From contig CAVVYR010000019.1 in assembly GCA_963752475.1 (NCBI GenBank), positions 141,996 to 205,995 on the forward strand: a stretch of 64,000 bases of DNA, given 5' to 3'. Position numbers and translations under genes: made by a program. The notes under the pieces were generated by a model, which was given only the letters and a program-made list of their open reading frames with translations, did not search any database and was not told the origin of the DNA. Source of the stretch: an uncultured Chloroflexia bacterium. GTDB taxonomy: Bacteria > Chloroflexota > Limnocylindria > Limnocylindrales > CSP1-4. This document shows, piece after piece, positions 1-64,000 of the stretch; the stretch's first letter is position 1; each line of letters starts with the position of its first letter.

Positions 1-2
1 AC

Positions 3-98
3 GAGAAGGCAGGGGCCATCGAGCCCCTCGAGATCAGCCTCGAGAAGAACGACATCAGCGTCGACGAAGTGGGCCTGCTGTGGCTGCCGATCGGCTGA
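3..98 (+). CDS. 3' end of a gene entering from the left (EKAGAIEPLEISLEKNDISVDEVGLLWLPIG*), product unknown
   Basis: Open frame with GC3-rich codons ending in TGA at 96-98. Confidence 0.6.
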   Translation, partial: EKAGAIEPLEISLEKNDISVDEVGLLWLPIG

Positions 99-179
99 CC
101 GACAGGTGTCTCGCGGCTGCCAGGGACGCTGTTTAGGGCCACTGGTCCCGCCCTCGCAGGTATAACGGGAGGCACGATT

Positions 180-199
180 GGTAGCGTTACCTGTATAGT
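180..199 (+). promoter_or_regulatory. Candidate LacI-type operator (GGTAGCGTTACC) next to a -10 box (TATAGT)
   Basis: Near-perfect palindrome with central CG at 180-191 and TATAGT at 194-199, upstream of a sugar ABC operon. Confidence 0.45.
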
Positions 200-276
200 G
201 CCGCTACAGCCTGCACACGATTGTTCCGGCGGAATGGAAGCCGGACAGCAGAGCTGGGAGGAATCGAAGGAGGACC

Positions 277-1260
277 ATGAAGACACGTGCAATCGCACTG
301 ACCGGAGCGATCGCTCTGACCGCGGCCATGGCGGCCCCGGCTGTTGCCCAGGACGAGATGGCCGGCCCCGAGGCGTTCACGCCCGAGGATGAGATCTACG
401 TCCCTATCGTCTCGAAGGGGTTCCAGCACCAGTTCTGGCAGGCCGTGAGCCTCGGCGCCGAGGAGAAGGCTGCTGAACTCAACATGGAGGTCAACTTCGA
501 CGGCCCCCCCACCGAGTCTGACGTCACAGATCCAGGTGGACATGCTCGAGGCCGAGTACCAGAAGAACCCGGACGCGGTCTGCTTCGCCGCGCTCGACAG
601 CCAGGCTGCGCTGCCGACGCTCGAGAAGCTCCAGGCTGACGACATCCCCGTCATCGCGTTCGACTCCGGCGTCGAGGGTGACATTCCGATCACCACCGCC
701 GCGACCGACAACGTCGCTGCTGCCGCGCTCGCGGCCGACAAGATGGCCGAGGCCATCGGTGGGGCCGGCAAGGTCGGCGTCATCGTGCACGACTCGACCA
801 GCCGTACCGGCATCGACCGCCGCGATGGCTTCCTGAACCGCGTGGCTGAGGCCTACCCGGACATCGAGATCATCGGTCCCGACTTCGGCGCCGGCGAGCA
901 CCAGAAGTCGACCGACATCGCACTGGGCATGCTCGACGGCCAACCCGGACATGGCGGGCTTCTTCGGCGCCAACGAGGGCTCCGCGATCGGCGTCATCAA
1001 CGCCGTCGAGCAGCTTGGCCTCGAGGACCTCGTCGTCATCGGCTATGACTCGGGCCAGTTCCAGATCGATGCCATCAACAGACGGCCTCATGTACGGCGC
1101 GGTCCAGCAGAACCCGGTCGGCATCGGCGCCAAGTGCGTCGAGGCGGCCGCGATGGCGCTCCAGGGCATGGAAGTGCCCGAGATGCTCGACACCGGCTTC
1201 CTGTGGGCCGATGCCGAGACCATCGACGACCCCGAGGTCGTGGCGGTCCTCTACAACTAG
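277..1260 (+). CDS. Sugar ABC transporter substrate-binding protein (RbsB-like), split by several frameshifts
   Basis: SD AGGAGG, signal peptide, [25 protein letters not shown] and QNPVGIG motifs spread over ORFs 277, 536, 951 and 1015. Confidence 0.85.
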
Positions 1261-1283
1261 ACCCCACCCGAACCAGGAGACCG

Positions 1284-1317
1284 ACGGGGCTGCCGCGGTT
1301 CCAAGCGGCGGCCCCGT
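1284..1317 (+). terminator. GC-rich hairpin after the SBP gene (mRNA stabiliser or partial terminator)
   Basis: ACGGGGCTGCCGC-N8-GCGGCGGCCCCGT inverted repeat. Confidence 0.5.
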
Positions 1318-1342
1318 TCGTCCATCCCGAGCGAGGACAAGG

Positions 1343-2882
1343 ATGTCAGCTGACCTGCTCATCCGGATGCAGGGCATCGACAAGGCGTTCCCCGGCGTGC
1401 AAGCGCTGAAGGACGCCCGCTTCGAGCTCCGTCCCGGTGAGGTGCACGCGCTCGTCGGTGAGAACGGCGCCGGCAAGTCGACGCTGATGAAGGTCCTCAC
1501 CGGCGTCTACCAAAGAGACGCAGGCACCATCGAGGTCGGGGGCCAGCAGGTAGAGGTTCCCAACCCACGCGCCGGCCGGGACCTCGGCATCGGCATGATC
1601 CATCAGGAGCTGGTGCTGGCCAACCACCTCACGGTGGCGCAGAACATCTACCTGGGCCGCGAGCCCCGCGGACGCCTCGGGCTTCACGCTCGACGACAAG
1701 GCGCAGGTCCGCCAGACCGAGGAGCTCATCAAGACGGCTCGGCCTGAAGCTCGACCCCACCGTCAAGTGTGGCGAGCTCAAGGTCGCACAGCAGCAGATG
1801 GTGGAGATCGCGAAGGCCCTTTCGCTCGATGCCTCCGTGCTCATCATGGACGAGCCCACCGCGGCCCTGACAGATACCGAGATCGAGGAGCTCTTTGGCA
1901 TCATCCGCTCGCTGCGCGAGCAAGGGAAGGGCATCGTCCACATCAGCCACCGGCTCGAGGAGCTGCGCGCAGATCTCCGACCGCGTCACGGTCATGCGCG
2001 ACGGCCAGCACGTCAACACCGTCATCACCGCGGACACCTCGGTCGACGACATCATCTCCATGATGGTGGGGCGCACGATCTACGAAGAGGCACCCATCGT
2101 GCCCGAAGACGCGGATCAGCAGCCGTACGTGTTGGAGGTCAAGGGCCTCTCGCGCGGACGCGCAGTGCGGGACGTCTCCTTCGGCTTGCGCAGGGGCGAG
2201 ATCCTCGGCGTGGCTGGCCTCGTCGGCGCCGGTCGCACCGAGCTGGCCATGCTCATCTTCGGGGCTGACGCGCGGAGTCCGGCGAGATCATCGTGAAGGG
2301 CGAACCGGTCGATCACCAGTCCGGCCCAGGCCGTGCAACTGGGCATCGCCTATCTCTCGGAGGACCGCAAACGCTACGGCTTGACCCTGGGGCTGGACTT
2401 GGAGACCAACATCTCCCTGGCCTCGTTCAACAAGTTCCTCAAGTCACTCGGCCGCGTCGATACGTCACAAGACAAAGGCCGCCGCTGAGCAGCGCGTCGA
2501 GGAACTCGACATCAAGACGCCGGGCATCAGCCAGAAGGCCCGCAACCTCTCCGGCGGCAACCAGCAGAAGGTCGTCATCGCCAAGTGGCTGACCGCGGAG
2601 ATGGACGTCCTCATCTTCGATGAGCCTACGCGGGGCATCGACGTGGGTGCCAAGCAGGAGATCTACCACCTGCTCAACGAGCTGGCCGCCGAAGGCAAGT
2701 CGATCATCATGATCAGCTCGGAGCTGCCGGAGATCCTGCGCATGAGTCACCGCATCATCGTCATGTGCGAGGGCCGACTGACCGGGGAGCTGACCGCCGA
2801 CGAGGCGGACCAGGAGAGGATCATGACACTCGCCACGCAGCGCGAATCGATCGCCGAACTCAAGGACTTGTCGAGGGTATAG
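1343..2882 (+). CDS. Sugar ABC transporter ATP-binding protein (RbsA-like, two NBDs), frameshifted
   Basis: GENGAGKST Walker [16 protein letters not shown] and [14 protein letters not shown] in successive frames. Confidence 0.85.
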
Positions 2883-3888
2883 ATGCAGCGCTCAGTGAAA
2901 TCAGCCGGCAATCCATCCTCAGGTCGGATGCCGTCCAGCGCGTCCTCGCGCTCGGTGCGCTCGTCATCATCGCCGTCTTCTTCACGCTCGCGTCGCCGTT
3001 CTTCCTGACCACCAACAACGTCATCAACATCGTGCTGGCGACGTCGGTCGTGGGCATCCTCGCCATCGGCGTGACGTTCTCGATCATCACCGCGGGCATC
3101 GACCTCTCGGTCGGCACCAACCTGACGTTCTCGGCGGTGATCACCGGCATCGTCATCACCAACGCCGGCCTGCCGGTGCCCGTGGGCATCGTCTTCGGCG
3201 TCCTTGCCGGCGGTACGGTCTGGCCTCATCAACGGCACGCTCATCGCTCGCTTGGGACTGCCGCCGTTCATCGCCACCCTGGGCATGCTCAACATCGCGC
3301 GAGGCCTGGCGCTGGTCCTCTCCGACGTTCGCCCGGTCTACTTCCCGAACAATCCCGAGTTTGCCGAGTTCTTCGTGGCTCCATCATGGACTCGGTGACG
3401 CCCGGTTTCGACCTCCCGTTGCCCAACATCGCACTCGTCTTCTTCGGCTCTGCCATCCTGGCCTGGCTTCATCCTCTCCAAGACTATGCTCGGTCGCTAC
3501 ATCTTCGCCATCGGCAGCAACGAGGAAGCCACCCGCCTGTCCGGTGTGCGGGCGATGCGCTACAAGGCCTCGGCCTATATGCATCAGCGGACTCTTCGCC
3601 GGTCTGGCCGGCGTGATGCTCGCCGCGCGACTCAACTCGGGCCAGCCTGCCGACGGGCTTCGGCATAGAGCTCGAAGCCATCGCCGCAGCAGTCATCGGC
3701 GGCACCTCTCTGAGCCGGCGGTGAGGGCACCATCTCGGCACCATCATCGGCGCCTTCATCATCAGCGTGCTGACCAACGGTTTGCGCCTGATGTCGGTAT
3801 CCCTCAGGAGTGGCAGATCACCATCACCGGCGTCATCGTCATCGTCGCGGTCTACCTCGACATCCTGAGACGGCGCCAGAACGCGTGA
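2883..3888 (+). CDS. Sugar ABC transporter permease (RbsC-like), frameshifted
   Basis: [34 protein letters not shown] and AVYLD motifs over several frames. Start is approximate. Confidence 0.8.
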
Positions 3889-3930
3889 CCGCGGCGCGGC
3901 AGGACCGCGCATGGCACTCGACCCACGACC

Positions 3931-3963
3931 GAACCGCCCTCTGTCTGCCACAGGGGGCGGTTC
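3931..3963. terminator. Hairpin between convergent genes
   Basis: GAACCGCCCTCTGT-N5-ACAGGGGGCGGTTC. Confidence 0.6.
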
Positions 3964-4034
3964 CCGTTCTGCTTCGCGCGACGCCTGCGGTTGGCGGAAC
4001 GCCTTCAGGTCAGACGGCGCTGGCGCCGTGCGGG

Positions 4035-4349
4035 TCAGCGCAGCTTGACGGCCGTCCCGAAGGCGAGGATCTCGCTGACGCCGCTGGCGATCATCGACGT
4101 CGTGTAGCGGACGGCCACGATAGCGTCCGCACCCGCCGCTTCCGCGTTCTCGATCATCCGCTCGGTGGCCTCGTCACGCGTCTCGGTCATGAGGTTCGAG
4201 TACTCCGGCACCGCGCCGCCGAAGAGGTTGCGGAAGCCAGCCGTGATGTCGTAGCCCAGCCCACGAGCGCGGGCGGCGTTGCCGCGCACGATGCCGATGG
4301 TCTCGACGATCTCACGGCCCTCGATGCGATCGGAGGTGGACAGGATCAT
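4035..4349 (-). CDS. ybjQ: YbjQ/UPF0145 family protein
   Basis: 104 aa, with GGxVPEYxxLMxETRDEAxERM and EILAFGTAVK motifs. Confidence 0.9.
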   Translation of the reverse strand: MILSTSDRIEGREIVETIGIVRGNAARARGLGYDITAGFRNLFGGAVPEYSNLMTETRDEATERMIENAEAAGADAIVAVRYTTSMIASGVSEILAFGTAVKLR

Positions 4350-4411
4350 CGGCTTTCCTCTCTGTGTCGTTCCAGCACCCGGCGTCCCTGCCGCTCGGCT
4401 AGGGTCGGGCG

Positions 4412-5677
4412 GTGACCACAGCCTACGACGAGCCGGGCTCCCTGTCGCTCGGCCCCAACTACCGCAAGGTCTGGGCCTCGGCTGCCGCCTCCAACCTGGC
4501 CGATGGCGTGCTCTGGGTGGCGCTGCCGCTCATCGCGGTGACGCTGACGAGCTCGCCCGCGCTGGTCGCCGGCGTGGCCATCGCGGCCGACCTGCCGTGG
4601 CTCGTCTTCGTCCTTTTCGCCGGGGCCATCGCCGACCGCGTCGACCGCCGGCTGACGATGCGCAACGTCCAGCTGCTGCGCTTGGGCGTGGTGGCGCTGA
4701 TGGCGCTGATGGCCCTCACCGGCACGCTCTCCCTCCCAGCCCTCTTCGTCGCGGCCTTCGTGCTGGGTATCGGGGAGACGTTCTACGACACCGCCGGCAT
4801 GTCCATCATGCCCAGCCTGGTGCCCAGGTCCCTGCTGGGCCGGGCGAACAGCCGCCTCTACGCGGTCGAGCTGGCCATGAACGAGCTGCTGGGACCGCCA
4901 CTCGGTGGTTTGCTCGTAGCGCTCTCGATCCCGCTCGCGCTCGCCGGCTCGGCGCTGGGCTACCTGGTCGCGGCTATCGGGTTGATGCTGGTGGTGGGGC
5001 GGTTCAAGCCGCAGGTGGCTGGTCCCCGGGGATCGATGGTGGCGGACATCCGCGAGGGCGTGGCCTTCCTCTGGCACAACCGTGTGCTGCGTACCATGGC
5101 CATCATGGTGGCCGGCTTCAGCTTCGCCGACTCGGCCATCTTCGCGGTCCTCGTGCTCTTCGTCGTGGCGCCGGGCCCGATGGGCCTCGATGAACTCGGC
5201 TTCGGCCTGCTCATGGCCACGTTCGCCGTGGGCGGGCTGCTGGGATCGCTGGTGGTGGAGCGGGTGGAGTCCCGCCTGGGCCGCTCCAACATCCTCTTCC
5301 TGTCGGTCCTCGCGAGCGCGCTGGCGATGGCTGTCCCGCTGGTCACCACCGAGCCGCTGCCGATCGCCCTGGGCCTGACCACTCTCGGCTTGCTGGTGAT
5401 GATGTGGAACGTCATCACGGTCTCGCTTCGCCAGCGCATCACGCCCGATCCGCTGCTGGGCCGGGTCAACGCCGCCTACCGCTTCTTCGGCTTCGGTGCC
5501 GCACCGCTGGGCGCGCTGGCCGGAGGCCTTGTGGCGCAGTTGTTCGGGCTCCCGGCGGTGTTCGCCATGGCCGCGGCCGTGTGCCTGGCGCTGCTCGGGT
5601 TCCGGCGCAGCCTGACGGATGCGGCCCTGGACGCCGCCGAAGCGGCAGTCCCGACGGCACCGGAGGCGACGGCATGA
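4412..5677 (+). CDS. MFS transporter
   Basis: 421 aa, ~12 TM segments, GAIADRVDRR motif A, PDPLLGRVNA. Confidence 0.9.
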   Translation: MTTAYDEPGSLSLGPNYRKVWASAAASNLADGVLWVALPLIAVTLTSSPALVAGVAIAADLPWLVFVLFAGAIADRVDRRLTMRNVQLLRLGVVALMALMALTGTLSLPALFVAAFVLGIGETFYDTAGMSIMPSLVPRSLLGRANSRLYAVELAMNELLGPPLGGLLVALSIPLALAGSALGYLVAAIGLMLVVGRFKPQVAGPRGSMVADIREGVAFLWHNRVLRTMAIMVAGFSFADSAIFAVLVLFVVAPGPMGLDELGFGLLMATFAVGGLLGSLVVERVESRLGRSNILFLSVLASALAMAVPLVTTEPLPIALGLTTLGLLVMMWNVITVSLRQRITPDPLLGRVNAAYRFFGFGAAPLGALAGGLVAQLFGLPAVFAMAAAVCLALLGFRRSLTDAALDAAEAAVPTAPEATA

Positions 5678-6947
5678 CCGAGACCGGCGGGCCCCACGCT
5701 TCGCTGGGCCCCAACTACCGCAGACTCTGGTCCTCGTCCGCGGTCTCCAACCTGGCCGACGGCATCTTCCTGGTCGCGTTGCCGCTCATCGCGGTGCGCC
5801 TGACCGACTCGCCCATGCTGGTCGCGGGCGTCTCGCTCGCCGGCCGCCTGCCGTGGCTCGTGTTCGTGCTCTTCGCGGGCGCCCTGGCGGACCGCCTCGA
5901 TCGCCGCATCACCATGCGCAACGTCCAGCTCATGCGTGTGGCCGTGGTCGGTCTGATGGCGGTGATGGCGTTCACGGACACGCTCTCGCTGCCGGTGCTC
6001 TACGTGACCGCCTTCGTGCTGGGGATGGGGGAGACGCTCTTCGACACTGCCGCCCAGTCGATCATGCCCAGCATCGTCAGCAAGGACCTGCTGAGCCGCG
6101 CGAACAGTCGCCTCTACGCGGTGGAGCTGACGATGAATGCGTTCATCGGTCCGCCACTCGGTGGGTTCCTGGTGGCGGTGTCGGTGCCGTTCGCGTTGGC
6201 TGGCAGCGTCCTCGGCTACGGCCTCGCGGCAGTGGGTCTGGTGCTCATCGTGGGGACTCGTTCAAGCCCGTCGGGAGGGCCCGCGCAAATCGATGCTGCG
6301 CGACATCCGCGAGGGCTTCGAGTTCCTCTGGGGCGTCCGCGTGCTGCGCTCGATGGCCGTCATGGTCGCCATCTCCAACCTCACCAACACCGCGTACGTC
6401 TCGGTGTTCGTGCTCTTCGCGGTGACGCCGGGACCCATGGGTCTCGACGAGGTCGGCTATGGCCTGCTCATCACGGCCATGGCCGTGGGCGGCCTCATGG
6501 GCTCGGTCATCGAGGAGCGTGTGGAGGCGCTGGTTCGGGCGCTGGAATGTGTTCGTGGTCACGGTCGTGATCGCGGCCGGTGACGTACTCATCCCGGTCG
6601 TCACCGCCCAGCCCCGGTCATCGTGGCCGGCATGATCGCGAGGGCGTCGGCTTCATGATGTGGAACATCGTCACGTGTCTCACTGCGCCAGCGCATGACG
6701 CCGGACCACCTGCTGGGTCGCATCAACGCCACCTATCGGCTGTTCGCCTGGGGCTCGATGCCGATCGGTGCCCTGCTCGGTGGGCTCATGGCCGAGCTGT
6801 TGGGACTCCGCTCGCTCTTCCTCCTGCCGTCGGTGGTGAAGCTTGGCCATCGCTCTGGTTCCTCGCTACCTGCGCGATGCCGACCTCGATGCCGCCGAAG
6901 CAGCCGGGGCGGCGGTCGAGCAACCCGCCGAGGCTGCGGCTCCCTAG
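5674..6947 (+). CDS. MFS transporter, paralog of the upstream gene, frameshifted in its 3' half
   Basis: ATGA overlap, GALADRLDRR, PDHLLGRINA in another frame, final frame ends ...EAAAP* at 6947. Confidence 0.8.
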
Positions 6948-7525
6948 TCGAGCTCCCAGGTCCGCGGCCGCTCCTGCGCCGCCCATTCGTCGGCAAGGAT
7001 GCCCATCACGTGCATGTCGTGGTAGCGGCCATGCCGGAAGTAGGCCTCGCGCTTGGTGCCCTCGTGCGTGAAGCCGACTCGCTCATAGACGTGGATGGCG
7101 CGCGCGTTGAAGTCGAAGACGTGCAGGAAGACGCGGTGCAGGCGCAGCTCACCGAAGGCGAAGTCCAGCAGGACTCGCATGGCCTCGGTGCCATAGCCCT
7201 TGTCCCACTCGGCTGGTTCACCGATGCCGATACCGAGCTCGCTGCCACCATTGACGTGGTCGATGTCGTGGAGCGCGCAGAAGCCGATCGGCCGGCCACC
7301 GTCACGGAGACAGATGACGAAGTGCCAGATCGTCTTGTTCTGAGCTTTCTGTAGCTCGTCGAACCAGGTCTCTTCGGCCACGTGACTCCATGGCGCGCGG
7401 GTAGCCAGGCCCTCGCTCACGACCGCGTCCCCGAGCCACTCGATGAAGGTCGGGATGTCCTCGCGCTCGGCAGGGCGCAGGTAGACCCGCTCGCCTCGCA
7501 GGATCGGTCGTCGTTTGTCCCCCAT
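6944..7525 (-). CDS. GNAT acetyltransferase (RimJ/RimL/SpeG-like)
   Basis: VYLRP, WDKGYGTEAM, NARAIHVYERVGF and EGTKRE motifs. Confidence 0.9.
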   Translation of the reverse strand: MGDKRRPILRGERVYLRPAEREDIPTFIEWLGDAVVSEGLATRAPWSHVAEETWFDELQKAQNKTIWHFVICLRDGGRPIGFCALHDIDHVNGGSELGIGIGEPAEWDKGYGTEAMRVLLDFAFGELRLHRVFLHVFDFNARAIHVYERVGFTHEGTKREAYFRHGRYHDMHVMGILADEWAAQERPRTWELD

Positions 7526-7826
7526 GCGGCCAGTCTAGGTACCGCGCCAGTGCTACCGCTCCGCGCCCTCATCGGGGTCGCACTCGCCGAACGCCGCGGC
7601 TCCCGCGCTGGCGAGCCTGGTGGGTACCGTGCCGCGCGGTGACCCGGAGTCCACTCGATGGAGGTCTGGTGCAGTCGGGCAACGGGGTCCCCGTACCAGT
7701 AGGCGTGACCCAAGTACGGGTTGTTGCAGAGCGGTGCGGACGCCACTATCCCCATCAACACCTCGATGGACCACACCAAACGGTCCGAGACCATCGGGGT
7801 GGCCCGGCCTCCAGTGGCGCCGGGCA

Positions 7827-7850
7827 CACCGAGCACCGAGCACCGAGCAC
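7827..7850 (+). repeat. Tandem 7-bp repeat (CACCGAG)x3 + CAC upstream of the HTH gene
   Basis: Read directly from the sequence. Confidence 0.85.
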
Positions 7851-7888
7851 GTCCAGCAGCCCACTGAACGCTAGATAAGGAACGATAG

Positions 7889-8083
7889 ATGGCGTCCATG
7901 GCAGCGAACGATCTTGGCCCCATGCTCACCGCGAGTGAGGTCGCCGAGCTTCTTCATCTGCATGTCAACACGGTCAAGCGACTCGGCGACCGTGGTGAGT
8001 TGCCGTTCTACCGTGTCTGCAAGCGGGGGGACCGCCGCTTCCGTTTGGAAGACGTGATGGCTTTCCTGGCACGCAACCGCTAG
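7889..8083 (+). CDS. Small excisionase/BldC-like (MerR-fold) HTH DNA-binding protein
   Basis: MLTASEVAELLHLHVNTVKRL...RGDRRFRLEDV pattern, SD AAGGA. Confidence 0.85.
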   Translation: MASMAANDLGPMLTASEVAELLHLHVNTVKRLGDRGELPFYRVCKRGDRRFRLEDVMAFLARNR

Positions 8084-8190
8084 GACCGACACCACCCGGG
8101 TCCGCACCTCGCGGACCCATCGCCTGCCCCAACGCCGCCGGAGCACGACTCCCGGCGGCGTCGGTCTGCCCGGGGCTAGCATGGGAGTCG

Positions 8191-8670
8191 ATGCCTGGAC
8201 CCTCCCGCCTCGACGTCCTGACCGAGCGCCTGCGTGCGCCGGACCCCACACTCGCGCTGGCCGCACTAGCCCATGAGGTGGTGCCGGGACAGACGGGCCC
8301 GGCTGACCGGATCGTGGCTCTCACCTTCGCCACGCGCGATCTGAAGGGCATGATGTCGGCGGCGCCGCTCCCGTTCAAGCGCGTGGCCCGCGACCGGCTC
8401 CTGGACGCGGACGTGGCCGCCGTGCGCTACGGACCGGTGCAGCTGCTGCTCGAGCAGGCTCAAGGGGAGGGACGGCTGGCGGCGTATCTCTCGCGCTATG
8501 GCGAAGGCGTCGCGGCGCTGTACCTGGAGCGGCCGCGGTTCCTGCCGTCATCGCGGGCCTCGGGGCGCCCGCCTCGACCGGTGCGCACGCCCTTCGGTCG
8601 GCGAGGCTGGCTCCTGCCCCACGAATGGCCGTGGGGCCCGTTCGTCATCGCGCTCGAGGAAGAGCGCTAG
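8191..8670 (+). CDS. Hypothetical protein (weak VOC/glyoxalase-like resemblance)
   Basis: 159-aa ORF with coding-like codon usage, TAGCAT box 8 nt before ATG. Confidence 0.6.
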   Translation: MPGPSRLDVLTERLRAPDPTLALAALAHEVVPGQTGPADRIVALTFATRDLKGMMSAAPLPFKRVARDRLLDADVAAVRYGPVQLLLEQAQGEGRLAAYLSRYGEGVAALYLERPRFLPSSRASGRPPRPVRTPFGRRGWLLPHEWPWGPFVIALEEER

Positions 8671-8674
8671 GGGC

Positions 8675-9082
8675 TCAGCCCTCGGCGAGTGCCTTGGCCT
8701 GACCGACCCAGTCCTCGCGCTTGATCTGCCCGGGGCTGGTGTTGCACTCGAGACCCATCCTGGCGACGTCATCCTCGGTCCAGGCAGCCACCTGCGCGTA
8801 GCTGGTGACGCCGGCTGCGACGAGCTTGGCCGCCTTGACCTTGCCCAGGCCCTTGATGGCGGTGAGGTCGTCGGGCCCATCGGAGGTTGCGGGTGCCGCC
8901 GTTGGTTCGGGTGGCGGAGCCGACGGCGCCGCGGAGTCCGGATCTGGCGCGCCCGAGGTTGCCGGTCGGCTGACCTCCAGCTCGAGCTCGTCATCCTTGC
9001 GTCCCCGCGCCCACCTTGCCGCGCTCGCTGCTCCTGCAGCCGCGGCGACGGCCGCGACCAACGCCGTGATCTTGCCCCTCAT
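8675..9082 (-). CDS. Membrane-anchored protein with a C-terminal helix-hairpin-helix (DDLxxIKGxG) domain
   Basis: SD GAGGAGG, hydrophobic N-terminus, DDLTAIKGLGKVKAAKL...YAQVAAWT. Confidence 0.8.
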   Translation of the reverse strand: MRGKITALVAAVAAAAGAASAARWARGRKDDELELEVSRPATSGAPDPDSAAPSAPPPEPTAAPATSDGPDDLTAIKGLGKVKAAKLVAAGVTSYAQVAAWTEDDVARMGLECNTSPGQIKREDWVGQAKALAEG

Positions 9083-9106
9083 CGTTCCTCCTCGTGTCCC
9101 GTCAGC

Positions 9107-9634
9107 CTAGTGTTCGCCCCAACGCTCGGTGTGGACGACCTCGTCATAGCCCCTGCGACCGCCGGCCTGCGGGGGTCGCGTCAGGTCCTCGGGGTCGGCC
9201 GGCCAGCCGAGCGCGATGATGTACTGGCATTCCTTGCCATCGGGCAGGCCCAGCACGTCCGCGGCCAGACCGAAGTCCTGCACCGTGATGGGGCAGGAAC
9301 CGATGCCCATCTCCCAGGCGGTGAGCGTGATGTTCTGCGCCGCTCGCCCCAGGTCCCAGAGCACCGAGCGCGGGTAGTCCGGATCGGGCTGGTCCACGAT
9401 GAGCGCGATGGCGGCACCCGCTGAGGGCAGGTGCTTGGCGTAGATGGTCACGCCGCTCAAGCGCGCGAGGGCGACCTTGTCCCGCACCGTCACGAAGTCC
9501 CAGCGCTGGGTGTTCTTGGACGACCCGGTCTTGCGCGCGCTGTCGGCGATGACGCGGACCTCGTCCTCGGTCAGCGGCACCTCGGCGTACTTGCGCACGA
9601 CGCGCAGTGAGCGGATGGCGGTGATCGTGTCCAT
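9107..9634 (-). CDS. Nitroreductase family protein
   Basis: IRSLRVVRKY, GSSKNTQRWDF and DLGRAAQNI motifs. TAGACT box 7 nt upstream of ATG 9634. Confidence 0.9.
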   Translation of the reverse strand: MDTITAIRSLRVVRKYAEVPLTEDEVRVIADSARKTGSSKNTQRWDFVTVRDKVALARLSGVTIYAKHLPSAGAAIALIVDQPDPDYPRSVLWDLGRAAQNITLTAWEMGIGSCPITVQDFGLAADVLGLPDGKECQYIIALGWPADPEDLTRPPQAGGRRGYDEVVHTERWGEH

Positions 9635-9669
9635 GGCCATGAGTCTAGGCGCCCGATAGACTGCGCGCG

Positions 9670-10971
9670 ATGCCATCCAAGTTCGAACTCCTCGACGTCG
9701 CTGGGCGCGAGGTCAAGGTCACCAACCCGGACAAGGTCTATTGGCCGGAGCCGGGGTATACCAAGATGGAGCTCGTGCGCTACTACCTGGCCGTGGCCGA
9801 CGGCGCCCTGCGGGGCGCGGGCGGGCGACCGATGGCGCTCAAGCGCTTCGTCGACGGCGCCGCCGGGGAGTTCTTCTTCCAGAAGCGCGCACCGCAGAAG
9901 CGTCCCGAGTGGATCGACACCGTCTCGCTCTCGTTCCCGTCCGGCCGGACGGCAGAGGAGGTCGTCCTTCGTGATGCGGCTTCGCTGGCCTGGGTCGCCA
10001 ACCTTGGCTGCCTGGACCTGAACCCGCACCCGGTGCGCGCCGAGGACGTCGACCACCCCGATGAGCTGCGGGTCGATCTCGACCCCGTACCGGGCGTGAC
10101 CTGGGTGGACGTGCGCACGGTGGCGCTGGTGACGCAAGAGGCGCTCGAGGCGGTCGGGCTCATCGGTTGGCCCAAGACCTCCGGCTCGCGCGGCATCCAC
10201 ATCAACGTGCGCATCGAGCCGCGCTGGACGTACCCGGAGGTGCGGCGCGCGGCCCTGGCTCTGGCGCGTGACGTCGAGGCGCGGGCACCGACGATCGCCA
10301 CCAGCAAGTGGTGGAAGGAAGAGCGACACGGCGTCTTCCTCGACTACAACCAGAACGCCAAGGACCGCACGGTCGCCTCGGCCTACTCGGTGCGGCCCAC
10401 GCCCGACGCGCGGGTGTCGATGCCGCTGACGTGGGACGAGGTGCCCGACGTCGCGGCCGAGGACTTCACCCTGGCCACGGTGCCGGCGCTGTACGAGCAG
10501 CGTGGGGACCGCCACGAGGGCATCGACGCGGCCGTCGGATCGCTCGAGGCGCTGCTGGAGCTGTCGGCCAAGCACGAGGCGGACGAGGGCCTGGGCGATG
10601 CTCCGTGGCCGCCGCACTACCGCAAACAGGCCGACGAGCCCCCGCGGGTGCAGCCCTCGAAGCGCAAGGCCGGGGAACCGTCACCGACCGGCAGGCGTCG
10701 AAGCACCAAGCCGCTCATCGAGATCGCACGCGCCGAGAAGAAGGATGAGGCCCTCGCCGGCCTCGAACGCTGGAGGGCCCGCCACCCCGAGGTCGCCGCG
10801 AGGCTTGAGCCGGCCGATGTCCTGGTGGACGGCATGCGCGGCCGTTCCGCGCTCTGGTGGCGCATCCGCATCAACCTCGAGCACGTGCCCGAAGCGCAGC
10901 GACCCCAGCAGGAGCCGCTCGAGGTCGACTACGACCCCTGGGCGGCGTATCGGGAGCGCCAGGAGACCTAG
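9670..10971 (+). CDS. LigD-type polymerase/primase domain protein (Prim-PolC-like, AEP family) with C-terminal extension
   Basis: TNPDKVYWP, FFQK, DLDP, KTSGSRGIH, DYNQN and SAYSVRP motifs. Confidence 0.9.
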   Translation: MPSKFELLDVAGREVKVTNPDKVYWPEPGYTKMELVRYYLAVADGALRGAGGRPMALKRFVDGAAGEFFFQKRAPQKRPEWIDTVSLSFPSGRTAEEVVLRDAASLAWVANLGCLDLNPHPVRAEDVDHPDELRVDLDPVPGVTWVDVRTVALVTQEALEAVGLIGWPKTSGSRGIHINVRIEPRWTYPEVRRAALALARDVEARAPTIATSKWWKEERHGVFLDYNQNAKDRTVASAYSVRPTPDARVSMPLTWDEVPDVAAEDFTLATVPALYEQRGDRHEGIDAAVGSLEALLELSAKHEADEGLGDAPWPPHYRKQADEPPRVQPSKRKAGEPSPTGRRRSTKPLIEIARAEKKDEALAGLERWRARHPEVAARLEPADVLVDGMRGRSALWWRIRINLEHVPEAQRPQQEPLEVDYDPWAAYRERQET

Positions 10972-13157
10972 CTGACAGCCTCCGGCGCGGATCCAGCCGG
11001 ATGGTCGTCCGCCTCATCGTCGGCGTCGGACTCCGCGTATGGGTCGGGTGGACCGGGGATCTCGTGCTCATCGGCACCGAGGACGCGCAGGACGGAGCGC
11101 CACGTCGTGCCCACCACGCCCAGCACCGGCACCACCAGGAACATGCCCAGGATGCCGGCCACGGCGGAGCCCGCGGGGATGGCCGCGAGCACGATGGCCG
11201 GATGGATGCTGGTGGTGCGGTTGTAGACCAGGGGCGCCACGACGTTGCCCTGCACGATGTTGAAGACGATGGTCCAGATGAACATGACCACGATGTCGAT
11301 GGTGTCGCCCACGGCCACGGCCACGAGGAACGCGAGCATCGTCGTCAGCGCGCTGCCGATGTAGGGGATGTAGCCACCGAAGAACGAGAGCACGAAGATG
11401 GGCAGGGCCAACGGCAGGCTCAGCACCCACATGATCACGAGTTGGCTGAAGGCCCCCACGAAGGAGATCGCGCCCGTGCCGACCATGTAGCCACCGAGGA
11501 TCCCGAAAGCACGCTCGCCGGCCGGGCTCAGCTCCCCCGAAACGTCCTGCGGCAGGTGGGACATCAGGCCGTTCCATAGCGCCGCGCCATCACGCAGGAA
11601 GTAGAAGGTCAGGAGCACGGCCAGGATCAGCACGATGGCGATGCTGACCAGCTCGTCGCCCAGCCCGGCGATCGTGCTGACGCCGACATCGACGCCGGTT
11701 CCAAGGGCTTCGGTGGGCAGGCCCAGCCGACCGCCCGTCGCCTCGTCGATGGCCCCGGCGCCATCGGTGGCGGTGGCACCCAACTCGGGAGCCTGACGGA
11801 CCAGCGAGACCATCGAGAGCGCCAGGACGCCGAGGATGGCGGCTGTACTGCCGCCGACCGCGACGACCGTGGCTAGGTTGCGGGACAGTCCCCGCTTGAG
11901 CAGATAGGACACCAGTGGTGTGACCGTGGCCGCGAGGATGAGCGCGAGGATCACCGGCAGCAGCACCAGCGGGATCGTCGTCAGCACGAGCACCAGCCCT
12001 GCCGCGAAGAGGAGGGCCACCACGGCGCGCCAGCTCCACTGTGCGGCGCGGTCCAGCCAGGAAGGCACGACCTCGGGCAGGTCGGAGGGCACCTCCGGCC
12101 TTAGGATGTCGATGGCCGCCTGGCCCATCGAGACCCCGACGGCCGCCAGAGGCACGGCCAGGATGAGGCCGGCCAACCCGCCGAACGTGTAGCCGATGGG
12201 CAGCGCGATGAGCACCACGACCGGGTGCAGCCGTGGGGCGTTGGCCAGCAATCGTGGCTCGATGACGAGCCAGGACACCACGAACCTCAGGACCAGGAGC
12301 GCGGCCATGATCGCTGCCGCGCTGGTGCCATTCGCACCGAGCGTGACCAGCACGATGAACAGCCCGGCGATCACCGTGCCGAAGTAGGGGATGAAGCCGA
12401 GGACGAACGCCAGGATGGCCAGGGGGATCGCCAGCGGCGTGCCGATGACGAGCATGAAGACCAGGCTCGTGACCGCTGTCGCAGCAGACGTGAGCGTGAC
12501 GGCTCGAACGTAGGCCCCGACGCGACCAAGGGCGCTGTCACCGGCGCCGCTGATGAGCTCGCGCTTCTCGTCCGGCATCGACTGGAAGATCCAGAGCCAG
12601 GCCTTGTCGCCGTCCTTCAGGAAGAAGAAGAGCAGGAAGGTCGCGAGGACGAGGATGCCGACGAGGTTCGCGACCCGACCGACGATGTTCCCGATCGCGC
12701 TGGTGCCGTCTTCCTGGGCGACGGAGATGACCTGCGCCACGAGGTCGTTGAGCCAGTCCGGCAGCTGCAGGTCGGCGAAGGACGCTTCGAGGCTCGCCTG
12801 TCCCTCGCGAAGGCGGTCCACCAGCTCACCGAGGTAGGGCAGGAGCGCGATGACCAGGACCACGAACAGGCCCAGGACGGCACCGATGGTGACGATCCAG
12901 GCGATGCCGGCGGCGGCTGCCCGGGAGCGGCCGGCGTCGCGCAACTTGAGCACGAACGGTGCCAGGATGATGGCCACGACGATGGCCACGCCGATCGACG
13001 CGACGATGTTCCAGATGAGCGTCCCGAGGTACCAGACGACGACGCCGAAGCCGGCGATGACCAGCACGCGCCAGCCCAGCGCGGCCAGGTTGTCCAGCCA
13101 CGTGGGCACCATGCGATCGCCGGTTGCCGTGCTGTCGTTGGTGCTGAGTTCGCTCAT
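10968..13157 (-). CDS. AI-2E (UPF0118) family transporter with two tandem domains
   Basis: Two homologous halves, each with VPxWLDxxA..WR, FFLKDG/YFLRDG, FIPYFG/YIPYIG and LHP/IHP. Confidence 0.85.
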   Translation of the reverse strand: MSELSTNDSTATGDRMVPTWLDNLAALGWRVLVIAGFGVVVWYLGTLIWNIVASIGVAIVVAIILAPFVLKLRDAGRSRAAAAGIAWIVTIGAVLGLFVVLVIALLPYLGELVDRLREGQASLEASFADLQLPDWLNDLVAQVISVAQEDGTSAIGNIVGRVANLVGILVLATFLLFFFLKDGDKAWLWIFQSMPDEKRELISGAGDSALGRVGAYVRAVTLTSAATAVTSLVFMLVIGTPLAIPLAILAFVLGFIPYFGTVIAGLFIVLVTLGANGTSAAAIMAALLVLRFVVSWLVIEPRLLANAPRLHPVVVLIALPIGYTFGGLAGLILAVPLAAVGVSMGQAAIDILRPEVPSDLPEVVPSWLDRAAQWSWRAVVALLFAAGLVLVLTTIPLVLLPVILALILAATVTPLVSYLLKRGLSRNLATVVAVGGSTAAILGVLALSMVSLVRQAPELGATATDGAGAIDEATGGRLGLPTEALGTGVDVGVSTIAGLGDELVSIAIVLILAVLLTFYFLRDGAALWNGLMSHLPQDVSGELSPAGERAFGILGGYMVGTGAISFVGAFSQLVIMWVLSLPLALPIFVLSFFGGYIPYIGSALTTMLAFLVAVAVGDTIDIVVMFIWTIVFNIVQGNVVAPLVYNRTTSIHPAIVLAAIPAGSAVAGILGMFLVVPVLGVVGTTWRSVLRVLGADEHEIPGPPDPYAESDADDEADDHPAGSAPEAVS

Positions 13158-13223
13158 GTCGTCTCGTCTTCCCACGGGTGCTGCCGCGAGCCTACCGCGT
13201 CCGAGCGGTCCATCACGCGCCGC

Positions 13224-14073
13224 TCACGCGGGCTTGTAGTCGAACGTGTCGGGGTTGGGACCGGTGCGACCGGCAGGACCACGATCGAGCCCCGCGAGTG
13301 CGGACATGTCCGCTTCGCTGAGCTCGAAGTCGAAGACCTCGATGTTCTCGCGCATGCGCTCGGGCGACATCGTCTTGGGGAACACCACGTCGCCGCGCTG
13401 GATATGCCAGCGCACCGCCACCTGCGCCTGGGTCCGGCCCAGGCGCTCGGCCACTTGCTGGAGTGCGGCTTCGACGAAGATCGCTCCCTGCGCCAGCGGC
13501 GACCACGCCTGCGTGATGATGCCGTGCTCCTGCCCGATAGGCCCGGAGCTGGTCATTGGGGAAGTGGGGGTGGGCCTCGATCTGGTTGACGGCAGGCACG
13601 ACGTCGGTCTCGGCCAGCAGTCGCTCAAGGTCTACGACTCGGAAGTTGGAGACACCGATGGAGCGGGCTCGACCGTCGGCCTTGAACTCCTCGAAGACCT
13701 TCCAGGTGGAGATGAAGTCTCCGCCGTATGAAAGCACCATCGGCCAGTGGATGAGGAAGAGGTCGACGTAGTCCATGCCCAACAACTCGAGCGTCTCGTC
13801 GAAGGTACGCCGGGCGTCATCGGGCAGATGGGCACCATTGTTGAGCTTGGACGTGACGAAGACCTCGTCGCGGGGCACGTCGCTGGCCCGGATGCCCTCT
13901 CCGACCCCGGCCTCGTTGCGGTACATCTGGGCCGTGTCGAGATGTCGGTAGCCGACGTCGAGTGCTGCCCGCACGGTCGCCGCGGTCTCCTCGGGCGCGA
14001 CCTGGAACGTGCCGTAGCCGAGCTGCGGGATGGTGTGTCCGTCGTTGAGCGTGATGTCAGGGATCGATGTCAT
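13224..14073 (-). CDS. Aldo/keto reductase (2,5-DKG reductase-like), one frameshift near 13540
   Basis: IPQLGYGTFQ, DTAQMY, DLFLIHWP, IGVSNF and NQIEAHP, continuing as AWSPLAQG in a second frame. Confidence 0.85.
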
Positions 14074-14195
14074 GGCTCCAGCATAGCCAGCGCTCGGACC
14101 GCTTGGACCGCGTCTTCGGGACCTGTGGCCCTGAGATACATCAGCGACAGGTGACACACTTCACACTGAGATATCACAGACGGGGGACAACCACC

Positions 14196-14564
14196 TTGGG
14201 TTGCAGCACATGCGTAGACCGACCGACCGACGCCGTCGCGACGGGGACGGACGACGAGCTACGCCCGAGCCTGCGGAAGCACCAGACGCCAGATACCGCA
14301 GCCGCTGTGACCGCTGCTGCGCTCGTGGCCGAGCCGGTTCGCGCCGGCATCCTGGCCATCCTGCGTGACGGCCCGCATTGCGTTTGCGAGATGGCCGCCG
14401 CGCTCGACGTCAAGCAGAACAACCTCAGCAACCACCTGGCCAAGCTGCGCGAAGCCGGTCTGGTGCGCGCGAGCCGCAGCAAGGTCGATGCGCGGTGGAA
14501 GTACTACGAACGAGATGAAGACGCCGTGACGGCAGCAGGGGAGGCCCTGGCCCGGGTCTTCTGA
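14196..14564 (+). CDS. ArsR/SmtB family transcriptional regulator
   Basis: HCVCEM, NLSNHLAKLREAGLV and RWKYY motifs. TTG start after a GGGGA SD is inferred. Confidence 0.8.
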   Translation: MGCSTCVDRPTDAVATGTDDELRPSLRKHQTPDTAAAVTAAALVAEPVRAGILAILRDGPHCVCEMAAALDVKQNNLSNHLAKLREAGLVRASRSKVDARWKYYERDEDAVTAAGEALARVF

Positions 14565-15613
14565 TGCGCACGCTCACGCTCGGTCGACACGAGCCTCCGT
14601 TCTGGCCCACCGCGGTCCTCGCTACCCTCACCTGGGTCGTGGCCTGGTTCGCGGCCTGGCCGCTCAGCCAGTGGGTCGCCTTCGAGTTGCTGGGCCTGGA
14701 ACACGGTAGCTCGTTGGGCGAGGCCATCGCCTTCTTCCTCTACGACGTGCCCAAGGTGCTCCTGCTCCTGCTGGGTGTCGTCACCATCGTCAGCTTCCTG
14801 CGCTCGTACGTGCCACCCGAGCGCGTTCGAGCCGCACTCGCCGGCCGCAGTGTCGTGGCCGGGACGATCGGAGCTGCGCTCTTCGGCGTCGTCACGCCCT
14901 TCTGCTCGTGTTCGGCCGTGCCCCTCTTCATCGGCTTCCTGCAGGCCGGCATCCCGGTCGGGGTCACGCTCGCCTTCCTCATCAGCTCGCCCCTCGTCAA
15001 CGAGGTCGCGCTGGTCCTGCTGTGGGGCCTGTTCGGCTGGGAGATCGCGCTCATCTACATGGTCGCGGGCCTCTCGGTGGCCATCGTCGGCGGCCTCATC
15101 CTCGGGCGGCTGCCGCTCGAGCGACACCTCGAGCCATGGGTCCTGGAGGCGCGCCAGGCCGGTGGCGGCGCCCAGGTCATCGATGTCAGGGTCGCGACCG
15201 AGGATCGCCTGCGCGAGGCCTGGTCCTCGACTCGCGACCTTGTGCGCAAGGTCTGGCCCTGGGTCGTGGTCGGCATCGGGGTCGGAGCCTTCATCCACGG
15301 CTACGTGCCCACGGATGTCATCGTCGACATCGGCGGCGCGGACAACCCCTGGGCTGTGCCCATCGTGACGGCGCTGGCGGTGCCGCTGTACGCGGGCGCT
15401 GCCGGCGTCATCCCCATCGTCGAGGCGCTCCTCGACAAGGGCCTGCCACTGGGCACGGTGCTGGCATTCATGATGGCCACCGTCGCCATCAGTCTGCCCG
15501 AGTTCCTCATCCTCCGGCGTGTCGCCAAGCCGGCGCTGCTGGCCGTCTTCCTCGGGGTCGTCGTCAGCGGGATCCTCGCGGTCGGCTATCTCTTCAACGC
15601 CCTCGGAACATGA
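14564..15613 (+). CDS. ArsP/DUF318-type permease
   Basis: TPFCSCSAVP motif, SLPE motif, translationally coupled to the ArsR gene. Confidence 0.9.
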   Translation: MRTLTLGRHEPPFWPTAVLATLTWVVAWFAAWPLSQWVAFELLGLEHGSSLGEAIAFFLYDVPKVLLLLLGVVTIVSFLRSYVPPERVRAALAGRSVVAGTIGAALFGVVTPFCSCSAVPLFIGFLQAGIPVGVTLAFLISSPLVNEVALVLLWGLFGWEIALIYMVAGLSVAIVGGLILGRLPLERHLEPWVLEARQAGGGAQVIDVRVATEDRLREAWSSTRDLVRKVWPWVVVGIGVGAFIHGYVPTDVIVDIGGADNPWAVPIVTALAVPLYAGAAGVIPIVEALLDKGLPLGTVLAFMMATVAISLPEFLILRRVAKPALLAVFLGVVVSGILAVGYLFNALGT

Positions 15614-15642
15614 TGCGAGACAGCATCGGAAGGAGTCCATCC

Positions 15643-15882
15643 ATGGTGAAGATCGAAGTGCTCGGCTCCGGCTGCGCCAACTGCAAGGCCGTCGAGTCCA
15701 ATGCCCGCGAGGCCGTCGCGATGGCCGGAGTAGAGGCGGAGATCCTGAAGGTCACCGACTACGCCGAGATCGCCTCCCGCGGAGTCATGAGCACGCCGGG
15801 GCTCGTGATCGACGGTGAGGTCCGCTCGACAGGCCGCGTCCCCAGCGCCGGCGATATCGCGGAGTGGCTCGTGCCGAGCTGA
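15643..15882 (+). CDS. Small redox-active thioredoxin-family protein (MTH895-like)
   Basis: SD AAGGAG, IEVLGSGCANC, GVMSTPGLVIDG. Confidence 0.9.
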   Translation: MVKIEVLGSGCANCKAVESNAREAVAMAGVEAEILKVTDYAEIASRGVMSTPGLVIDGEVRSTGRVPSAGDIAEWLVPS

Positions 15883-15909
15883 TCGGTGACGACCACCCAG
15901 GCATGACGA

Positions 15910-15938
15910 ACGACCCCCGGGATGAACCCGGGGGTCGT
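15910..15938. terminator. Hairpin terminator between convergent genes
   Basis: ACGACCCCCGGG-ATGAA-CCCGGGGGTCGT, perfect 12-bp stem. Confidence 0.75.
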
Positions 15939-15964
15939 GCCTATGTCGCGGGGAGTGTGAGGGA

Positions 15965-17104
15965 CTAGCCCTGGACGCCCTTCTTCTTGAAGTGGCGGCG
16001 GCCGATGGTCATGCCCGCGAAGACGAGCAGGTAGCAGGCGAGCACGAAGAAGCTGGCTGCGACCGAGGTCCCCTCGCCCTCCATGGCTGCCTCGATCCCG
16101 ACGTCCATGGCTTCGAAGCCGGCCGAGATGGTGAAGATGCCGAGTGCGCCGAGGATGCCAAGGATGCTGAGCACGATGGCGAAGGCGCGACCCCAGCGGC
16201 GGTGCCCGAAGACGCCGACGGCGGCGATGAGGTGGATGATGCCGATGATGAGGAGGATGCCGCCAAAGGCGAAGATCCGCTCCTCGGTAGCTTCGACGTC
16301 AGCGATGAGGTCCTGGGCGTCGGCGCTGAGCGTGACGTCTCCGAGCCAATCGGTGACGCTCTGTGCCCACAGCACGAGCGCGCCCGCGATGCCCCAGACG
16401 AAGCCCCAGGTGAGCAGGACCCACCCGGCGAGCACCGCCAGGAACGAGCGGTTGTATCCGCCCTCACCCTGTGCGTAGTACTGATCCTGGCCCGGCTGCG
16501 CATAGGCGTAGGGCTGGCCCGGCTGCGGCGGGTAGCCCGGCTGCTGCTGGCCGTACGCCGACTGGTCGTAGTAGCCCGGCTGCTGCTGGCCGTACGCCGA
16601 CTGGTCGTAGTACTGCGGCTGCTGGTAGCCCTGCTGCTGGCCGTACGCCGACTGGTCGTAGTACTGCGGCTGCTGGTAGCCCTGCTGCGGCTGCTGCTCG
16701 TAGCCCTGCTGCGGCTGCTGCTCGTAGCCCTGCTGCGGCTGCTGATACCCCGGCTGCTGCTGTGCGTACTGCTGCTGCTGCTGGTAGGCCTGCTGATCGT
16801 AGCCCTGCTGCTGCTGCTCGTAGCCCTGCTGCGGCTGCTGATACCCCTGCTGCTGCTGTGCGTACTGCTGCTGCTGCTGCGCATCGGGCGCCGCGTAGGC
16901 CTGCGTGTCGGCCGGGTTGGCCGCTTGCTGGTAGGAGGAATCCGCGGACCAAGCGGCGTACTCGGCCGCTGCGTCCTGGCTCCCGCCGGCTGCTGGCTGT
17001 GACTGATCCTGGCCTGGAGTCTGGTTCCAGGCCGAGGTGTCGCCGCTGCCCGAAGCGGGCGGCTGTGCCCCGCTCGCGTCGTTAGGCGGGTTGTTCTGAT
17101 CCAT
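15965..17104 (-). CDS. Membrane protein with a long Q/Y/G/P low-complexity N-terminal region and ~4 C-terminal TM helices
   Basis: SD GGAGG before MDQNNPP, repeats QQGYQQP, GYEQQPQQ and YYDQSAYGQQQ, hydrophobic C-terminus. Confidence 0.85.
   Translation of the reverse strand: MDQNNPPNDASGAQPPASGSGDTSAWNQTPGQDQSQPAAGGSQDAAAEYAAWSADSSYQQAANPADTQAYAAPDAQQQQQYAQQQQGYQQPQQGYEQQQQGYDQQAYQQQQQYAQQQPGYQQPQQGYEQQPQQGYEQQPQQGYQQPQYYDQSAYGQQQGYQQPQYYDQSAYGQQQPGYYDQSAYGQQQPGYPPQPGQPYAYAQPGQDQYYAQGEGGYNRSFLAVLAGWVLLTWGFVWGIAGALVLWAQSVTDWLGDVTLSADAQDLIADVEATEERIFAFGGILLIIGIIHLIAAVGVFGHRRWGRAFAIVLSILGILGALGIFTISAGFEAMDVGIEAAMEGEGTSVAASFFVLACYLLVFAGMTIGRRHFKKKGVQG
16490..16880 (-). repeat. Coding tandem repeats (CAG-rich) encoding Q/Y/G oligopeptides
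   Basis: Repeated ctgctgctggccgtacgccgactggtcgta and tagccctgctgcggctgctg units on the + strand. Confidence 0.85.
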
Positions 17105-17171
17105 GAGTTCCTCCCTGACTAGGCACGCGCAAGTGTACCCGGCCTCCAAGCCTGTGCGAATACGGCGGACA

Positions 17172-18257
17172 TCACCGTTCTGCAAAGATGTCGCGCAACT
17201 CGAACGGCGCGGTCGTCTCGAGCTGGTCGTAGCGGCAGTCCGCGGGTGTCCTGTCGGGCCGCCACCGCGTGAAGGTGGTGGCGTGCCGGAAGCGATCGCC
17301 CTGCAGATGGTCGTAGGCTACTTCGACGACGCGCTCGGTCCGCAGCGGCTCCCAGGAGAGGTCCTTGCCGCGGTTCCAGCGCGAGGTGGCACCGGGCATG
17401 CGTTGGCCGGTGGCTTCGGCCTCGGCCGACCAGGCTGCCCACTCGCGCCAAGGGTGATCCTCGAGGGCGCGGTCGCGCAATGGCGCCAGCTCCGTTGCCA
17501 GCTCGGCCCGGCGATCCCACTTGAACGATGAGGTCACGCCGACGTGGTGCAGCGTCCCAGCATCGTCGTGGAGCCCGAGGATGAGTGAGCCCACGTGCGT
17601 CCCAGGCCCGTTCTTGTGCCAGCGGAAGCCGGCCATGACGCAGTCGGCCGTGCGCTTGTGCTTGATCTTGAGCATCCGCCGCTTGCCGGGCTCGTAGATG
17701 GCGTCCGCGGCCTTGGCGATGACGCCATCGAGGCCTGCCCCCTCGAAGCGCGCGAACCAGTCGGCCGCCAGGTCCCGCTCCCGCGTCAGCGGCGTCAGGT
17801 GCACGGGTGGTCGGGCCGCTGCCAGCATCTCTTCGAGTCGTGCCCGCCGCTCACTCTGAGGCGTCTCCAGGAGCGACGCATCGTCGAGCGCCAAGAGGTC
17901 CCAGGCCACGAATGACGCCGGCGTCTGCTCGGCGAGCATGTTCACGCGCGACTCGGCCGGGTGGATGCGCAGGAGCAGGGCGTCGAAGTCGAGGGCTCCA
18001 TCGCGTGCGATCACGACCTCGCCGTCGAGCACGCAGCGTCGAGGCAGGTTCGCCAGGAGTGGCTCGGCCAGCTCAGGAAAGTAGCGGTGGAGGGGCTTCT
18101 TGTCGCGGCTCTGGACATACAGGTCGTCGCCATCCCGGAAGATGAGGGCCCGGAAGCCATCCCACTTGGGCTCGTAGAGCCAGCCCTCGCCAGCGGGCAG
18201 GTCCGTGGCCACCTTGGCCAGCATCGGCTGCACGGGCGGAGCGAGGGGCAGGTCCAT
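17172..18257 (-). CDS. ligC: ATP-dependent DNA ligase, LigC type
   Basis: PVQPMLAK, EPKWDGFR (KxDG), LDGEVV, DGVIAK, KIKH and RFRH motifs. Confidence 0.9.
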   Translation of the reverse strand: MDLPLAPPVQPMLAKVATDLPAGEGWLYEPKWDGFRALIFRDGDDLYVQSRDKKPLHRYFPELAEPLLANLPRRCVLDGEVVIARDGALDFDALLLRIHPAESRVNMLAEQTPASFVAWDLLALDDASLLETPQSERRARLEEMLAAARPPVHLTPLTRERDLAADWFARFEGAGLDGVIAKAADAIYEPGKRRMLKIKHKRTADCVMAGFRWHKNGPGTHVGSLILGLHDDAGTLHHVGVTSSFKWDRRAELATELAPLRDRALEDHPWREWAAWSAEAEATGQRMPGATSRWNRGKDLSWEPLRTERVVEVAYDHLQGDRFRHATTFTRWRPDRTPADCRYDQLETTAPFELRDIFAER

Positions 18258-18338
18258 GGTCTGCACGATACCCCGCCCTCGGGGGGCGGACAACGCCAGA
18301 GCGCGGAGCGCCCGAGGCTGCGTGGTAGCCTCGAGGAC

Positions 18339-19067
18339 GTGTCTGCTCCCACCTTCCGAGGCGATCCATACCGCGTGCTCGACGTGCGCCACGATGCTTC
18401 CGCAGATGAGATCAAGGCTCGCTGGCGCGAGCTCGCGCGCGAGCTTCACCCCGACCGTGCCGGTTCCGACGCCAGTGAGCGCGAGCGGCTGACCACGCGC
18501 ATGGCGCGCATCAACGCCGCTTACGACGTGCTCAGCGATCCGATCCGGCGTGCTCGCTACGACAGCACCCCGCACGCGCGGCGTGAGCGATACGCAGAGG
18601 GCCGGCCGCCGGGCTCGGATGACAAGGTCGGGCCGCCGCCACCGCCGCCGACGAAGCCGGTGACCGCACGCTTCGACTTCTCGAACTCGTTCAGGCCACG
18701 CAACAGCGCGGCCATCCGTCAGCCGGGCCGTCACACCACGCTCGCGGGCCAGGCGCCGGTCGATTGGCGTCGGTACCGCCAGGGTCCTGACCTGCGCGCG
18801 AGCGACCCCAACGGACCGGTCCATCGAAGGGTCGATCCGAGGCGCGTGCGTATGCCCAGCCTCGACGAGGCCAGGGCCACGGTGCTCGGCTTCGGGCGCT
18901 TCCACGGCCGGACGCTGGGCGAGGTGGCCGAGAAGGAGCCGACCTACATCGACTGGATCGCCTCCACCATCACCCGCGACCGTGACTTGGTGATGCGGGC
19001 CAAGGTCATCGCCAGCGACCTCGACGCGCGCGGCATCGAACGCCGACCCCGCGTGGCCGAGGCGTAG
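18339..19067 (+). CDS. J-domain (DnaJ-like) protein with a C-terminal FGRFHGRTLGEV...YIDWI domain
   Basis: DPYRVLDV, ELHPD and INAAYDVLSDP..RARYD. TAGCCT box 7 nt before GTG. Confidence 0.85.
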   Translation: MSAPTFRGDPYRVLDVRHDASADEIKARWRELARELHPDRAGSDASERERLTTRMARINAAYDVLSDPIRRARYDSTPHARRERYAEGRPPGSDDKVGPPPPPPTKPVTARFDFSNSFRPRNSAAIRQPGRHTTLAGQAPVDWRRYRQGPDLRASDPNGPVHRRVDPRRVRMPSLDEARATVLGFGRFHGRTLGEVAEKEPTYIDWIASTITRDRDLVMRAKVIASDLDARGIERRPRVAEA

Positions 19068-19111
19068 CCGCCCGCGGTCCGCGCAGAGGTCCCCGAAGAT
19101 CGGGGTCGGAT

Positions 19112-19174
19112 GGAAGAAGGGGGATCGTTCGAGTCGCCCGGCCCGTGCGCTGGCCCGGCGACTCGAGATCGATC
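19112..19174 (-). terminator. Long hairpin plus pyrimidine tract downstream of the putative ncRNA
   Basis: TCGAGTCGCC (19129-38) pairs with GGCGACTCGA (19157-66), closed by GATCG/CGATC, followed by CCCCTTCTTCC on the minus strand. Confidence 0.6.
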
Positions 19175-19198
19175 ACTGCGACGAAGAAGGATGACCTC

Positions 19199-19412
19199 GC
19201 CGCCGCCTGCCTCACCGCTGGCAAGGCCCGGAGCCAGCCGGTTCACCTGTTACTCGACTCGTGACCCGGAGACGGCGATCCGATCTCGTGTGGTGCTGAC
19301 ACGATGCACGGTGTCGGTTAGCGCCACCACGTTGGATGATATGGATCGCGTTTCGTCCCGGGCCCGGTGGTCGACGCCTTCAGGGCCCGTGCCAGCGTCG
19401 AGGGACGACGGC
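19199..19412 (-). ncRNA. Putative rod-shaped ncRNA of ~214 nt with 6S-RNA-like architecture
   Basis: 5' and 3' ends pair over ~25 bp, with nested stems and two large internal loops. G-U pairs favour the minus strand. Promoter lies directly upstream. Confidence 0.7.
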
Positions 19413-19419
19413 AAGGCCA

Positions 19420-19448
19420 ACGTTAAGGGACAGTCCGGGGCTGCACAA
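19420..19448 (-). promoter_or_regulatory. Sigma70-type promoter of the putative ncRNA
   Basis: TTGTGC-N17-TAACGT on the minus strand, 7 nt before the first paired G. Confidence 0.65.
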
Positions 19449-19528
19449 TGGCGCCTTGTTCTGACCCGCCCATGACCATCTGCTTGCCAGTTCTTACGTG
19501 CCTGCCACGCCAGAGCGCTCCCGCCGTG

Positions 19529-20734
19529 CTAGAGCGCCTGCTCCAGGATCTCGGTGAGTTCTTCGTCATTCAGCGCGACCGGGTTGGTGCGCATCGATGA
19601 CCCCGGCGAATCGGCAACTACGACGGGGATGTGTGCGCGTGTCATCTCGAAGGCCGAGAGCGGCGGCACGCTGAGCGTCTTGACCATGTCGTGGAGCGTG
19701 TCAACCAGCGCCACCCGAGCGGCGCCATCACGGATGGTCGACGGCAGGTCGGCCAGGATGCGCCCGGCCTCGGCGTACTTGGGCAGGGCCGGGGAGTCCG
19801 GGACACGCTCGGTGAGCGCGGTGATGTTGGTGCGGATCGTCTGCCACAGGACCGCGCCACAGGCCATGCCGTGCGGGATCGGCAGCTGGGCTCCGAGCGG
19901 GCTGGCGAAGCCGTGGACCGCACCCAGGCCGGCGTTGGCCAGGCACACGCCCGACAGGAGTGCCGCGTAGGCCATCTGACTGCGAGCGGCCGAAGCCTCG
20001 GGGCCGTCGGGATCCGCGTGCCAGGCGAGGAGGCCGCGACGCACGGCGGCGAGGCCATCGCGCGCGAGGGCATCGGTGAAGGGCGTAGCCCGCTGCGAGG
20101 TCAGCGCCTCCAACAGCTGGGTCAGGGCATCGAGGCCGTTGGCGGCGATGAGCGAGCGAGGTGCGGTTGCCAGCAGGTCGGGATCGACCACAGCGTCCGC
20201 AGGGACCATCGACTCGTCGCGGAAGGAGCGTTTGTAGCCCTCCGGCCCGCGCTCGGTCACGACGGCGTTCCGCGTGGCCTCGGAACCGGTGCCGGCGGTG
20301 GTCGGCACGGCAACGACCGGCAGCGCTCCGCCGGGGTAGGGCACGCCGCGACCGACGCCTTCGAGGTGGTCCATCAGCTCCGTCTCGACCGGCAGCAGTC
20401 CGGCGATGGCCTTGGCCGTGTCGAGAGCGGCTCCGCCGCCGACGCCGATGACGACCTCGATGCCTTGGCCGCGGAACTCGTTCACGGGGACCTCGATGTC
20501 CTCCGGTCCGGGCTCGCCGCTGACGGTGGTGGCGCCGACGAGCGTGATGCCGGCGTCGGCCATGCCGGCTTCGAGCTCCGCCCGACGCGGCGAGTCATTG
20601 AAGGAGCGGCCGCCGGTGACGAGAAGCGCGCGCGAGCCGTGGCTCGCGGCGATCGCTGGGACCTTGGAGAACACGCCGGCGCCGAAGGTGATGCGCGGGA
20701 GCCGGCCCAGCCCGAACGCGGGAACGACGTCCAT
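19529..20734 (-). CDS. Iron-containing alcohol dehydrogenase
   Basis: GGGAALDTAK, PTTAGTGSEAT, GLGAVHG and PHGMACG motifs. Confidence 0.9.
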   Translation of the reverse strand: MDVVPAFGLGRLPRITFGAGVFSKVPAIAASHGSRALLVTGGRSFNDSPRRAELEAGMADAGITLVGATTVSGEPGPEDIEVPVNEFRGQGIEVVIGVGGGAALDTAKAIAGLLPVETELMDHLEGVGRGVPYPGGALPVVAVPTTAGTGSEATRNAVVTERGPEGYKRSFRDESMVPADAVVDPDLLATAPRSLIAANGLDALTQLLEALTSQRATPFTDALARDGLAAVRRGLLAWHADPDGPEASAARSQMAYAALLSGVCLANAGLGAVHGFASPLGAQLPIPHGMACGAVLWQTIRTNITALTERVPDSPALPKYAEAGRILADLPSTIRDGAARVALVDTLHDMVKTLSVPPLSAFEMTRAHIPVVVADSPGSSMRTNPVALNDEELTEILEQAL

Positions 20735-21039
20735 CAGGCCTTGTCCGTCGGGATCGACACGCCCTCGTAGCGGTCGGCGTAGCGCTCCTTCGAGGCCAGC
20801 GCCGGGATCTGCTCCTTGAAGGCGGCGTAGTGCGGCGTGGTCTTGTGGAAGGCCGCCGCCTCCTCGTCGCGGTAGACCTCCCAGATAAGGAACTCGTTGG
20901 GGTCCTCGGTCGAGCGGACGATGTCGAAGCGGACGCAGCCGGGCTCGGCCAGCGAGCCCTCCTGGTCGGCCAGGATCAGCTCCATGAACGCATCGGTCGA
21001 CTCGGGCTTGACGAAGATGTGGACTGCCGCGACGAACAT
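20734..21039 (-). CDS. ABM-domain protein (LsrG/putative quinol monooxygenase-like)
   Basis: EPGCVRFD, EVYRDEEAAAFHKTTPHY, SD GAGGAGG. Confidence 0.85.
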   Translation of the reverse strand: MFVAAVHIFVKPESTDAFMELILADQEGSLAEPGCVRFDIVRSTEDPNEFLIWEVYRDEEAAAFHKTTPHYAAFKEQIPALASKERYADRYEGVSIPTDKA

Positions 21040-21089
21040 CGGCTGGCCTCCTCTGGCGCGTACGTGGTCGTTTGGTCGTGCGGAGACGG

Positions 21090-21803
21090 CTAGTGCCGGT
21101 CCCCTGGCTGTCCATAGTAGGCACCTGGGCCGTGCTTGCGGTCGAAGTGCCGGCGCAGGAGCGCCTCCTGGATGTGCGGTGCCTCCGGGTTCAGCGAGAG
21201 CGTGCGTTCCGCCATCGCAGCGACCGCCTCCAGCGCGATGGCGTTGACCACGGCGTGGTCGGCGTCCTTTCCCCAGGTGAACGGTCCGTGAGAGCGAACG
21301 AGCACCGCGGGCATGCGCAGCGCATCTTCGGTCCGGCCCGCGATGGTCTCGATGATGACGTTGCCGGTCTCGAGCTCGTACTCACCCTCGATCTCGGGCT
21401 CGGTCATCAACCGCGAGGTGGGCACGGCGCCGCGGAAGTGGTCCGCGTGGGTGGTGCCGAGGGCGGGGATGTCCATGCCGGCCTGCGCAAAGGCCGCTGC
21501 GAACGAGCTGTGCGTGTGGACCACGCCACCGAGGTCGGGGAAGGCCTGATAGAGCCGCAGATGGGTGGGCGTATCAGAGGAGGGGCGCATCGTGCCCTCG
21601 AGCACGCGGCCGTCGTCGAGGGAGACGACCACGAGGTCCTCGGGCTGGACGGCGTCACAGGCGACGCCGCTGGGCTTGATGACGAGGGCGTTGGCCTCAC
21701 GGTCCACACCGCTCACGTTGCCGAAGGAGAGCGTCACCAGCCCGGCCTTGACGAGATCCGCGTTGGCCTGGGCGACCTGCTCTCGGAGAGCCATGTCGAT
21801 CAT
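21090..21803 (-). CDS. araD: L-ribulose-5-phosphate 4-epimerase
   Basis: FGNVSG, IKPSGV, PSSDTPTH, HTHS, GTTHAD and HFDRKHGPGAYYGQ motifs. Confidence 0.95.
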   Translation of the reverse strand: MIDMALREQVAQANADLVKAGLVTLSFGNVSGVDREANALVIKPSGVACDAVQPEDLVVVSLDDGRVLEGTMRPSSDTPTHLRLYQAFPDLGGVVHTHSSFAAAFAQAGMDIPALGTTHADHFRGAVPTSRLMTEPEIEGEYELETGNVIIETIAGRTEDALRMPAVLVRSHGPFTWGKDADHAVVNAIALEAVAAMAERTLSLNPEAPHIQEALLRRHFDRKHGPGAYYGQPGDRH

Positions 21804-21841
21804 GCACCTGATGGTAGCCGAGACTGTGTCGTTTGACCGGG

Positions 21842-21869
21842 AGCAAACGATTGCATACACTCGTTTGCA
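21842..21869. promoter_or_regulatory. Tandem LacI-type operator between divergent araD and araA
   Basis: AGCAAACGATTGCA+TACACTCGTTTGCA, 19 bp identical to the site at 30375-30402. Confidence 0.8.
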
Positions 21870-21920
21870 TCCCCCGCGACACCAAGCATGACCTGGCATC
21901 TGTGTGGAGGCGAACGAGCG

Positions 21921-23423
21921 ATGGCATTCGAAGGGCTCAAGATCTGGTTCCTGACCGGCAGTCAGGACCTCTATGGCGAGGTCATCCTGGGGCAGGTCAA
22001 GACCAACTCGGCTGAGATGGTGGCGGGGCTCAACGCGTCCGACGCGGTTCCCGTCGAGATCGTGCACCGGCCCACGGTGACCACGCCCGACGGCATCCGT
22101 CGTGCCTGCATCGAAGCCTCAGCGGACGATTCGGTCATCGGCGTCATCGGCTGGATGCATACCTTCAGTCCGGCCAAGATGTGGATCCATGGCCTGCAGG
22201 CGCTGACCAAGCCATTCCTGCATCTGCACACACAGCACAACGCCGACCTGCCCTACGACTCCATCGACATGGAGTTCATGAACACGAACCAGTCGGCGCA
22301 CGGTGATCGCGAGTTCGCCTACATCGTGTCGCGGCTACGGATGCCGCGCAAGACGGTCGCTGGCCATTGGCAGGACGCGGGGGTCCAGGGTCGCATCGGC
22401 AGCTGGATGCGCGCGGCGGCCGGCGTGCACGAAGCTCGGAACCTGCGGTGCATCCGCTTCGGCGACAACATGCGCGAGGTGGCCGACACCGATGGCGACA
22501 AGGTCGAGGTGCAGGCGCGACTCGGAGCCTCCTGCAACACCTATCCCGTCAACGAGCTGGCCGACACCGTCGACCAGGTCGCTGATGCCGAGGTCGATAC
22601 CCTCTGTGCCGAGTACGACGATCTCTACGACGTCGTGCCCGAGCTGCGTGTCGGCGGCGAACGACGTGAGTCGCTGCGTGATGCTGCGCGCATCGAGCTG
22701 GGCCTGCGCGCGTTCCTCAGCGGACTCGACTCGATGGCCTTCGTGGACACCTTCCAGGACCTTGGTGGACTCAAGCAGCTGCCCGGTATCGGCGCCCAGC
22801 GCCTGATGGCCGACGGCTACGGCTTCGGCCCGGAGGGTGACTGGAAGACGTCGATGCTGGTGCGCCTGGTCAAGGTCATGGGCGAGGGCCTCGAGGGTGG
22901 TTCATCCCTCATGGAGGACTACACCTACGACTTCGGGGCCGATGCCACGTCCGTGCTCGGTGCCCACATGCTGGAGGTCTGCCCGTCGATCGCCGGGGCC
23001 AAGCCGTCGTGCGAGATCCACCCGCTGTTCGTGGGTGAGCGCGAGGACCCCGTGCGGCTGGTCTTCACCGGCGCGGCTGGGCCGGGAGTCGTGGTGGGCA
23101 TGGTCGACATGGGCACGCACCTTCGGCTGGTGGCCAACGAGGTCGACGCCATCGACCCGCCCGGTGATCTGCCCAAGCTCCCGACCGCCCGGGCTCTGTG
23201 GGTGCCGCGACCGGACTTCACCACCGCCGCCGAGACCTGGCTCATGGCGGGCGGCCCGCACCACACGGCCTACACCCAGGCCCTCGGGCTCGACGTGGTC
23301 GAGGACTTCGCCGAGATGCTCGACATGGAGCTGCTAGGCATCGACGCCGACACCACCGTTCGCAACTTCAAGAAGGAGCTGGGTTGGACGGCGGCCTACC
23401 GCACGCTCCGAACCGGCGTGTAG
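21921..23423 (+). CDS. araA: L-arabinose isomerase
   Basis: GSQDLYG, MHTFSPAKMWI, NQSAHGDRE, EGDWKT, MEDYTY, HMLEVCP and GGPHH motifs. Confidence 0.97.
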   Translation: MAFEGLKIWFLTGSQDLYGEVILGQVKTNSAEMVAGLNASDAVPVEIVHRPTVTTPDGIRRACIEASADDSVIGVIGWMHTFSPAKMWIHGLQALTKPFLHLHTQHNADLPYDSIDMEFMNTNQSAHGDREFAYIVSRLRMPRKTVAGHWQDAGVQGRIGSWMRAAAGVHEARNLRCIRFGDNMREVADTDGDKVEVQARLGASCNTYPVNELADTVDQVADAEVDTLCAEYDDLYDVVPELRVGGERRESLRDAARIELGLRAFLSGLDSMAFVDTFQDLGGLKQLPGIGAQRLMADGYGFGPEGDWKTSMLVRLVKVMGEGLEGGSSLMEDYTYDFGADATSVLGAHMLEVCPSIAGAKPSCEIHPLFVGEREDPVRLVFTGAAGPGVVVGMVDMGTHLRLVANEVDAIDPPGDLPKLPTARALWVPRPDFTTAAETWLMAGGPHHTAYTQALGLDVVEDFAEMLDMELLGIDADTTVRNFKKELGWTAAYRTLRTGV

Positions 23424-23463
23424 CCCACCGGGTTCGCGGGAGCGCCAGAGCCAGGATCGGAAG

Positions 23464-23488
23464 GACGCGGCCCCAAGGGAGCCGCGTC
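23464..23488. terminator. Hairpin after araA
   Basis: GACGCGGC-CCCAAGGGA-GCCGCGTC. Confidence 0.6.
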
Positions 23489-23549
23489 GTTCCTGTCTAC
23501 TGATGGATGGCATCGAGCCAGCCGCGCCGGGTCGACCCTGGGCCCTTGG

Positions 23550-23936
23550 CTATCGGATGGAGACGCCGACGACGCAGCGACCGTTGGTGCGGATGGTCAC
23601 GCCGATCGTCCGGTCACGACGGGTGACCGGGAAGCTCCACACACCGGCTCGGTTGTAGGTGCGCGCCCACTTCTCATATGGGCCGACCCGATACGAGCGC
23701 CCGGCTCGGGCAAAACTGACGGAGTTGAGTCGGCACTTGGTCCGGCCGGCCTTCTTCTGCAGCATCACGACGACCTTGGCCCGTGCCGGCGTGCGGTCGA
23801 TGAGTGTCGTTCGCGTGGTGCGGTTGGTGGTGATGACCGTCGAGCCGCCGTTGTACTTCCTGACGACGGCGTCAGCGGGCGCCGCCGCGGCGATGACGAG
23901 TGATGCGGCGATCAGGCCGGAGATGAGCAGGCGCAT
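23550..23936 (-). CDS. Small basic secreted hypothetical protein
   Basis: SD AAGGGGA, signal peptide ending APADA, two Cys. Confidence 0.7.
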   Translation of the reverse strand: MRLLISGLIAASLVIAAAAPADAVVRKYNGGSTVITTNRTTRTTLIDRTPARAKVVVMLQKKAGRTKCRLNSVSFARAGRSYRVGPYEKWARTYNRAGVWSFPVTRRDRTIGVTIRTNGRCVVGVSIR

Positions 23937-24239
23937 GATGCGGTCCCCTTGCGTTTCGAAGAGCCGCGGGCGCAGGTCTGAGGGGGGGTCGATGACCGGC
24001 GACAGGCGGTAGGTACGCCCGACCATGGCACCCCGTACGACTGGCCTGACACCGGGCCAGAGGGCCCGGAGTCGCGGGCCGAACGGACCATAGTCCCTCA
24101 CCTCCCGACTTCACCCCACCACCGAAGGTCGGGGACCATCGGCGCTATCGGTACTGGCACATGCGACGACGCGCCCGCCGCGGTAGCGGGTCTGCCCGCC
24201 TCATCGGTCGAGTAGGCGCGCTCGTCGATCGATCAGACG

Positions 24240-24700
24240 CATTCCACGTGTCCCCTCCGGATCAGGACCAAGCCGATGTGCTTGCCGTTCGACGGGTGAA
24301 CACGACAGATGACGCGGTCTGTGCGCCCGCCTGGGGACCGAACGGCCATGGTCTTGCTGTCACGCGGCAGCGACCGACCGGTCCGGCGCGCTAGGCCCGG
24401 CCCGGGTCCACCTGTCGTCGAAGTCGGGTCACGATGATGATCGTCCTGACTGCACGCTCGCCGCGGTGGGGCGGGGCTTGCTCAACTCGCCAAGGCACGT
24501 GAAGACTGGTCGTCGCCGTCATGGCGGAGGCCGCCGAGGCGGCGCGAAGAGGTTGCCTGGTGGTCGGCACGCCATGACCTGGCATCGAGGGCAGCTGCTT
24601 GCTCGAAAGGTTGAGCTCACGCTGCGTCTCCGCGTCATCGTCGTGTCCCTTGACCCATGCACCGGGGCAGACGACCACACGCACCGTGCCCTCGTCAGCA
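24240..24700. pseudogene. Possible decayed gene fragments (PD40/TolB-like on +, TPR-like on -)
   Basis: PAWGPNGHGLAV on + and a frameshifted FEQAAALDARSWRA..GNLFA on -. No intact gene. Confidence 0.25.
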
Positions 24701-24755
24701 GGCAGTTCCTCAGCTGACCCTCGTTCGATGCGCGGATCGTTGGTTCGTGCAGGGA

Positions 24756-25883
24756 TCAGGGGTCGGTGACCTCGACCGGCACTGCCTGATCGGTCCACCA
24801 GAGTGCGGACGTCTCCGGTCCGTCCATGCCTCGCAAGACCGAGCCGACCACCACCAGCTCGCCGGACGGCGAGAGCGCGAGGCCGCTGAGCCCCACGGTC
24901 TGGCCAGGCTCGATACCGCCGAGGCCGAGCGGGGTCAGTGCACCGTCCGGCTCCAGACGCCACACCTCCGAGGGACAGACCGGGGTGTCACCCCCGCACC
25001 CCGCTATCACGGTCACGGTTCCCGAGACCACCTGGATGGCACTGCCCTTCGGCGTGGTCTCGAGGATGTCGGTCCAGGTGTTGCCTGCATCGGGCCGAGT
25101 CATGAGCACGTGCTCATCCTGCCGCCCGACCGCGATCCAGCCGTCCGCGCCGTTCGCCACCGACAACAACGCGGAGCCCGTCCCGTGACCCTGGGTCGTC
25201 CAGCCTCGCTCGTCTCCGGTCCAGGCAGACCATCCCTCGACCTCATAGTCACCATCCATGGCAGCCCCGAGCCAGCCGACGGTCACCACGCCCGTCTCAG
25301 CGGCGGCGACCCCGATCGGCATGAACATCGGTTCCGAGGGTGGCAGGGGCTGCAGGGTCCGGAGGTCATCGGAACGCCAGACCCCGAAACGTTCGCACTG
25401 TTGCTCTCCGCCTGCCCAGCCGCAGCCGACCGCGTAGAGCGTGCTCTCGTGGCCGGCGAGGTCGAAGAAGTAGGCGTGCTCGAGCGGAGGATCGAGCGGC
25501 CGCACCTCCCAGGAGCGACCGTCGGGCGAGACCCAGAGCGCCCCCGGCATCCCTGTCGCGACGAAGCCCGAGCCGACGGCGGCCACACGCGAGAGGAGGC
25601 CACCCTCGGATTCGCCCGTGATGGGTTCCACGCTCCACGACAGCCCATCCGGCGAGTACAGGGCCAGGGGCTCAGGTGACCCGAGGTCGAGATATCCGAC
25701 TGCGACCCAACCGGCGTCGTTCACAGCGACATCCAGGATGGTGGTACCGGACGGCAGTTCCTCGGGTAGTGCCACGCGGTCGAGCTCGACGCTCGGAATC
25801 AGGGCGGGGTCAGCCCCACTCGTCGTGGCGGGTGTAGCAAGAAGGAAGATCGCCACCGCCGCAGCGACAGCTGCTCTGGACAT
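24756..25883 (-). CDS. Secreted beta-rich protein with Asp-box/BNR-like repeats
   Basis: SD GGAGGG, signal peptide, SPDGLSW, SPDGRSW and DAGNTW repeats. Confidence 0.75.
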   Translation of the reverse strand: MSRAAVAAAVAIFLLATPATTSGADPALIPSVELDRVALPEELPSGTTILDVAVNDAGWVAVGYLDLGSPEPLALYSPDGLSWSVEPITGESEGGLLSRVAAVGSGFVATGMPGALWVSPDGRSWEVRPLDPPLEHAYFFDLAGHESTLYAVGCGWAGGEQQCERFGVWRSDDLRTLQPLPPSEPMFMPIGVAAAETGVVTVGWLGAAMDGDYEVEGWSAWTGDERGWTTQGHGTGSALLSVANGADGWIAVGRQDEHVLMTRPDAGNTWTDILETTPKGSAIQVVSGTVTVIAGCGGDTPVCPSEVWRLEPDGALTPLGLGGIEPGQTVGLSGLALSPSGELVVVGSVLRGMDGPETSALWWTDQAVPVEVTDP

Positions 25884-26279
25884 CGTCGGTCCCTCCGCTA
25901 TGGGTGTACGCAACGAACGTGGGTCGAGTGTCTCGGTCACGCAAGTGCCATCGGCACCACCATGAGCGTCTTCCCCTGGCGCCCACGACAGCGTCCGTCT
26001 CACCATCGCCGCCGGCTCGATCAGCGCCAGGTCGGACGGCACTTGGCGCCTGCGATCCGATCCGGGCAAGGTCGGGTCGGCAGGTGCTCCCGCGGACGGG
26101 ATCCGGCAAGAAGTCATCGCTATCACCGTTGCTGGAGTGGCGGCCTTCCTCGCCGCCTAGCTGCCCTTCACCCTCATCCCGGGAGGGCCACTCCAGGGCG
26201 ACGGATAGCCTCGGGCCGTTCGACACTTGACCGCCTGACCGTGATGCGGAGGATGGACTTGTTCGCAACGGGGCCTGGA

Positions 26280-27404
26280 ATGCAGCGATCGGCAACGGCG
26301 CTACTCACCGCCGCACTCATCTTGGCCGGCACGGGGCTCGCCGCTGCTCAGTCGTCAACCGCCGGCCCTGACGCCACGGGCCAGCGGATCGAGCTTCCGG
26401 GCTACGGCGCGTCGATCATCGTGCCTGAGCACTGGACGACGGACATCGGGGGCCCGGGAGGCCCCCCGCTGTTCCCGGAGTCTCGGCTCCACGAGGGTCT
26501 CTCCGTCATCGCCACGGGCCGTCCCGAAGCCCAGCAGTGCCGCCTCATCGCGTCGTCGCCTGCGACCTGCGCTGCACCGGTCGATCTCTCGGCCGAGCTG
26601 GCGGCTCCGGGCTGGGACCCGATCCAGCTTCCGGCAGGTGAGGCCGCATACCAGGCGCTCGACTATCCCGAGACTCCCGACGTCGCCTGCTCCCGGTACC
26701 TCCTGAGCGACGGCCTCGATGTCTACGAGCTGCGTTGCTGTGGCGCCGTCCGTCCAGCCGACGCCTGGCGCCCGATCGCGGATACCTTCGCGTTCCCCGA
26801 GCAGTCACGCTGGGACAGCCCCGACGCCGACGGCCGCGATCTGCTCGAAGAGGTTGGCGTGGTCTTGCAGAAGCAACTCATCCGGCCGTCCGGCTGGACA
26901 GGATCCGGTGAGACCCAGACAGCCAAACGATGGATGAACAGGCCACGCAACAAGCTGAGCGGGGGTGAAGTCGCCGCCATCCGGGCCATGGTCCGAGTCC
27001 TGGGTGTCCCCGCCAAGCGGGTCACCATCGGTGAGCGTGTCTACGAGTCCGAGGCTGGTGAGGTACTCCTCGCCGTCGATGATGTCCATGTCCCCGGGAT
27101 CTCGACCGAGGTCCTCCTCGACGGGCTTCTGACCTGGCTGGCCGAGGGCTGGGATCGTCGATATGAGGCCGCACCCACCTTCAAGCAGGTGGACATCAGT
27201 GGCCGAGACGTCCTGGCGATCACCTTCGGGGCCGATGACCCGACCGAGTACGTCCTCATCTCCGGCGATACCGCCATCCGGGTGCGGGGGTCTGACACGG
27301 AGGCGGCCATGAACATGCTGGAGGCGCTCTCCTGCCGCCATCTGGACGTCTTCTCCCTGGTCACCGAGTACCTCGTCGAACGGTTCCGGTCTGCCGGGGA
27401 GTAG
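26280..27404 (+). CDS. Secreted hypothetical protein
   Basis: Signal peptide ending LAAA-QS, long ORF with coding-like codon usage. Start is approximate. Confidence 0.7.
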   Translation: MQRSATALLTAALILAGTGLAAAQSSTAGPDATGQRIELPGYGASIIVPEHWTTDIGGPGGPPLFPESRLHEGLSVIATGRPEAQQCRLIASSPATCAAPVDLSAELAAPGWDPIQLPAGEAAYQALDYPETPDVACSRYLLSDGLDVYELRCCGAVRPADAWRPIADTFAFPEQSRWDSPDADGRDLLEEVGVVLQKQLIRPSGWTGSGETQTAKRWMNRPRNKLSGGEVAAIRAMVRVLGVPAKRVTIGERVYESEAGEVLLAVDDVHVPGISTEVLLDGLLTWLAEGWDRRYEAAPTFKQVDISGRDVLAITFGADDPTEYVLISGDTAIRVRGSDTEAAMNMLEALSCRHLDVFSLVTEYLVERFRSAGE

Positions 27405-27517
27405 CCGTCCAACCGCCATGCTCTGGTTCGTGCTGCCCCCACAGCCATCACGATCCTGACCGTGTTGTTCCGTGAGTTGGCAGCGCGCCGACGGGATCCG
27501 TCCCTCCGGCGCTCGAG

Positions 27518-29197
27518 CTAGCCTGTCAGCGCGCGGTCCCGGATGGCGCGCAGGCGCTTCATGACGTCGTTGGAGCCACGGCCGAAGTAGTCGTGGAGCA
27601 GCTCGTATTCGGCATAGAGCTCGTCGTAGACGGCCGCCGCTGCTGGATCGGGCACGTAGCGCTCGTCACGCAGGAAGGCCATCTTCCCGACCGCATCCTC
27701 GATGGAGTCGTAGCCTCCCTTGTCGGCACCGGCCGCGACCGCAGCCCACATCGATGAGCCTAGCGCGGGCGCCTGGCTGGAGGCGGCGATGGAGAACTCA
27801 CGCTTGGTGATGTCGGCATAGATCTGCATCAGCAGCTTGTTCTTGTCCGGCAGGCCGCCGCAGGCCACGATGTCCTTGATGGGCACGCCAGAGGCCTCGA
27901 ACGATTCGATGATGCGGCGCGTACCGAAGGCCGTGGCCTCGATGAGTGCGCGGTAGACCTCAGGGGCCTTGGTCGCCATGGTGGCGCCGAGGATGAGGCC
28001 CGAGAGGTCGACGTCGACGAGGATCGAGCGGTTGCCGTTGACCCAGTCGAGCGCCACCAACCCCGACTGGCCGGGGGCCAGCTTGGCGGCCTCTCTCTCG
28101 AGCACCTGGTGGACGTCGAGGCCTTCGCGCTCAGCGGTCTCGAAGTACTCCGCCGGCACGAGGTTGTCGACGAACCAGGCGAAGATGTCGCCCACGCCCG
28201 ACTGTCCGGCCTCGTAGCCGAAGAGCCCGGGCAGGATCCCGTCCTCCACCACGCCGCACATGCCCTCGACGTTGGCCTGCTTCTCGCCCAGCACCATGTG
28301 GCAGGTGCTGGTGCCCATGACCATGACCATGCGGCCGGGCTCGGTCACCGTCACCGCCGGTACCGAGACGTGGGCGTCGACGTTGGCCACAGCCACGGCG
28401 GTGCCTGGCTGCAGGCCGGTCCAGGCGGCGGCCTCTTCGGTCAGCTCGCCGGCCTTGTCCCCGATCGACGTGATGCTCCGCGACATCTTCTCGTCCACGA
28501 CCTTCGCAAGGCGGGGATCGAGCGCAGCGAAGTAGCCGTCGTCGGGGAAGCCCTCGGACTTCGACCAGATGGCCTTGTAGCCGGCGGTGCAGCTGTTGCG
28601 CGTCTCGACGCCGGTCAGGCGCCAGATGACCCAGTCGGCGGCCTCGATGAGCCGGTCGGCCTCATCGTAGATCTCGGGCGCTTCGTCGAGGATCTGGAGC
28701 GCCTTGGAGTAGAACCACTCCGAGGAGATCTTGCCGCCGTAGCGGGGTAGCCACTCCTCGCCGCGGTCGCGGGCGGTGGCGTTGATGAGGTCTGCCTCGG
28801 GCTGCGCGGCGTGGTGCTTCCATAGCTTGACCCAGGCGTGCGGGTTGCGGCGCCACTCGGGGAGCGTGGCCAGCGGCGTGCCGTCAGCCTTGGTCGGCAG
28901 CATCGTGCAGGCGGTGAAGTCGACGCCCACACCGATGACGTCAGCGGCATCGATGCCGGCCTCGGCGATGGCCGCCGGGATGGCCTGCCCGAACGTGCGC
29001 AGGTAGTCGTCTGGATCCTGCAGGGCCCATTCCGGCGCGAGCGTCACGTCCGAGTCGGGCGCGGGCAGCGCCTCATCGATGACGCCGTTGGAGTAGGCGT
29101 AGACGCTGCTACCGAGCTCCTGGCCGTTCGTGGGGTCGATGACCACGGCGCGGCCGGACTCGGTGCCGAAGTCGACGCCGATGACGTAGCTGGGCAC
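27518..29197 (-). CDS. araB: Ribulokinase
   Basis: GVDFGTESGRA, DFTACT, KLWKHHAAQ, YGGKISSEW and GYEAGQS motifs. GTG start after SD AGGAGGG. Confidence 0.95.
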   Translation of the reverse strand: MPSYVIGVDFGTESGRAVVIDPTNGQELGSSVYAYSNGVIDEALPAPDSDVTLAPEWALQDPDDYLRTFGQAIPAAIAEAGIDAADVIGVGVDFTACTMLPTKADGTPLATLPEWRRNPHAWVKLWKHHAAQPEADLINATARDRGEEWLPRYGGKISSEWFYSKALQILDEAPEIYDEADRLIEAADWVIWRLTGVETRNSCTAGYKAIWSKSEGFPDDGYFAALDPRLAKVVDEKMSRSITSIGDKAGELTEEAAAWTGLQPGTAVAVANVDAHVSVPAVTVTEPGRMVMVMGTSTCHMVLGEKQANVEGMCGVVEDGILPGLFGYEAGQSGVGDIFAWFVDNLVPAEYFETAEREGLDVHQVLEREAAKLAPGQSGLVALDWVNGNRSILVDVDLSGLILGATMATKAPEVYRALIEATAFGTRRIIESFEASGVPIKDIVACGGLPDKNKLLMQIYADITKREFSIAASSQAPALGSSMWAAVAAGADKGGYDSIEDAVGKMAFLRDERYVPDPAAAAVYDELYAEYELLHDYFGRGSNDVMKRLRAIRDRALTG

Positions 29198-29231
29198 GGT
29201 TCCCTCCTGGATGCTGTGACTGCTGTTGGCT

Positions 29232-30323
29232 CTACTTGCCCGGCGCGGGGCCGGTCGAGTCGCGGACCACGAGATCCGGCTCGAGGAGTGGGTGGAAGTC
29301 ACCCAGGACCTCGTCGCGGCCGATGGCCAGATCGACGGCGGCGAGCACCATGGCCGCCGTGGGCATGCGCACGGTCGTGAGGGCGGGCACGGTATAGGCG
29401 GCCTCGGGGATGTCGTCGAAGCCGGTGATGGAGACGTCCTCCGGAACACGCAGGCCGCGCTGATGGGCTTCATGCAGCATGCCCATGGCGAGCACGTCGG
29501 TGGGGGCCACGATGGCTGTCGGCGGCTCGGCCGACTCCATCAGCTCTGCGAGGGCCGCGGCACCGCCAGCGTAGGTGTTGGGCGCGTCGCGGCGGTACTC
29601 GTCGGGCGTCGCCAGCCCGTGGCCGTGGACCGTGGCCACGAAGGCGTCTTCGCGCTCGGTGATGTCGCCCAGGCGTCCGCGCGGTCCGGCGAAACCGATG
29701 CGCTCATGTCCCAGCTCGACGAGGTGGTCCACAGCAGCGCCGATACCGAGCTTGTTGTCGACCGACACGGTGGGGATACCGCTCTCTCGTGAGCCATGCC
29801 ACAGCGCGACCACCGGGATGCTCGTGCTCTGTAGCTCCTCGATCAGACCGGGCCGATCGCGCAGGTCGCCCAGGAAGAGGAGGGCATCGCAGTGGCGGGC
29901 CTCGAGGATGCTCGTCAGCGCCTCCGCCTCCTCCGCACTCTCGTGCGCGTGGCCCAGGACCACGTTGTAGCCGCGCTTGTTGGCCTCCAGCGAAGCGGCC
30001 TCGATGGCGCCGGCGAAGAAGGGATCGGTGATGTCACGCACGATGACCCCGAGCAGCATGGTGGGCGCACCACGCAGCCCACGGGCCAGCGGGTTGGGCC
30101 GATAGCCCATCTGGCGGGCGGTCTCCATCACGCGCTTGCGTGTGGCCTCGGCGATGGGCACGGCCGTGGGGGTGCCCGAGAGCACGCGCGAGACGGTCGA
30201 CTGGGAGACACCGGTAGCCTCCGCGATGTCGCGCATGGTGGGGGCACCGTTGGCGCGTCGACCGGGACCCGCCTGCGCGCCTGCTGCCGCGGTCTTCCGC
30301 GCACTCTGATCGGAGCTGCTCAT
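29232..30323 (-). CDS. LacI family regulator (probable arabinose regulon repressor)
   Basis: [30 protein letters not shown] and [12 protein letters not shown] motifs. Confidence 0.92.
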
Positions 30324-30374
30324 CGGGCCTCCATGCCATGGATGATGCTGATAGGGTACAACGGATTGACGTGG

Positions 30375-30402
30375 TGCAATCGAGTGCATACACTCGTTTG
30401 CA
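30375..30402. promoter_or_regulatory. Tandem LacI-type operator between lacI and the ABC operon
   Basis: TGCAATCGAGTGCA+TACACTCGTTTGCA, preceded by TTGACG at 30366. Confidence 0.8.
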
Positions 30403-30472
30403 TTCTCGAAACGCGCGGCATCGGTCGTGTATGGGTCTAGTGACGAGGACAAGCATGCTTGGCACCGCGCCG

Positions 30473-32020
30473 ATGGCCGCTGAGTCTACGCCCGCGCCGC
30501 CTCAGCCGATCTTGGAGATGCGCTCGATCGACAAGCGCTTCCCGGGTGTGCATGCGCTCGATGACGTCTCGATGGACGTCTTGCCCGGCGAGGTCCATGC
30601 GCTGGTCGGGGAGAACGGAGCCGGCAAGTCGACACTGATGAAGATCCTTGCCGGGGTCTATACCGCGGACGCGGGTGAGATGGTCTACAAGGGCCAGCCC
30701 TACGCCCCGCACACCCCCGGCGCCGCACGCGACGCCGGGATCGTGACCATCTACCAGGAGCTGAACCTGGTGCCCGAGATGTCCGTGGCCGAGAACATGT
30801 ACATGGGCATGGAGCTGGCGCGTGGCCCGTTCATCGACCGCCGCGCGATGCTCCAGCGCTCCCGCGAGCTGCTGTCGACGCGCCTTCACCTGGACGTGGA
30901 CCCGGGGACCGCCGTCGGACGGCTGGGTGTCGGTCAGCAACAGATGGTGGAAGTGGCCAAGGCGCTCCTGCACGAGGCCGACATCATCATCATGGACGAG
31001 CCCACGGCATCCCTGAGCCCGCGCGAGATCGCCGATCTCTTCACCATCGTCAACGAGCTCAAGGACCATGGTGTCTCGACCATCTTCATCAGCCACCACC
31101 TCAACGAGGCCTTCGAGCTGAGTGACCGCACCACGGTCCTGCGTGACGGCCAGCTGGTATCCACCCAGCCCACATCGGAGCTGACGACACAATCGCTCAT
31201 CCAGCTGATGGTCGGGCGTGCCCTTGCGGATCGCGAACCCAAGAAGCCAGTGGACGTCGGAGATGAGGTCCTTCGCGTGGAGGGACTGACCCGCCACGGC
31301 GTCTTCGAGGACATCTCCTTCAGCGCTCGGGCCGGCGAGATCGTAGGGCTTGCCGGGCTCGTGGGCGCCGGACGGACAGAGGTGGTACGGGCCATCTTCG
31401 GGGCCGACCCGCACGACGGCGGCCAGGTCTTCATCAACGGCGAGGCCGTGACCATCAGGTCCCCACGCGACGCTATCGACCACGGCATCGCGCTGCTGAC
31501 CGAGGACCGCAAGAACCAGGGTCTGGTGCTGCTCTTCGACGTGCGCGAGAACATCACGCTCGCGGTGCTCGATCGCCTCACCCGCACCCAGCTGACCGAC
31601 ACCAGCCGGGAGCGGGAGATCGCCGGCGGCTTCATCGACCGCCTTGCCATCAAGGCCTCCAGCCAGGAGCAGGAGGCCATGAACCTCTCCGGCGGAACGC
31701 AGCAGAAGGTCGTGCTCAGCAAGTGGCTCGCGGCAGAGGCGCGGGTCATCATCTTCGACGAGCCTACGCGCGGCATCGACGTCGGTGCCAAGGCCGAGAT
31801 CTACGAGATCATGAACGAGCTCGTGGCTAACGGCGATACCATCCTCATGGTCAGCTCGGAGCTGCCCGAGATCCTGGCCATGAGCGACCGCGTGCTCGTG
31901 ATGCAGGGCGGTCGCATCCGCGGCGAGCTCTCACGCGAAGAGGCCACGCAGGAACAGATCATGCACTTCGCTACGGCCTCCGACTCGGGGAACGGCGAGG
32001 CAGGCGCGGCGGATGACTGA
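30473..32020 (+). CDS. Sugar ABC transporter ATP-binding protein (two NBDs)
   Basis: [22 protein letters not shown] and [12 protein letters not shown] motifs. Confidence 0.93.
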
Positions 32021-33071
32021 ATCCCAGACGGCGGTCAGCCGCTCCGGCGCGCTCGCGCGCAGCATCCTCTCGGGTGCCGGCCCGGCGCTGGTGCTGATCG
32101 CCATGGCCATCGGGCTGTGGATCATGTCGCCGGCCTTCCGCTCGCCCACGAGCCTGATGCTCATCGGCCTCGAGGCTGCCGCGCTCGGTCTCGTGGCGGC
32201 CGGCCAGACCTTCGTCATCCTCACCGGCGGCATCGACCTCTCCGTGGAAGCGATGGTGTCGTTCTCCGGCGTCATCGCAGCCATCATGATCGCCGGCTCC
32301 AACGTCAGCGGTGGGCAGATCGCCGGCGGCTTCCCCTCCTGGCTGGCCATCCCCATCGCACTCGCAGTGGGTGCCGCCATCGGCGCCGGTCAGGGCGTGC
32401 TGGTGACCGCCTTCCGCATGAACCCGCTGATCGTGACGTTAGGCATCAGATCGGTGCTGCTCGGATCCGCGCTCGTGCTCTCGCGTGGCTCGGGCATCTA
32501 CATCAAGAAGGATGACCTGCTCGGCTTCCTCACTGGTCGCATCGAGATCTTCGGCATCAACATCCCCATCCCGCTGATCCTCACGGTCATCATCTACTTC
32601 ATCTGCTGGATCGTTCTCAAGCGCACGAAGTTCGGCCGCTACGTCTACGCCATCGGCGGCAACGAGACGGCAGCCCGCCTGTCGGGTGTACGCACGAGCC
32701 TGGTCAAGCTCTCGGTCTACGCCATCGCCGGCTTCCTGGCCGCACTGGCGGGCATCATCGTCATGGGGCGCCTGGAGTCCGGCGCCTACCAGAACGGCAC
32801 CAACCTCACGCTCATGTCGGTCGCGGCCGTGGTCATCGGTGGCACCGCCCTCACGGGCGGCATCGGCGGCATCTGGGGCACGCTCATCGGTGTCTTCATG
32901 ATCCGCCTGGTCGATGCCGGTCTCGTCTATATGAGCTTCCCGTCCCAAGCCAAGGAGATCATGATCGGCGCGATCATCGTGCTGGCCGTGCTCATCGACA
33001 CCTGGCGCCGCGGACAGATCCCGTGGCTGACCTTCAGGTTGAGGGGAGGTGACTCCGGGGACAAGACATAG
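32013..33071 (+). CDS. Sugar ABC transporter permease
   Basis: [25 protein letters not shown] and AAVVIGG motifs. Confidence 0.93.
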
Positions 33072-33154
33072 GAGGCGTATGCCCTGCGGGGCACAGGAAC
33101 AGATAGACGCCGGCCACGAAAGATGCCGGCGTGGAGGAAGTAGGAGGAGGATCC

Positions 33155-34201
33155 ATGCGGACCCATCTCAAGATCGCCGCCATCGGTGCGGCTCTGGCTG
33201 TGACCGCCAGCGGAGCGGCAGTGACCGCGCAGGACGAGGAGGCCAAGACCGTCGGCTTCGTGCCACCGGCGCTGACCAGCCCGTTCCACGTCTCCATGAG
33301 CGAGGGTGCCAGTGACGCCGGTGGCGACAAGGGCTGGACGGTCGACGTCCAGGCACCCACCGCCGAGGGCGACTTCGCCGCGTTCGTGACGACCGTCGAG
33401 CAGTTGCTCGAGAAGGGCGTCGACGGCTTGAGCATCAACCCCATCGGCACCGACTCGGCCGTGACCGCCGTGAAGGCGGCCAACGAGAAGGGTGTGCCCA
33501 TCATCGCGCACAACTTCATCACTCCCTTCTCCGAGGGCGAGGTCCTTTCGTACATCGGCTATGACCAGTGGGGCGGCGCTGAGAAGCTGGCGGCCCACAC
33601 CTGCGAGCTGCTGGCCGGCAAGTACGGCACCGAGGTAGCGGATGCCAGCGGCAAGGTCTACATCCTGCTGGGCATCGACTCGATCTTCAGCCATCGCCGC
33701 ACGGGCGGCTTCAAGGCCGGGCTCGAGAAGAACTGCCCCAACGTCGAGGTCGTCGGCGAGCAGACCGCCAACTGGGTCCGCCAGGACGGTCAGGCCGTGG
33801 CTTCGATCGCTTGGCAGACCGATCCGGACATCGATGTCTTCTATGGCAACAGCGATGAGATGGCCATCGGCGCCGCCCTCGCGGGTGAGCAACTGGGCCT
33901 CCAGATCAACGAGGACTTCTTCGCAGTCGGCATCGACGGCAACCCGCCGACGCTCGACCTGCTTGGCGAGGGCAAGTTCAGCGCCACGCTGGGCGTGGAC
34001 CCCTACAACATGGGCGTCACGACCATGGAGACGCTGGAGAAGATCTTCAACGGTGAAGAGGTGCCTGCGATCACCCTGACCCCGTCGGTCGTGGTGACCC
34101 CGGACAATCTCGATACCTACCTCGCCGGTGAGCTGTGGACGGAGCCCGTGGCCGGCTCCCCCGAGCTCGACAACGGCGAGCCCACGGTTCCCGAGGAGTA
34201 G
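33155..34201 (+). CDS. Sugar ABC transporter substrate-binding protein
   Basis: SD AGGAGG, signal peptide ending [13 protein letters not shown] and GIDG motifs. Confidence 0.92.
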
Positions 34202-34430
34202 CGACCAAGCCGGGTGGGGCCCGCAGGCTGGCATCGCCGATGCTGCCGAAGTCACTTCGATGGAGGAGGCGACATGCCTGCGGGCACTGCCCGTCGGGCC
34301 GAACGGCACAGGCCCGACATGAGAAGGTTGGGCATGGTCCGCGAAAGGCATTACGCGACCCTTCATGGGCCGACAAGGACAGGAGGAGAGTGAGCCCGCT
34401 CGGGCTCACCGAATAGGAGGACACCAACTA

Positions 34431-35447
34431 GTGAACACTCGAGCTCGCCGCTCCGTCGCGCTGATCACGGCGCTGGCGTTGGCGGTTCCGGCTGCGGTAG
34501 GTACATCCGCCGTGGTCGCTGCGCAGGACGATGCACAGTTCTGCTCCGACACGAATATCGTCTTCTTCCCGGGTGGATCCGAGGGTGGCCCGTTCGCGAC
34601 CGTCGTCTACAACGGCGCGAAGGCCGCTGAAGCCCTCTTTGGTCCCAGCGTGAACTACGTCTGGTCCGACTGGCTCCCAGAAAACATGATCAACCAGTTC
34701 GGCGAGGCCGTGGCCACCCAGCCCGACGGCATCGCCATCATGGGTCACCCCGGCGACGACGCCTTCAAGCCGCTCGTCGATGACGCGGTCGCCCAGGGCA
34801 TCGTGGTCACGGTCATGAACACCGAGTTGCAGGAGACGCAGGCCGCCCACGCACCGGTAGGCACCGGATACGTCGGCGCCACGCTGTACAAGGCAGGGAA
34901 CGACCTGGCGCTGGAAGCCATCAAGCGTGGCGCACTCGCCGAAGGCGACAAGGCCTTCGTGTGGGGCCTCGTTTCCCAGCCAGGTCGCGGGAAGCGGACG
35001 CAGGGCATCATCGACGGACTCGAAGACTCCGGCCTCGAGGTCGTGTATCTCGAGATCGACGATGCGACCAACTCCGACCCGGCGCAGGGCATCGCGACCT
35101 TCACCGGCATGGTTTCGGCCAACCCGGACCTCAAGGCTGCCTTCTTCGACCACGGCGATCTGACGTTCACGGCTCGTTCGTTCCAGGAAGCCGCGGGCCT
35201 TGGTCCTGACGACCTCTACGTCGCCGGTTTCGACCTCTCGGCGGGTGCCATCGACGGTGTCAAGTCGGGCTACCTCGACTTGGCCATCGACCAGCAGCAA
35301 TGGCTGCAGGGGTTCGAGGCCGTCGCCCAGATCTGCCTGTCCCACAACTATGGCTTCAGCGGTCTGCACATCAACACCGGCGGTGGCTTCCTTGACGCCA
35401 GCAACGTCGGGGATATCGAGGCTCTCGTCGAGGCTCAGATCCGCTAG
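34431..35447 (+). CDS. Second sugar ABC substrate-binding protein
   Basis: SD AGGAGG before GTG, signal peptide, PDGIAIMGHPG, AGFDLS and IDQQQWLQG motifs. Confidence 0.9.
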   Translation: MNTRARRSVALITALALAVPAAVGTSAVVAAQDDAQFCSDTNIVFFPGGSEGGPFATVVYNGAKAAEALFGPSVNYVWSDWLPENMINQFGEAVATQPDGIAIMGHPGDDAFKPLVDDAVAQGIVVTVMNTELQETQAAHAPVGTGYVGATLYKAGNDLALEAIKRGALAEGDKAFVWGLVSQPGRGKRTQGIIDGLEDSGLEVVYLEIDDATNSDPAQGIATFTGMVSANPDLKAAFFDHGDLTFTARSFQEAAGLGPDDLYVAGFDLSAGAIDGVKSGYLDLAIDQQQWLQGFEAVAQICLSHNYGFSGLHINTGGGFLDASNVGDIEALVEAQIR

Positions 35448-36332
35448 ATGAACTCAGAACGCGCCGCCATCAGCGACGCGCCCGCGGGCGAGGGCTCCGA
35501 CCCTCGCCGGCGGGAAACCCGGCAGCTCGACATGAAGGGCATCTACAAGTCCTTCGGTGGGGTGCGGGTGCTCGAGGATGTCGACTTCCATCTCGATGCT
35601 GGCGAGGTGGTGGGTCTCCTGGGAGACAACGGCGCGGGCAAGTCGACGCTGATCAAGATCATCACGGGCTATCACCAGCCCGACCAGGGCGAGCTCTACT
35701 TCAGCGGCACCCAGGTCCACGACCTCACCGTCCCCCGGGCCCGGGGCCTGGGCGTGGAGACCGTGTACCAGGAGCGCGCTCTCGCTGAGCAGCTTCCGCT
35801 CTGGCGCAACATCTTCGTGGGCCGCTACATCAGCAACCGTCTGGGGCTCATGGATGTCGGCGAGATGCGCCGCATCACAGAGCAGCTCATGACCGAGGAG
35901 ATGGGCTTCACCTCCGCCGTGCTCACGCCCGACACCACCGTCACTGGCCTTTCCGGCGGCGAACGCCAGGGGCTGGCCATCGTACGAGCCCTGCACTTCG
36001 AAGCCGAGACGATCATCCTTGACGAGCCGACCATGGGGCTCTCGCTAAAGGAGACCGAGAAGCTGCTCAAGTTCGTGGATGGCATCCGCGCGAAGGGCAA
36101 GTCGGCCATCTTCATCGACCACAACTTCTTCCACGTCTATTCGGTCGCTGACCGCATCGTGGTGCTGGATCGGGGCACGGTCGCGGCGGACTTCCCGAAG
36201 TCGCAGTACACGATGAACGAGCTCATGGACATCATGCGCGAGATCGCATCGTCCGGGCACTTCGAGCCCGATCGCAGCAAGGCTGGCGCCAGCGACGAAG
36301 CGGCCAACGTGATCCACGGGGCGGCCGGATGA
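35448..36332 (+). CDS. ABC transporter ATP-binding protein (single NBD)
   Basis: [16 protein letters not shown] and ILDEPT motifs. Confidence 0.92.
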   Translation: MNSERAAISDAPAGEGSDPRRRETRQLDMKGIYKSFGGVRVLEDVDFHLDAGEVVGLLGDNGAGKSTLIKIITGYHQPDQGELYFSGTQVHDLTVPRARGLGVETVYQERALAEQLPLWRNIFVGRYISNRLGLMDVGEMRRITEQLMTEEMGFTSAVLTPDTTVTGLSGGERQGLAIVRALHFEAETIILDEPTMGLSLKETEKLLKFVDGIRAKGKSAIFIDHNFFHVYSVADRIVVLDRGTVAADFPKSQYTMNELMDIMREIASSGHFEPDRSKAGASDEAANVIHGAAG

Positions 36333-37354
36333 CGGCTGCAGAGACTCCCAACCAGACGCCGCCACCCAGCACGCGCGACCAGGCGACTCGATCAGCCTTC
36401 ACGGACTTCATGCGCAGGTGGGCAAGTCAGGTCGGCATCACCGTCGCCTTCGTCTTGCTCTGGGTCCTCTTCATAGTCATGGCGCCGAACACGTTCGGGA
36501 CCGACCTGATCTACAAGTCCTTCGGCCAGACCATCCCGTACTTCGGCATCATCGCGATGATGCTCACGATGGTCATCGTGGCAGGCGACATCGACCTCTC
36601 ATTCCCGTCTGTGATGGCCCTGGGCATGGTCGGCTTCGTGTGGGTCTGGGATGCCACGGACATCGTGGTCTTGAGCGTCATCGCCGCCATCAGCATCGGT
36701 GCCCTGGCTGGCCTCTTTAACGGCCTCGTCATCACCATGATCGGCCTCCCGTCACTGGTCGTTACCATCGGGACGCAGTTCCTCTTCCGAGGCTTGACGC
36801 TGGTGCTCGTAGGTGGCAGCTCCTATGCGCTGTCCGCCACGCGTGGCGAACCTGTGCGTGAGCTGCTGGTGGGCAAGCCCTTCGGCCTGCCCATGGAGTT
36901 CTTCTGGTTCGTGGGCATCGCCATACTGGCCTGGGTCCTGCTGAACCGGCACCGCCTCGGTGGCAATACCTATGTCATCGGCGACAACGCCCAGACGGCT
37001 CGGCTGATGGGCGTCCCGATCCGTCGCACGCGGATCATTCTCTTCATGCTCACCGGCATGGCCGCAGCCCTGGCAGGCATGATGATGTCCCTGCAGGTCG
37101 TCAACTTCTACCCCAACTTGGGCTCTGGATTGCTGCTGCCGGCGCTGGCCGCCGTGTTCGTGGGCGGCACCTCGGTGTTCGGCGGTCGCGGCTCGATCTA
37201 CGGCACGTTCATCGGTGCCCTGATGATTGGGGCCATCCCGGCCGGCATCGTGGCTTCGGGCCTGACCGACTTCTGGACGGGGGCCATCTACGGCGCCATC
37301 ATCCTCATCGCCATCAGCATCCACGCCATCCTGCAGCGTCGCTTCCAGCGCTAG
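36329..37354 (+). CDS. Sugar ABC transporter permease
   Basis: GDIDLSF, LPSLVVTIG and AAVFVGGTS motifs. Confidence 0.92.
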   Translation: MTAAETPNQTPPPSTRDQATRSAFTDFMRRWASQVGITVAFVLLWVLFIVMAPNTFGTDLIYKSFGQTIPYFGIIAMMLTMVIVAGDIDLSFPSVMALGMVGFVWVWDATDIVVLSVIAAISIGALAGLFNGLVITMIGLPSLVVTIGTQFLFRGLTLVLVGGSSYALSATRGEPVRELLVGKPFGLPMEFFWFVGIAILAWVLLNRHRLGGNTYVIGDNAQTARLMGVPIRRTRIILFMLTGMAAALAGMMMSLQVVNFYPNLGSGLLLPALAAVFVGGTSVFGGRGSIYGTFIGALMIGAIPAGIVASGLTDFWTGAIYGAIILIAISIHAILQRRFQR

Positions 37355-37433
37355 TCACCGCCCCTTCGGACAGCGCGAGACGACCCCGGTCTGGACGAAC
37401 ACCCAGCTGCAGCGTGCTTGCCAGACATAAGAA

Positions 37434-37459
37434 GACACCCCGGGGTTCCCCGGGGTGTC
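37434..37459 (-). terminator. Intrinsic terminator of trxA (probably bidirectional)
   Basis: GACACCCCGGGG-TT-CCCCGGGGTGTC followed by TTCTTAT on the minus strand. Confidence 0.75.
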
Positions 37460-37481
37460 CCTCGTTGCGCGGGTGTTCGAA

Positions 37482-37832
<351 letters not shown>

Positions 37833-37856
37833 GGGGTGTTCCTTTCTAGAGGAGGT

Positions 37857-38186
37857 TCAGTCGGCTACGGACTGGATGAGCTTGTAAGCCTCGAGGATCC
37901 GGGGATCGCTCAGGCGGTAGAGGACGGTGTTGCCATCGCGGCGTGACTCCACGATGCCCGCTGACCGCAGCACCGAGAGGTGCTGGCTCATATTGGGCAC
38001 CTGACAGCTGGCCTCCCGAGAGAGGTCGCTGACGGAGCGTTCACCTTGTGACAGGCACTCCAGCACACAGAGCCGCTTGGGGTCAGCCAGCGCACGGCTG
38101 ATGGCCGCGTATCGCTGACGCTCGTCCTCGGTCGTGAGAGCCGACGCCGCGGGGGGCGTGGTGTCGGCCTCGGGTGCTGTCGTCAT
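37857..38186 (-). CDS. ArsR/SmtB family regulator
   Basis: ALADPKRL and SQHLSVLRSAGIVESRRDG motifs. Confidence 0.9.
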   Translation of the reverse strand: MTTAPEADTTPPAASALTTEDERQRYAAISRALADPKRLCVLECLSQGERSVSDLSREASCQVPNMSQHLSVLRSAGIVESRRDGNTVLYRLSDPRILEAYKLIQSVAD

Positions 38187-38208
38187 GATCGGTCACATGT
38201 TCTCATCG

Positions 38209-38226
38209 TTTGCGCAAGTACGCAAA
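38209..38226. promoter_or_regulatory. Palindromic operator upstream of arsR-trxA
   Basis: TTTGCG-CAAGTA-CGCAAA in an AT-rich patch. Confidence 0.6.
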
Positions 38227-38379
38227 TAGATAGATGACAGCTCCGTGACGGGAGGCGCATGGTCGCCGGTGTGCGCCTCACGCTGGACCCCTGACGCGCC
38301 ATCCTTGCTGGCCGACGTCGTTCGTCCCACCAGGACGTCCGATCGACCGACGAGACCCTTGAACCGGAGTGCTCCGACG

Positions 38380-38808
38380 TCAGTCGAGGCCGAGCTCGTG
38401 CAGCCGCTCGTCGTCGATGCCGGCGTGGTGGGCCAGCTCGTGCATCACCGTGATGCGGACTTCCTCCTCCAGGTCGGCGGGGTCCGGGAAGTCGGCCTCC
38501 AGCGGCAGTCGGAAGAGTGAGATCTTGTTCGGCAATGCTGCCCAGTCGGAGCCCCACTCGGTCGCGGGCACACCCTCGTAGAGCCCGTAGAGCCAACCGT
38601 CGGGCACACCGCCGACCGTCGCCTGGTCCCGGGTAGGGGAGTCCTCGATGACGATGGCAACGTCCTCGAGCAGCCGGGCGAAGTCCGCGGGCAGGTCGTC
38701 GAGCGCCCGCTCCACGAGCGTCTCGAAGGGCACGTGCTCACGCGGCGCCGGCCGAACGCGACGGTCCGGGTGCTGACGCGAGAGCTGGCCGCGACGACGG
38801 ATGGGCAT
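38380..38808 (-). CDS. Zincin-like metallopeptidase (DUF1025-type)
   Basis: LYGLYEGVP, KISLFRLPL and TVMHELAHHAGIDDERLHELG (HExxH). Confidence 0.88.
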   Translation of the reverse strand: MPIRRRGQLSRQHPDRRVRPAPREHVPFETLVERALDDLPADFARLLEDVAIVIEDSPTRDQATVGGVPDGWLYGLYEGVPATEWGSDWAALPNKISLFRLPLEADFPDPADLEEEVRITVMHELAHHAGIDDERLHELGLD

Positions 38809-38850
38809 GCCCAGAGGATGGCACGGCCGCGCCGACGTATGCTCAGACGC

Positions 38851-39753
38851 GTGAGTCATCCCGGTCCCGCCCCAGAGTCGATGGTCGTCCAACTCCAGGG
38901 CGGAGAGCGCATCCACTACCTCGCCTGGGACGGCGGCCCCGGCCGTCCGCTCGTGCTCGTGCACGGCCTGGCTCGCACCGCCTGGACCTGGTTGCCCATC
39001 GGCCGGCGGCTGGCTCCCGGCCTTCCGGTGATCGCGCCCGATCTGCGTGGCCACGGTGCCAGTGACGCCCCACTCCAGGGCTACGAGCTCGAGTCCCTCG
39101 CGCTGGACGTGCTCACGGTCGTCGCCGGCGCCGGCTGGGGCGAGGCCGTCGATGGCCCTCCGGTGGTCGTCGCCGGCCACGGACTCGGCGCCATGATCGC
39201 GGTCGAGATGGCGCGGGTGCAGCCGGCTTCGGTCGCGGGGGTGGCCCTCGTCGACGGCGGCTGGGAGGAGATGGTCGAGGCTACCCGGCTGCTGCCCGAT
39301 CAGCTCGTGGAGGCCATGGCCGAGCCACCGGAGGTGCTGGCCTCGATGGACACGTACCTTGCGGACCGGCGTGACTTCGATCCCGCCAGCTGGGACGCCG
39401 ACCAAGAGGTCGCGGCCCGGGCCCAGGTCAGCGAGCGCCACGCCGGACACGTGGGTCCCGTGACGAAGGGCTCGGTCGTCCGTCGGTGCGTGGCCGCGAT
39501 GTACGGCTACCAGCCGCTCGAGGCACTCGTCGACGTGGCCTGTCCGGTCTCGCTCATCGCGGCCAGCCCATCGACGGCTGACGACGAGGACGAACGGGAG
39601 CGCCGCCTGGCGGTCGACGATGCGCAACTCGCCCGCGAGCAGGCCGGCAGATCCGCGATGTCCGTGCGTCGCTTCGCCGGCATCGGCCATGACCTCATGC
39701 GCTATCGGCCAGACGAGCTGGCTGCCGAGCTGGAGCGCCTGGCCGGCAGCTGA
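38851..39753 (+). CDS. Alpha/beta-fold hydrolase-like protein
   Basis: LVHGL, PDLRGHGAS, GHGLGA (Gly at the usual Ser nucleophile position) and GHDL. TATGCT box 7 nt before GTG. Confidence 0.85.
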   Translation: MSHPGPAPESMVVQLQGGERIHYLAWDGGPGRPLVLVHGLARTAWTWLPIGRRLAPGLPVIAPDLRGHGASDAPLQGYELESLALDVLTVVAGAGWGEAVDGPPVVVAGHGLGAMIAVEMARVQPASVAGVALVDGGWEEMVEATRLLPDQLVEAMAEPPEVLASMDTYLADRRDFDPASWDADQEVAARAQVSERHAGHVGPVTKGSVVRRCVAAMYGYQPLEALVDVACPVSLIAASPSTADDEDERERRLAVDDAQLAREQAGRSAMSVRRFAGIGHDLMRYRPDELAAELERLAGS

Positions 39754-39800
39754 GGGTGCCGCCCACGTGCGTACATGCACGACGGGGGTACCATGTCGCG

Positions 39801-39983
39801 GTGGACATCCTGCTCGTACTGGTGGTCATCCTCATCATCGTGCTCATCTGGCGCGGCCCTTCCATGCTGCCCCAGTTCGGCGAGGCCCTGGGCAAGGCCG
39901 TCAAGGGCGCACGCGACACGATGGACCGAGACTCCGCTGAGTCGAAGTCGACGGACGACGACAGCCAGCCCTCCGGCCAGTAG
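39801..39983 (+). CDS. tatA: Twin-arginine translocase TatA/E subunit
   Basis: One TM helix followed by [18 protein letters not shown] amphipathic helix and an acidic tail. Confidence 0.8.
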
Positions 39984-39988
39984 CCCGC

Positions 39989-40564
39989 GTGAGCGACAGC
40001 CCCATCGGGCGTGCCGTCCGCACCATCCTGGGTGAGATCGGGGAGGACCCTGATCGTGCCGGACTGACCGATACCCCCGCGCGCGTCGAGCGCATGTATG
40101 CCGAGCTCACCGCCGGCTACGCGATGGGGCCGGACGAGGTCCTCAACGACGCTGTCTTCGACGTGGACTATTCCGAGATGGTGGTGGTCAAGGACATCCC
40201 CTTCCACTCACTCTGCGAACACCACATGCTGCCCTTCGCCGGCGTGGCCGCCGTCGCCTACATCCCCGCCGGGCGCGTGATCGGCCTCTCGAAGATCCCG
40301 CGTGTCGTGGACATGTACGCCAAGCGGCTCCAGATCCAGGAGCGGCTCACGCAGGAGATCGCCGACTTCCTCATGGAGAACCTCGCACCCAAGGGTGTCG
40401 GCGTCGTCGTCGAAGCCACGCACCTGTGCGCGAGCATGCGCGGCGTACGCAAGCCGGGCATGGTCATGACAACATCCGCGGTCCTCGGTCTGTTCCGCAC
40501 GAGCGACAAGACCCGGGCCGAGTTCTTCAGCCACCTCGAGCGCCCGTCCGGAGGCGCCACCTAG
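39989..40564 (+). CDS. folE: GTP cyclohydrolase I
   Basis: [33 protein letters not shown] and HLCASMRG motifs. Confidence 0.96.
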
Positions 40565-40586
40565 CCATCTCGGAGTCGACAGCCCC

Positions 40587-42170
40587 ATGATCAGCCGCTC
40601 GCCGCGCCGGACCCGTCGTCTTCCGGCCGTCACGTCGCTGCCCGCGGTCGCCCTCGCGACCGTCTTCGTGGTCGCCGCCTGCGGTGGGGGCGGCGCCGAC
40701 CCCACCCCCGAGCCCACCCCCGTCGTGACCGAGGCACCCGCACCCGTCACTCCCGAGCCCACCCCCGACCCCACGCCCGAGCCGACCCCCGAGCCCACGC
40801 CGGAGCCGACACCAGAGCCGACACCGGAGCCCACGGCCGAGCCGACGCCCAGCCCGACACCGATCCCGACGCGCACACCGCGCCCCACGCCGCGACCGAC
40901 CGTCGAGCCCACGCCCACCCCGGAACCGACGCCCGAGCCCACGCCAAGCCCCACGCCATTCCCCTCGTTCCTGCCCGAGATGATCGGCTACGTCATCGAC
41001 CCTGACACGGCCCTGCCCGTGGTGCCCGAGGGCGTCGGTGGTCCGTGGTGGTGGGAGTGGAAGCCTCGGCTGCCGATCGACGCCTCATTGCGCTACTCAT
41101 CCGATGAACCGAGGGCGAGCGACCTCGATCCCGACCAGCGTCGCGTCTCGCTGTTGGTCGACTTCGGCCTGCACAAGGACGCCCTGGCGGTGGCTCAGGA
41201 GCTCGAGGCGGCGGTCGGCGACCCGGACGCGGAAGCCGCCTGGCTGGAGGCGGCGGGACAGGATGGTGCCGCTGGCTTCGGCTGGCTCGGGAGCGAGGCC
41301 TCGCTGACCCCGTTCGTGCAAGTCATCGACCGCTGGCTCCTCGTCAGCGAGTTGGCCTACGACCCGGAGGCCGACCCCGGTGACGACATCGAGGCCAGCC
41401 CGCGCTATGCCTCGCCGCTGGCGCTGACGCTGGACGAGATGTCACGCGAGCTGATCGTCGAGGACACCTGGTCGCGCGACAAGTCGGTGGCCTTCGACCT
41501 CGTCTGTCGCGGCGACCACGACGGGCTGATCACGATGAGCCAGGATCTCGCCGACAACGCCGAGCTCTACGATTTCCAGCCGGTGTGGCTGGAGCCCGGC
41601 ATCACCGACGAGCAGCGACGTGCTCGCCGGACGCTGCGACTGCTGAACAACATGGATGACGCCACGCTCACCGACCTGGTCGACGACGTGGAGTTCCAGA
41701 AGCTGGCCACCGCGCTGCTCGACGCCGGCGCGCAGGGCATGACCGCCGAGGACGAGGCGCTGACCGACATGCGCGACTACATCGAGGAGCTGGTCATCGC
41801 CTACCGGCCCAACCTCGACACCATCGCCTACCTGTTGGACCCCGAGGTCTTCGAGTCGGCGGCCCGGGACTTCGCCGAGCGGGCGGCGCAGGAGATCCTC
41901 GTCGGTGAGCTCATCCGGCCGCAGGACGTCGCCTCCGGGCAGTTCGCGGCGGCACGGTACGGCGCGCACGACGCTCCCATCCCCTGGATCATGGGCGAAG
42001 CGGCCTCCTATGCCGAGCTCTATGACGGCGAGCTCTCGATGTCGCTGGGCCTCTTCCATGGTGTGGCCGCCGGGCTCGGGCCGCTGGTCGACTACCTCGA
42101 GGCCGGGGGCTGTGGCGACGTCCGCGTCGAGTTCCTCGACTACGGCTACGGCGTCAGCCTGCGGGAGTAG
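40587..42170 (+). CDS. Predicted lipoprotein with a PT/PE linker and an acidic domain of unknown function
   Basis: Arg-rich N-terminus, lipobox VVAAC, PTPE repeats. Confidence 0.85.
   Translation: MISRSPRRTRRLPAVTSLPAVALATVFVVAACGGGGADPTPEPTPVVTEAPAPVTPEPTPDPTPEPTPEPTPEPTPEPTPEPTAEPTPSPTPIPTRTPRPTPRPTVEPTPTPEPTPEPTPSPTPFPSFLPEMIGYVIDPDTALPVVPEGVGGPWWWEWKPRLPIDASLRYSSDEPRASDLDPDQRRVSLLVDFGLHKDALAVAQELEAAVGDPDAEAAWLEAAGQDGAAGFGWLGSEASLTPFVQVIDRWLLVSELAYDPEADPGDDIEASPRYASPLALTLDEMSRELIVEDTWSRDKSVAFDLVCRGDHDGLITMSQDLADNAELYDFQPVWLEPGITDEQRRARRTLRLLNNMDDATLTDLVDDVEFQKLATALLDAGAQGMTAEDEALTDMRDYIEELVIAYRPNLDTIAYLLDPEVFESAARDFAERAAQEILVGELIRPQDVASGQFAAARYGAHDAPIPWIMGEAASYAELYDGELSMSLGLFHGVAAGLGPLVDYLEAGGCGDVRVEFLDYGYGVSLRE
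40699..40960 (+). repeat. Coding 12-bp (PTPE)n repeats
   Basis: Repeated cccacccccgag / ccgacaccggag units. Confidence 0.85.
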
Positions 42171-42179
42171 GGCGACCGC

Positions 42180-43532
42180 ATGCGCTCCATGCGTCCGATG
42201 CGCCCACAGCGAGCGGCGCTGCCCGGGTTGCTGGTCATGGTCCTCATCGCGACCGGTGGCGTGTTCGTGGCCCTCGCGGTCCAGGCGCTGATGCCCGACG
42301 ACTTCCTCGAGTCCGACCCGCGCGACGGTCTGCAGGCCGAGGACATCGAGCTCGATCCCGCGACCCGGCTGCCCATCATCCCGGTCTTCGAGGAGGCCGA
42401 GGTCATCACCTGGACCGGCCAGCAGCCGAGCGACGTCGTCGATGGATCGAAGACCTGGGCCTCCCAGGCTCCGAACGGCGAGTTCGACGCTGAGACACCG
42501 GCGGTGTCGCTCATGGCGACCTATCCGAGCCACGAAGAGGCCCTGGCGGTCGGTCAGCGGTTGGCGGAGACCGTGGGCGATGCGGCTGCCGAGGCGGCCT
42601 GGCTCGAGGCTGCCGGCGTGGAGCCGGGTGATGGTTTCGAGTGGCAGGGACCCGGCCGCTCGGAGACGCCGTTCGTGCAGGTGGTCGATCGCTATCTGCT
42701 GGTCGACGGCCTCGAGTGGCACGAATCGTTCGAGGGCTCCGTCGACGCCGCACCGGAAGAGGGCCTGACCTTCCGCGCGCCGCTGGCGCTTGCCCTCGAT
42801 GGCTCGGCCTCGTCGGTGCTGGTGGATTCCTCGCGATCGGAGCAGGCGATCGCCTTCGACCTCGTGTGCAGCGGAGAGGCAGAGGCGTTGACGACGCTGG
42901 GGCAGTCGCTCGCCGACTACACCGCCGCTGCTTCTGCTGGTTATGCCCTGCGGCCGCCGTGGATCGACCCGCCGCTCACCTTCGAGGAGGAGCGTGCGCG
43001 TCGCACGCTGCGGCTGGTGCGAACGCTGTGGGAGTCGTCGTTGGTGCAGTCGTTCGTGGGGTCCGAGGAGATGGCGCGCCTGACCACCGAGCTGGCAGGA
43101 GCGCTGGAGTCAGGCGACGCGTTCCGGACGCGGGCGGCGGCTGACGCGATCGAGGCACATCTCGCGGACGTGGTCGCGAACGAGCTGCCTGACACCGGCC
43201 CGCTGGCGGACGCGCTCGATCCGGACGTGCTGGCCTCGACGATGGCCGAGTACGCGGCACTGCTCGTGGATGCGTCCAACGAGGTCGCGTCGCTGACCGA
43301 CGGGGATCGACGCGCCAGGGCCGTGCCGTTCGGCGCCTCCCAAGCGGCCACGTGGCGCGACGGCGGTGCCTTCGGCCAGCAGCTGGTCGATGAGCGTCGA
43401 CTGTGGTTCAGCCTGGCCTCGTGGAGCGGGGTGGCCCAGGGCTTCGAGCCCTTCGTGCGCTACCTCGAGGGCAACGGCTGCGACACCGTTCGCATGGTCC
43501 ACCACGACTTCGACGACGTTCGCGAGGACTGA
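42180..43532 (+). CDS. Membrane-anchored paralog of the upstream lipoprotein
   Basis: Shares [10 protein letters not shown], TPFVQVxDR, AFDLVCxG, RARRTLRL and YLExxGC with the 40587 protein. Confidence 0.85.
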
Positions 43533-43578
43533 GCGACGGACGCGCCGATCGGGGTCGAACCGCGCTACGATCGTGCCC

Positions 43579-43982
43579 ATGACCGACCGACCGCTCAAGG
43601 TGCTCATCGCCAAACCCGGCCTCGACGGCCACGACCGTGGGGCCAAGGTGCTCGCGCGCGGTCTACGCGACGAGGGCTTCGAGGTCGTCTACACGGGACT
43701 CCGCCAGACGCCCGAGATGGTGGCCACGGCGGCCCTGCAGGAGGACGTCGACGTGGTCGGCCTTTCGATCCTCTCTGGCGCGCATCTGACGCTGCTGCCC
43801 AAGATCTGCGAGCTGCTGCGGGCAGAGGACATGGGTGACGTGCTCGTGACCGCCGGTGGCATCATCCCCACCGATGACATCCCGGCGCTCAAGGAGGCCG
43901 GTGTGGCCGAGGTCTTCGGTCCGGGCACGACCATCGGTGAGATCGCCGACTTCATGCGCCAGAACGCGCAGCCCAGAGCCTG

Positions 43983-43983
<1 letters not shown>
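43579..43983 (+). CDS. Cobalamin-binding subunit of an acyl-CoA (methylmalonyl-CoA-type) mutase
   Basis: [12 protein letters not shown] (DxHxxG), SILSGAH and GGIIP motifs. Confidence 0.93.
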
Positions 43984-44958
<975 letters not shown>

Positions 44959-44972
<14 letters not shown>

Positions 44973-45903
44973 CCTCCTCGGCCGCTTCGGCCTCCGCGGT
45001 CTCGTTTTCGACGGCTACCTGCGCCGCGAAGACCGCCGTCGGTTCGACGCGATACAGGGCTCCGCGCTTGTTGCCCACGCTGCCGGCGACCCAGAACGAG
45101 CCATCCGGCGCGGCCGAGACCGAGTTGACGCGCATGCGGTCGAGCACCGTGGCTTCCTGGCCGTCCCGATGGAGCCTGATGCCCTTGCCGTTGTCAGTCC
45201 TTACCGCGAGTACGCCATCCTCGGAGATGGCTCGATTCGAGCCACGCCGTGAGACGACCTGCCACTCCGTGCCGTCGAATAGCCGCATGCCGTCCCAGGC
45301 CTCGACGCCGATGATGTCGTCGGCCCCAAGGAAGACGTTGCCGGTCCAGATCCCTTCGAGGTGCGGGATGAGCTCGGTGCCATCCCACTGCTCGACGCCG
45401 ATCCCCCCACCGAGCCAGACCGAGCCCTCCGGCGCGACCACGCTGTTCGACGCCTTGGTCGATGACCACTCCCCGTCCTCGAAGATGGCGACGCGACTGC
45501 CGAAGAGCCACAGGCGGCCGTCGTCATCGAAGGCCAGGGAGCCGTGGTACTCACCCAGGCCGTCCGCACGTCCGTAGGTCTTCTCCCGGCCCAAGGGCCA
45601 GAGTCGGGATACGTTTCGTTGCCTGCCATCGTCGCGCTTGACCCTGATCATGACGCTGAGCCAGACATCGCCGTCCGGACCCACGGCGATGTGGCTGTGG
45701 CCACCCTGGCCCTTGGGCCACTTCCTCGCGAGGTCATGGCCGGCGTCGTCGTCGAGGATGCGCAGCACGCCGGGTGCGACCTCCTTCGTGCGCCAGCTCT
45801 GGTACTCCGTCGGGCCGTCCGCGTCCTGGGCGGCCACTCCACCTGTGCTACCGGCGAGCAGGCACACCGTGGCCGCCGCGATCCCGAACCGCTTGAGGTT
45901 CAT
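44959..45903 (-). CDS. Secreted beta-propeller-like protein
   Basis: SD AGGAGG, signal peptide ending VAA-QD, GPDGDVW, DDDGRLW and APDGSFW repeats. Confidence 0.78.
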
Positions 45904-46020
45904 CCGAAGTCCTCCTGCATGGCTGCCTCGAGAGCAGCACCGCACAACCCCTCTCGTCCTCTAAGAGGCCACGAGACGCCGGTTTCGTTCCACCTTGCCA
46001 CCAGGAGATGGGCGTGAAGC

Positions 46021-46043
46021 CATGTGCTACGTTGTAGAACATG
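46021..46043 (+). promoter_or_regulatory. TA autoregulatory palindrome overlapping an extended -10 box and the start codon
   Basis: CATGTGCTAC-GTT-GTAGAACATG, with TGnTACGTT 7 nt before ATG. Confidence 0.65.
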
Positions 46044-46316
46044 AGCACGGTCGGGATCCGAGCACTCAAGCAGAACGCCTCCGCGGTGGTGGCAGAGGCC
46101 GCGGCCGGCGATATCGTGGTCATCACCGACCGCGGTCGGCCGGTAGCCATGCTCGTGCCCTACAAGGAGAGCCGCATCCAGGCGATGATCGACGCCGGCC
46201 TGGCCACTCCACCGACCCGCTCGCTCGCGGACCTGCCCCCTCCGAGGCGCCGTCGTCCGGGAGAGCGGCCGTTGACCGAGATCCTGGAGGAGATGCGCTC
46301 CGAGGAGCGCTACTAG
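46041..46316 (+). CDS. vapB: Phd/YefM family antitoxin
   Basis: VGIRALKQNASAVV...ITDRGRPVA. Confidence 0.9.
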   Translation: MSTVGIRALKQNASAVVAEAAAGDIVVITDRGRPVAMLVPYKESRIQAMIDAGLATPPTRSLADLPPPRRRRPGERPLTEILEEMRSEERY

Positions 46317-46706
46317 GTGTTCTACCTGGAGACCTCCGCGGCCACGAAGTTGGTGCTCGTGGAACGAGGCTCGGCCGCGCTGCGTCGCTGGCTCGCACCT
46401 CGTGTCTCGGCCGTGTTTTCGAGTGACCTCCTGAGAACGGAACTACTCCGCGTGGCTCGCCGTTCTTCGCCGGATGACATCCTGCAGGCCCGTGAGGTCC
46501 TCGATTCGATGCCGCTGTCGGGCTTGTCCACGGAGTTGTTCGAGCGGGCGGCACTGTTCGAGCCGAGGCAGATGCGTAGTCTCGATGCCCTGCACCTGGC
46601 TGCCGCGATGGAGGCCGGCACGGATCTCGATGGGATCATCACCTACGACGCCCGTCTATCGGAGGCGGCCGAGGGCCTTGGCGTCAACGTGATCAGCCCT
46701 CGGTAG
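46317..46706 (+). CDS. vapC: VapC PIN-domain toxin
   Basis: YLETSA, RTELLR, RSLDALHLA and TYDARL motifs. Confidence 0.9.
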   Translation: MFYLETSAATKLVLVERGSAALRRWLAPRVSAVFSSDLLRTELLRVARRSSPDDILQAREVLDSMPLSGLSTELFERAALFEPRQMRSLDALHLAAAMEAGTDLDGIITYDARLSEAAEGLGVNVISPR

Positions 46707-47718
46707 CCTCGTCGTCGGGCGGCAGCGGCTCGGAGTTGACCTCGCCCTCGGTGAAGAGATCCATGAGGATGGGGTAGATCTCGTCGAACTTGCCCGTGTT
46801 CACCGCGTCATCGACCATGTTGTGGCCCAGGCCCATCTCCTCGGGCCACTCGTAGACCGAGGCGCTGGCGCCACCTTCCTGCCAAGCCGAGACGATGGCC
46901 TCCACCGTCTCGGGCTTGACCGCGCCGTCATTCGGGTTGGTCGTGAGCACCACGTGCTCGGCGGTGTGCGGTTCCGTGCGCGCCTGCTCGAGGGTGACCA
47001 TGCCCAACCGGATGAGCTGCGCGACCGCGTGCGATGACAGCTTGGGGTAGCCGTAGTCGGGCGGGATGGTCTCCTTCTTGCCCGGGTCCCACCAGTACTG
47101 GATGTCCGGCACCGAGGTGACGGCGTTCACGACCTGCGTCGCGAACCAATCGGGGATGGGACGCAGGTTGACCATCGGCGCCAGGCCTACGACATGGTCG
47201 ACCTCGGGTCGGTTCTGGGCGGCCCAGACCGCGGCCACACCACCCGCCGAGAGCCCGCCCACGACGACGCGCTCGCCGAGACCTTCGGCGATATCGATGG
47301 CTTCGTCCGTGGTGCGCACCAGATCCTCGGCCGTGAGCTTGCCCTGGTCGGTCGACAGCTTGTCCACGTATCCGTGATAGGGGTAGCGGGGTACGAGCAC
47401 GTTCCAGCCGATCTCATGGAGGTCCGCGCCGAGGCGCCGGTACATGTACGGGCAGTTGGTGTAGCCGTGCAGCAGGACCACGGTCGTCTCCACCGGCTCG
47501 TCGTGGATCATCGACCACGACTCGCAGCGCTCGTCGATGGCCTCGTCGTCCCGCGCCTCGACATCGGCCCAGCGTGCCAGCGCCTCCTCGCGGGAAGTCG
47601 CCGGATCCGGTTGCGCGGTCAGTGAGTCCGCACCCAGCGGCTTGAGGGTCACGTACAGCAGGAACCCGCCGACGATGACCAGGACCACGACGAGGATGAC
47701 GACGAGTGCGCGCTTCAT
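46693..47718 (-). CDS. Membrane-anchored alpha/beta hydrolase (esterase-like)
   Basis: N-terminal TM, LLHGYTNCP, GLSAGG, NPNDGAV and LGHN motifs. Confidence 0.88.
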   Translation of the reverse strand: MKRALVVILVVVLVIVGGFLLYVTLKPLGADSLTAQPDPATSREEALARWADVEARDDEAIDERCESWSMIHDEPVETTVVLLHGYTNCPYMYRRLGADLHEIGWNVLVPRYPYHGYVDKLSTDQGKLTAEDLVRTTDEAIDIAEGLGERVVVGGLSAGGVAAVWAAQNRPEVDHVVGLAPMVNLRPIPDWFATQVVNAVTSVPDIQYWWDPGKKETIPPDYGYPKLSSHAVAQLIRLGMVTLEQARTEPHTAEHVVLTTNPNDGAVKPETVEAIVSAWQEGGASASVYEWPEEMGLGHNMVDDAVNTGKFDEIYPILMDLFTEGEVNSEPLPPDDEATEG

Positions 47719-47728
47719 GCGCTGCAGG

Positions 47729-48333
<605 letters not shown>

Positions 48334-48334
<1 letters not shown>

Positions 48335-49782
48335 CACTTGGTCTCCTGATCGCTGCTGCCGTAGATGGCCTCGGCCTCTGCCAGCGCGCTCAAGACCGCA
48401 CCGGCCTTTGCCGCTACCTCTGCCGATTCGCGCTCTGGCACGGAGTCGGCCACGATGCCGGCGCCGGCGTGGACGAAGGCCGTGCCGTCCTTGAGCACCA
48501 TCGAGCGGATGGTGATGGCGGCCTCCACGTCATCGGGGGCGAAGAAGCCGATGGCACCGCCATACGGACCGCGCTGTTCGCGCTCGTGTTCGGCGATGGC
48601 CTGCATGGCGCGGACCTTGGGCGCACCCGATAGCGTCCCCGCCGGGAACGTCGAACGGACCGCGTCGAAGGCGTCCCGCCCCTCGGCCAGCTCGCCTTCG
48701 ACCTCGGACACGATGTGCATCACGTGCGAGTAGCGCTCGATGGCGTGGAGCGAGGCCACGCGCACCGAGCCCGGGGTGGCCACGCGCCCGACATCGTTGC
48801 GCGCGAGGTCCACGAGCATGGCGTGCTCGGCCAGCTCCTTCTCGTCGGCCAGCAGGTCGTCCTCGAGCGCCTGGTCCTCGACCGGGTCGGTCGAGCGGGG
48901 CCGGGTGCCGGCGATGGGTCTCGTGGAGACGACGCCGTCGCGCACGCGTACGAGCAGCTCGGGGGAGGCGCCCAGCACCGAGCGATCGGGCCCCAGGTCG
49001 ATGGCGAAGAGATGCGGCGAGGGGTTGATGCGCCGCAGCGAGCGATAGATCTCGAGCGGACCGACCGAGCAGGGCAACTCGAAGCGTCGCGCCGGCACCG
49101 TCTGCAGCATCTCGCCTGCGTGGATGTCGGACACGAGCGTGGCCACGATCTCTTCGTAGCGAGGGTCGGCGGCAGGGGGCGTGTGCTTCGCGGCCGCTGC
49201 CGGGATCGGCACCGAGGCCTCGATGGCGCAGGGCGTGCCCAGCATCTCGATGGCCTCGTCGAGGCGGTCCTGCGCTCCGGGTCCGTCGAGGGTCGAGACC
49301 GTCGCGGTCTGGGACAGGTGGTCGAAGACGACGAGCGAGTCGGGCAGGTGGAAGAGCGCCAGCGGCAGCCCCACCGGGTTGGCCTTTGGCACCGGCAGCA
49401 CCGGTTCGAAGCGCGCCGCCGACTCGTACGAAAGGAAGCCCACGCCCGACGCCAGCGAGACCGGCAACGAGCCGGTGGCGGGCGCGTCGGGCAGCAGCCG
49501 GCGCAGTGCCTCGAGCGGGTCGGTCGCGGGGAAGCGATCGATCTCGGCGTAGTCGTGCGTGCGCACGATGGCCTGCTCTCCCTCGACCGACATGATGCGG
49601 CCACGCACGCCGACCATCGAGTAGCGGCCGTAGCGAGCGCCACCTTCGACCGACTCGAGGATGAACGCGAGGCGGTCCTGGTCGTGCAGACGGAGCGCGG
49701 CCGCGACCGGACTGATGGTGTCGGCAGAGATCTCGACGGCGGCGACGCCGGCGAGCCCTGGCCGAGGGAGTTGGGTGGTCAT
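48334..49782 (-). CDS. trpE: Anthranilate synthase component I family protein (TrpE/PabB)
   Basis: LESVEG, SPELLV, RPIAGTRPR, EHAMLVDLARND and FPAGTLSGAPK motifs. Confidence 0.85.
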
Positions 49783-49791
49783 GGTGTCCTT

Positions 49792-50220
49792 CTAGGGTGT
49801 CTCGTGCTCGTGGAGGTAGTCGATGGCTTCGAGATACCCGCGCCAACCGTGGCCCATGATGCGATGGCTGACGATCGGCTCGATGACCGAGACGCGGCGC
49901 CATTCCTCGCGCGCCATGATGTCGCTGATGTGGATCTCCACGACCGGGCACTCGGCTCCGGCGAGCGCATCGTGGATGGCGTACGAGTAGTGGGTGAAGG
50001 CACCGGGGTTGATGACGATGGCGTCGTAGTCGCGCTCCTCGATGCGGTCGATGAGTGCGCCCTCGTGGTTCGACTGGAAGGCCGCGAGGGAGTGCCCCCG
50101 CGCGGCGGCATGGTCGGCCGCGGCCGACTCGACGTCGGCTAGCGTGGTCGTGCCGTAGACCTCCGGCTGGCGCACCCCGAGGCGACCGAGGTTGGGGCCG
50201 TTGAGCAGCAGGATCCTCAC
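49792..50220 (-). CDS. aroQ: Type II 3-dehydroquinate dehydratase
   Basis: LNGPNL, PEVYG, QSNHEG, NPGAFTH and EIHIS motifs. Confidence 0.95.
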   Translation of the reverse strand: MRILLLNGPNLGRLGVRQPEVYGTTTLADVESAAADHAAARGHSLAAFQSNHEGALIDRIEERDYDAIVINPGAFTHYSYAIHDALAGAECPVVEIHISDIMAREEWRRVSVIEPIVSHRIMGHGWRGYLEAIDYLHEHETP

Positions 50221-51824
50221 CGGGTCGCCTCCGCGCTGATGTGGGCGATGGCCGCGTCCAGCTCCGCCTCGGAGACGTCGTCGACGTCGACCACGGTCCC
50301 GATGGCCATGGGCAGGATCCAGCGCTGGCGGCCTTTGATGCGCTTCTTGTCCGTGGTCAGCGCTCGCTTCACGACCGCCGCATCGAACTCGCGCGTGAGC
50401 TCGTAGCCGAGGCCGGCGCAGGCGTCGTCGATGCGTTCGGCCAGGCCCTTCTCGGCGCCACGGCCGGCGGCGATGTGCGCGACCGCACGCAGGCCCAGTA
50501 CGACGGCCTTGCCGTGCGGCAGGCGGTAGCCGCTTTCGATCTCGAGCGCGTGGCCCAGCGTGTGGCCCAGGTTGAGCGTGCGTCGTTCGCCGCGCTCGAA
50601 GGGGTCGCGGTCGACGACGTCGAGCTTGAGCTGCACGGAACGGTCGATGATGGCGTAGCGGGCAGCCTCGTCGTTGCGCAGCGCGGCCTTCCCACGGGTC
50701 TCGACGAGCTGCCACAGCGCAGGGTCGCCGATGATTCCGGACTTGAGCGACTCGGCCATGCCGTCGAGCCGGCGCGACCGTGGCAGCGTCCGCTGGGTGG
50801 CCACGTCACCGACGATGGCGGCCGGTGGCCAGAAGGCACCGGCCGCGTTCTTGGCGCCTGAGAGGTCGACCGCGACCTTGCCGCCGATGGCCGCGTCGGT
50901 CATGCCCAGCCAGGTGGTCGTGACGGCCACGAAGTTCACGCCCCGCACGTAGAACGCCGCGGCCGCGCCGACCATGTCCGTGGTCACGCCCCCACCGACG
51001 CCGACCCAGGCGTCACCGCGCTCGGCACCCATGGCGCTGGCGGCCTCGAGCAGTTCGTCCACCGTGCGCAGTCGCTTCCGGCGTTCACCGGAGGGGATGT
51101 CGATGCGGCGCTCGTGCGGCAGGGCGGCCATGAGGTCGGGCAGTGCCGCGGCCACGCGGCGGTCGGCGACCACGACCGGTGTTCCGGTGCTGGTGGGCCT
51201 CAGGATGTCCTCGTAGATCGGCTCGTCCAGCTCCATGCCCAGGACGACCCTGGCGTTGCGCGGGCCCATGAGGTGGTCGCGGCGGACCTCCGCGTCGAGC
51301 AAGCGGCGCGCCGCCGGCCTCCCGCTCGTGGCGGCATCGACGACGGCATCGACGACGGCAGATGTCGGCCGGGCGGCATCGACGCGCACATCGGCCGCTC
51401 GGTAGAAGCGCTCGCGACGCGCTCGCTGGTCCGCCAGCCGGCCGGCGGCATCGCCGCTGAGCAGCGGGCGGGTCTCAGCCTGAACGGCCAGGCGCGAGAG
51501 CAGCACCTCGTCGGGCGCGTCGAGCCAGACCACCAGCCCGGCATTCCATAGCGCCCAGCGGTTGAGCGGGTCGATGACGGCACCACCGCCGGTGGCGATG
51601 ACGGCTCCGTCGACCTCGGCAGCGAGCGCCACGGCTGCCGCCTCGTCGGCCCGGAAGGCGGCCTCGCCCCGGGTCTCGATGATCTCCGACGGATCGGCAC
51701 CCAGGCGGTCGGTGATGTCCCCGTCGAGGTCGATGAGGGGACGACCCAGCCGTTCGGCGACGGCGGCCGCGACCGTCGACTTGCCCGAGCCTGAGAGCCC
51801 GATGAGCACGATGGACTCAGGCAT
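50217..51824 (-). CDS. aroK-aroB: Bifunctional shikimate kinase / 3-dehydroquinate synthase
   Basis: GLSGSGKST and ATGGG in the N-terminal part, then DAAIGGK, AKN and LNLGHTLGHALE. Confidence 0.92.
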   Translation of the reverse strand: MPESIVLIGLSGSGKSTVAAAVAERLGRPLIDLDGDITDRLGADPSEIIETRGEAAFRADEAAAVALAAEVDGAVIATGGGAVIDPLNRWALWNAGLVVWLDAPDEVLLSRLAVQAETRPLLSGDAAGRLADQRARRERFYRAADVRVDAARPTSAVVDAVVDAATSGRPAARRLLDAEVRRDHLMGPRNARVVLGMELDEPIYEDILRPTSTGTPVVVADRRVAAALPDLMAALPHERRIDIPSGERRKRLRTVDELLEAASAMGAERGDAWVGVGGGVTTDMVGAAAAFYVRGVNFVAVTTTWLGMTDAAIGGKVAVDLSGAKNAAGAFWPPAAIVGDVATQRTLPRSRRLDGMAESLKSGIIGDPALWQLVETRGKAALRNDEAARYAIIDRSVQLKLDVVDRDPFERGERRTLNLGHTLGHALEIESGYRLPHGKAVVLGLRAVAHIAAGRGAEKGLAERIDDACAGLGYELTREFDAAVVKRALTTDKKRIKGRQRWILPMAIGTVVDVDDVSEAELDAAIAHISAEATR

Positions 51825-52602
51825 CCGAGGTCCCTCCCAGCTCCGCGTCGAGCGCGGCGCGCATGGCCTCGACCGGCGCCTCGACCCCGAGCCAGAGTTC
51901 GAGCGAGCGCCAGGCCTGGCCCAGCAGGATGGCCGCGCCTGCCTCGGCCGGGGCGCCGATCCGGCGGGCCTCCCGGACCAGGCGCGTCGGGCTCGGCCGG
52001 TAGACGAGATCGAGCACGGCCAGGCCCGGCCGCAACAGCTCCGCGGGCACGAGCGTGTCCTCGGCGCCGGTGCCGACGGGAGTGGCGTTGACCAGGAGGT
52101 CGGCGTGGGTGATCTCGGTGGCTAGCCGGCCGATCGAGCCATCGGATCGGCGCAGGATCGTGATCTGCTCGGTGCCGACCTTGCGCAGCGCCAGCTGCAC
52201 GGCAGCGCTGACACCGCCGGCACCCAACAGCAGGGCGTGGTGGACGCCGTCGGGCCGGAGGCGCTCGATGGCCTCGACCGTGGCCGGGAAGTCGGTGTTG
52301 TGGCCGATGAGCCGCTCGCCTTCGCGCACGACGGTGTTGACCGCCTCTGCCTCGCGCGCGACGTCGCTGAGCTCATCCATCTCCGCCGCGACCGCCGCCT
52401 TGTGCGGCACGGTCACGTTGGCACCGCCGGCATCGGAGCGGCGCAGCGAGGCCACGGTGGCAGGCACCTCCTCTGCCGCCACATCCGCGAGCACGTAGCG
52501 GTGGGGCAGGTCGAGCGCACTGAACGCGGCAGCCATCATCGCCGGCGACGCCGAGTAGGCGATGCCGTGACCGAGCAGCCGGAACGTCAGCGCATCGGGC
52601 AT
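51817..52602 (-). CDS. aroE: Shikimate dehydrogenase
   Basis: SASP, GANVTVPHK, AVNT, HNTD, LGAGG and VNATPVG motifs. Confidence 0.93.
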   Translation of the reverse strand: MPDALTFRLLGHGIAYSASPAMMAAAFSALDLPHRYVLADVAAEEVPATVASLRRSDAGGANVTVPHKAAVAAEMDELSDVAREAEAVNTVVREGERLIGHNTDFPATVEAIERLRPDGVHHALLLGAGGVSAAVQLALRKVGTEQITILRRSDGSIGRLATEITHADLLVNATPVGTGAEDTLVPAELLRPGLAVLDLVYRPSPTRLVREARRIGAPAEAGAAILLGQAWRSLELWLGVEAPVEAMRAALDAELGGTSDA

Positions 52603-53879
52603 CAGGCGTCCGTGCCCTCCACGACGGTCGCCTCTTCGGCGGCGTTGTCGGGCAGGGCCTCGAGCGTGCCGGCGGCCGCGTCACCACGCGGACCCTCGGA
52701 GCGGGCGCGTCGTCGACCGACGGCAGCGAGGACGTCGCCGATGGTGTCGCCACCCATGTCGGCAAGCAGGGCGTCGGCCAGGGCGATCGCGAGCATGGCC
52801 TCGCCGACCACCGCGGCGCGCGGGATGATGGCCACGTCGCTGCGCTCGATGTGGGCGCGGCGGACCTCACCGGTGGCCAGGTCGACCGAGTCCAGCGGTT
52901 TGCGCAGGGTGGCCACGGGCTTGACCGCCACGCGCGCCACGACGGCGGCGCCGTTGGTCATGCCGCCCTCGGTGCCGCCGGCGCGGTTGGTCTTGCGTTC
53001 CCAGGCCGGGGTGCCGGGCTCCACCTCGTCATGGACCCCCGATCCGCGCTTGCCGGCGGCGCCGAAGCCGATGCCGATCTCGACGCCCTTCACGGCCTGG
53101 ATACCCATCAGTGCCTCGGCCACGGCGGCATCGATGCGGGTGTCCCACTCGGCGTTGCCGCCGATGCCGATGGGCATGCCCTCGGCCACGACCACGAACG
53201 AGCCACCGACCGAATCGCCGGCATCGATAGCCGCGTCGACCTCGGCCATCATCGCCTGCTCTGCTTCGGGGTCGGGGCAGCGTAGCGGCGTCGGCTCTTC
53301 GCGATCGGCTTCGACCCAGCCCTCGGGTACGTGTGCGACGGGCTCGTCGACGCCACCGAACGCCCGCACTGGGCCCAGCTGGTCGACGAACGACCAGATG
53401 GTCACGCCACAGGCCTCGAGCAGCTGGCGGCAGACGGCGCCGGCTGCCACGCGGGAAGCGGTGGAACGAGCGGAGGCTCGCTCGAGCACGTTGCGGATGT
53501 CGCCGGTGTCGTACTTGACCGCGCCTGCGAGGTCGGCGTGGCCGGGGCGCGCGAGCGTGATCGGCTTGGGCCGCTCGGACTCGGGCGTGGGCTCGACCGA
53601 CATGCGCTCGGTCCAGTTGTCCCAGTCGCGGTTGGGGATGGAGAAGGCGAGGGGAGAGCCGAGCGTGCGCCCGAAGCGCAGACCGGCCGTCCACTGCACA
53701 CGGTCGCGCTCGATCTGCATGCGGCGACCGGAGCCATAGCCGTGTTGTCGGCGGGCGAGCTCCTCGTCGACGCCGGCGGTGGAGATCTTCAGGTCGGCCG
53801 GCAGGCCCTCGAGGATGCCCGAGAGTCCCGGGCCGTGGGACTCGCCGGCGGTGAGGAGTCGGAGTCGTCGCAGCGTCAT
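52602..53879 (-). CDS. aroC: Chorismate synthase
   Basis: TAGESHG, RPGHAD, ERASAR, AVKGVEIG, NRAGGTEGGM and ERSD motifs. Confidence 0.96.
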   Translation of the reverse strand: MTLRRLRLLTAGESHGPGLSGILEGLPADLKISTAGVDEELARRQHGYGSGRRMQIERDRVQWTAGLRFGRTLGSPLAFSIPNRDWDNWTERMSVEPTPESERPKPITLARPGHADLAGAVKYDTGDIRNVLERASARSTASRVAAGAVCRQLLEACGVTIWSFVDQLGPVRAFGGVDEPVAHVPEGWVEADREEPTPLRCPDPEAEQAMMAEVDAAIDAGDSVGGSFVVVAEGMPIGIGGNAEWDTRIDAAVAEALMGIQAVKGVEIGIGFGAAGKRGSGVHDEVEPGTPAWERKTNRAGGTEGGMTNGAAVVARVAVKPVATLRKPLDSVDLATGEVRRAHIERSDVAIIPRAAVVGEAMLAIALADALLADMGGDTIGDVLAAVGRRRARSEGPRGDAAAGTLEALPDNAAEEATVVEGTDA

Positions 53880-55225
53880 GAGGCCAGGTGCTCCATGTCG
53901 GTCCAGAAGGTGGGATAGGAGACGGCCGCGCAGGCGGGGTCGTCGATCTCAACGGTACCCGCTACGCCGGTCAGTGCGGCGACCGCGAACGACATCGCGA
54001 TGCGGTGATCGCCGTCGGTGCGGATCGCGGCGTCCCGGGGCGCACCCTTCGACACGATCCAGCCGTCCTCGCGCTCCTCAGCCACGGCGCCGATGGCCTG
54101 CAGCCCTTCGACGACACGGGTGATGCGATCGGATTCCTTGATCCGCAGTTCGCGGGCGCCGCTGAGGGAAGATGTACCCTCGGCCGCGGCCATGGCCATG
54201 GCGATGAGCGGGAGCTCGTCGATGACGTCAGCCACGCGGTCGCCCGACAACTCGATGGCCCGCAGCGGCCGGCCACCCGAGACGATGATCGTGCCGACCG
54301 GCTCTGGGCACCACTCGGTAGGTCCGTCCGATGCGACCCTGATGTCGGCACCCATGTCTCGCAGAACGTCGATGATGCCCGTGCGCGAGGGGTTCAGGCC
54401 GACTTCCTCGATGACGATGTGCGCGTCCGGGTGCAAGGCGCCCGCGACGAGCCAGGCGGCGGCACCGGAGATGTCACCGGGCACATCGATGGTGCGGGCC
54501 CTGAAGCCGGCCGGCCCCTCGACGCTGGTGACGTAGCCCTCGCGACGGACCGGGGCGCCAAGCCAGGCGAGCATGCGCTCGGTGTGGTCGCGCGTGGGGC
54601 CCGGCGAGACGATGGTCGTCGTGCCCTGGGCGGCCAGCCCGGCCAACGTCAGCGCCCCGATGACCTGGGCGCTCGCGATCGGCAGCTCGTGCTCGGTCGC
54701 GAGCAGCTCGCGTGAGCCTTCGACGAGGATCGGTGCGTGGCCGTCCTCGGTCACGATGTGGGCGCCGACCGTGCGCAGGGGCGCAGCGACGCGCTCCATG
54801 GGTCGGCTCGTGAGCGAGGCGTCACCGCGGAGCGTGGCCTGAGCAGGGCGGCCGGAGAGTGCGCCGATGAGCAGGCGCATGGCCGTGCCGGCATTGCCGC
54901 AGTCGAGCATCTCGCCGCCCGCACCCGGCAGCACCGCCGCCTTGGCTGTGCCTCCACCGCGGATCCGGACCCGCGTGTAACCGACCGGCCCTTCGCCGAT
55001 CGACTCGACCGCGCCCAGCGTCTGGAGCACGTGCGCCATCGAGAGCACGTCCTCGCCGGGGCGGACGACCGTCACCTCGGCCTCGCCCTCGGCCATGGCG
55101 TTGAAGAGCAGGGCTCGATGCGCGACCGACTTGTCAGCCGGCAAGCGCAGCCCCCCGACGAGTGAGGCCGCGGCACTGACCGCGCCTCCGGCGTACGCGC
55201 CTTGAGCCCCTGCCTCATCGTTCAC
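53876..55225 (-). CDS. aroA: 3-phosphoshikimate 1-carboxyvinyltransferase (EPSP synthase)
   Basis: DKSVAHR, GNAGTAMR, RPM, SAQV, RDHTE, KESDRI and DHRIAM motifs. Confidence 0.96.
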   Translation of the reverse strand: MNDEAGAQGAYAGGAVSAAASLVGGLRLPADKSVAHRALLFNAMAEGEAEVTVVRPGEDVLSMAHVLQTLGAVESIGEGPVGYTRVRIRGGGTAKAAVLPGAGGEMLDCGNAGTAMRLLIGALSGRPAQATLRGDASLTSRPMERVAAPLRTVGAHIVTEDGHAPILVEGSRELLATEHELPIASAQVIGALTLAGLAAQGTTTIVSPGPTRDHTERMLAWLGAPVRREGYVTSVEGPAGFRARTIDVPGDISGAAAWLVAGALHPDAHIVIEEVGLNPSRTGIIDVLRDMGADIRVASDGPTEWCPEPVGTIIVSGGRPLRAIELSGDRVADVIDELPLIAMAMAAAEGTSSLSGARELRIKESDRITRVVEGLQAIGAVAEEREDGWIVSKGAPRDAAIRTDGDHRIAMSFAVAALTGVAGTVEIDDPACAAVSYPTFWTDMEHLAS

Positions 55226-56601
55226 CGGGCGGCTCCCCCGTCCACGGCGACGGGCTCCTCGGACGCAGCGGCACCGGCAGCCGCGGCGTCGGCGGCCGCG
55301 CCACGCCGCTGGGCCGAGCGCGAGACACGCAGGATGGCCCCGAAGACCATCTCGCGTTCCTCGGGTGTGAGCACGCCCTCCTCGCCGGCGTGGCTGGCCT
55401 TCTCGATGAGCTCTCGCTCACGGGTCACGTCGTGGCCGTGGTCACCGGCCTCACGCGTCTGCTGGACCGCCACCGAGAGCTCGGCGCGCTCCTCGATGAG
55501 CGCCGCGATACGTGAGTCGACGTCGTCGATGCGGGCGCGCAGACGCTTGCGCTCGACCGGTGCCTCGATGTGTGTCTGGGCGTGCGAGGCGGTCGGCTGG
55601 CGCAGGTACTCGTGGCGACGAAGGTCGTCCATGAGATCGCCGAACTCGGGGAACGAGAGCGACTGCTCCGAGTCCGAGCGCGCCGCGGGCGGGTCGGGAT
55701 GGACCTCGATGATGATGCCGTCGGCTCCGACCGCGGCACCGGCGACGGCCAGCGGACGGACCAGCGGACGATGACCGGTCCCGTGCGAGGGGTCCACGAT
55801 GATGGGCAGGTGCGTGCGCTCCTGGATGACCGGCACGGCCGAGAGGTCGAGCGTGTTGCGCGTGGAGGTCTCGAAGGTGCGGATGCCGCGCTCGCACAGG
55901 ACGACGTTGGGGTTGCCCGAGCTGAGGATGTATTCAGCGGCCATGAGCAGCTCGTCGACGGTGTTCGACAGACCACGCTTGAGCAGGACCGGCTTCCTCG
56001 ACTGGCCGACGGCCTTGAGCAGGACGAAGTTCTGCATGTTGCGCGCGCCGATCTGGAGCATGTCGACGTACTCGTCGAAGACCCCGACGTCCGCCGGGTC
56101 GGTGATCTCGCTGACGACGGGCAGGTCCGCCTCGGCCCCGGCCTCGGCCAGCAGCTTCAAGCCCTCGACGCCGAGGCCCTGGAAGGCGTAGGGGGACGAA
56201 CGCGGCTTGAAGGCGCCGCCACGCAGCAGGGTGGCGCCCTCGCGCTTGACCCAGTTGGCGGTGGCCACGACCTGCTCGCGTGATTCGACCGCGCAGGGTC
56301 CCGCGATGACCGCCAACGGCGCACCCGCGCCGATCTCGACCCTCCTCCCGACCCGGATGCTCGTCCTTCCGGGATGGTGCTCTACCGAGGCCAACTTGTA
56401 GGGTTTGGAGACGCGGATCATCTGTTCCACGCCGGGCATGGTCTGGAGGTGCTGGACACGCTCCACGCCGACACCGACGACGCCCATGACGATGCGCTCC
56501 TCGCCCACCATCACGTAGGTCTCGAGGCCCTCCTCGGCGACGGCCTGCTTGACGTCGTCGATCTCGTCGGGTGCTGCGCCGGTGCGCATCACGATGATCA
56601 T
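55222..56601 (-). CDS. aroF: Type I-beta DAHP synthase with an N-terminal ACT-like domain and a C-terminal chorismate mutase (AroQ-class) domain
   Basis: MIIVM N-domain, AGPCAVES, KPRSSPY, IGARNMQN, LKRG and DPSH, then LRARIDDVD...DVTRERE. Confidence 0.93.
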   Translation of the reverse strand: MIIVMRTGAAPDEIDDVKQAVAEEGLETYVMVGEERIVMGVVGVGVERVQHLQTMPGVEQMIRVSKPYKLASVEHHPGRTSIRVGRRVEIGAGAPLAVIAGPCAVESREQVVATANWVKREGATLLRGGAFKPRSSPYAFQGLGVEGLKLLAEAGAEADLPVVSEITDPADVGVFDEYVDMLQIGARNMQNFVLLKAVGQSRKPVLLKRGLSNTVDELLMAAEYILSSGNPNVVLCERGIRTFETSTRNTLDLSAVPVIQERTHLPIIVDPSHGTGHRPLVRPLAVAGAAVGADGIIIEVHPDPPAARSDSEQSLSFPEFGDLMDDLRRHEYLRQPTASHAQTHIEAPVERKRLRARIDDVDSRIAALIEERAELSVAVQQTREAGDHGHDVTRERELIEKASHAGEEGVLTPEEREMVFGAILRVSRSAQRRGAAADAAAAGAAASEEPVAVDGGAAR

Positions 56602-56671
56602 CTCGGTACCACCTTCGTCCTGCTCTTGGTGCTGCTCGTGTCGTTCGTCCTGGGAGTCCGCGCCTCGAGGC

Positions 56672-56705
56672 AAACAAAAAACGCAGGCCCCCCAGGGTCC
56701 TGCGT
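56672..56705 (-). terminator. Intrinsic terminator (attenuator) in the aro operon leader
   Basis: ACGCAGG-ACCCTGGGGGG-CCTGCGT followed by TTTTTGTTT on the minus strand, upstream of aroF. Confidence 0.85.
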
Positions 56706-56758
56706 CAGCGGGCACGAGTGCCTCTGCCGCCGGGATCTACCCGGCCGCCTCGTACCCG

Positions 56759-56788
56759 CTAGCTAAAGTACCAATACTGGTAGGTCAT
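56759..56788 (-). CDS. Aromatic leader peptide MTYQYWYFS
   Basis: ATG ACC TAC CAG TAT TGG TAC TTT AGC TAG. 5 of the 8 post-Met codons are Tyr/Trp/Phe. Lies between the promoter and the terminator. Confidence 0.85.
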   Translation of the reverse strand: MTYQYWYFS

Positions 56789-56798
56789 GCTGCGGCGG

Positions 56799-56828
56799 AC
56801 ACTAGCGGAGCGCCAGCACCCCTGTCAA
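56799..56828 (-). promoter_or_regulatory. Sigma70-type promoter of the aro operon leader
   Basis: TTGACA-N18-TAGTGT, 10 nt before the leader ATG. Confidence 0.8.
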
Positions 56829-57086
56829 TCTGCGCCGTCGTTCGTATGGCCCCCGGATGTGGGCGTCATCGGTCAGGAAGCAGGTGGCGCCGGTCTGTCG
56901 AGCGCCGGCCACGTGGCCTGCGCCACCGAGGTCGCGGCCGGGACTGCGGCCCCGCGCAGCGTCGATGGCGGTCCCGGCATCGAGCGGAATGACGCGGAGA
57001 TTGGGCACGGCGCGCAACTCATCCGCGCACGACTCCAATATGGCTACATCACCGAGGGCCGTCGGCCGTGAAAGCAGCTCGGTCAT
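56802..57086 (-). pseudogene. Truncated PIN-domain (VapC-like) remnant
   Basis: TELLSRP...PNLRVIPLD...AAR...HVAGARQTGATCFLTDD resembles a PIN C-terminal half. The N-terminal catalytic segment is missing. Confidence 0.55.
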
Positions 57087-57111
57087 GCCCCGATGACTGG
57101 ACTCGACCGGC

Positions 57112-57173
57112 CTGTGGCTCCACGCCACGCCCATCCCCCTGTGGCTCCACGCCACGCCCATCCCCGTGTGGCT
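57112..57173 (+). repeat. 27-bp tandem direct repeat x2 plus a partial third copy
   Basis: CTGTGGCTCCACGCCACGCCCATCCCC at 57112 and 57139, then GTGTGGCT. Confidence 0.9.
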
Positions 57174-57325
57174 GAGCGTGACCAGCCTGCGGCTGGAGTG
57201 CACGCTCTCAGCCTGATCGCGGGTAGGACTGACGCTCCCAGTCTGCTGGAGGGTGAGACGAAACACTTCGGCGTCGAACATGTCGAGTTCACTCACCACG
57301 AGATGGCCACGCGGGTGACGGTTAC

Positions 57326-57922
57326 CTACCGACGGTTGCGCGCACGCTCGAGGGCCAGCGCCTGGAGAGGCAGGACGGTCAGCGCGTCGGTGATCTCACC
57401 GCGCTTGATGAGGGCCATGACCTCCTCGAACGGCAGCCAGCGGAACTCGAGCTTCTCCTCCGGGTCGGGCTCGGCCTCGCCGTGGACCAGGTCGGTGGCA
57501 AGGTAGGCCACGGCCGCCTCGTCGGTGACCGAGTTCGATAGTTCCCAGCGTCCGATCTCGCGCCACGTGCGAGCGGTCAGGCCGGTCTCCTCGAGAAGCT
57601 CACGCTTGGCACCCTCGAGGGAGTCCTCCTCCAACGGTGAGCCACCCTCGGGGATCTCCCAGTGGTAGGTGTCGAAGGCGTAGCGATGCTGTCCGACGAG
57701 CGCCACGCGGTCTTGCTCATCGACGGCGACCACGCCCACCGCGGTGTTCTGGAAGTGGACCACGCCGTAGATGCCGGGCGCGCCGTCGGGGCGGGTGACG
57801 TCGTCGTGCCAGACGGTCAGCCAGGGGTTGCGATAGCCGACCGTGCGCCGGTTGCGCGTCCAGGGTCCGACGCGTGTCTCGGCCCAGCCGGCTTCCTCGG
57901 GAGAAGCACGGCGGATCCTCAA
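57326..57922 (-). CDS. NUDIX hydrolase (ADP-ribose pyrophosphatase-like)
   Basis: WEIPEGG...AKRELLEETG Nudix box. TTG start overlapping the upstream stop is inferred. Confidence 0.88.
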   Translation of the reverse strand: MRIRRASPEEAGWAETRVGPWTRNRRTVGYRNPWLTVWHDDVTRPDGAPGIYGVVHFQNTAVGVVAVDEQDRVALVGQHRYAFDTYHWEIPEGGSPLEEDSLEGAKRELLEETGLTARTWREIGRWELSNSVTDEAAVAYLATDLVHGEAEPDPEEKLEFRWLPFEEVMALIKRGEITDALTVLPLQALALERARNRR

Positions 57923-58665
57923 AACTCGGTGTGCTCGTCGGGTGCGGCCACACCCGCGGACGAGGCCGACGAGAGGACCGTGCGACCGCCGTCCACCTTC
58001 CACACCGAGCCGCTGACGTACGAGGCCTCGTCGCTCAGCAGGAAGGCGATGATGCCGGCTGCTTCCGCCGGATCACCCATGCGCCCGAGCGGGATGTCCG
58101 GCCGTTCGTCAGGCGGGAAGAGCTTCTCGTCGAAGGGCGTATCGAAGGCGCCTGGGGCGAGCACGTTCACGCGCACACCCTCCTTGGCGCCGATGAGCGC
58201 GAGCGAGCGACCGAGCCCCTCCAGCCCGGCCTTGGCTGCGGCGTAGGCCGGCGAGCGCAGTGAGCCTTCGGTGCTGCCCACGATGCTGCCCAGCAGCACG
58301 ACTGCGCCACCGGCCGTGCGCAGGGCCGGCCAGGCCAGACGGGCCGCCTGCCAGGAGGCGGTGAGATCCACGCGCAGCACCTGCTCCCAGTGGGCTTCGT
58401 CGTCCCAGGGGCCGCTCGGCGGCAGGCCCGCAGAACAGACGAGGCCCGCGAGGCGGCCATCAGGGGCAGCGACGGCCAGGGCGCGCTCGATGTCAGCGAC
58501 CTCGGCCGCGTCACCAGCCACGGCCTCTACGCCCTCGGGTGCGAGCGGGCGACGCGAGAGCGAGGTCACGGCCCAGCCGTCAGCAGCCAGCCGCTCGGCC
58601 GCGGCATAGCCGATGCCCGACGATCCGCCGGTGACGAGGCAGTGGCGCTGTTCGTGGTCGCTCAT
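57919..58665 (-). CDS. Short-chain dehydrogenase/reductase
   Basis: TGGSSGIG, YAAAK, RVNVLAPG and PLGRMG motifs. Confidence 0.9.
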   Translation of the reverse strand: MSDHEQRHCLVTGGSSGIGYAAAERLAADGWAVTSLSRRPLAPEGVEAVAGDAAEVADIERALAVAAPDGRLAGLVCSAGLPPSGPWDDEAHWEQVLRVDLTASWQAARLAWPALRTAGGAVVLLGSIVGSTEGSLRSPAYAAAKAGLEGLGRSLALIGAKEGVRVNVLAPGAFDTPFDEKLFPPDERPDIPLGRMGDPAEAAGIIAFLLSDEASYVSGSVWKVDGGRTVLSSASSAGVAAPDEHTEF

Positions 58666-58731
58666 GGCCGCATCGTACCGGAGCCGCGCATCGGCCCGGA
58701 CGCCAGTCGCCGTTGGCCCTACGATTCCGCG

Positions 58732-59580
58732 ATGGGCAACATCGCGATCGTCTCCTGCACGTCGGCCGATCTCACGCCAGAGCAAGCGAAGGAGGTCGGG
58801 GTCACCCTCGTGCCTCTCAAGGTCAGCTTCGGCGACGAGACATGGGATACCGTCACCGAGCTCTCCAACGAGGACTTCTACAGCAAGCTCACCGCGCCTG
58901 GCGCACCCTTCCCCAAGACGGCTGCGGTCAACCCCAGCCAGTTCGAGTCGGCCTTCCGAGAGGCCCTCGACGCGGGTGCCGTGGGTGTCGTCTGCGTCAC
59001 CATCAGCTCCGGGATGTCGGCGACGTACGCGGCTGCGGTGCAGGCCGCCGAGGCCTTCGAGGCTGGTGTCGTCCAGGTCGTCGACTCGCGTACCGTGACC
59101 CAGCCGCAGGGCATCATCGTTCGCCGCGCCGCGGACCTCGCAGCCACCGGCGCCGGCCAGGCGGACATCGTGGACCTGTGCCAGGACCTGGTCGGTCGCA
59201 GCCGGCTGAACTTCACACCCAACACGCTCGAGTACCTGCAGAAGGGCGGTCGCATCGGCCGCGCTTCCGCGTTGGTCGGCTCCATCCTGTCGATCAAGCC
59301 CATCCTCGGGGTCGACGAGGATGGCGTCGTCATCTCGGTCGATCGCAAGCGCACCGCGGCCAAGGCCCGCCAGCGTCTGCTGGAGATCGCCGCCGAGGCC
59401 TCGCTCGAGCAGGTGGCCGTGCTGCACACCGGCGCCGCCGACGTGGAGCGATTCGCCGACCAGGTGGCCGAGGCCACGGGAGTGCCGCGCAGCGACATCG
59501 AGATCATCCTGACCGGTCCCGTGGCGGGCGCACATGTCGGCCCGGACATGGTCGGCGTGACACGCATCCTGGCCGGCTGA
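58732..59580 (+). CDS. degV: DegV/FakB family fatty-acid-binding protein
   Basis: PKTAA, ISSGMSATY, LEYLQKGGRIG, IKPIL and GAHVGP motifs. Confidence 0.92.
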   Translation: MGNIAIVSCTSADLTPEQAKEVGVTLVPLKVSFGDETWDTVTELSNEDFYSKLTAPGAPFPKTAAVNPSQFESAFREALDAGAVGVVCVTISSGMSATYAAAVQAAEAFEAGVVQVVDSRTVTQPQGIIVRRAADLAATGAGQADIVDLCQDLVGRSRLNFTPNTLEYLQKGGRIGRASALVGSILSIKPILGVDEDGVVISVDRKRTAAKARQRLLEIAAEASLEQVAVLHTGAADVERFADQVAEATGVPRSDIEIILTGPVAGAHVGPDMVGVTRILAG

Positions 59581-59700
59581 ACTCGGCCGAATGGCCCTTC
59601 GGCATCAGCAAGCGCCGCGTTACGCTTACACGGCTTCGATCGAGCCAGCCCGCCCCAGCCTCAGGGGCCCGGCGCTCGTTGTTGGGAGGTTGAAGTCCTG

Positions 59701-60966
59701 ATGGCCGCTCCTGAGGTCACCCCGGTGCAAGATGCGTGGGCGGTCGCCCAGCGCCAGTTCGACATCGCCGCCGACCGGCTGCAGCTGGATCCACAGCTCC
59801 GTGCCGTCCTGCGCGAGGCCGAGCGCGAGCTCATCGTTACGGTCCCCGTGCGCATGGACGACGGGCGAGTCGAGGTCTACAGCGGCTACCGCGTGCAGCA
59901 CAACCTCGGCCGCGGTCCGTCGAAGGGCGGCCTGCGCTACCACCAGGACGTGACCCTCAACGAGGTCCGGGCCCTGGCCATGTGGATGACCTGGAAGTGC
60001 GCCGTCGTGGGCATCCCCTTCGGTGGCGGCAAGGGCGGCGTGGCCGTCGATCCCAAGCAGTTGTCCGAACGCGAGCTGGAAGGCCTGACCCGCCGTTTCG
60101 CCACCAACATCAGCGTCATCATCGGCCCCCAGAGCGACATCCCCGCGCCGGACGTCAACACCAACCCGCAGGTCATGGCCTGGATCATGGACACCTACTC
60201 GATGCACGTCGGCCACACCGTGCCGGGCGTGGTCACGGGCAAGCCCATCAGTCTCGGCGGCTCCGAGGGCCGTGCGGAGGCTACCGGTCGCGGTGTCGTC
60301 GTGACCATCTCGGAGGCCGCGCGCCACATCGGGCTGGACCTCATCGGCGCCCGCGTCGGCATCCAGGGCTTCGGCAACGCCGGCTCTGTGGCGGCGACCC
60401 TGCTCGACTCCATGGGCGCCAGCGTCGTGGCCGTCTCGGACTCCCAGGGTGGCATCTACGCGATGGGCGGACTGGACATCAGGGCGGTCAAGGCCTGGAA
60501 GTCGGAACACGGCACGGTGGTGGGCTTCCCCGGCTCGGAGAACGTGACCAACGCCGAGCTGTTCGAGCTGGACCTCGACGTGCTGGTGCCGGCGGCGCTG
60601 GAGAACCAGATCACCCAGGCGAACGCGCCACGGGTGAAGGCCAGGATCGTGGCTGAGGCGGCCAACGGCCCCACCACCCCAGATGCGGACGAGATCCTCT
60701 ACGCCAACGGCATCTTCCTCATCCCTGACATCCTCTGCAACGCCGGCGGCGTGACCGTCTCCTACTTCGAGTGGGTCCAGGACTTCAACCGCGACCAGTG
60801 GTCCGAAGAGGTCGTCAACAGCAAACTCACGGCCATCATGGTCCGCTCCTTCGGAGAGGTCGTGGCCATGGCCGAGCGTGAAGAGGTCGACATGCGTACC
60901 GCGGCCTACCTGCTAGCGGTCGATCGGGTCGCTCAGGCCACCGCGCTTCGCGGGCTTTACCCCTAG
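59701..60966 (+). CDS. gdhA: Glu/Leu/Phe/Val dehydrogenase (glutamate dehydrogenase)
   Basis: RVQHN, KGGLRY, GGGKGG, DIPAPD, GFGNAG, EAANGP and GGVTVSYFEW motifs. Confidence 0.95.
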   Translation: MAAPEVTPVQDAWAVAQRQFDIAADRLQLDPQLRAVLREAERELIVTVPVRMDDGRVEVYSGYRVQHNLGRGPSKGGLRYHQDVTLNEVRALAMWMTWKCAVVGIPFGGGKGGVAVDPKQLSERELEGLTRRFATNISVIIGPQSDIPAPDVNTNPQVMAWIMDTYSMHVGHTVPGVVTGKPISLGGSEGRAEATGRGVVVTISEAARHIGLDLIGARVGIQGFGNAGSVAATLLDSMGASVVAVSDSQGGIYAMGGLDIRAVKAWKSEHGTVVGFPGSENVTNAELFELDLDVLVPAALENQITQANAPRVKARIVAEAANGPTTPDADEILYANGIFLIPDILCNAGGVTVSYFEWVQDFNRDQWSEEVVNSKLTAIMVRSFGEVVAMAEREEVDMRTAAYLLAVDRVAQATALRGLYP

Positions 60967-60983
60967 CTCAACGGAGGAACGCG

Positions 60984-61604
60984 ATGGTCGACCGACTGGA
61001 TCACGAGGAGCAGTTCCTCTTCAAGGAGGAGGTGCTTACGCTGGCCGAAGCACTCGGTGAGCCGGGCGCGCTGGACAACGTCGAGGACCTGCTCACCGAC
61101 GTCATCACCAGCCCGCGCTTCGACTCCGAGGTGTTCACGCTGGAGCGCTCGCTGCAGGTGATGCTGGGCGCTCGGCCGGGGACCACCCTTGTCGGTCTGC
61201 TCACGGTCTCGCCAGACGTCTTCGACCAGGTAGCAGAGGTGCGCATCACGCCGGATGTGCTGGAGCGCATGCGGGCCTGGCGGGCCCGCTTCGGCCTGGC
61301 CATCGACAACGCGCTCAACTTCCTCAACAACCCCGACGGCATCCAGGGCCACGACTTCTCTACACAGGTCGCCAACGCCGATGAACGGCGTGTGCTGCAG
61401 GGCCGCCTGACGCTCGTTCGCTACAACAACGAACCGCAGTTCTTCCTCGCCGACGCCCACGTCTTCTACGGCCTCATCGCTGACATCCTCGATCAGCTCG
61501 GCCCCTACACCGCGGAGGACACGGTCGACGACGATACGCTCATGCGCCTGCGTGATGCGCTCGATCGCATCGACCGCAACCTCGCCGCCCGAGGCCGCGA
61601 CTAG
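60984..61604 (+). CDS. Hypothetical acidic protein co-transcribed with gdh
   Basis: SD GGAGG, 17 bp after the gdh stop, GC3-biased codons. Confidence 0.75.
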   Translation: MVDRLDHEEQFLFKEEVLTLAEALGEPGALDNVEDLLTDVITSPRFDSEVFTLERSLQVMLGARPGTTLVGLLTVSPDVFDQVAEVRITPDVLERMRAWRARFGLAIDNALNFLNNPDGIQGHDFSTQVANADERRVLQGRLTLVRYNNEPQFFLADAHVFYGLIADILDQLGPYTAEDTVDDDTLMRLRDALDRIDRNLAARGRD

Positions 61605-61615
61605 CCCGGGTTCGG

Positions 61616-62020
61616 CCCATCCGGCAGCGCTGCGCGCGGTCTCGCCGTCATCCGTCGTGGCCGCGTCCACGGCTGTGGTCTCGTAGTCACCCGTCGCCCA
61701 GATCGACGCTACGGGTCCGGTCACGATCGCCTCTTGGCCAAGTGTCGCCGGTAGCGACGCTAACGCCCGGATCGTCTCGGTCTCGTAGTCGGTCGTCGTC
61801 CGAGTCGACGCTAGTCCAGCGAACGCGTCGTGCGTGTTGGACAACGGTCGATGGCGACGACACCCGACCATCGTGGGGCTTGAGGAGCTGTCGATCCGGG
61901 CGCATCGAGACCGCCGATGTCGTGGCCAGTGTCTACAAGAGCGGACGGTGTCGGTGGGGGCGACGGATGGCTACAAGATGGAGGGCGACGGATGGCGACA
62001 AGACCGAGGCCGCGGATGGG
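61616..62020. repeat. Large imperfect inverted-repeat (foldback) element made of ~21-bp repeats
   Basis: Left-arm units GGTCTCG(T/C)..TCA.CCGTCG are complemented by right-arm units CGACGGATGGC.ACAAGA, with nested inner stems. Confidence 0.7.
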
Positions 62021-62046
62021 CGGCCGTACGCGCTTGCCGGCGCGGG

Positions 62047-62652
62047 CTAGTCGAGCAGGCCCGCTGCCTCGAGCTCCGCGCGCAGTCCAGCCGCGCCCTT
62101 GAAGTGGTGCGTGTGGATGCCGTACGAGCGCGCCGCCACGGCGTTGGGCTCGTGGTCGTCGATGAAGATGATGTCTTCAGCCCGCAGGTCGTAGGTGCGC
62201 AGGAGGTAGTCGAAGATGTCGCGGTCGGGCTTGACCATCTTGATACGGCCGGAGACGACGACCCCGTCGAACAGCTCCAGCCAGTCGAACTTGGCCTCCG
62301 CATGCGGAAACATCTCCGCGGACCAGTTGCTTAGCGCATACAACGGAGTGCCTCTGGCCTTGAGCTCGCGCAGGATCTCGACGGTGTCCTCGTGGGAGCC
62401 GGCGAGCGTCTCGGACCAGCGCTCGGTGTAGAGGTCGAAGATCTCGGCCCAGCCGGGATAGTCGGCCTTGTTCCTGGCCATGGCCTCGTCCCACGAGTCG
62501 CCCTTGTCGCGCTCGAGGTTCCAGGCGTGGTTGAGGACATCGGCAAGCAGGGCCTCCATCTCGGCCTCACGGCCGGGCATGACCTTGCGCAACAGCTGGC
62601 GGGGTTCCCAGTCCACGAGGACCCCGCCCAGATCGAAGACGACGGTGTTCAC
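62047..62652 (-). CDS. HAD family phosphatase
   Basis: FDLGGVL, ALSN, KPD and FIDD motifs. Confidence 0.92.
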   Translation of the reverse strand: MNTVVFDLGGVLVDWEPRQLLRKVMPGREAEMEALLADVLNHAWNLERDKGDSWDEAMARNKADYPGWAEIFDLYTERWSETLAGSHEDTVEILRELKARGTPLYALSNWSAEMFPHAEAKFDWLELFDGVVVSGRIKMVKPDRDIFDYLLRTYDLRAEDIIFIDDHEPNAVAARSYGIHTHHFKGAAGLRAELEAAGLLD

Positions 62653-62692
62653 ACCCTGATGCTAGCGGGTCTGTGGCCGTACCCTTGAGTAC

Positions 62693-63994
62693 ATGCGACA
62701 GGTCTATCTTGCAGCCACCGGCCGCAACCGCGGGAAGACGACCCTCTCCCTTGGATTGCTGGCGGCGCTCATCGACAAGGGCATCGACACCGCCTTCACC
62801 AAGCCGGTGGGGCAGCGCTACGCCATGGTCGACGAGGTCCCGGCCGACGAGGACGCCATCCTCATGAAGGAGCTCTTCGGCCTGCAGGACGACTTCGTCG
62901 ACATGAGCCCGGTGCACATCCCGCGCGGCTTCACCAAGTCCTTCATCAAGGGCGAGGTCGTCGAAGACCTTTCCTCGAAGATCGATGTCGCACACCGCAA
63001 CCTCAGCGGCCACGAGATGCTGCTTATCGAGGGCACCGGCCATGCCGGCGTAGGTGCGGTCGTGGGCCTGTCGAACGCTGACGTGGCGGCCCGCATGCGG
63101 GCACCGGTGGTCATCGTCAGCGAGGGCGGTGTCGGCCGGCCCATCGATGAGATCGTGCTCAACCAGGCGCTCTTCGCGCGTCGCGGCGTGCCGCTCGTAG
63201 GAGCCGTCATCAACAAGGTCGACGTGGACGCCGACCCGACCCTGCCAGAGGTGCTCGAGCGCGGCCTCGCACTGCATGGCATCGACCTACTGGGCATCCT
63301 GCCCTACCGGCCGCTGCTCTCGTATCCCACGCTTTCGATGATCCTCGAGCAGCTCCACGGCGATCTGCTCAGCTCGGGCGAGGACATGGACCGCCACATC
63401 GAGCACATCGCCATCGGCTCGGGACAGGCACGGCACGTGCTCGAGAAGATCGGCCCCGGTTCGCTGCTCATCGTGCAGGGCGACCGCGAGGACGTCATCC
63501 ACGCGGTGATCGCGGCCAACGAGACGCAGAAGGAGCTGAACCAGGAGCCCGGGCTGCTCGACCGACTGCGCAGCCGCCCGGCCTTCGGGCGTGAGCCGGA
63601 AGACCCCGACGCCCGCCTGCTCGCAGGCATGGTCTTCACCAACGACCGGCGGCCGTCGGACCGTGACGTCGAGGCCCTGCGCACGGCCGGCATCTTCTCC
63701 CTGCTGGTATCCGAAGAGATCTACCCCATGGCCAGCCAGCTGCACAACCTGCTCATCAAGACGCACGTGCAGGACCGGGCCAAGATCGAAGCCATCAAGC
63801 AGGTCGTGGCCGAGAACTTCGATGTCGACATGCTGCTCGAGCGCCTCGATCAGCCGACGTACCCCTTCGGCGTGCCGCTGGGTGCGGCCGACACGGCGCC
63901 AGATGAGACGGCCGGGCCACGGACGCTGATGCGCAAGGGGCTGCAGCGCCTCGCCGAGGGCGCCTCCCGCCTGGGCGGGGTCAGTCGAGACTGA
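62693..63994 (+). CDS. Stand-alone BioD-like P-loop + DRTGG protein (phosphotransacetylase N-terminal-like)
   Basis: GRNRGKTT, KPVG, IEGTGH, INKV and QGDREDV motifs. No PTA catalytic domain. Confidence 0.85.
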   Translation: MRQVYLAATGRNRGKTTLSLGLLAALIDKGIDTAFTKPVGQRYAMVDEVPADEDAILMKELFGLQDDFVDMSPVHIPRGFTKSFIKGEVVEDLSSKIDVAHRNLSGHEMLLIEGTGHAGVGAVVGLSNADVAARMRAPVVIVSEGGVGRPIDEIVLNQALFARRGVPLVGAVINKVDVDADPTLPEVLERGLALHGIDLLGILPYRPLLSYPTLSMILEQLHGDLLSSGEDMDRHIEHIAIGSGQARHVLEKIGPGSLLIVQGDREDVIHAVIAANETQKELNQEPGLLDRLRSRPAFGREPEDPDARLLAGMVFTNDRRPSDRDVEALRTAGIFSLLVSEEIYPMASQLHNLLIKTHVQDRAKIEAIKQVVAENFDVDMLLERLDQPTYPFGVPLGAADTAPDETAGPRTLMRKGLQRLAEGASRLGGVSRD

Positions 63995-64000
63995 CGGGCT

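Follow-up and report, generated by a model that had tools for sequence, protein, structure and literature searches.

The window, that is, the whole 64,000-nt stretch of DNA from an uncultured Chloroflexia bacterium that was analysed, contained an unannotated gene for a rod-shaped RNA of about 223 nt on the minus strand (19413..19191). The gene was located in a gap of 461 nt between an iron-containing alcohol dehydrogenase gene on the same strand, with its stop at 19529, and a convergent gene encoding a J-domain protein, with its stop at 19067. The RNA body began with (U)GCCGUCG and ended with GAGGUCAU. The features of the locus are listed below along the direction of transcription of the RNA, with the basis of each in brackets.

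19529..21124, minus strand: iron-containing (iron-dependent) alcohol dehydrogenase gene, upstream neighbour on the same strand (ORF and Pfam)
19420..19466, minus strand: promoter (sequence, and a conserved motif in homologs)
19191..19413, minus strand: conserved RNA body (match to covariance model R1 at 213.2 bits, agreeing blastn conservation edges, and fold)
19383..19412, minus strand: closing stem, 5' arm, consisting of GCCGUCGUC, CCUC, CGCUGGCA, and GGGCCC (fold and covariation)
19375..19382, minus strand: central asymmetric loop, 5' strand, UGAAGGCG (fold and alignment)
19275..19369, minus strand: apical stem, bulged, with a variable tip (alignments; helices 7-9 covary)
19249..19263, minus strand: most conserved block, CACGAGUCGAGUAAC (invariant or near-invariant alignment columns)
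19230..19253, minus strand: central loop, 3' strand, GUAACAGGUGAACCGGCUGGCUCC, with a conserved UAAC (fold and alignment)
19199..19229, minus strand: closing stem, 3' arm, consisting of GGGCCU, UGCCAGCG, GAGG, and GGCGGCGGC (fold and covariation)
19167..19198, minus strand: single-stranded 3' tail, GAGGUCAU with a conserved UCAU and then a variable linker (alignments)
19108..19166, minus strand: terminator-like hairpin followed by a C/U-rich tract (inverted repeat and downstream fold)
18339..19067, plus strand: J-domain protein gene with an ExoX-like C-terminal domain, convergent neighbour (Pfam, translation, and synteny)

The minimum-free-energy fold of 19412..19199 on the minus strand had an energy of -112.4 kcal/mol (z = -4.45), and none of 200 dinucleotide shuffles was as stable. 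The helices of this fold included GCCGUCGUC/GGCGGCGGC, CCUC/GAGG, CGCUGGCA/UGCCAGCG, and GGGCCC/GGGCCU, followed by UCGAC/GUCGA, GGCCCGG+GACG/CGUC+CCGGGUC, GCGAUCC/GGAUCGC, and an apical GACAC/GUGUC. All of the helices that an earlier, sequence-only reading had listed for this stretch were present, and the RNA ends that it had proposed (19412 and 19199) nearly matched the conservation edges in relatives, which blastn placed at 19413 (onset) and near 19190 (end). The layout was that of a rod composed of a closing stem of about 30 bp, a large asymmetric central loop with a hairpin in its 3' strand, a bulged apical stem, and a variable tip. The tip (approximately 19325-19295) was missing in part of the genus and was replaced in other genera.

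Family-wide, the RNA had two invariant parts, a 5'-side GGCGUCGR and a 3'-side CACGAGYCGAGUAAC, with the YCGA of the latter pairing with the UCGR of the former. At this locus, the GGCG of the loop 5' strand and the next U formed the family-wide GGCGU block, and the GUCGA of block CACGAGUCGAGUAAC paired with UCGAC (19374-19370). Single-sequence folds showed the central region as a large asymmetric loop, with 8 nt opposite 24 nt in this genus. The 3' strand of the loop contained a small hairpin (CCGG-CUGGCU-CCGG, 19241-19228), the 3' arm of which overlaps the closing stem by 2 nt; the equivalent hairpin in other genera was GGCC-AGCA-GGCC. In the RNAalifold consensus, the invariant GGC of the loop 5' strand was paired with GCC/GCU of the 3' strand in a 3-bp GGC/GCY helix, and a 2-bp mini-hairpin was also placed inside the central loop. 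Both elements consist of invariant bases, so that covariation speaks neither for nor against them. If the GGC/GCY helix forms, then the rod has a junction at its centre in place of an open bubble.

The promoter proposed in the sequence-only reading was present. It consisted of a sigma-70-type -35 element (TTGTGC, 19448-19443), a 17-nt spacer, and a -10 element (TAACGT, 19425-19420), and transcription likely starts at 19414-19412, 6-8 nt past the -10 element. In 34 of 47 homologs, the arrangement TTG-N3-N16-18-TAnnnT ended 3-12 nt short of the RNA start, compared with 0.001 per shuffled upstream sequence, and the -10 element alone occurred in 40 of 47 (0.044 per shuffled sequence). The -35 element is located within a conserved CCATTG (19451-19446), of which CATTG was found in 32 of 47 homologs. 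A simple scan with a stricter promoter and terminator consensus flagged neither promoter-like nor terminator-like sites at the locus. An additional conserved element was observed about 12 nt upstream of the -35 element (approximately 19463-19458), which reads GGGAC in other genera and CAGAAC here; together with CCATTG, this GGGAC-like element suggests a regulator site or an UP-like element.

Downstream of the RNA body, the long hairpin with a pyrimidine tract that had been noticed from the letters was confirmed as an inverted repeat with 15-nt arms (19166-19152 and 19143-19129, 93% complementary), followed by the C/U-rich tract. The best downstream hairpin had an energy of -36.4 kcal/mol, and a comparably strong G+C-rich hairpin was found in 47 of 47 homologs. 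Several genera also contained a U run after the hairpin, as in classical intrinsic terminators. The linker between the conserved UCAU and the hairpin was variable in length (roughly 10-40 nt). The hairpin at 19166-19129 could terminate both convergent genes.

Contigs assembled from RNA libraries (four runs from three studies, of which two runs were from an oligo-dT library) included three that were wholly inside the RNA, with lengths of 204 nt (19196-19400), 158 nt (19217-19375), and 197 nt (19176-19373). The whole-length contigs were 95-99% identical to the window. Contigs from the three studies show the presence of the sequence in RNA libraries and cannot show its strand, ends, or abundance; gaps in cover, differing contig ends, and depth figures were not counted as evidence. 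A further contig of 410 nt from the oligo-dT library (18932-19340) spanned the end of the J-domain gene, the terminator hairpin, and half of the RNA, and could represent read-through, antisense transcription, or DNA carry-over.

Covariation was examined in two alignments, because the 47-sequence alignment was fitted to the covariance model and is therefore biased toward the structure. In this alignment, 94.3% of 1799 cells were standard pairs, and 30 of 41 pairs were changed on both sides, in 237 cells. The both-side changes included 15 of 15 pairs in helices 1-3, which form the closing stem, and at alignment columns 65/245, 24 sequences had a G-C pair and 22 an A-U pair. Across 500 column shuffles, none of the five covariation measures was ever reached, and sliding the 3' partners by 1-3 columns as a control reduced pairing to 23-50%. 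The MAFFT alignment of 28 genus sequences, which was also the source of the tested structure, was 97.1% paired and had 11 of 41 pairs changed on both sides, a result matched by none of 500 shuffles.

The plus strand of the same region folded with a z-score of -4.06, nearly equal to that of the minus strand, and folding alone therefore cannot assign the strand. The strand is given by the non-canonical pairs, as the sequence-only reading had argued from G-U pairs on the minus strand that would be C-A on the plus strand. Among the paired cells of the homologs, G-U/U-G occurred 177 times and A-C/C-A 27 times; on the plus strand those G-U pairs would be mismatched, and the folded RNA is thus the minus-strand transcript.

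The same count bears on the explanation that there is no RNA gene here and that the locus is instead a plus-strand gene for a small protein (ORF 19110..19475), a repeat or mobile element, or a cis-regulatory leader. A plus-strand ORF of 121 aa does cover the region, on that strand the conserved UCAU becomes ATGA and the -10 box a stop codon, and both strands fold equally well. The opposite strand reads ATG at the conserved CAU in 38 of 47 homologs; however, the frame opened by that ATG runs across the RNA in only 13 of 47 and is interrupted by stops or frame changes in the other homologs. Furthermore, length differences between homologs were not multiples of three, and the 121-aa ORF had no Pfam match. 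A repeat or mobile element is rejected because the region is single-copy in its own genome, and a cis-regulatory leader because the next gene is convergent and no same-strand gene follows at any of the loci examined. With the excess of G-U over A-C pairs (177 versus 27) added, this explanation is extremely improbable.

A search of the own genome (38 contigs, 88.8% complete) with a 371-nt region found it in a single copy, the remaining matches being noise of 15-47 nt. The locus is a stand-alone structured non-coding RNA gene, for which the strand, structure, conservation, single copy, and presence in RNA libraries are shown. The claim of an unannotated, independently transcribed structured RNA is thereby well supported by its promoter and terminator, covariation, G-U pairs, single copy, and RNA-library contigs: RNA-library contigs, conservation, and covariation were all found, and many genomic copies were not. 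Elsewhere in the window, model R1 had one weak match (48018-48125, minus strand, 21.8 bits, E 1.7e-4), which is probably a G+C-rich chance match.

Homologs were common within the genus and the family. All of the genomes compared were metagenome-assembled and incomplete, and the relatives are not independent of each other. Using blastn, the 371-nt region was found in 29 of 36 other genomes of the genus and in none of 24 genomes of the small-genome sister family. R1, a covariance model of 28 genus sequences with 217 positions and 41 pairs, matched 43 of 49 genus genomes, as well as 70 of 108 genomes in other genera of the family at E<=0.01, where versions were shorter (164-217 nt); the length across homologs was 164-224 nt. 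A core model (R2) was built from 43 sequences of many genera and had 139 positions with only 13 base pairs. R2 had exactly one match each in 54 of 61 family genomes, representing 28 of 32 genera (genomes drawn at >=90% completeness), and one match each in 42 of 44 family genomes in another draw. The E-values of R1 and R2 are rough because their calibration was shortened.

Outside the family, R2 found no match in 106 genomes of four sister families of the class or in 147 Chloroflexota genomes. At three sister-family loci downstream of the J-protein ortholog and three further family loci, an unfiltered R2 search returned only E>=0.095, and in five sister-family genomes searched at E<=5 the only matches had E>=0.2 and resembled coding sequence. 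R2 works mostly by sequence; therefore, these misses mark the limit of recognisable sequence and do not show that a counterpart is absent. When a pattern was scanned against one genome per bacterial or archaeal species, at least 119 stretches were detected, and the 80 matches listed all carried Chloroflexota labels, such as Candidatus Limnocylindrales, uncultured Chloroflexia, and Chloroflexota.

A second, more diverged copy of the RNA was observed in 6 of 49 genus genomes (G004, G034, G035, G008, G071, and G001), with scores of 121-175 bits. A similar diverged copy was the sole match in genome G002 (L029:1502-1720, minus strand, 152.7 bits). It was located between a STAND NTPase/cyclase gene and genes encoding HTH_17 and DUF6036 proteins, with no adjoining J-domain gene, and its promoter boxes were degenerate (CCATGG and CAATCT).

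The two neighbours of the RNA gene differed in how far they were kept. The alcohol dehydrogenase gene was retained only within part of the genus, and the neighbour on this side differed between genera. On the other side, 23 of 26 family genomes had the RNA and the J-domain gene on one contig, with the RNA downstream of the gene and convergent (tail-to-tail) with it; two of the remaining genomes had the RNA and the J-domain gene on different contigs, and one had no RNA match. The distance between the J-protein match and the R2 match was 42-494 nt.

The J-domain protein (Pfam DnaJ 3.6e-17; ExoX-like_C 9.1e-9) has approximately 242 aa from the putative start codon GTG 18339, and consists of a J domain, a proline-rich basic middle, and the ExoX-like C-terminal domain. 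Two long ORFs on opposite strands overlap here by about 950 nt, namely 17172..18905 on the minus strand (ATP-dependent DNA ligase domains) and 17961..19067 on the plus strand (J domain). Their Pfam domains do not overlap, and the true ligase and J-domain genes are thus probably divergent, with internal starts near 18300 and 18339. All 26 sampled family genomes encoded a full-length ortholog of the J-domain protein, as did 4 of 4 genomes of the small-genome sister family. Matches in other families of the class were limited to the level of the J domain, and no full-length ortholog was recognised there (a tally that includes two genomes flagged as unpublished, G387 and G374). The four sister-family genomes had no RNA beside the ortholog; at the two loci inspected, another ORF followed 5 nt after the J-domain gene. 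The J-domain protein therefore does not need the RNA.

One alternative is that the RNA binds or scaffolds a protein that is not RNA polymerase, possibly the J-domain protein itself, for which the invariant internal loop (GGCGUCGR...CACGAGYCGAGUAAC) would be the binding site. The most conserved nucleotides are in and around a few bulges and the internal loop rather than in the helices, the J-domain gene adjoins the RNA in 23 of 26 family genomes at 42-494 nt while the other neighbour changes between genera, and the middle of the J-domain protein is basic and proline-rich. However, convergent genes are not co-transcribed, and their linkage may result simply from a common terminator and limited space for rearrangement. 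In the sister family the ortholog is kept (4 of 4) with no RNA beside it, and the Pfam search detected no RNA-binding domain in the J-domain protein. A partner of this kind is rather unlikely.

The same convergent arrangement could also serve base pairing, with the RNA acting as an antisense regulator of the 3' end of the J-domain mRNA via the shared terminator, or as a trans-acting small RNA with a seed in its 3' tail. Strict convergent synteny is consistent with such a role, as are the single-stranded tail, which carries the conserved UCAU and separates the rod from the terminator, and the one RNA-library contig that spans the end of the J-domain gene and half of the RNA. On the other hand, the tail beyond UCAU was not conserved between genera, the conserved body does not overlap the J-domain gene, and about 200 nt of covarying rod with an invariant internal loop would be left unexplained. 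We regard a base-pairing regulator as highly doubtful.

Four RNAs usually have a single gene in a bacterial genome, each with its own promoter: SRP RNA, RNase P RNA, tmRNA, and 6S RNA. SRP RNA, RNase P RNA, and tmRNA were all found elsewhere in the own genome above the cut-offs, which rules out a diverged form of any of them at this locus. The new RNA resembles SRP RNA (4.5S) in being a rod-shaped, housekeeping-type RNA with a conserved internal loop, but a canonical small SRP RNA is already present elsewhere in the genome (70.2 bits versus a cut-off of 40). It also resembles the bacterial Y RNA that binds Ro60 in that its 5' and 3' ends pair to form a stem and that it has a conserved bulged site, which in Y RNA binds the protein. 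In contrast to Y RNA systems, no TROVE (Ro60) gene (PF05731) was found in the own genome (88.8% complete) and no Rfam Y RNA or YrlA model matched, and a Y RNA was rejected.

The sequence-only reading had described the RNA as 6S/Ms1-like, and Rfam covariance searches returned no 6S or other family match on it. At the gathering score, no family (including RF00013, the 6S model) matched in the whole window. With Rfam 15 at E<=10, RF00013 was absent from 18900-19700, where the only match was Rothia-sucC at 19158-19191, which was taken as noise (E 0.6, plus strand). RF00013 was likewise absent from the RNA at 20 homolog loci at E<=10, the four weak matches there all being off the RNA. In the own genome RF00013 matched nothing at E<=10, and it was found in none of the 61 genomes of the family draw at >=90% completeness. 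Among 151 Chloroflexota genomes, RF00013 found 6S RNA in 34, none of them in the class of this RNA, and R2 matched none of those genomes. Detection differed family by family, with 9/9, 5/5, and 4/4 in some families and 0 in many others, and many Chloroflexota lineages may hold unrecognised 6S-type RNAs. Since RF00013 missed 117 of 151 Chloroflexota and only 4-7 of 14 control genomes were positive, the absence of a 6S match is weak evidence.

The 6S/Ms1-like label would fit the RNA in its architecture, one-per-genome spread, and occurrence where canonical 6S RNA was undetected; the RF00013 model gave no match at E<=10. Like 6S RNA, the new RNA is a covarying rod of 164-224 nt in which a large central loop separates the closing stem from a bulged apical stem. 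The folds of six canonical Chloroflexota 6S RNAs showed the same layout, including a hairpin in the 3' strand of the loop adjoining the closing stem. The new RNA also has its own housekeeping-type promoter and one copy per genome with occasional second copies. Two 6S genes in some bacteria are mentioned in PMC7726162. Unlike 6S RNA, it shared no motifs by eye with the canonical Chloroflexota 6S RNAs, its loop is strongly asymmetric in this genus (8 nt versus 24 nt) with invariant nucleotides that could pair, and it is tightly linked to a J-domain gene. To our knowledge, tight tail-to-tail linkage with a J-domain gene is no feature of 6S RNA. Six canonical 6S genes of other Chloroflexota had no J-domain gene within 1.5 kb, so that nothing argues for positional homology, and the linkage is the one strong observation that a 6S-like role leaves unexplained. 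The 6S family is defined by function, and together with the lack of a match to the curated model this is why the rod RNA is not filed as a 6S member.

A related explanation is that the RNA is Ms1-like, that is, a rod-shaped partner of the polymerase core, bound in the absence of sigma and not copied into product RNA. The passages of PMC9130861 that concern Ms1 describe it as an RNA that binds the RNA polymerase core and occurs in a lineage with no detectable 6S RNA. The new RNA has the same rod architecture, with what may be a central bubble, in a lineage where 6S was not detected, and its primary transcript, with linker and terminator hairpin, would have approximately 290 nt, near the approximately 300 nt of Ms1. 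As in the account of Ms1 in those passages, sequence-based models traced homologs only within one family, and linkage with a neighbouring gene aided finding them (PMC9130861). However, the same source, as far as it treats Ms1, places it only in Actinobacteria, with extra 5' and 3' hairpins and linkage to a HAD hydrolase gene (PMC9130861). The new RNA is from another phylum and has another neighbour; a 3' hairpin (the terminator) exists, but there is no 5' hairpin because the closing stem begins at the first nucleotides. Furthermore, no Rfam family matched at E<=10, although Rfam 15 may lack an Ms1 model. An Ms1-like RNA in this sense is very unlikely.

With three of the once-per-genome RNAs accounted for, 6S RNA undetected, and a size and layout like those of 6S RNA, a 6S-like promoter mimic is the likeliest function. 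We tentatively propose, with slightly less than even confidence, that the rod RNA is the 6S-like RNA of this lineage, a promoter mimic that binds RNA polymerase. Synthesis of pRNA is outlined in PMC9130861 and PMC8876501 as rearranging 6S RNA and thereby freeing the polymerase, and for the rod RNA we infer polymerase binding, a template site, and a release mechanism. The gene would be transcribed from the minus strand with the housekeeping sigma factor, starting at about 19413 and ending at the hairpin 19166-19129, with the conserved body reaching to 19191. The rod, with its central loop open, would mimic an open promoter and occupy the RNA polymerase holoenzyme. The polymerase would then make a short product RNA with the 5' strand of the loop as template, upon which the rod RNA would be released. 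Copying of the product RNA would unzip the top of the closing stem, so that the overlapping 3'-strand hairpin could form; the hairpin would be favoured once the top of the stem is open, because two nucleotides of its 3' arm are shared with the closing stem.

A more far-reaching proposal would make the RNA a third, independently evolved class of polymerase-regulating rod RNA beside 6S and Ms1, restricted to a single soil/sediment family of uncultured Chloroflexota and functionally coupled to the J-domain co-chaperone, for example by chaperone-assisted loading or release of an RNA-polymerase complex. We consider this proposal quite unlikely.

The host group of the RNA consists of Chloroflexota that are known only from metagenome-assembled genomes. 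In the literature searched, no regulatory RNA was described for these organisms, and no paper contained both "Limnocylindr" and "6S RNA". The well-defined, one-per-genome RNA family, which has a clear structure and is present in RNA libraries, provides a new model for annotators. In a lineage in which the standard model fails, it also offers experimenters a concrete candidate for the 6S function that is missing. If polymerase binding by the RNA is true, then the sequence diversity of promoter-mimic RNAs would exceed what current models capture, and an approach combining synteny and structure could recover such RNAs in the Chloroflexota that lack a detectable 6S RNA (117 of the 151 sampled).

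Follow-up and report, generated by a model that had tools for sequence, protein, structure and literature searches.

A likely ribosome-mediated attenuator with tyrosine, tryptophan and phenylalanine codons ahead of a common aromatic pathway operon in Limnocylindria

The window analysed here, i.e., the whole 64,000-nt stretch of a contig from an uncultured bacterium of the Chloroflexota class Limnocylindria, carries on its minus strand an eight-gene operon which combines the common aromatic pathway with trpEG. Its first gene encodes a three-domain protein (Pfam PF18152, PF00793, PF01817) with an N-terminal ferredoxin-like domain, a DAHP synthase (DAHPS) and a C-terminal chorismate mutase. Pfam describes this chorismate mutase domain as type II. 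The NCBIfam assignments return the gene order that an earlier note on this DNA had listed: aroF-aroA-aroC-aroE-aroKB-aroQ-trpE-trpG. In at least 14 genomes of the same genus, trpE lies about 7 kb downstream of the DAHPS gene on the same strand and contig, and the other trp, phe and tyr genes lie outside the operon. A compact leader region precedes the first gene, and its features are given with those of the operon in Table 1.

Table 1. Leader and operon features, in window coordinates
Feature	Position	Strand	Details
Promoter (predicted from sequence)	56799..56828	-	-35 TTGACA 56828-56823, 18-nt spacer, -10 TAGTGT 56804-56799
Leader micro-ORF MTYQYWYFS*	56759..56788	-	ATG 56788, stop TAG 56761-56759
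Micro-ORF aromatic codons	TAC 56782, TAT 56776, TGG 56773, TAC 56770, TTT 56767	-	
Stem P1	56706..56761	-	lower stem 11-13 bp, nested hairpin ~56748-56726, internal loop GCAGAGGCA
Intrinsic terminator (predicted)	56672..56705	-	stem-loop 56705-56681, then U6-G-U3 to 56672
Spacer, terminator to first gene	56602..56671	-	SD-like GAAGGUGG before ATG at 56601
DAHP synthase-chorismate mutase, 459 aa	55222..56601	-	NCBIfam NF006421, 465 bits
Operon genes after DAHPS, aroA through trpG	47729..55225	-	
aroA	55225-53876	-	NCBIfam
aroC	53879-52602	-	NCBIfam
aroE	52602-51817	-	NCBIfam
aroK-aroB fusion (aroKB)	51824-50217	-	NCBIfam
aroQ	about 50220-49792	-	NCBIfam
trpE	49782-48334	-	NCBIfam
trpG	48337-47729	-	NCBIfam

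Only 10 nt separate the end of the -10 box from the ATG of a nine-codon micro-ORF, in which each aromatic amino acid has one to three codons and four of the last five sense codons are Tyr, Trp, Tyr and Phe. Stem P1 follows at once, its 5' arm beginning within the micro-ORF stop codon: AGCGGGUACGAG (56760-56749) pairs with CUCGUGCCCGCU (56718-56707) in 12 pairs, one of them G.U, and a GCCGGG/CCCGGC hairpin is nested inside. Directly behind it lies the terminator stem-loop, ACGCAGG(A)CCC-UGGG-GGGCCUGCGU. The earlier note had described this same succession (i.e., promoter, aromatic peptide 10 nt later, 12-bp stem opening in the stop codon with its nested hairpin, then a GC stem with a U-tract), and each element lies on the minus strand where that note had placed it. 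A simple consensus scanner called neither the leader promoter nor the terminator. The -10 box matches TATAAT at only three of six positions and the terminator stem is bulged.

The 141-nt leader folds at -71.1 kcal/mol (z = -3.26 against 200 shuffles). Folded singly, P1 reaches -39.4 kcal/mol, of which the lower stem accounts for about -21 kcal/mol, and the terminator reaches -17.9 kcal/mol. An intrinsic terminator between the leader ORF and the genes is thus indicated by sequence, by energy and, as described below, by conservation.

The window's genome contains one copy of this leader. A strict scan of the 4.25-Mb assembly for a TTGACn-N16-19-TAnnnT promoter followed by an ORF of 4-25 codons and a stable hairpin with a T-run gave no second locus, and only two short ORFs genome-wide have both an aromatic triplet and, within 130 nt, a T5 run. 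The arrangement is not due to chance. Public RNA libraries add little: 22 runs contained at most 0.18 of the sampled words. Contigs from four RNA-library runs cover 56480-56813, 56571-56725 and 56672-56822, so that the leader is covered and the terminator bridged. However, they cover the promoter too and may therefore be DNA carry-over, showing neither a start, an end nor transcription.

Searching 185,579 species genomes with the RNA motif gave 105 matches, mostly in metagenome-assembled genomes titled Limnocylindria or Chloroflexota. A micro-ORF ending in W-(F/Y/S)-(F/Y)-x-stop is present in 100 of these 105 copies, with an ATG start in 99, and there are 62 distinct leader peptides. The relatives behind these and the following counts are non-independent samples. 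Among 104 unique leaders, TGG occupies codon -4 in 102, Phe or Tyr codon -3 in 98, and Phe or Tyr codon -2 in all 104; the positions ahead of this aromatic cluster vary freely. Exchanges between Phe and Tyr use TTT, TTC, TAC and TAT, i.e., both synonymous codons of each amino acid. All three aromatic amino acids occur together in 95 of the 99 ATG-started leaders. This is conservation of a coding type, in which the ATG, the frame and the stop are kept, indels are of 3 nt, and Phe and Tyr interchange along with their synonymous codons.

The place of the leader is also fixed. The DAHPS start lies 64-179 nt downstream, measured from a GTG in the 3' arm of P1, in 104 of 107 unique motif copies. With the micro-ORF found in 100 of 105, these counts describe what is expected of an attenuator, an ORF with end-product codons upstream of the first biosynthetic gene. 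Looking from the protein side, 28 of 30 DAHPS loci of relatives have an aromatic micro-ORF, and the remaining two encode a 53-59% identical paralogue. Sister genera carry a second leader type (type 2), with Phe and Tyr codons only, upstream of DAHPS. The promoter is held in register with the ORF: among the type-1 leaders with 50 nt of upstream sequence, 99 of 100 have TTGACn-N16-19-TAnnnT ending 8-12 nt 5' of the ATG. For this reason, the micro-ORF is probably leaderless or nearly so, which bears out the earlier description of it as essentially lacking a Shine-Dalgarno (SD) sequence.

The RNA structure is conserved as pairing. The consensus fold consists of P1 and the terminator, with 99.4% of cells paired and eight pairs changed on both sides; none of 500 shuffles matched these values, and slid controls were 33-47% paired. 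Covariation is clearest in the nested hairpin (column 66/82: CG 52, GC 48; column 70/79: AU 64, GC 35, CG 4) and is also present in the upper terminator stem, which varies along with its loop while pairing is retained; the lower terminator stem is invariant. Sequence conservation is unusually high in the lower stem of P1 and in part of the internal loop, and since the 105 pattern matches were picked by their P1 arms, the invariance of P1 among them is partly by construction. Leaders found through the protein instead show one compensatory change from G-C to A-U (L141) and changes from U.G to C-G (L144, L145) in this lower stem.

Spacing is tight. Parsing succeeded for 124 of 133 leaders, which belong to two types distinct in sequence; in every one of the 124, P1 begins 2-5 nt after the aromatic cluster and is separated from the terminator by 0-4 nt. 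Among 93 type-1 leaders, the former distance measures 5 nt in 79, and the other 14 have 3 nt. The earlier note had proposed comparing the regions upstream of orthologous DAHPS genes and looking for covarying stems. That comparison finds the aromatic micro-ORF, stem, terminator and promoter all conserved, and pairs covary both in the nested hairpin and in the upper terminator stem. As far as sequence comparison can establish it, then, the micro-ORF is coding, its aromatic codons are under selection, and P1, the predicted terminator and the predicted promoter have a fixed place before DAHPS.

The codon content of the leaders appears to follow the pathway. In the window's genus, trpE-trpG is within the operon and 102 of 104 leaders contain TGG. 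Relatives with 1.1-Mb genomes (family f2) have an operon that stops at aroQ, and their leaders contain Tyr and Phe codons and no Trp codon; trpE was found in 0 of 16 of these genomes, PF00425 in 0 of 5, and trpB gave a match only below cut-off. In sister genera, trpE is elsewhere, behind a T-box-like leader whose matches are full-length yet sub-threshold (68 and 63 bits against a gathering score of 93), and 22 of 25 DAHPS leaders lack Trp. The T-box family (RF00230) has no match in the window, nor in the whole genome at E <= 0.001. The link between the Trp codon and trpE is not strict, e.g., genus g11 has T-W-Y-F leaders though its trpE is about 13 kb off on the opposite strand.

These comparisons make a ribosome-sensed aromatic leader well supported, and we consider it likely that the element attenuates transcription of the common aromatic pathway and trpEG by a ribosome-mediated mechanism. 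We infer how the element switches and in which direction it regulates: most likely, the pathway would be raised when Trp, Tyr or Phe runs short. Transcription would begin a few nucleotides ahead of the leader ATG, and a ribosome would translate the nine codons, meeting Tyr, Trp, Tyr and Phe near the end. When charged tRNA-Trp, tRNA-Tyr and tRNA-Phe are ample, the ribosome would enter P1, reach the stop codon in its base and depart, after which the terminator right behind P1 would stop most transcripts at about 115 nt. When any of the three charged tRNAs is short, the ribosome would stall on the aromatic codons, read-through would increase and the eight-gene operon would be switched on.

The classical form of such a switch uses an antiterminator, and the earlier note had discerned none by eye. 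We withheld the 3' arm of the terminator and masked the 5' end stepwise in 12 leaders, of which 11 were counted (five type 1, six type 2; L051 was excluded since its outer helix was taken for the terminator). With the ribosome at the stall positions, the terminator 5' arm had no upstream partner in any of the 11, so computation likewise yields no stall-dependent antiterminator exclusive with the terminator, while the same test recovered that of E. coli trpL (-9.3 kcal/mol, five paired nucleotides). Full-length minimum-energy folds with a masked 5' end do not discriminate, because the terminator persists in every case and does so in E. coli trpL too. The control codons also lie outside the 5' arm of the first hairpin, since the cluster ends before P1. 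Upstream, the terminator 5' arm can pair only with the stretch of aromatic codons (-4 to -9.6 kcal/mol), and this stretch is available only when the ORF is ribosome-free; taken alone, this pairing would reverse the regulatory logic. The earlier claim that one leader integrates Tyr, Trp and Phe to control the common pathway gains from conservation and codon content, but it is weakened by the lack of an antiterminator.

With low confidence, we favour a steric mechanism for the switch. A stalled ribosome would sit at the base of an intact P1, which folds away the next 50 nt and would leave the terminator base only 0-4 nt from the mRNA entrance of the ribosome. Polymerase and ribosome could not share this junction, so the lower terminator stem could not close and read-through would follow. 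The conserved spacing in 124 leaders of two types and the roughly -21 kcal/mol of the P1 lower stem count in favour, and the ribosome and polymerase dimensions used are general background values. The fuller proposition is that this is an antiterminator-free steric attenuator, present in two sequence types across the class Limnocylindria, with a codon set tuned to the pathway (a Trp codon where the operon includes trpEG, none in relatives for which no Trp pathway could be found). It is tentative, and we think it unlikely to hold as a whole.

Also unlikely is a classical attenuator of only seemingly unusual geometry, whose 2:3 helix, weak or assisted by a factor, forms on stalling and escaped our folding. 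Such a helix could pair CUCGU of the P1 3' arm with ACG(C)AG of the terminator; this pairing shows up in constrained folds, and both segments are invariant in 104 leaders, as expected of sequences with two alternative partners. The leader also has a full-length match to Rfam RF02502 (Atu_C8) at 36 bits (E = 5.5e-5 over 2.5 kb), short of its 50-bit gathering score; Rfam gave no gathering-level match anywhere in the window. The Atu_C8 consensus has UGGUGG and a stem-then-terminator layout, and from this consensus we infer Atu_C8 to be the Agrobacterium/Rhizobiales trp attenuator RNA, in which the Trp codons likewise end a few nucleotides before the big stem. However, at -2.9 to -6.4 kcal/mol the candidate helix is weaker than both the terminator (-17.9) and a competing local hairpin (-7.7), and type-2 leaders have no equivalent. 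Consensus folding with the P1 5' arm masked left merely a 3-bp contact. The helix also requires a 5' mask to about nt 39-40, which corresponds to a ribosome at the stop codon rather than on the aromatic codons, and thus gives the reversed logic.

More improbable still is a drop-off switch, in which the stalled ribosome leaves with a peptide of 4-7 residues and the bare ORF pairs with the terminator 5' arm, blocking the terminator, while a ribosome that runs on would melt P1 and permit termination. Unmasking the ORF does let 7-11 nt of the terminator 5' arm pair in 10 of 11 parsed leaders (3 nt in L026), with energies comparable to the trpL antiterminator in the same test. In this reading, pairing of the ORF with the purine-rich terminator 5' arm would prolong P1. 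Although it appears in constrained folds, we rejected it as a selected helix because shuffled ORFs equal it (mean z = +0.62 for 102 type-1 and +0.27 for 31 type-2 leaders), so it reflects base composition only. This switch would further depend on the timing of ribosome release relative to polymerase movement, and untranslated transcripts would be expected to read through constitutively.

We regard it as very improbable that the leader is an independent small gene, i.e., a dual-function sRNA/peptide of about 115 nt that acts in trans on other aromatic genes like rnTrpL, while the operon would rely on a second promoter or on constitutive read-through. The strong promoter, very stable structure and strong terminator would suit such a gene, the remaining trp, phe and tyr genes lie outside the operon, and the S. 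meliloti trp attenuator RNA, described as acting in trans on trpDC (PMC6614838), offers a precedent. Against independence, DAHPS follows 104 of 107 copies, and both leader types share this position; the spacer also lacks a promoter-like site (by a scanner also blind to the leader's own promoter), and a trans role would add to attenuation in cis rather than replace it. A riboswitch-like P1 that binds a ligand or protein, with an incidental micro-ORF, is extremely improbable: it would account for the sequence conservation of the lower stem and part of the internal loop, but the ORF is conserved in a coding manner, P1 is a plain hairpin whose lower stem covaries in leaders not selected by pattern, and no Rfam family matches at threshold.

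Three further candidates were rejected. A DAHPS N-terminal extension starting at the GTG in P1 (56715) is open here and shares the DAHPS frame, but the GTG is in frame in only 36 of 104 leaders (open in 27), the one-third that chance would give. Translational control by SD sequestration does not fit a terminator-to-gene spacer that differs in length and sequence among relatives, and GGUACCGAG, which resembles the P1 5' arm and lies near the DAHPS start, is found in the closest relatives only. A +1 or -1 frameshift into the UAG of the nested loop fails because that stop is not conserved in type-1 leaders.

Under the attenuator reading, the Chloroflexota join the bacteria in which a leader peptide attenuates the first shikimate enzyme, and here a single leader would cover Trp, Tyr and Phe together, in an operon uniting the common pathway with trpEG. 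Two conserved leader types have a sensor and a terminator, tight conserved spacing and no alternative helix that we could find, which makes a non-classical switch (steric or dependent on drop-off) directly testable. The relatives also show regulatory turnover, with a T-box-like leader at trpE in sister genera, a Trp codon in the DAHPS leader here, and none in the leaders of relatives that gave no trpE match. For annotation, the 8-12-codon ORFs of such leaders escape gene callers.

Among known systems, the steric reading is closest in principle to pyrBI, where the ribosome physically hinders the terminator hairpin, and tnaC, where it hinders access of the termination factor; neither involves a choice between RNA helices, and control lies in the ribosome's physical position. 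In both, the ribosome is on or beside the blocked site in the linear sequence, whereas here a folded helix lying between them would bring ribosome and terminator together, an arrangement of which we know no other case. With E. coli trpL, pheL and hisL, the leader shares the succession of end-product-codon ORF, first hairpin, intrinsic terminator and biosynthetic genes. In trpL, however, the Trp codons UGGUGG are the first six bases of the first-hairpin 5' arm and a stall frees a 2:3 antiterminator, whereas here the codons end 2-5 nt before a hairpin that abuts the terminator, no stall-specific antiterminator was found, and the ORF has no SD sequence and probably no 5' UTR. In thrL and ilvL, the codons of one leader peptide cover more than one end product of a branched pathway; these leaders have eight or more control codons and classical alternative helices, compared with a single Trp codon and two to four Tyr/Phe codons here. 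Atu_C8 and rnTrpL of S. meliloti, as the latter is described in PMC6614838, likewise combine a short ORF, a large stem with nested hairpins and a terminator, but beyond structure and terminator they have no sequence relationship to this leader.

The novelty implied in the earlier note was overstated, since two leaders of aroF have been published, and these are the only ones found in the literature searched. Searches on leader peptides and tryptophan attenuation in Chloroflexi gave nothing on this element, judged by titles and abstract openings, and Seliverstov et al. (2005), in its account of Actinobacteria, gives no RNA element for Phe or Tyr operons. The Acholeplasma uORFC-13-1 motif, as presented in PMC8632094, has a uORF containing Phe codons, with a promoter immediately before it and an intrinsic terminator adjoining, and occurs solely upstream of aroF, its authors leaving the mechanism open in that account; it is a Mollicutes motif, U-rich and Phe-only, likened here by description alone. 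Closest is aroR of C. glutamicum (Neshat et al. 2014, as described in PMC11802643 and PMC7356990), which has a Phe-Tyr-Phe leader upstream of aroF. Ribosome stalling under Phe limitation is reported there to raise operon transcription, and one of the two, a review, has this control unaffected by Tyr availability. By the description in PMC11802643, both systems have a short leader peptide gene with consecutive aromatic codons directly before a DAHP synthase gene, a likeness of description alone between Actinomycetota and Chloroflexota. In contrast to aroR, the leader here has a near-invariant Trp codon and stands before an operon of eight genes, comprising the entire common pathway and trpEG.

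Directly behind a predicted promoter, the window's aromatic operon is preceded by a micro-ORF rich in aromatic codons, a large hairpin (P1) and a predicted terminator. We read this leader as a pan-aromatic leader-peptide attenuator, an interpretation which is well supported by sequence comparison. The earlier note had described the minus-strand promoter, micro-ORF, stem, terminator and genes, and it was right in all details that we checked. The 5' arm of P1 begins within the micro-ORF stop codon, and only one to two nt separate P1 from the terminator. The leader folds at -71.1 kcal/mol (z = -3.26); in isolation, P1 reaches -39.4 kcal/mol, of which the lower stem is worth about -21, and the terminator reaches -17.9 kcal/mol. 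The DAHP synthase (DAHPS), the first gene of the operon, carries a ferredoxin-like domain at its N-terminus and a chorismate mutase domain at its C-terminus. At the far end of the operon, an alpha/beta-hydrolase ORF (46693-47760, minus strand) shares 32 nt with the end of trpG.

Features of the window's leader and operon (window positions) and of related leaders (locus positions)
Feature	Position	Strand	Basis
Predicted promoter: TTGACA, 18 nt, TAGTGT, then 10 nt	56828-56823, 56804-56799	-	sequence
Micro-ORF: ATG ACC TAC CAG TAT TGG TAC TTT AGC TAG = MTYQYWYFS	56788-56759	-	sequence
Stem P1: AGCGGGUACGAG with CUCGUGCCCGCU around nested GCCGGG/CCCGGC hairpin		-	sequence, folding
Predicted terminator: ACGCAGG(A)CCC-UGGG-GGGCCUGCGU + U6GU3	end 56672	-	sequence, folding
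DAHP synthase, 459 aa	start 56601, 70 nt past terminator	-	
aroA, aroC, aroE, aroK-aroB fusion, aroQ, trpE, trpG, after DAHPS		-	
trpE leader, sister genus g11, about 270 nt, with GGGTGGCACCGCG box	L179:228-498	+	
trpE leader, sister genus g3, about 270 nt, with GGGTGGCACCGCG box	L181:177-452	-	
Type-2 leaders, plain DAHPS, same family	L146-L151, L159-L178		
Type-2 leaders, family f2	L024-L031		

The window leader is not a product of chance. The window belongs to contig C19 of a 4.25-Mb assembly (38 contigs, 88.8% complete, rated 5.83% contaminated), and its leader was the sole result when this assembly was scanned for a TTGACn/TAnnnT promoter with a 4-25-codon ORF and a stable hairpin with a T-run. 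The P1 stem motif likewise has one copy in the genome. Short ORFs with an aromatic triplet and a T-run within 130 nt number two genome-wide, the second being MFVWFCVCVFYWDFY (contig C4 of the window's genome G000, plus strand, about 211627). The genome also holds a second, plain DAHPS (55-56% identical) which lies directly behind another ORF and has no leader (C2:9490-10521 and C3:9283-10296). The two copies are identical over the 560 nt compared, so this pair is an assembly duplicate or contamination.

Aligning the DNA upstream of orthologous DAHPS genes, as the earlier note had suggested, showed that the aromatic micro-ORF is kept and that the nested hairpin and upper terminator stem covary. 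When the window's DAHPS was used as a query against 41 related genomes, 37 matched, and we read the upstream DNA of 30 returned loci. Each of the 21 same-genus orthologous loci has a micro-ORF, 8-10 codons long (e.g., MTKYWYFS, MTRYWYFS, MVRYWSFS, MTQQFWFYA, MSIFTWFYA and MFVTHYWFYA), while seven loci of f2, a sister family with genomes of about 1.1 Mb, encode MTTYRYFRSPV, MANRFYFRYPA or MHRHRYYFRYPA. In the remaining two loci, which belong to paralogous DAHPS genes with 53-59% identity, there is no micro-ORF.

A second route used an exact pattern built from both P1 arms, searched against one-genome-per-species contigs from 185,579 species. It gave 105 matches, most of them in MAGs titled Candidatus Limnocylindria, Limnocylindrales, Chloroflexota or Chloroflexia; by a rough estimate, a 21-base pattern should hit 596 Gb a handful of times by chance. 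W-(F/Y/S)-(F/Y)-x stands immediately 5' of TAG in 100 of the 105, and these type-1 leaders (99 ATG-started) encode 62 different peptides, with F, W and Y all present in 95. Two matches have CGG or GGG in place of the Trp codon, and three (L047, L081 and L113) have no micro-ORF, L047 and L081 looking like chance matches. Motif-bearing records titled as Steroidobacteraceae, Myxococcales, Thermoanaerobaculaceae, Ignavibacteriales or Actinomycetota MAGs are found among L047, L052, L055, L081, L089 and L098. Several such contigs carry a DAHPS 62-87% identical to the window's, and the oddly titled motif-bearing contigs are probably mis-binned.

Across 104 unique type-1 leaders, the fourth codon before the stop is TGG in 102, the third is TTT (66), TAC (23), TAT (7), TCC (6) or TTC (2), and the second is TAC (58), TTT (29) or TAT (17), with free variation further upstream. 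Start, frame and stop are constant, length shifts occur in whole codons, Phe and Tyr swap freely and synonymous codons are used, all of which argues for selection on codons rather than on an RNA helix. The DAHPS start (M-I-I/V-V-M) lies 64-179 nt past P1 in 104 of 107 unique copies. A promoter was found in 99 of 100 leaders, and its -10 box ends just 8-12 nt before the ATG (10 nt in 74), leaving no room for a Shine-Dalgarno sequence; the micro-ORF is thus probably leaderless or nearly so. We also considered a GTG at 56715 (minus strand, in the P1 3' arm) as the start of an extended DAHPS. Its frame, behind GAGG, runs stop-free through the terminator into DAHPS in the window's genome (a 497-aa ORF), but it is in frame in 36 of 104 relatives, i.e., at chance level, and was rejected.

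The consensus fold of the 104 leaders comprises P1, its nested hairpin and the terminator. In this alignment 99.4% of cells are paired, and eight pairs, mainly in the nested hairpin, vary on both sides (e.g., CG 52/GC 48 and AU 64/GC 35/CG 4). None of 500 shuffles matched the observed pairing values, and slid partners gave 33-47% pairing. Note that the search pattern itself accounts for part of the constancy of the P1 lower stem among these leaders. Leaders of family f4, which came from the protein route, show one compensatory G-C to A-U and two U.G to C-G changes in P1, so P1 is a slowly changing helix.

A class-wide protein search (151 genomes, 110 with a match; six unpublished genomes are counted, but no data were drawn from them) found DAHPS fused to chorismate mutase in the window's genus and family f4, and plain DAHPS in other genera of that genus's family. 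In 25 of 25 loci fetched, plain DAHPS is preceded by a leader that differs from type 1 but is related to it (type 2), and the family f2 leaders are also of this type. Its ORF has 11-12 codons (GTG-started in L175, as read by eye) with FYFY, FFFY, FYF or Y-x-F clusters and ends in Pro-Ala-TGA. The stop codon lies in the middle of the stem (CCCGGCAUGACC/GGUCGUGCCGGG, with a nested hairpin inside), and the terminator is GCAGAGG.../...CCUCUGC-U6 (type-2 alignment A2). An exact type-2 pattern matched 43 of 81 family genomes (one unpublished) and its reversed control matched none; it occurs once per genome, except in one genome where two small contigs carry identical copies. In families f3 and f5 (L149, L152-L158), DAHPS lies directly behind another ORF (ending ...IPVPGAL...CIRVL...WNT...), possibly an AroH-type chorismate mutase, so that a leader, if there is one, would be placed upstream of that ORF.

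In 23 of 31 type-2 leaders (e.g., L147:291-402) the micro-ORF stop overlaps an ATG (ATGA). The second frame so opened has 6-7 codons, and in all 23 its stop falls in the apical loop of the nested hairpin, as it does by eye in 42 of 43 published pattern rows. TAG, TGA and TAA all occur there, the frame survives 3-nt indels, and the five f2 leaders, with CTGA in place of ATGA, still close that frame in the loop. One possibility is a second mini-ORF coupled to the first; another is a fail-safe stop barring reinitiating ribosomes from the terminator.

Leader codon content tends to follow gene content. Members of the window's genus keep the leader Trp codon almost without exception, and at least 14 of their genomes have trpE on the DAHPS strand, about 7 kb further downstream. 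The f2 operon ends at aroQ, and f2 leaders have Tyr and Phe codons without Trp. Among the f2 genomes searched (G025-G040, about 1.0-1.4 Mb, incomplete), TrpE was found in 0/16, a chorismate-binding enzyme (PF00425) in 0/5 that are 91-93% complete, and trpB only below the cut-off (about 140 bits vs 392); these streamlined relatives may be tryptophan auxotrophs. In the sister genera, trpE sits 13-24 kb away on the opposite strand behind a T-box-like leader, with full-length, sub-threshold T-box matches of 68.4 bits (g11) and 63.3 bits (g3) against a gathering score of 93. The window's genome gave no T-box match. Trp is absent from 22 of 25 sister-genus DAHPS leaders; the three exceptions, all of genus g11, read T-W-Y-F, so the link between Trp codon and trpE is a tendency rather than a rule.

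An aromatic sensor in the micro-ORF and an effector in the predicted intrinsic terminator are well supported, and we infer, by analogy with known attenuators including aroR, that starvation would raise read-through. How the two communicate is less clear from folding. Full-length folds with a masked 5' end retained the terminator whatever the mask, and this test is useless because the E. coli trpL terminator persists likewise. We therefore left out the terminator 3' arm, lengthened the 5' mask 3 nt at a time and read the partners of the terminator 5' arm. The trpL control recovered its antiterminator (-9.3 kcal/mol, 5 paired bases) solely at 39-48 nt masks, which correspond to a ribosome positioned on the Trp codons, and lost it from 51 nt, with the ribosome at the stop codon.

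In 11 leaders (5 type 1 and 6 type 2; a sixth type-1 leader, L051, was misparsed and is omitted), the same test left the terminator arm without any partner upstream when the mask matched a stalled ribosome. When the whole alignment was folded to a consensus with the P1 5' arm masked, a 3-bp contact was all that formed. The sole candidate helix, CUCGU/ACG(C)AG (-2.9 to -6.4 kcal/mol), requires a ribosome at the stop codon. The sole consistent upstream partner is the run of aromatic codons (-4 to -9.6 kcal/mol), which can pair only when the ORF is empty and does so no better than shuffled ORFs. The earlier note could see no unambiguous antiterminator by eye, and constrained folding agrees. The attenuator it proposed is supported as regards the conserved aromatic micro-ORF, stem and predicted terminator before DAHPS, with no antiterminator helix recognised.

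Since P1 and the terminator have no bases in common, we propose a steric switch that needs no antiterminator helix, although we consider it unlikely. In all 124 parsed leaders (of 133) of both types, 2-5 nt separate the end of the aromatic cluster from P1, and P1 ends 0-4 nt before the terminator. Counted from the P-site, a ribosome opens mRNA to about +11 and shields it to about +15. When the last aromatic codon occupies the A site, the ribosome would therefore abut an intact P1, and any further step would start to melt P1. The stalled state would have P1 intact and the fed state P1 unwound. An intact P1 would loop out about 50 nt, placing the terminator base within a few nt of the stalled ribosome's mRNA entrance. 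A terminator stem must close in the polymerase exit channel, to about 8 nt from the RNA 3' end, and a ribosome-polymerase collision might keep its lower part open, while a ribosome that passed through P1 and left would leave the terminator unhindered. The conserved spacings, the high stability of P1 and the lack of an alternative helix fit such a switch.

Related systems are known. Two papers describe Corynebacterium glutamicum aroR, a Phe-Tyr-Phe leader peptide 5' of aroF said to increase transcription on Phe, not Tyr, limitation (PMC11802643, PMC7356990). The Acholeplasma uORFC-13-1 motif places a Phe-codon uORF beside a terminator solely before aroF (PMC8632094), the trp attenuator RNA of S. 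meliloti has an additional role in trans (PMC6614838), and Seliverstov et al. 2005 found that Phe and Tyr operons of Actinobacteria had no RNA element (PMC1262725). The literature searched yielded no leader peptide of this kind in Chloroflexota. Rfam's Atu_C8 matches the window leader at full length but below threshold (36 vs 50 bits), which reflects a similar layout, not membership. Three features go beyond routine here: a codon set for three amino acids that is tuned to operon content, a leader of two forms spread across the class and, most notably, a conserved architecture in which no antiterminator can be recognised. In E. coli trpL the Trp codons open the first hairpin, whereas in the window leader the aromatic codons end before P1.
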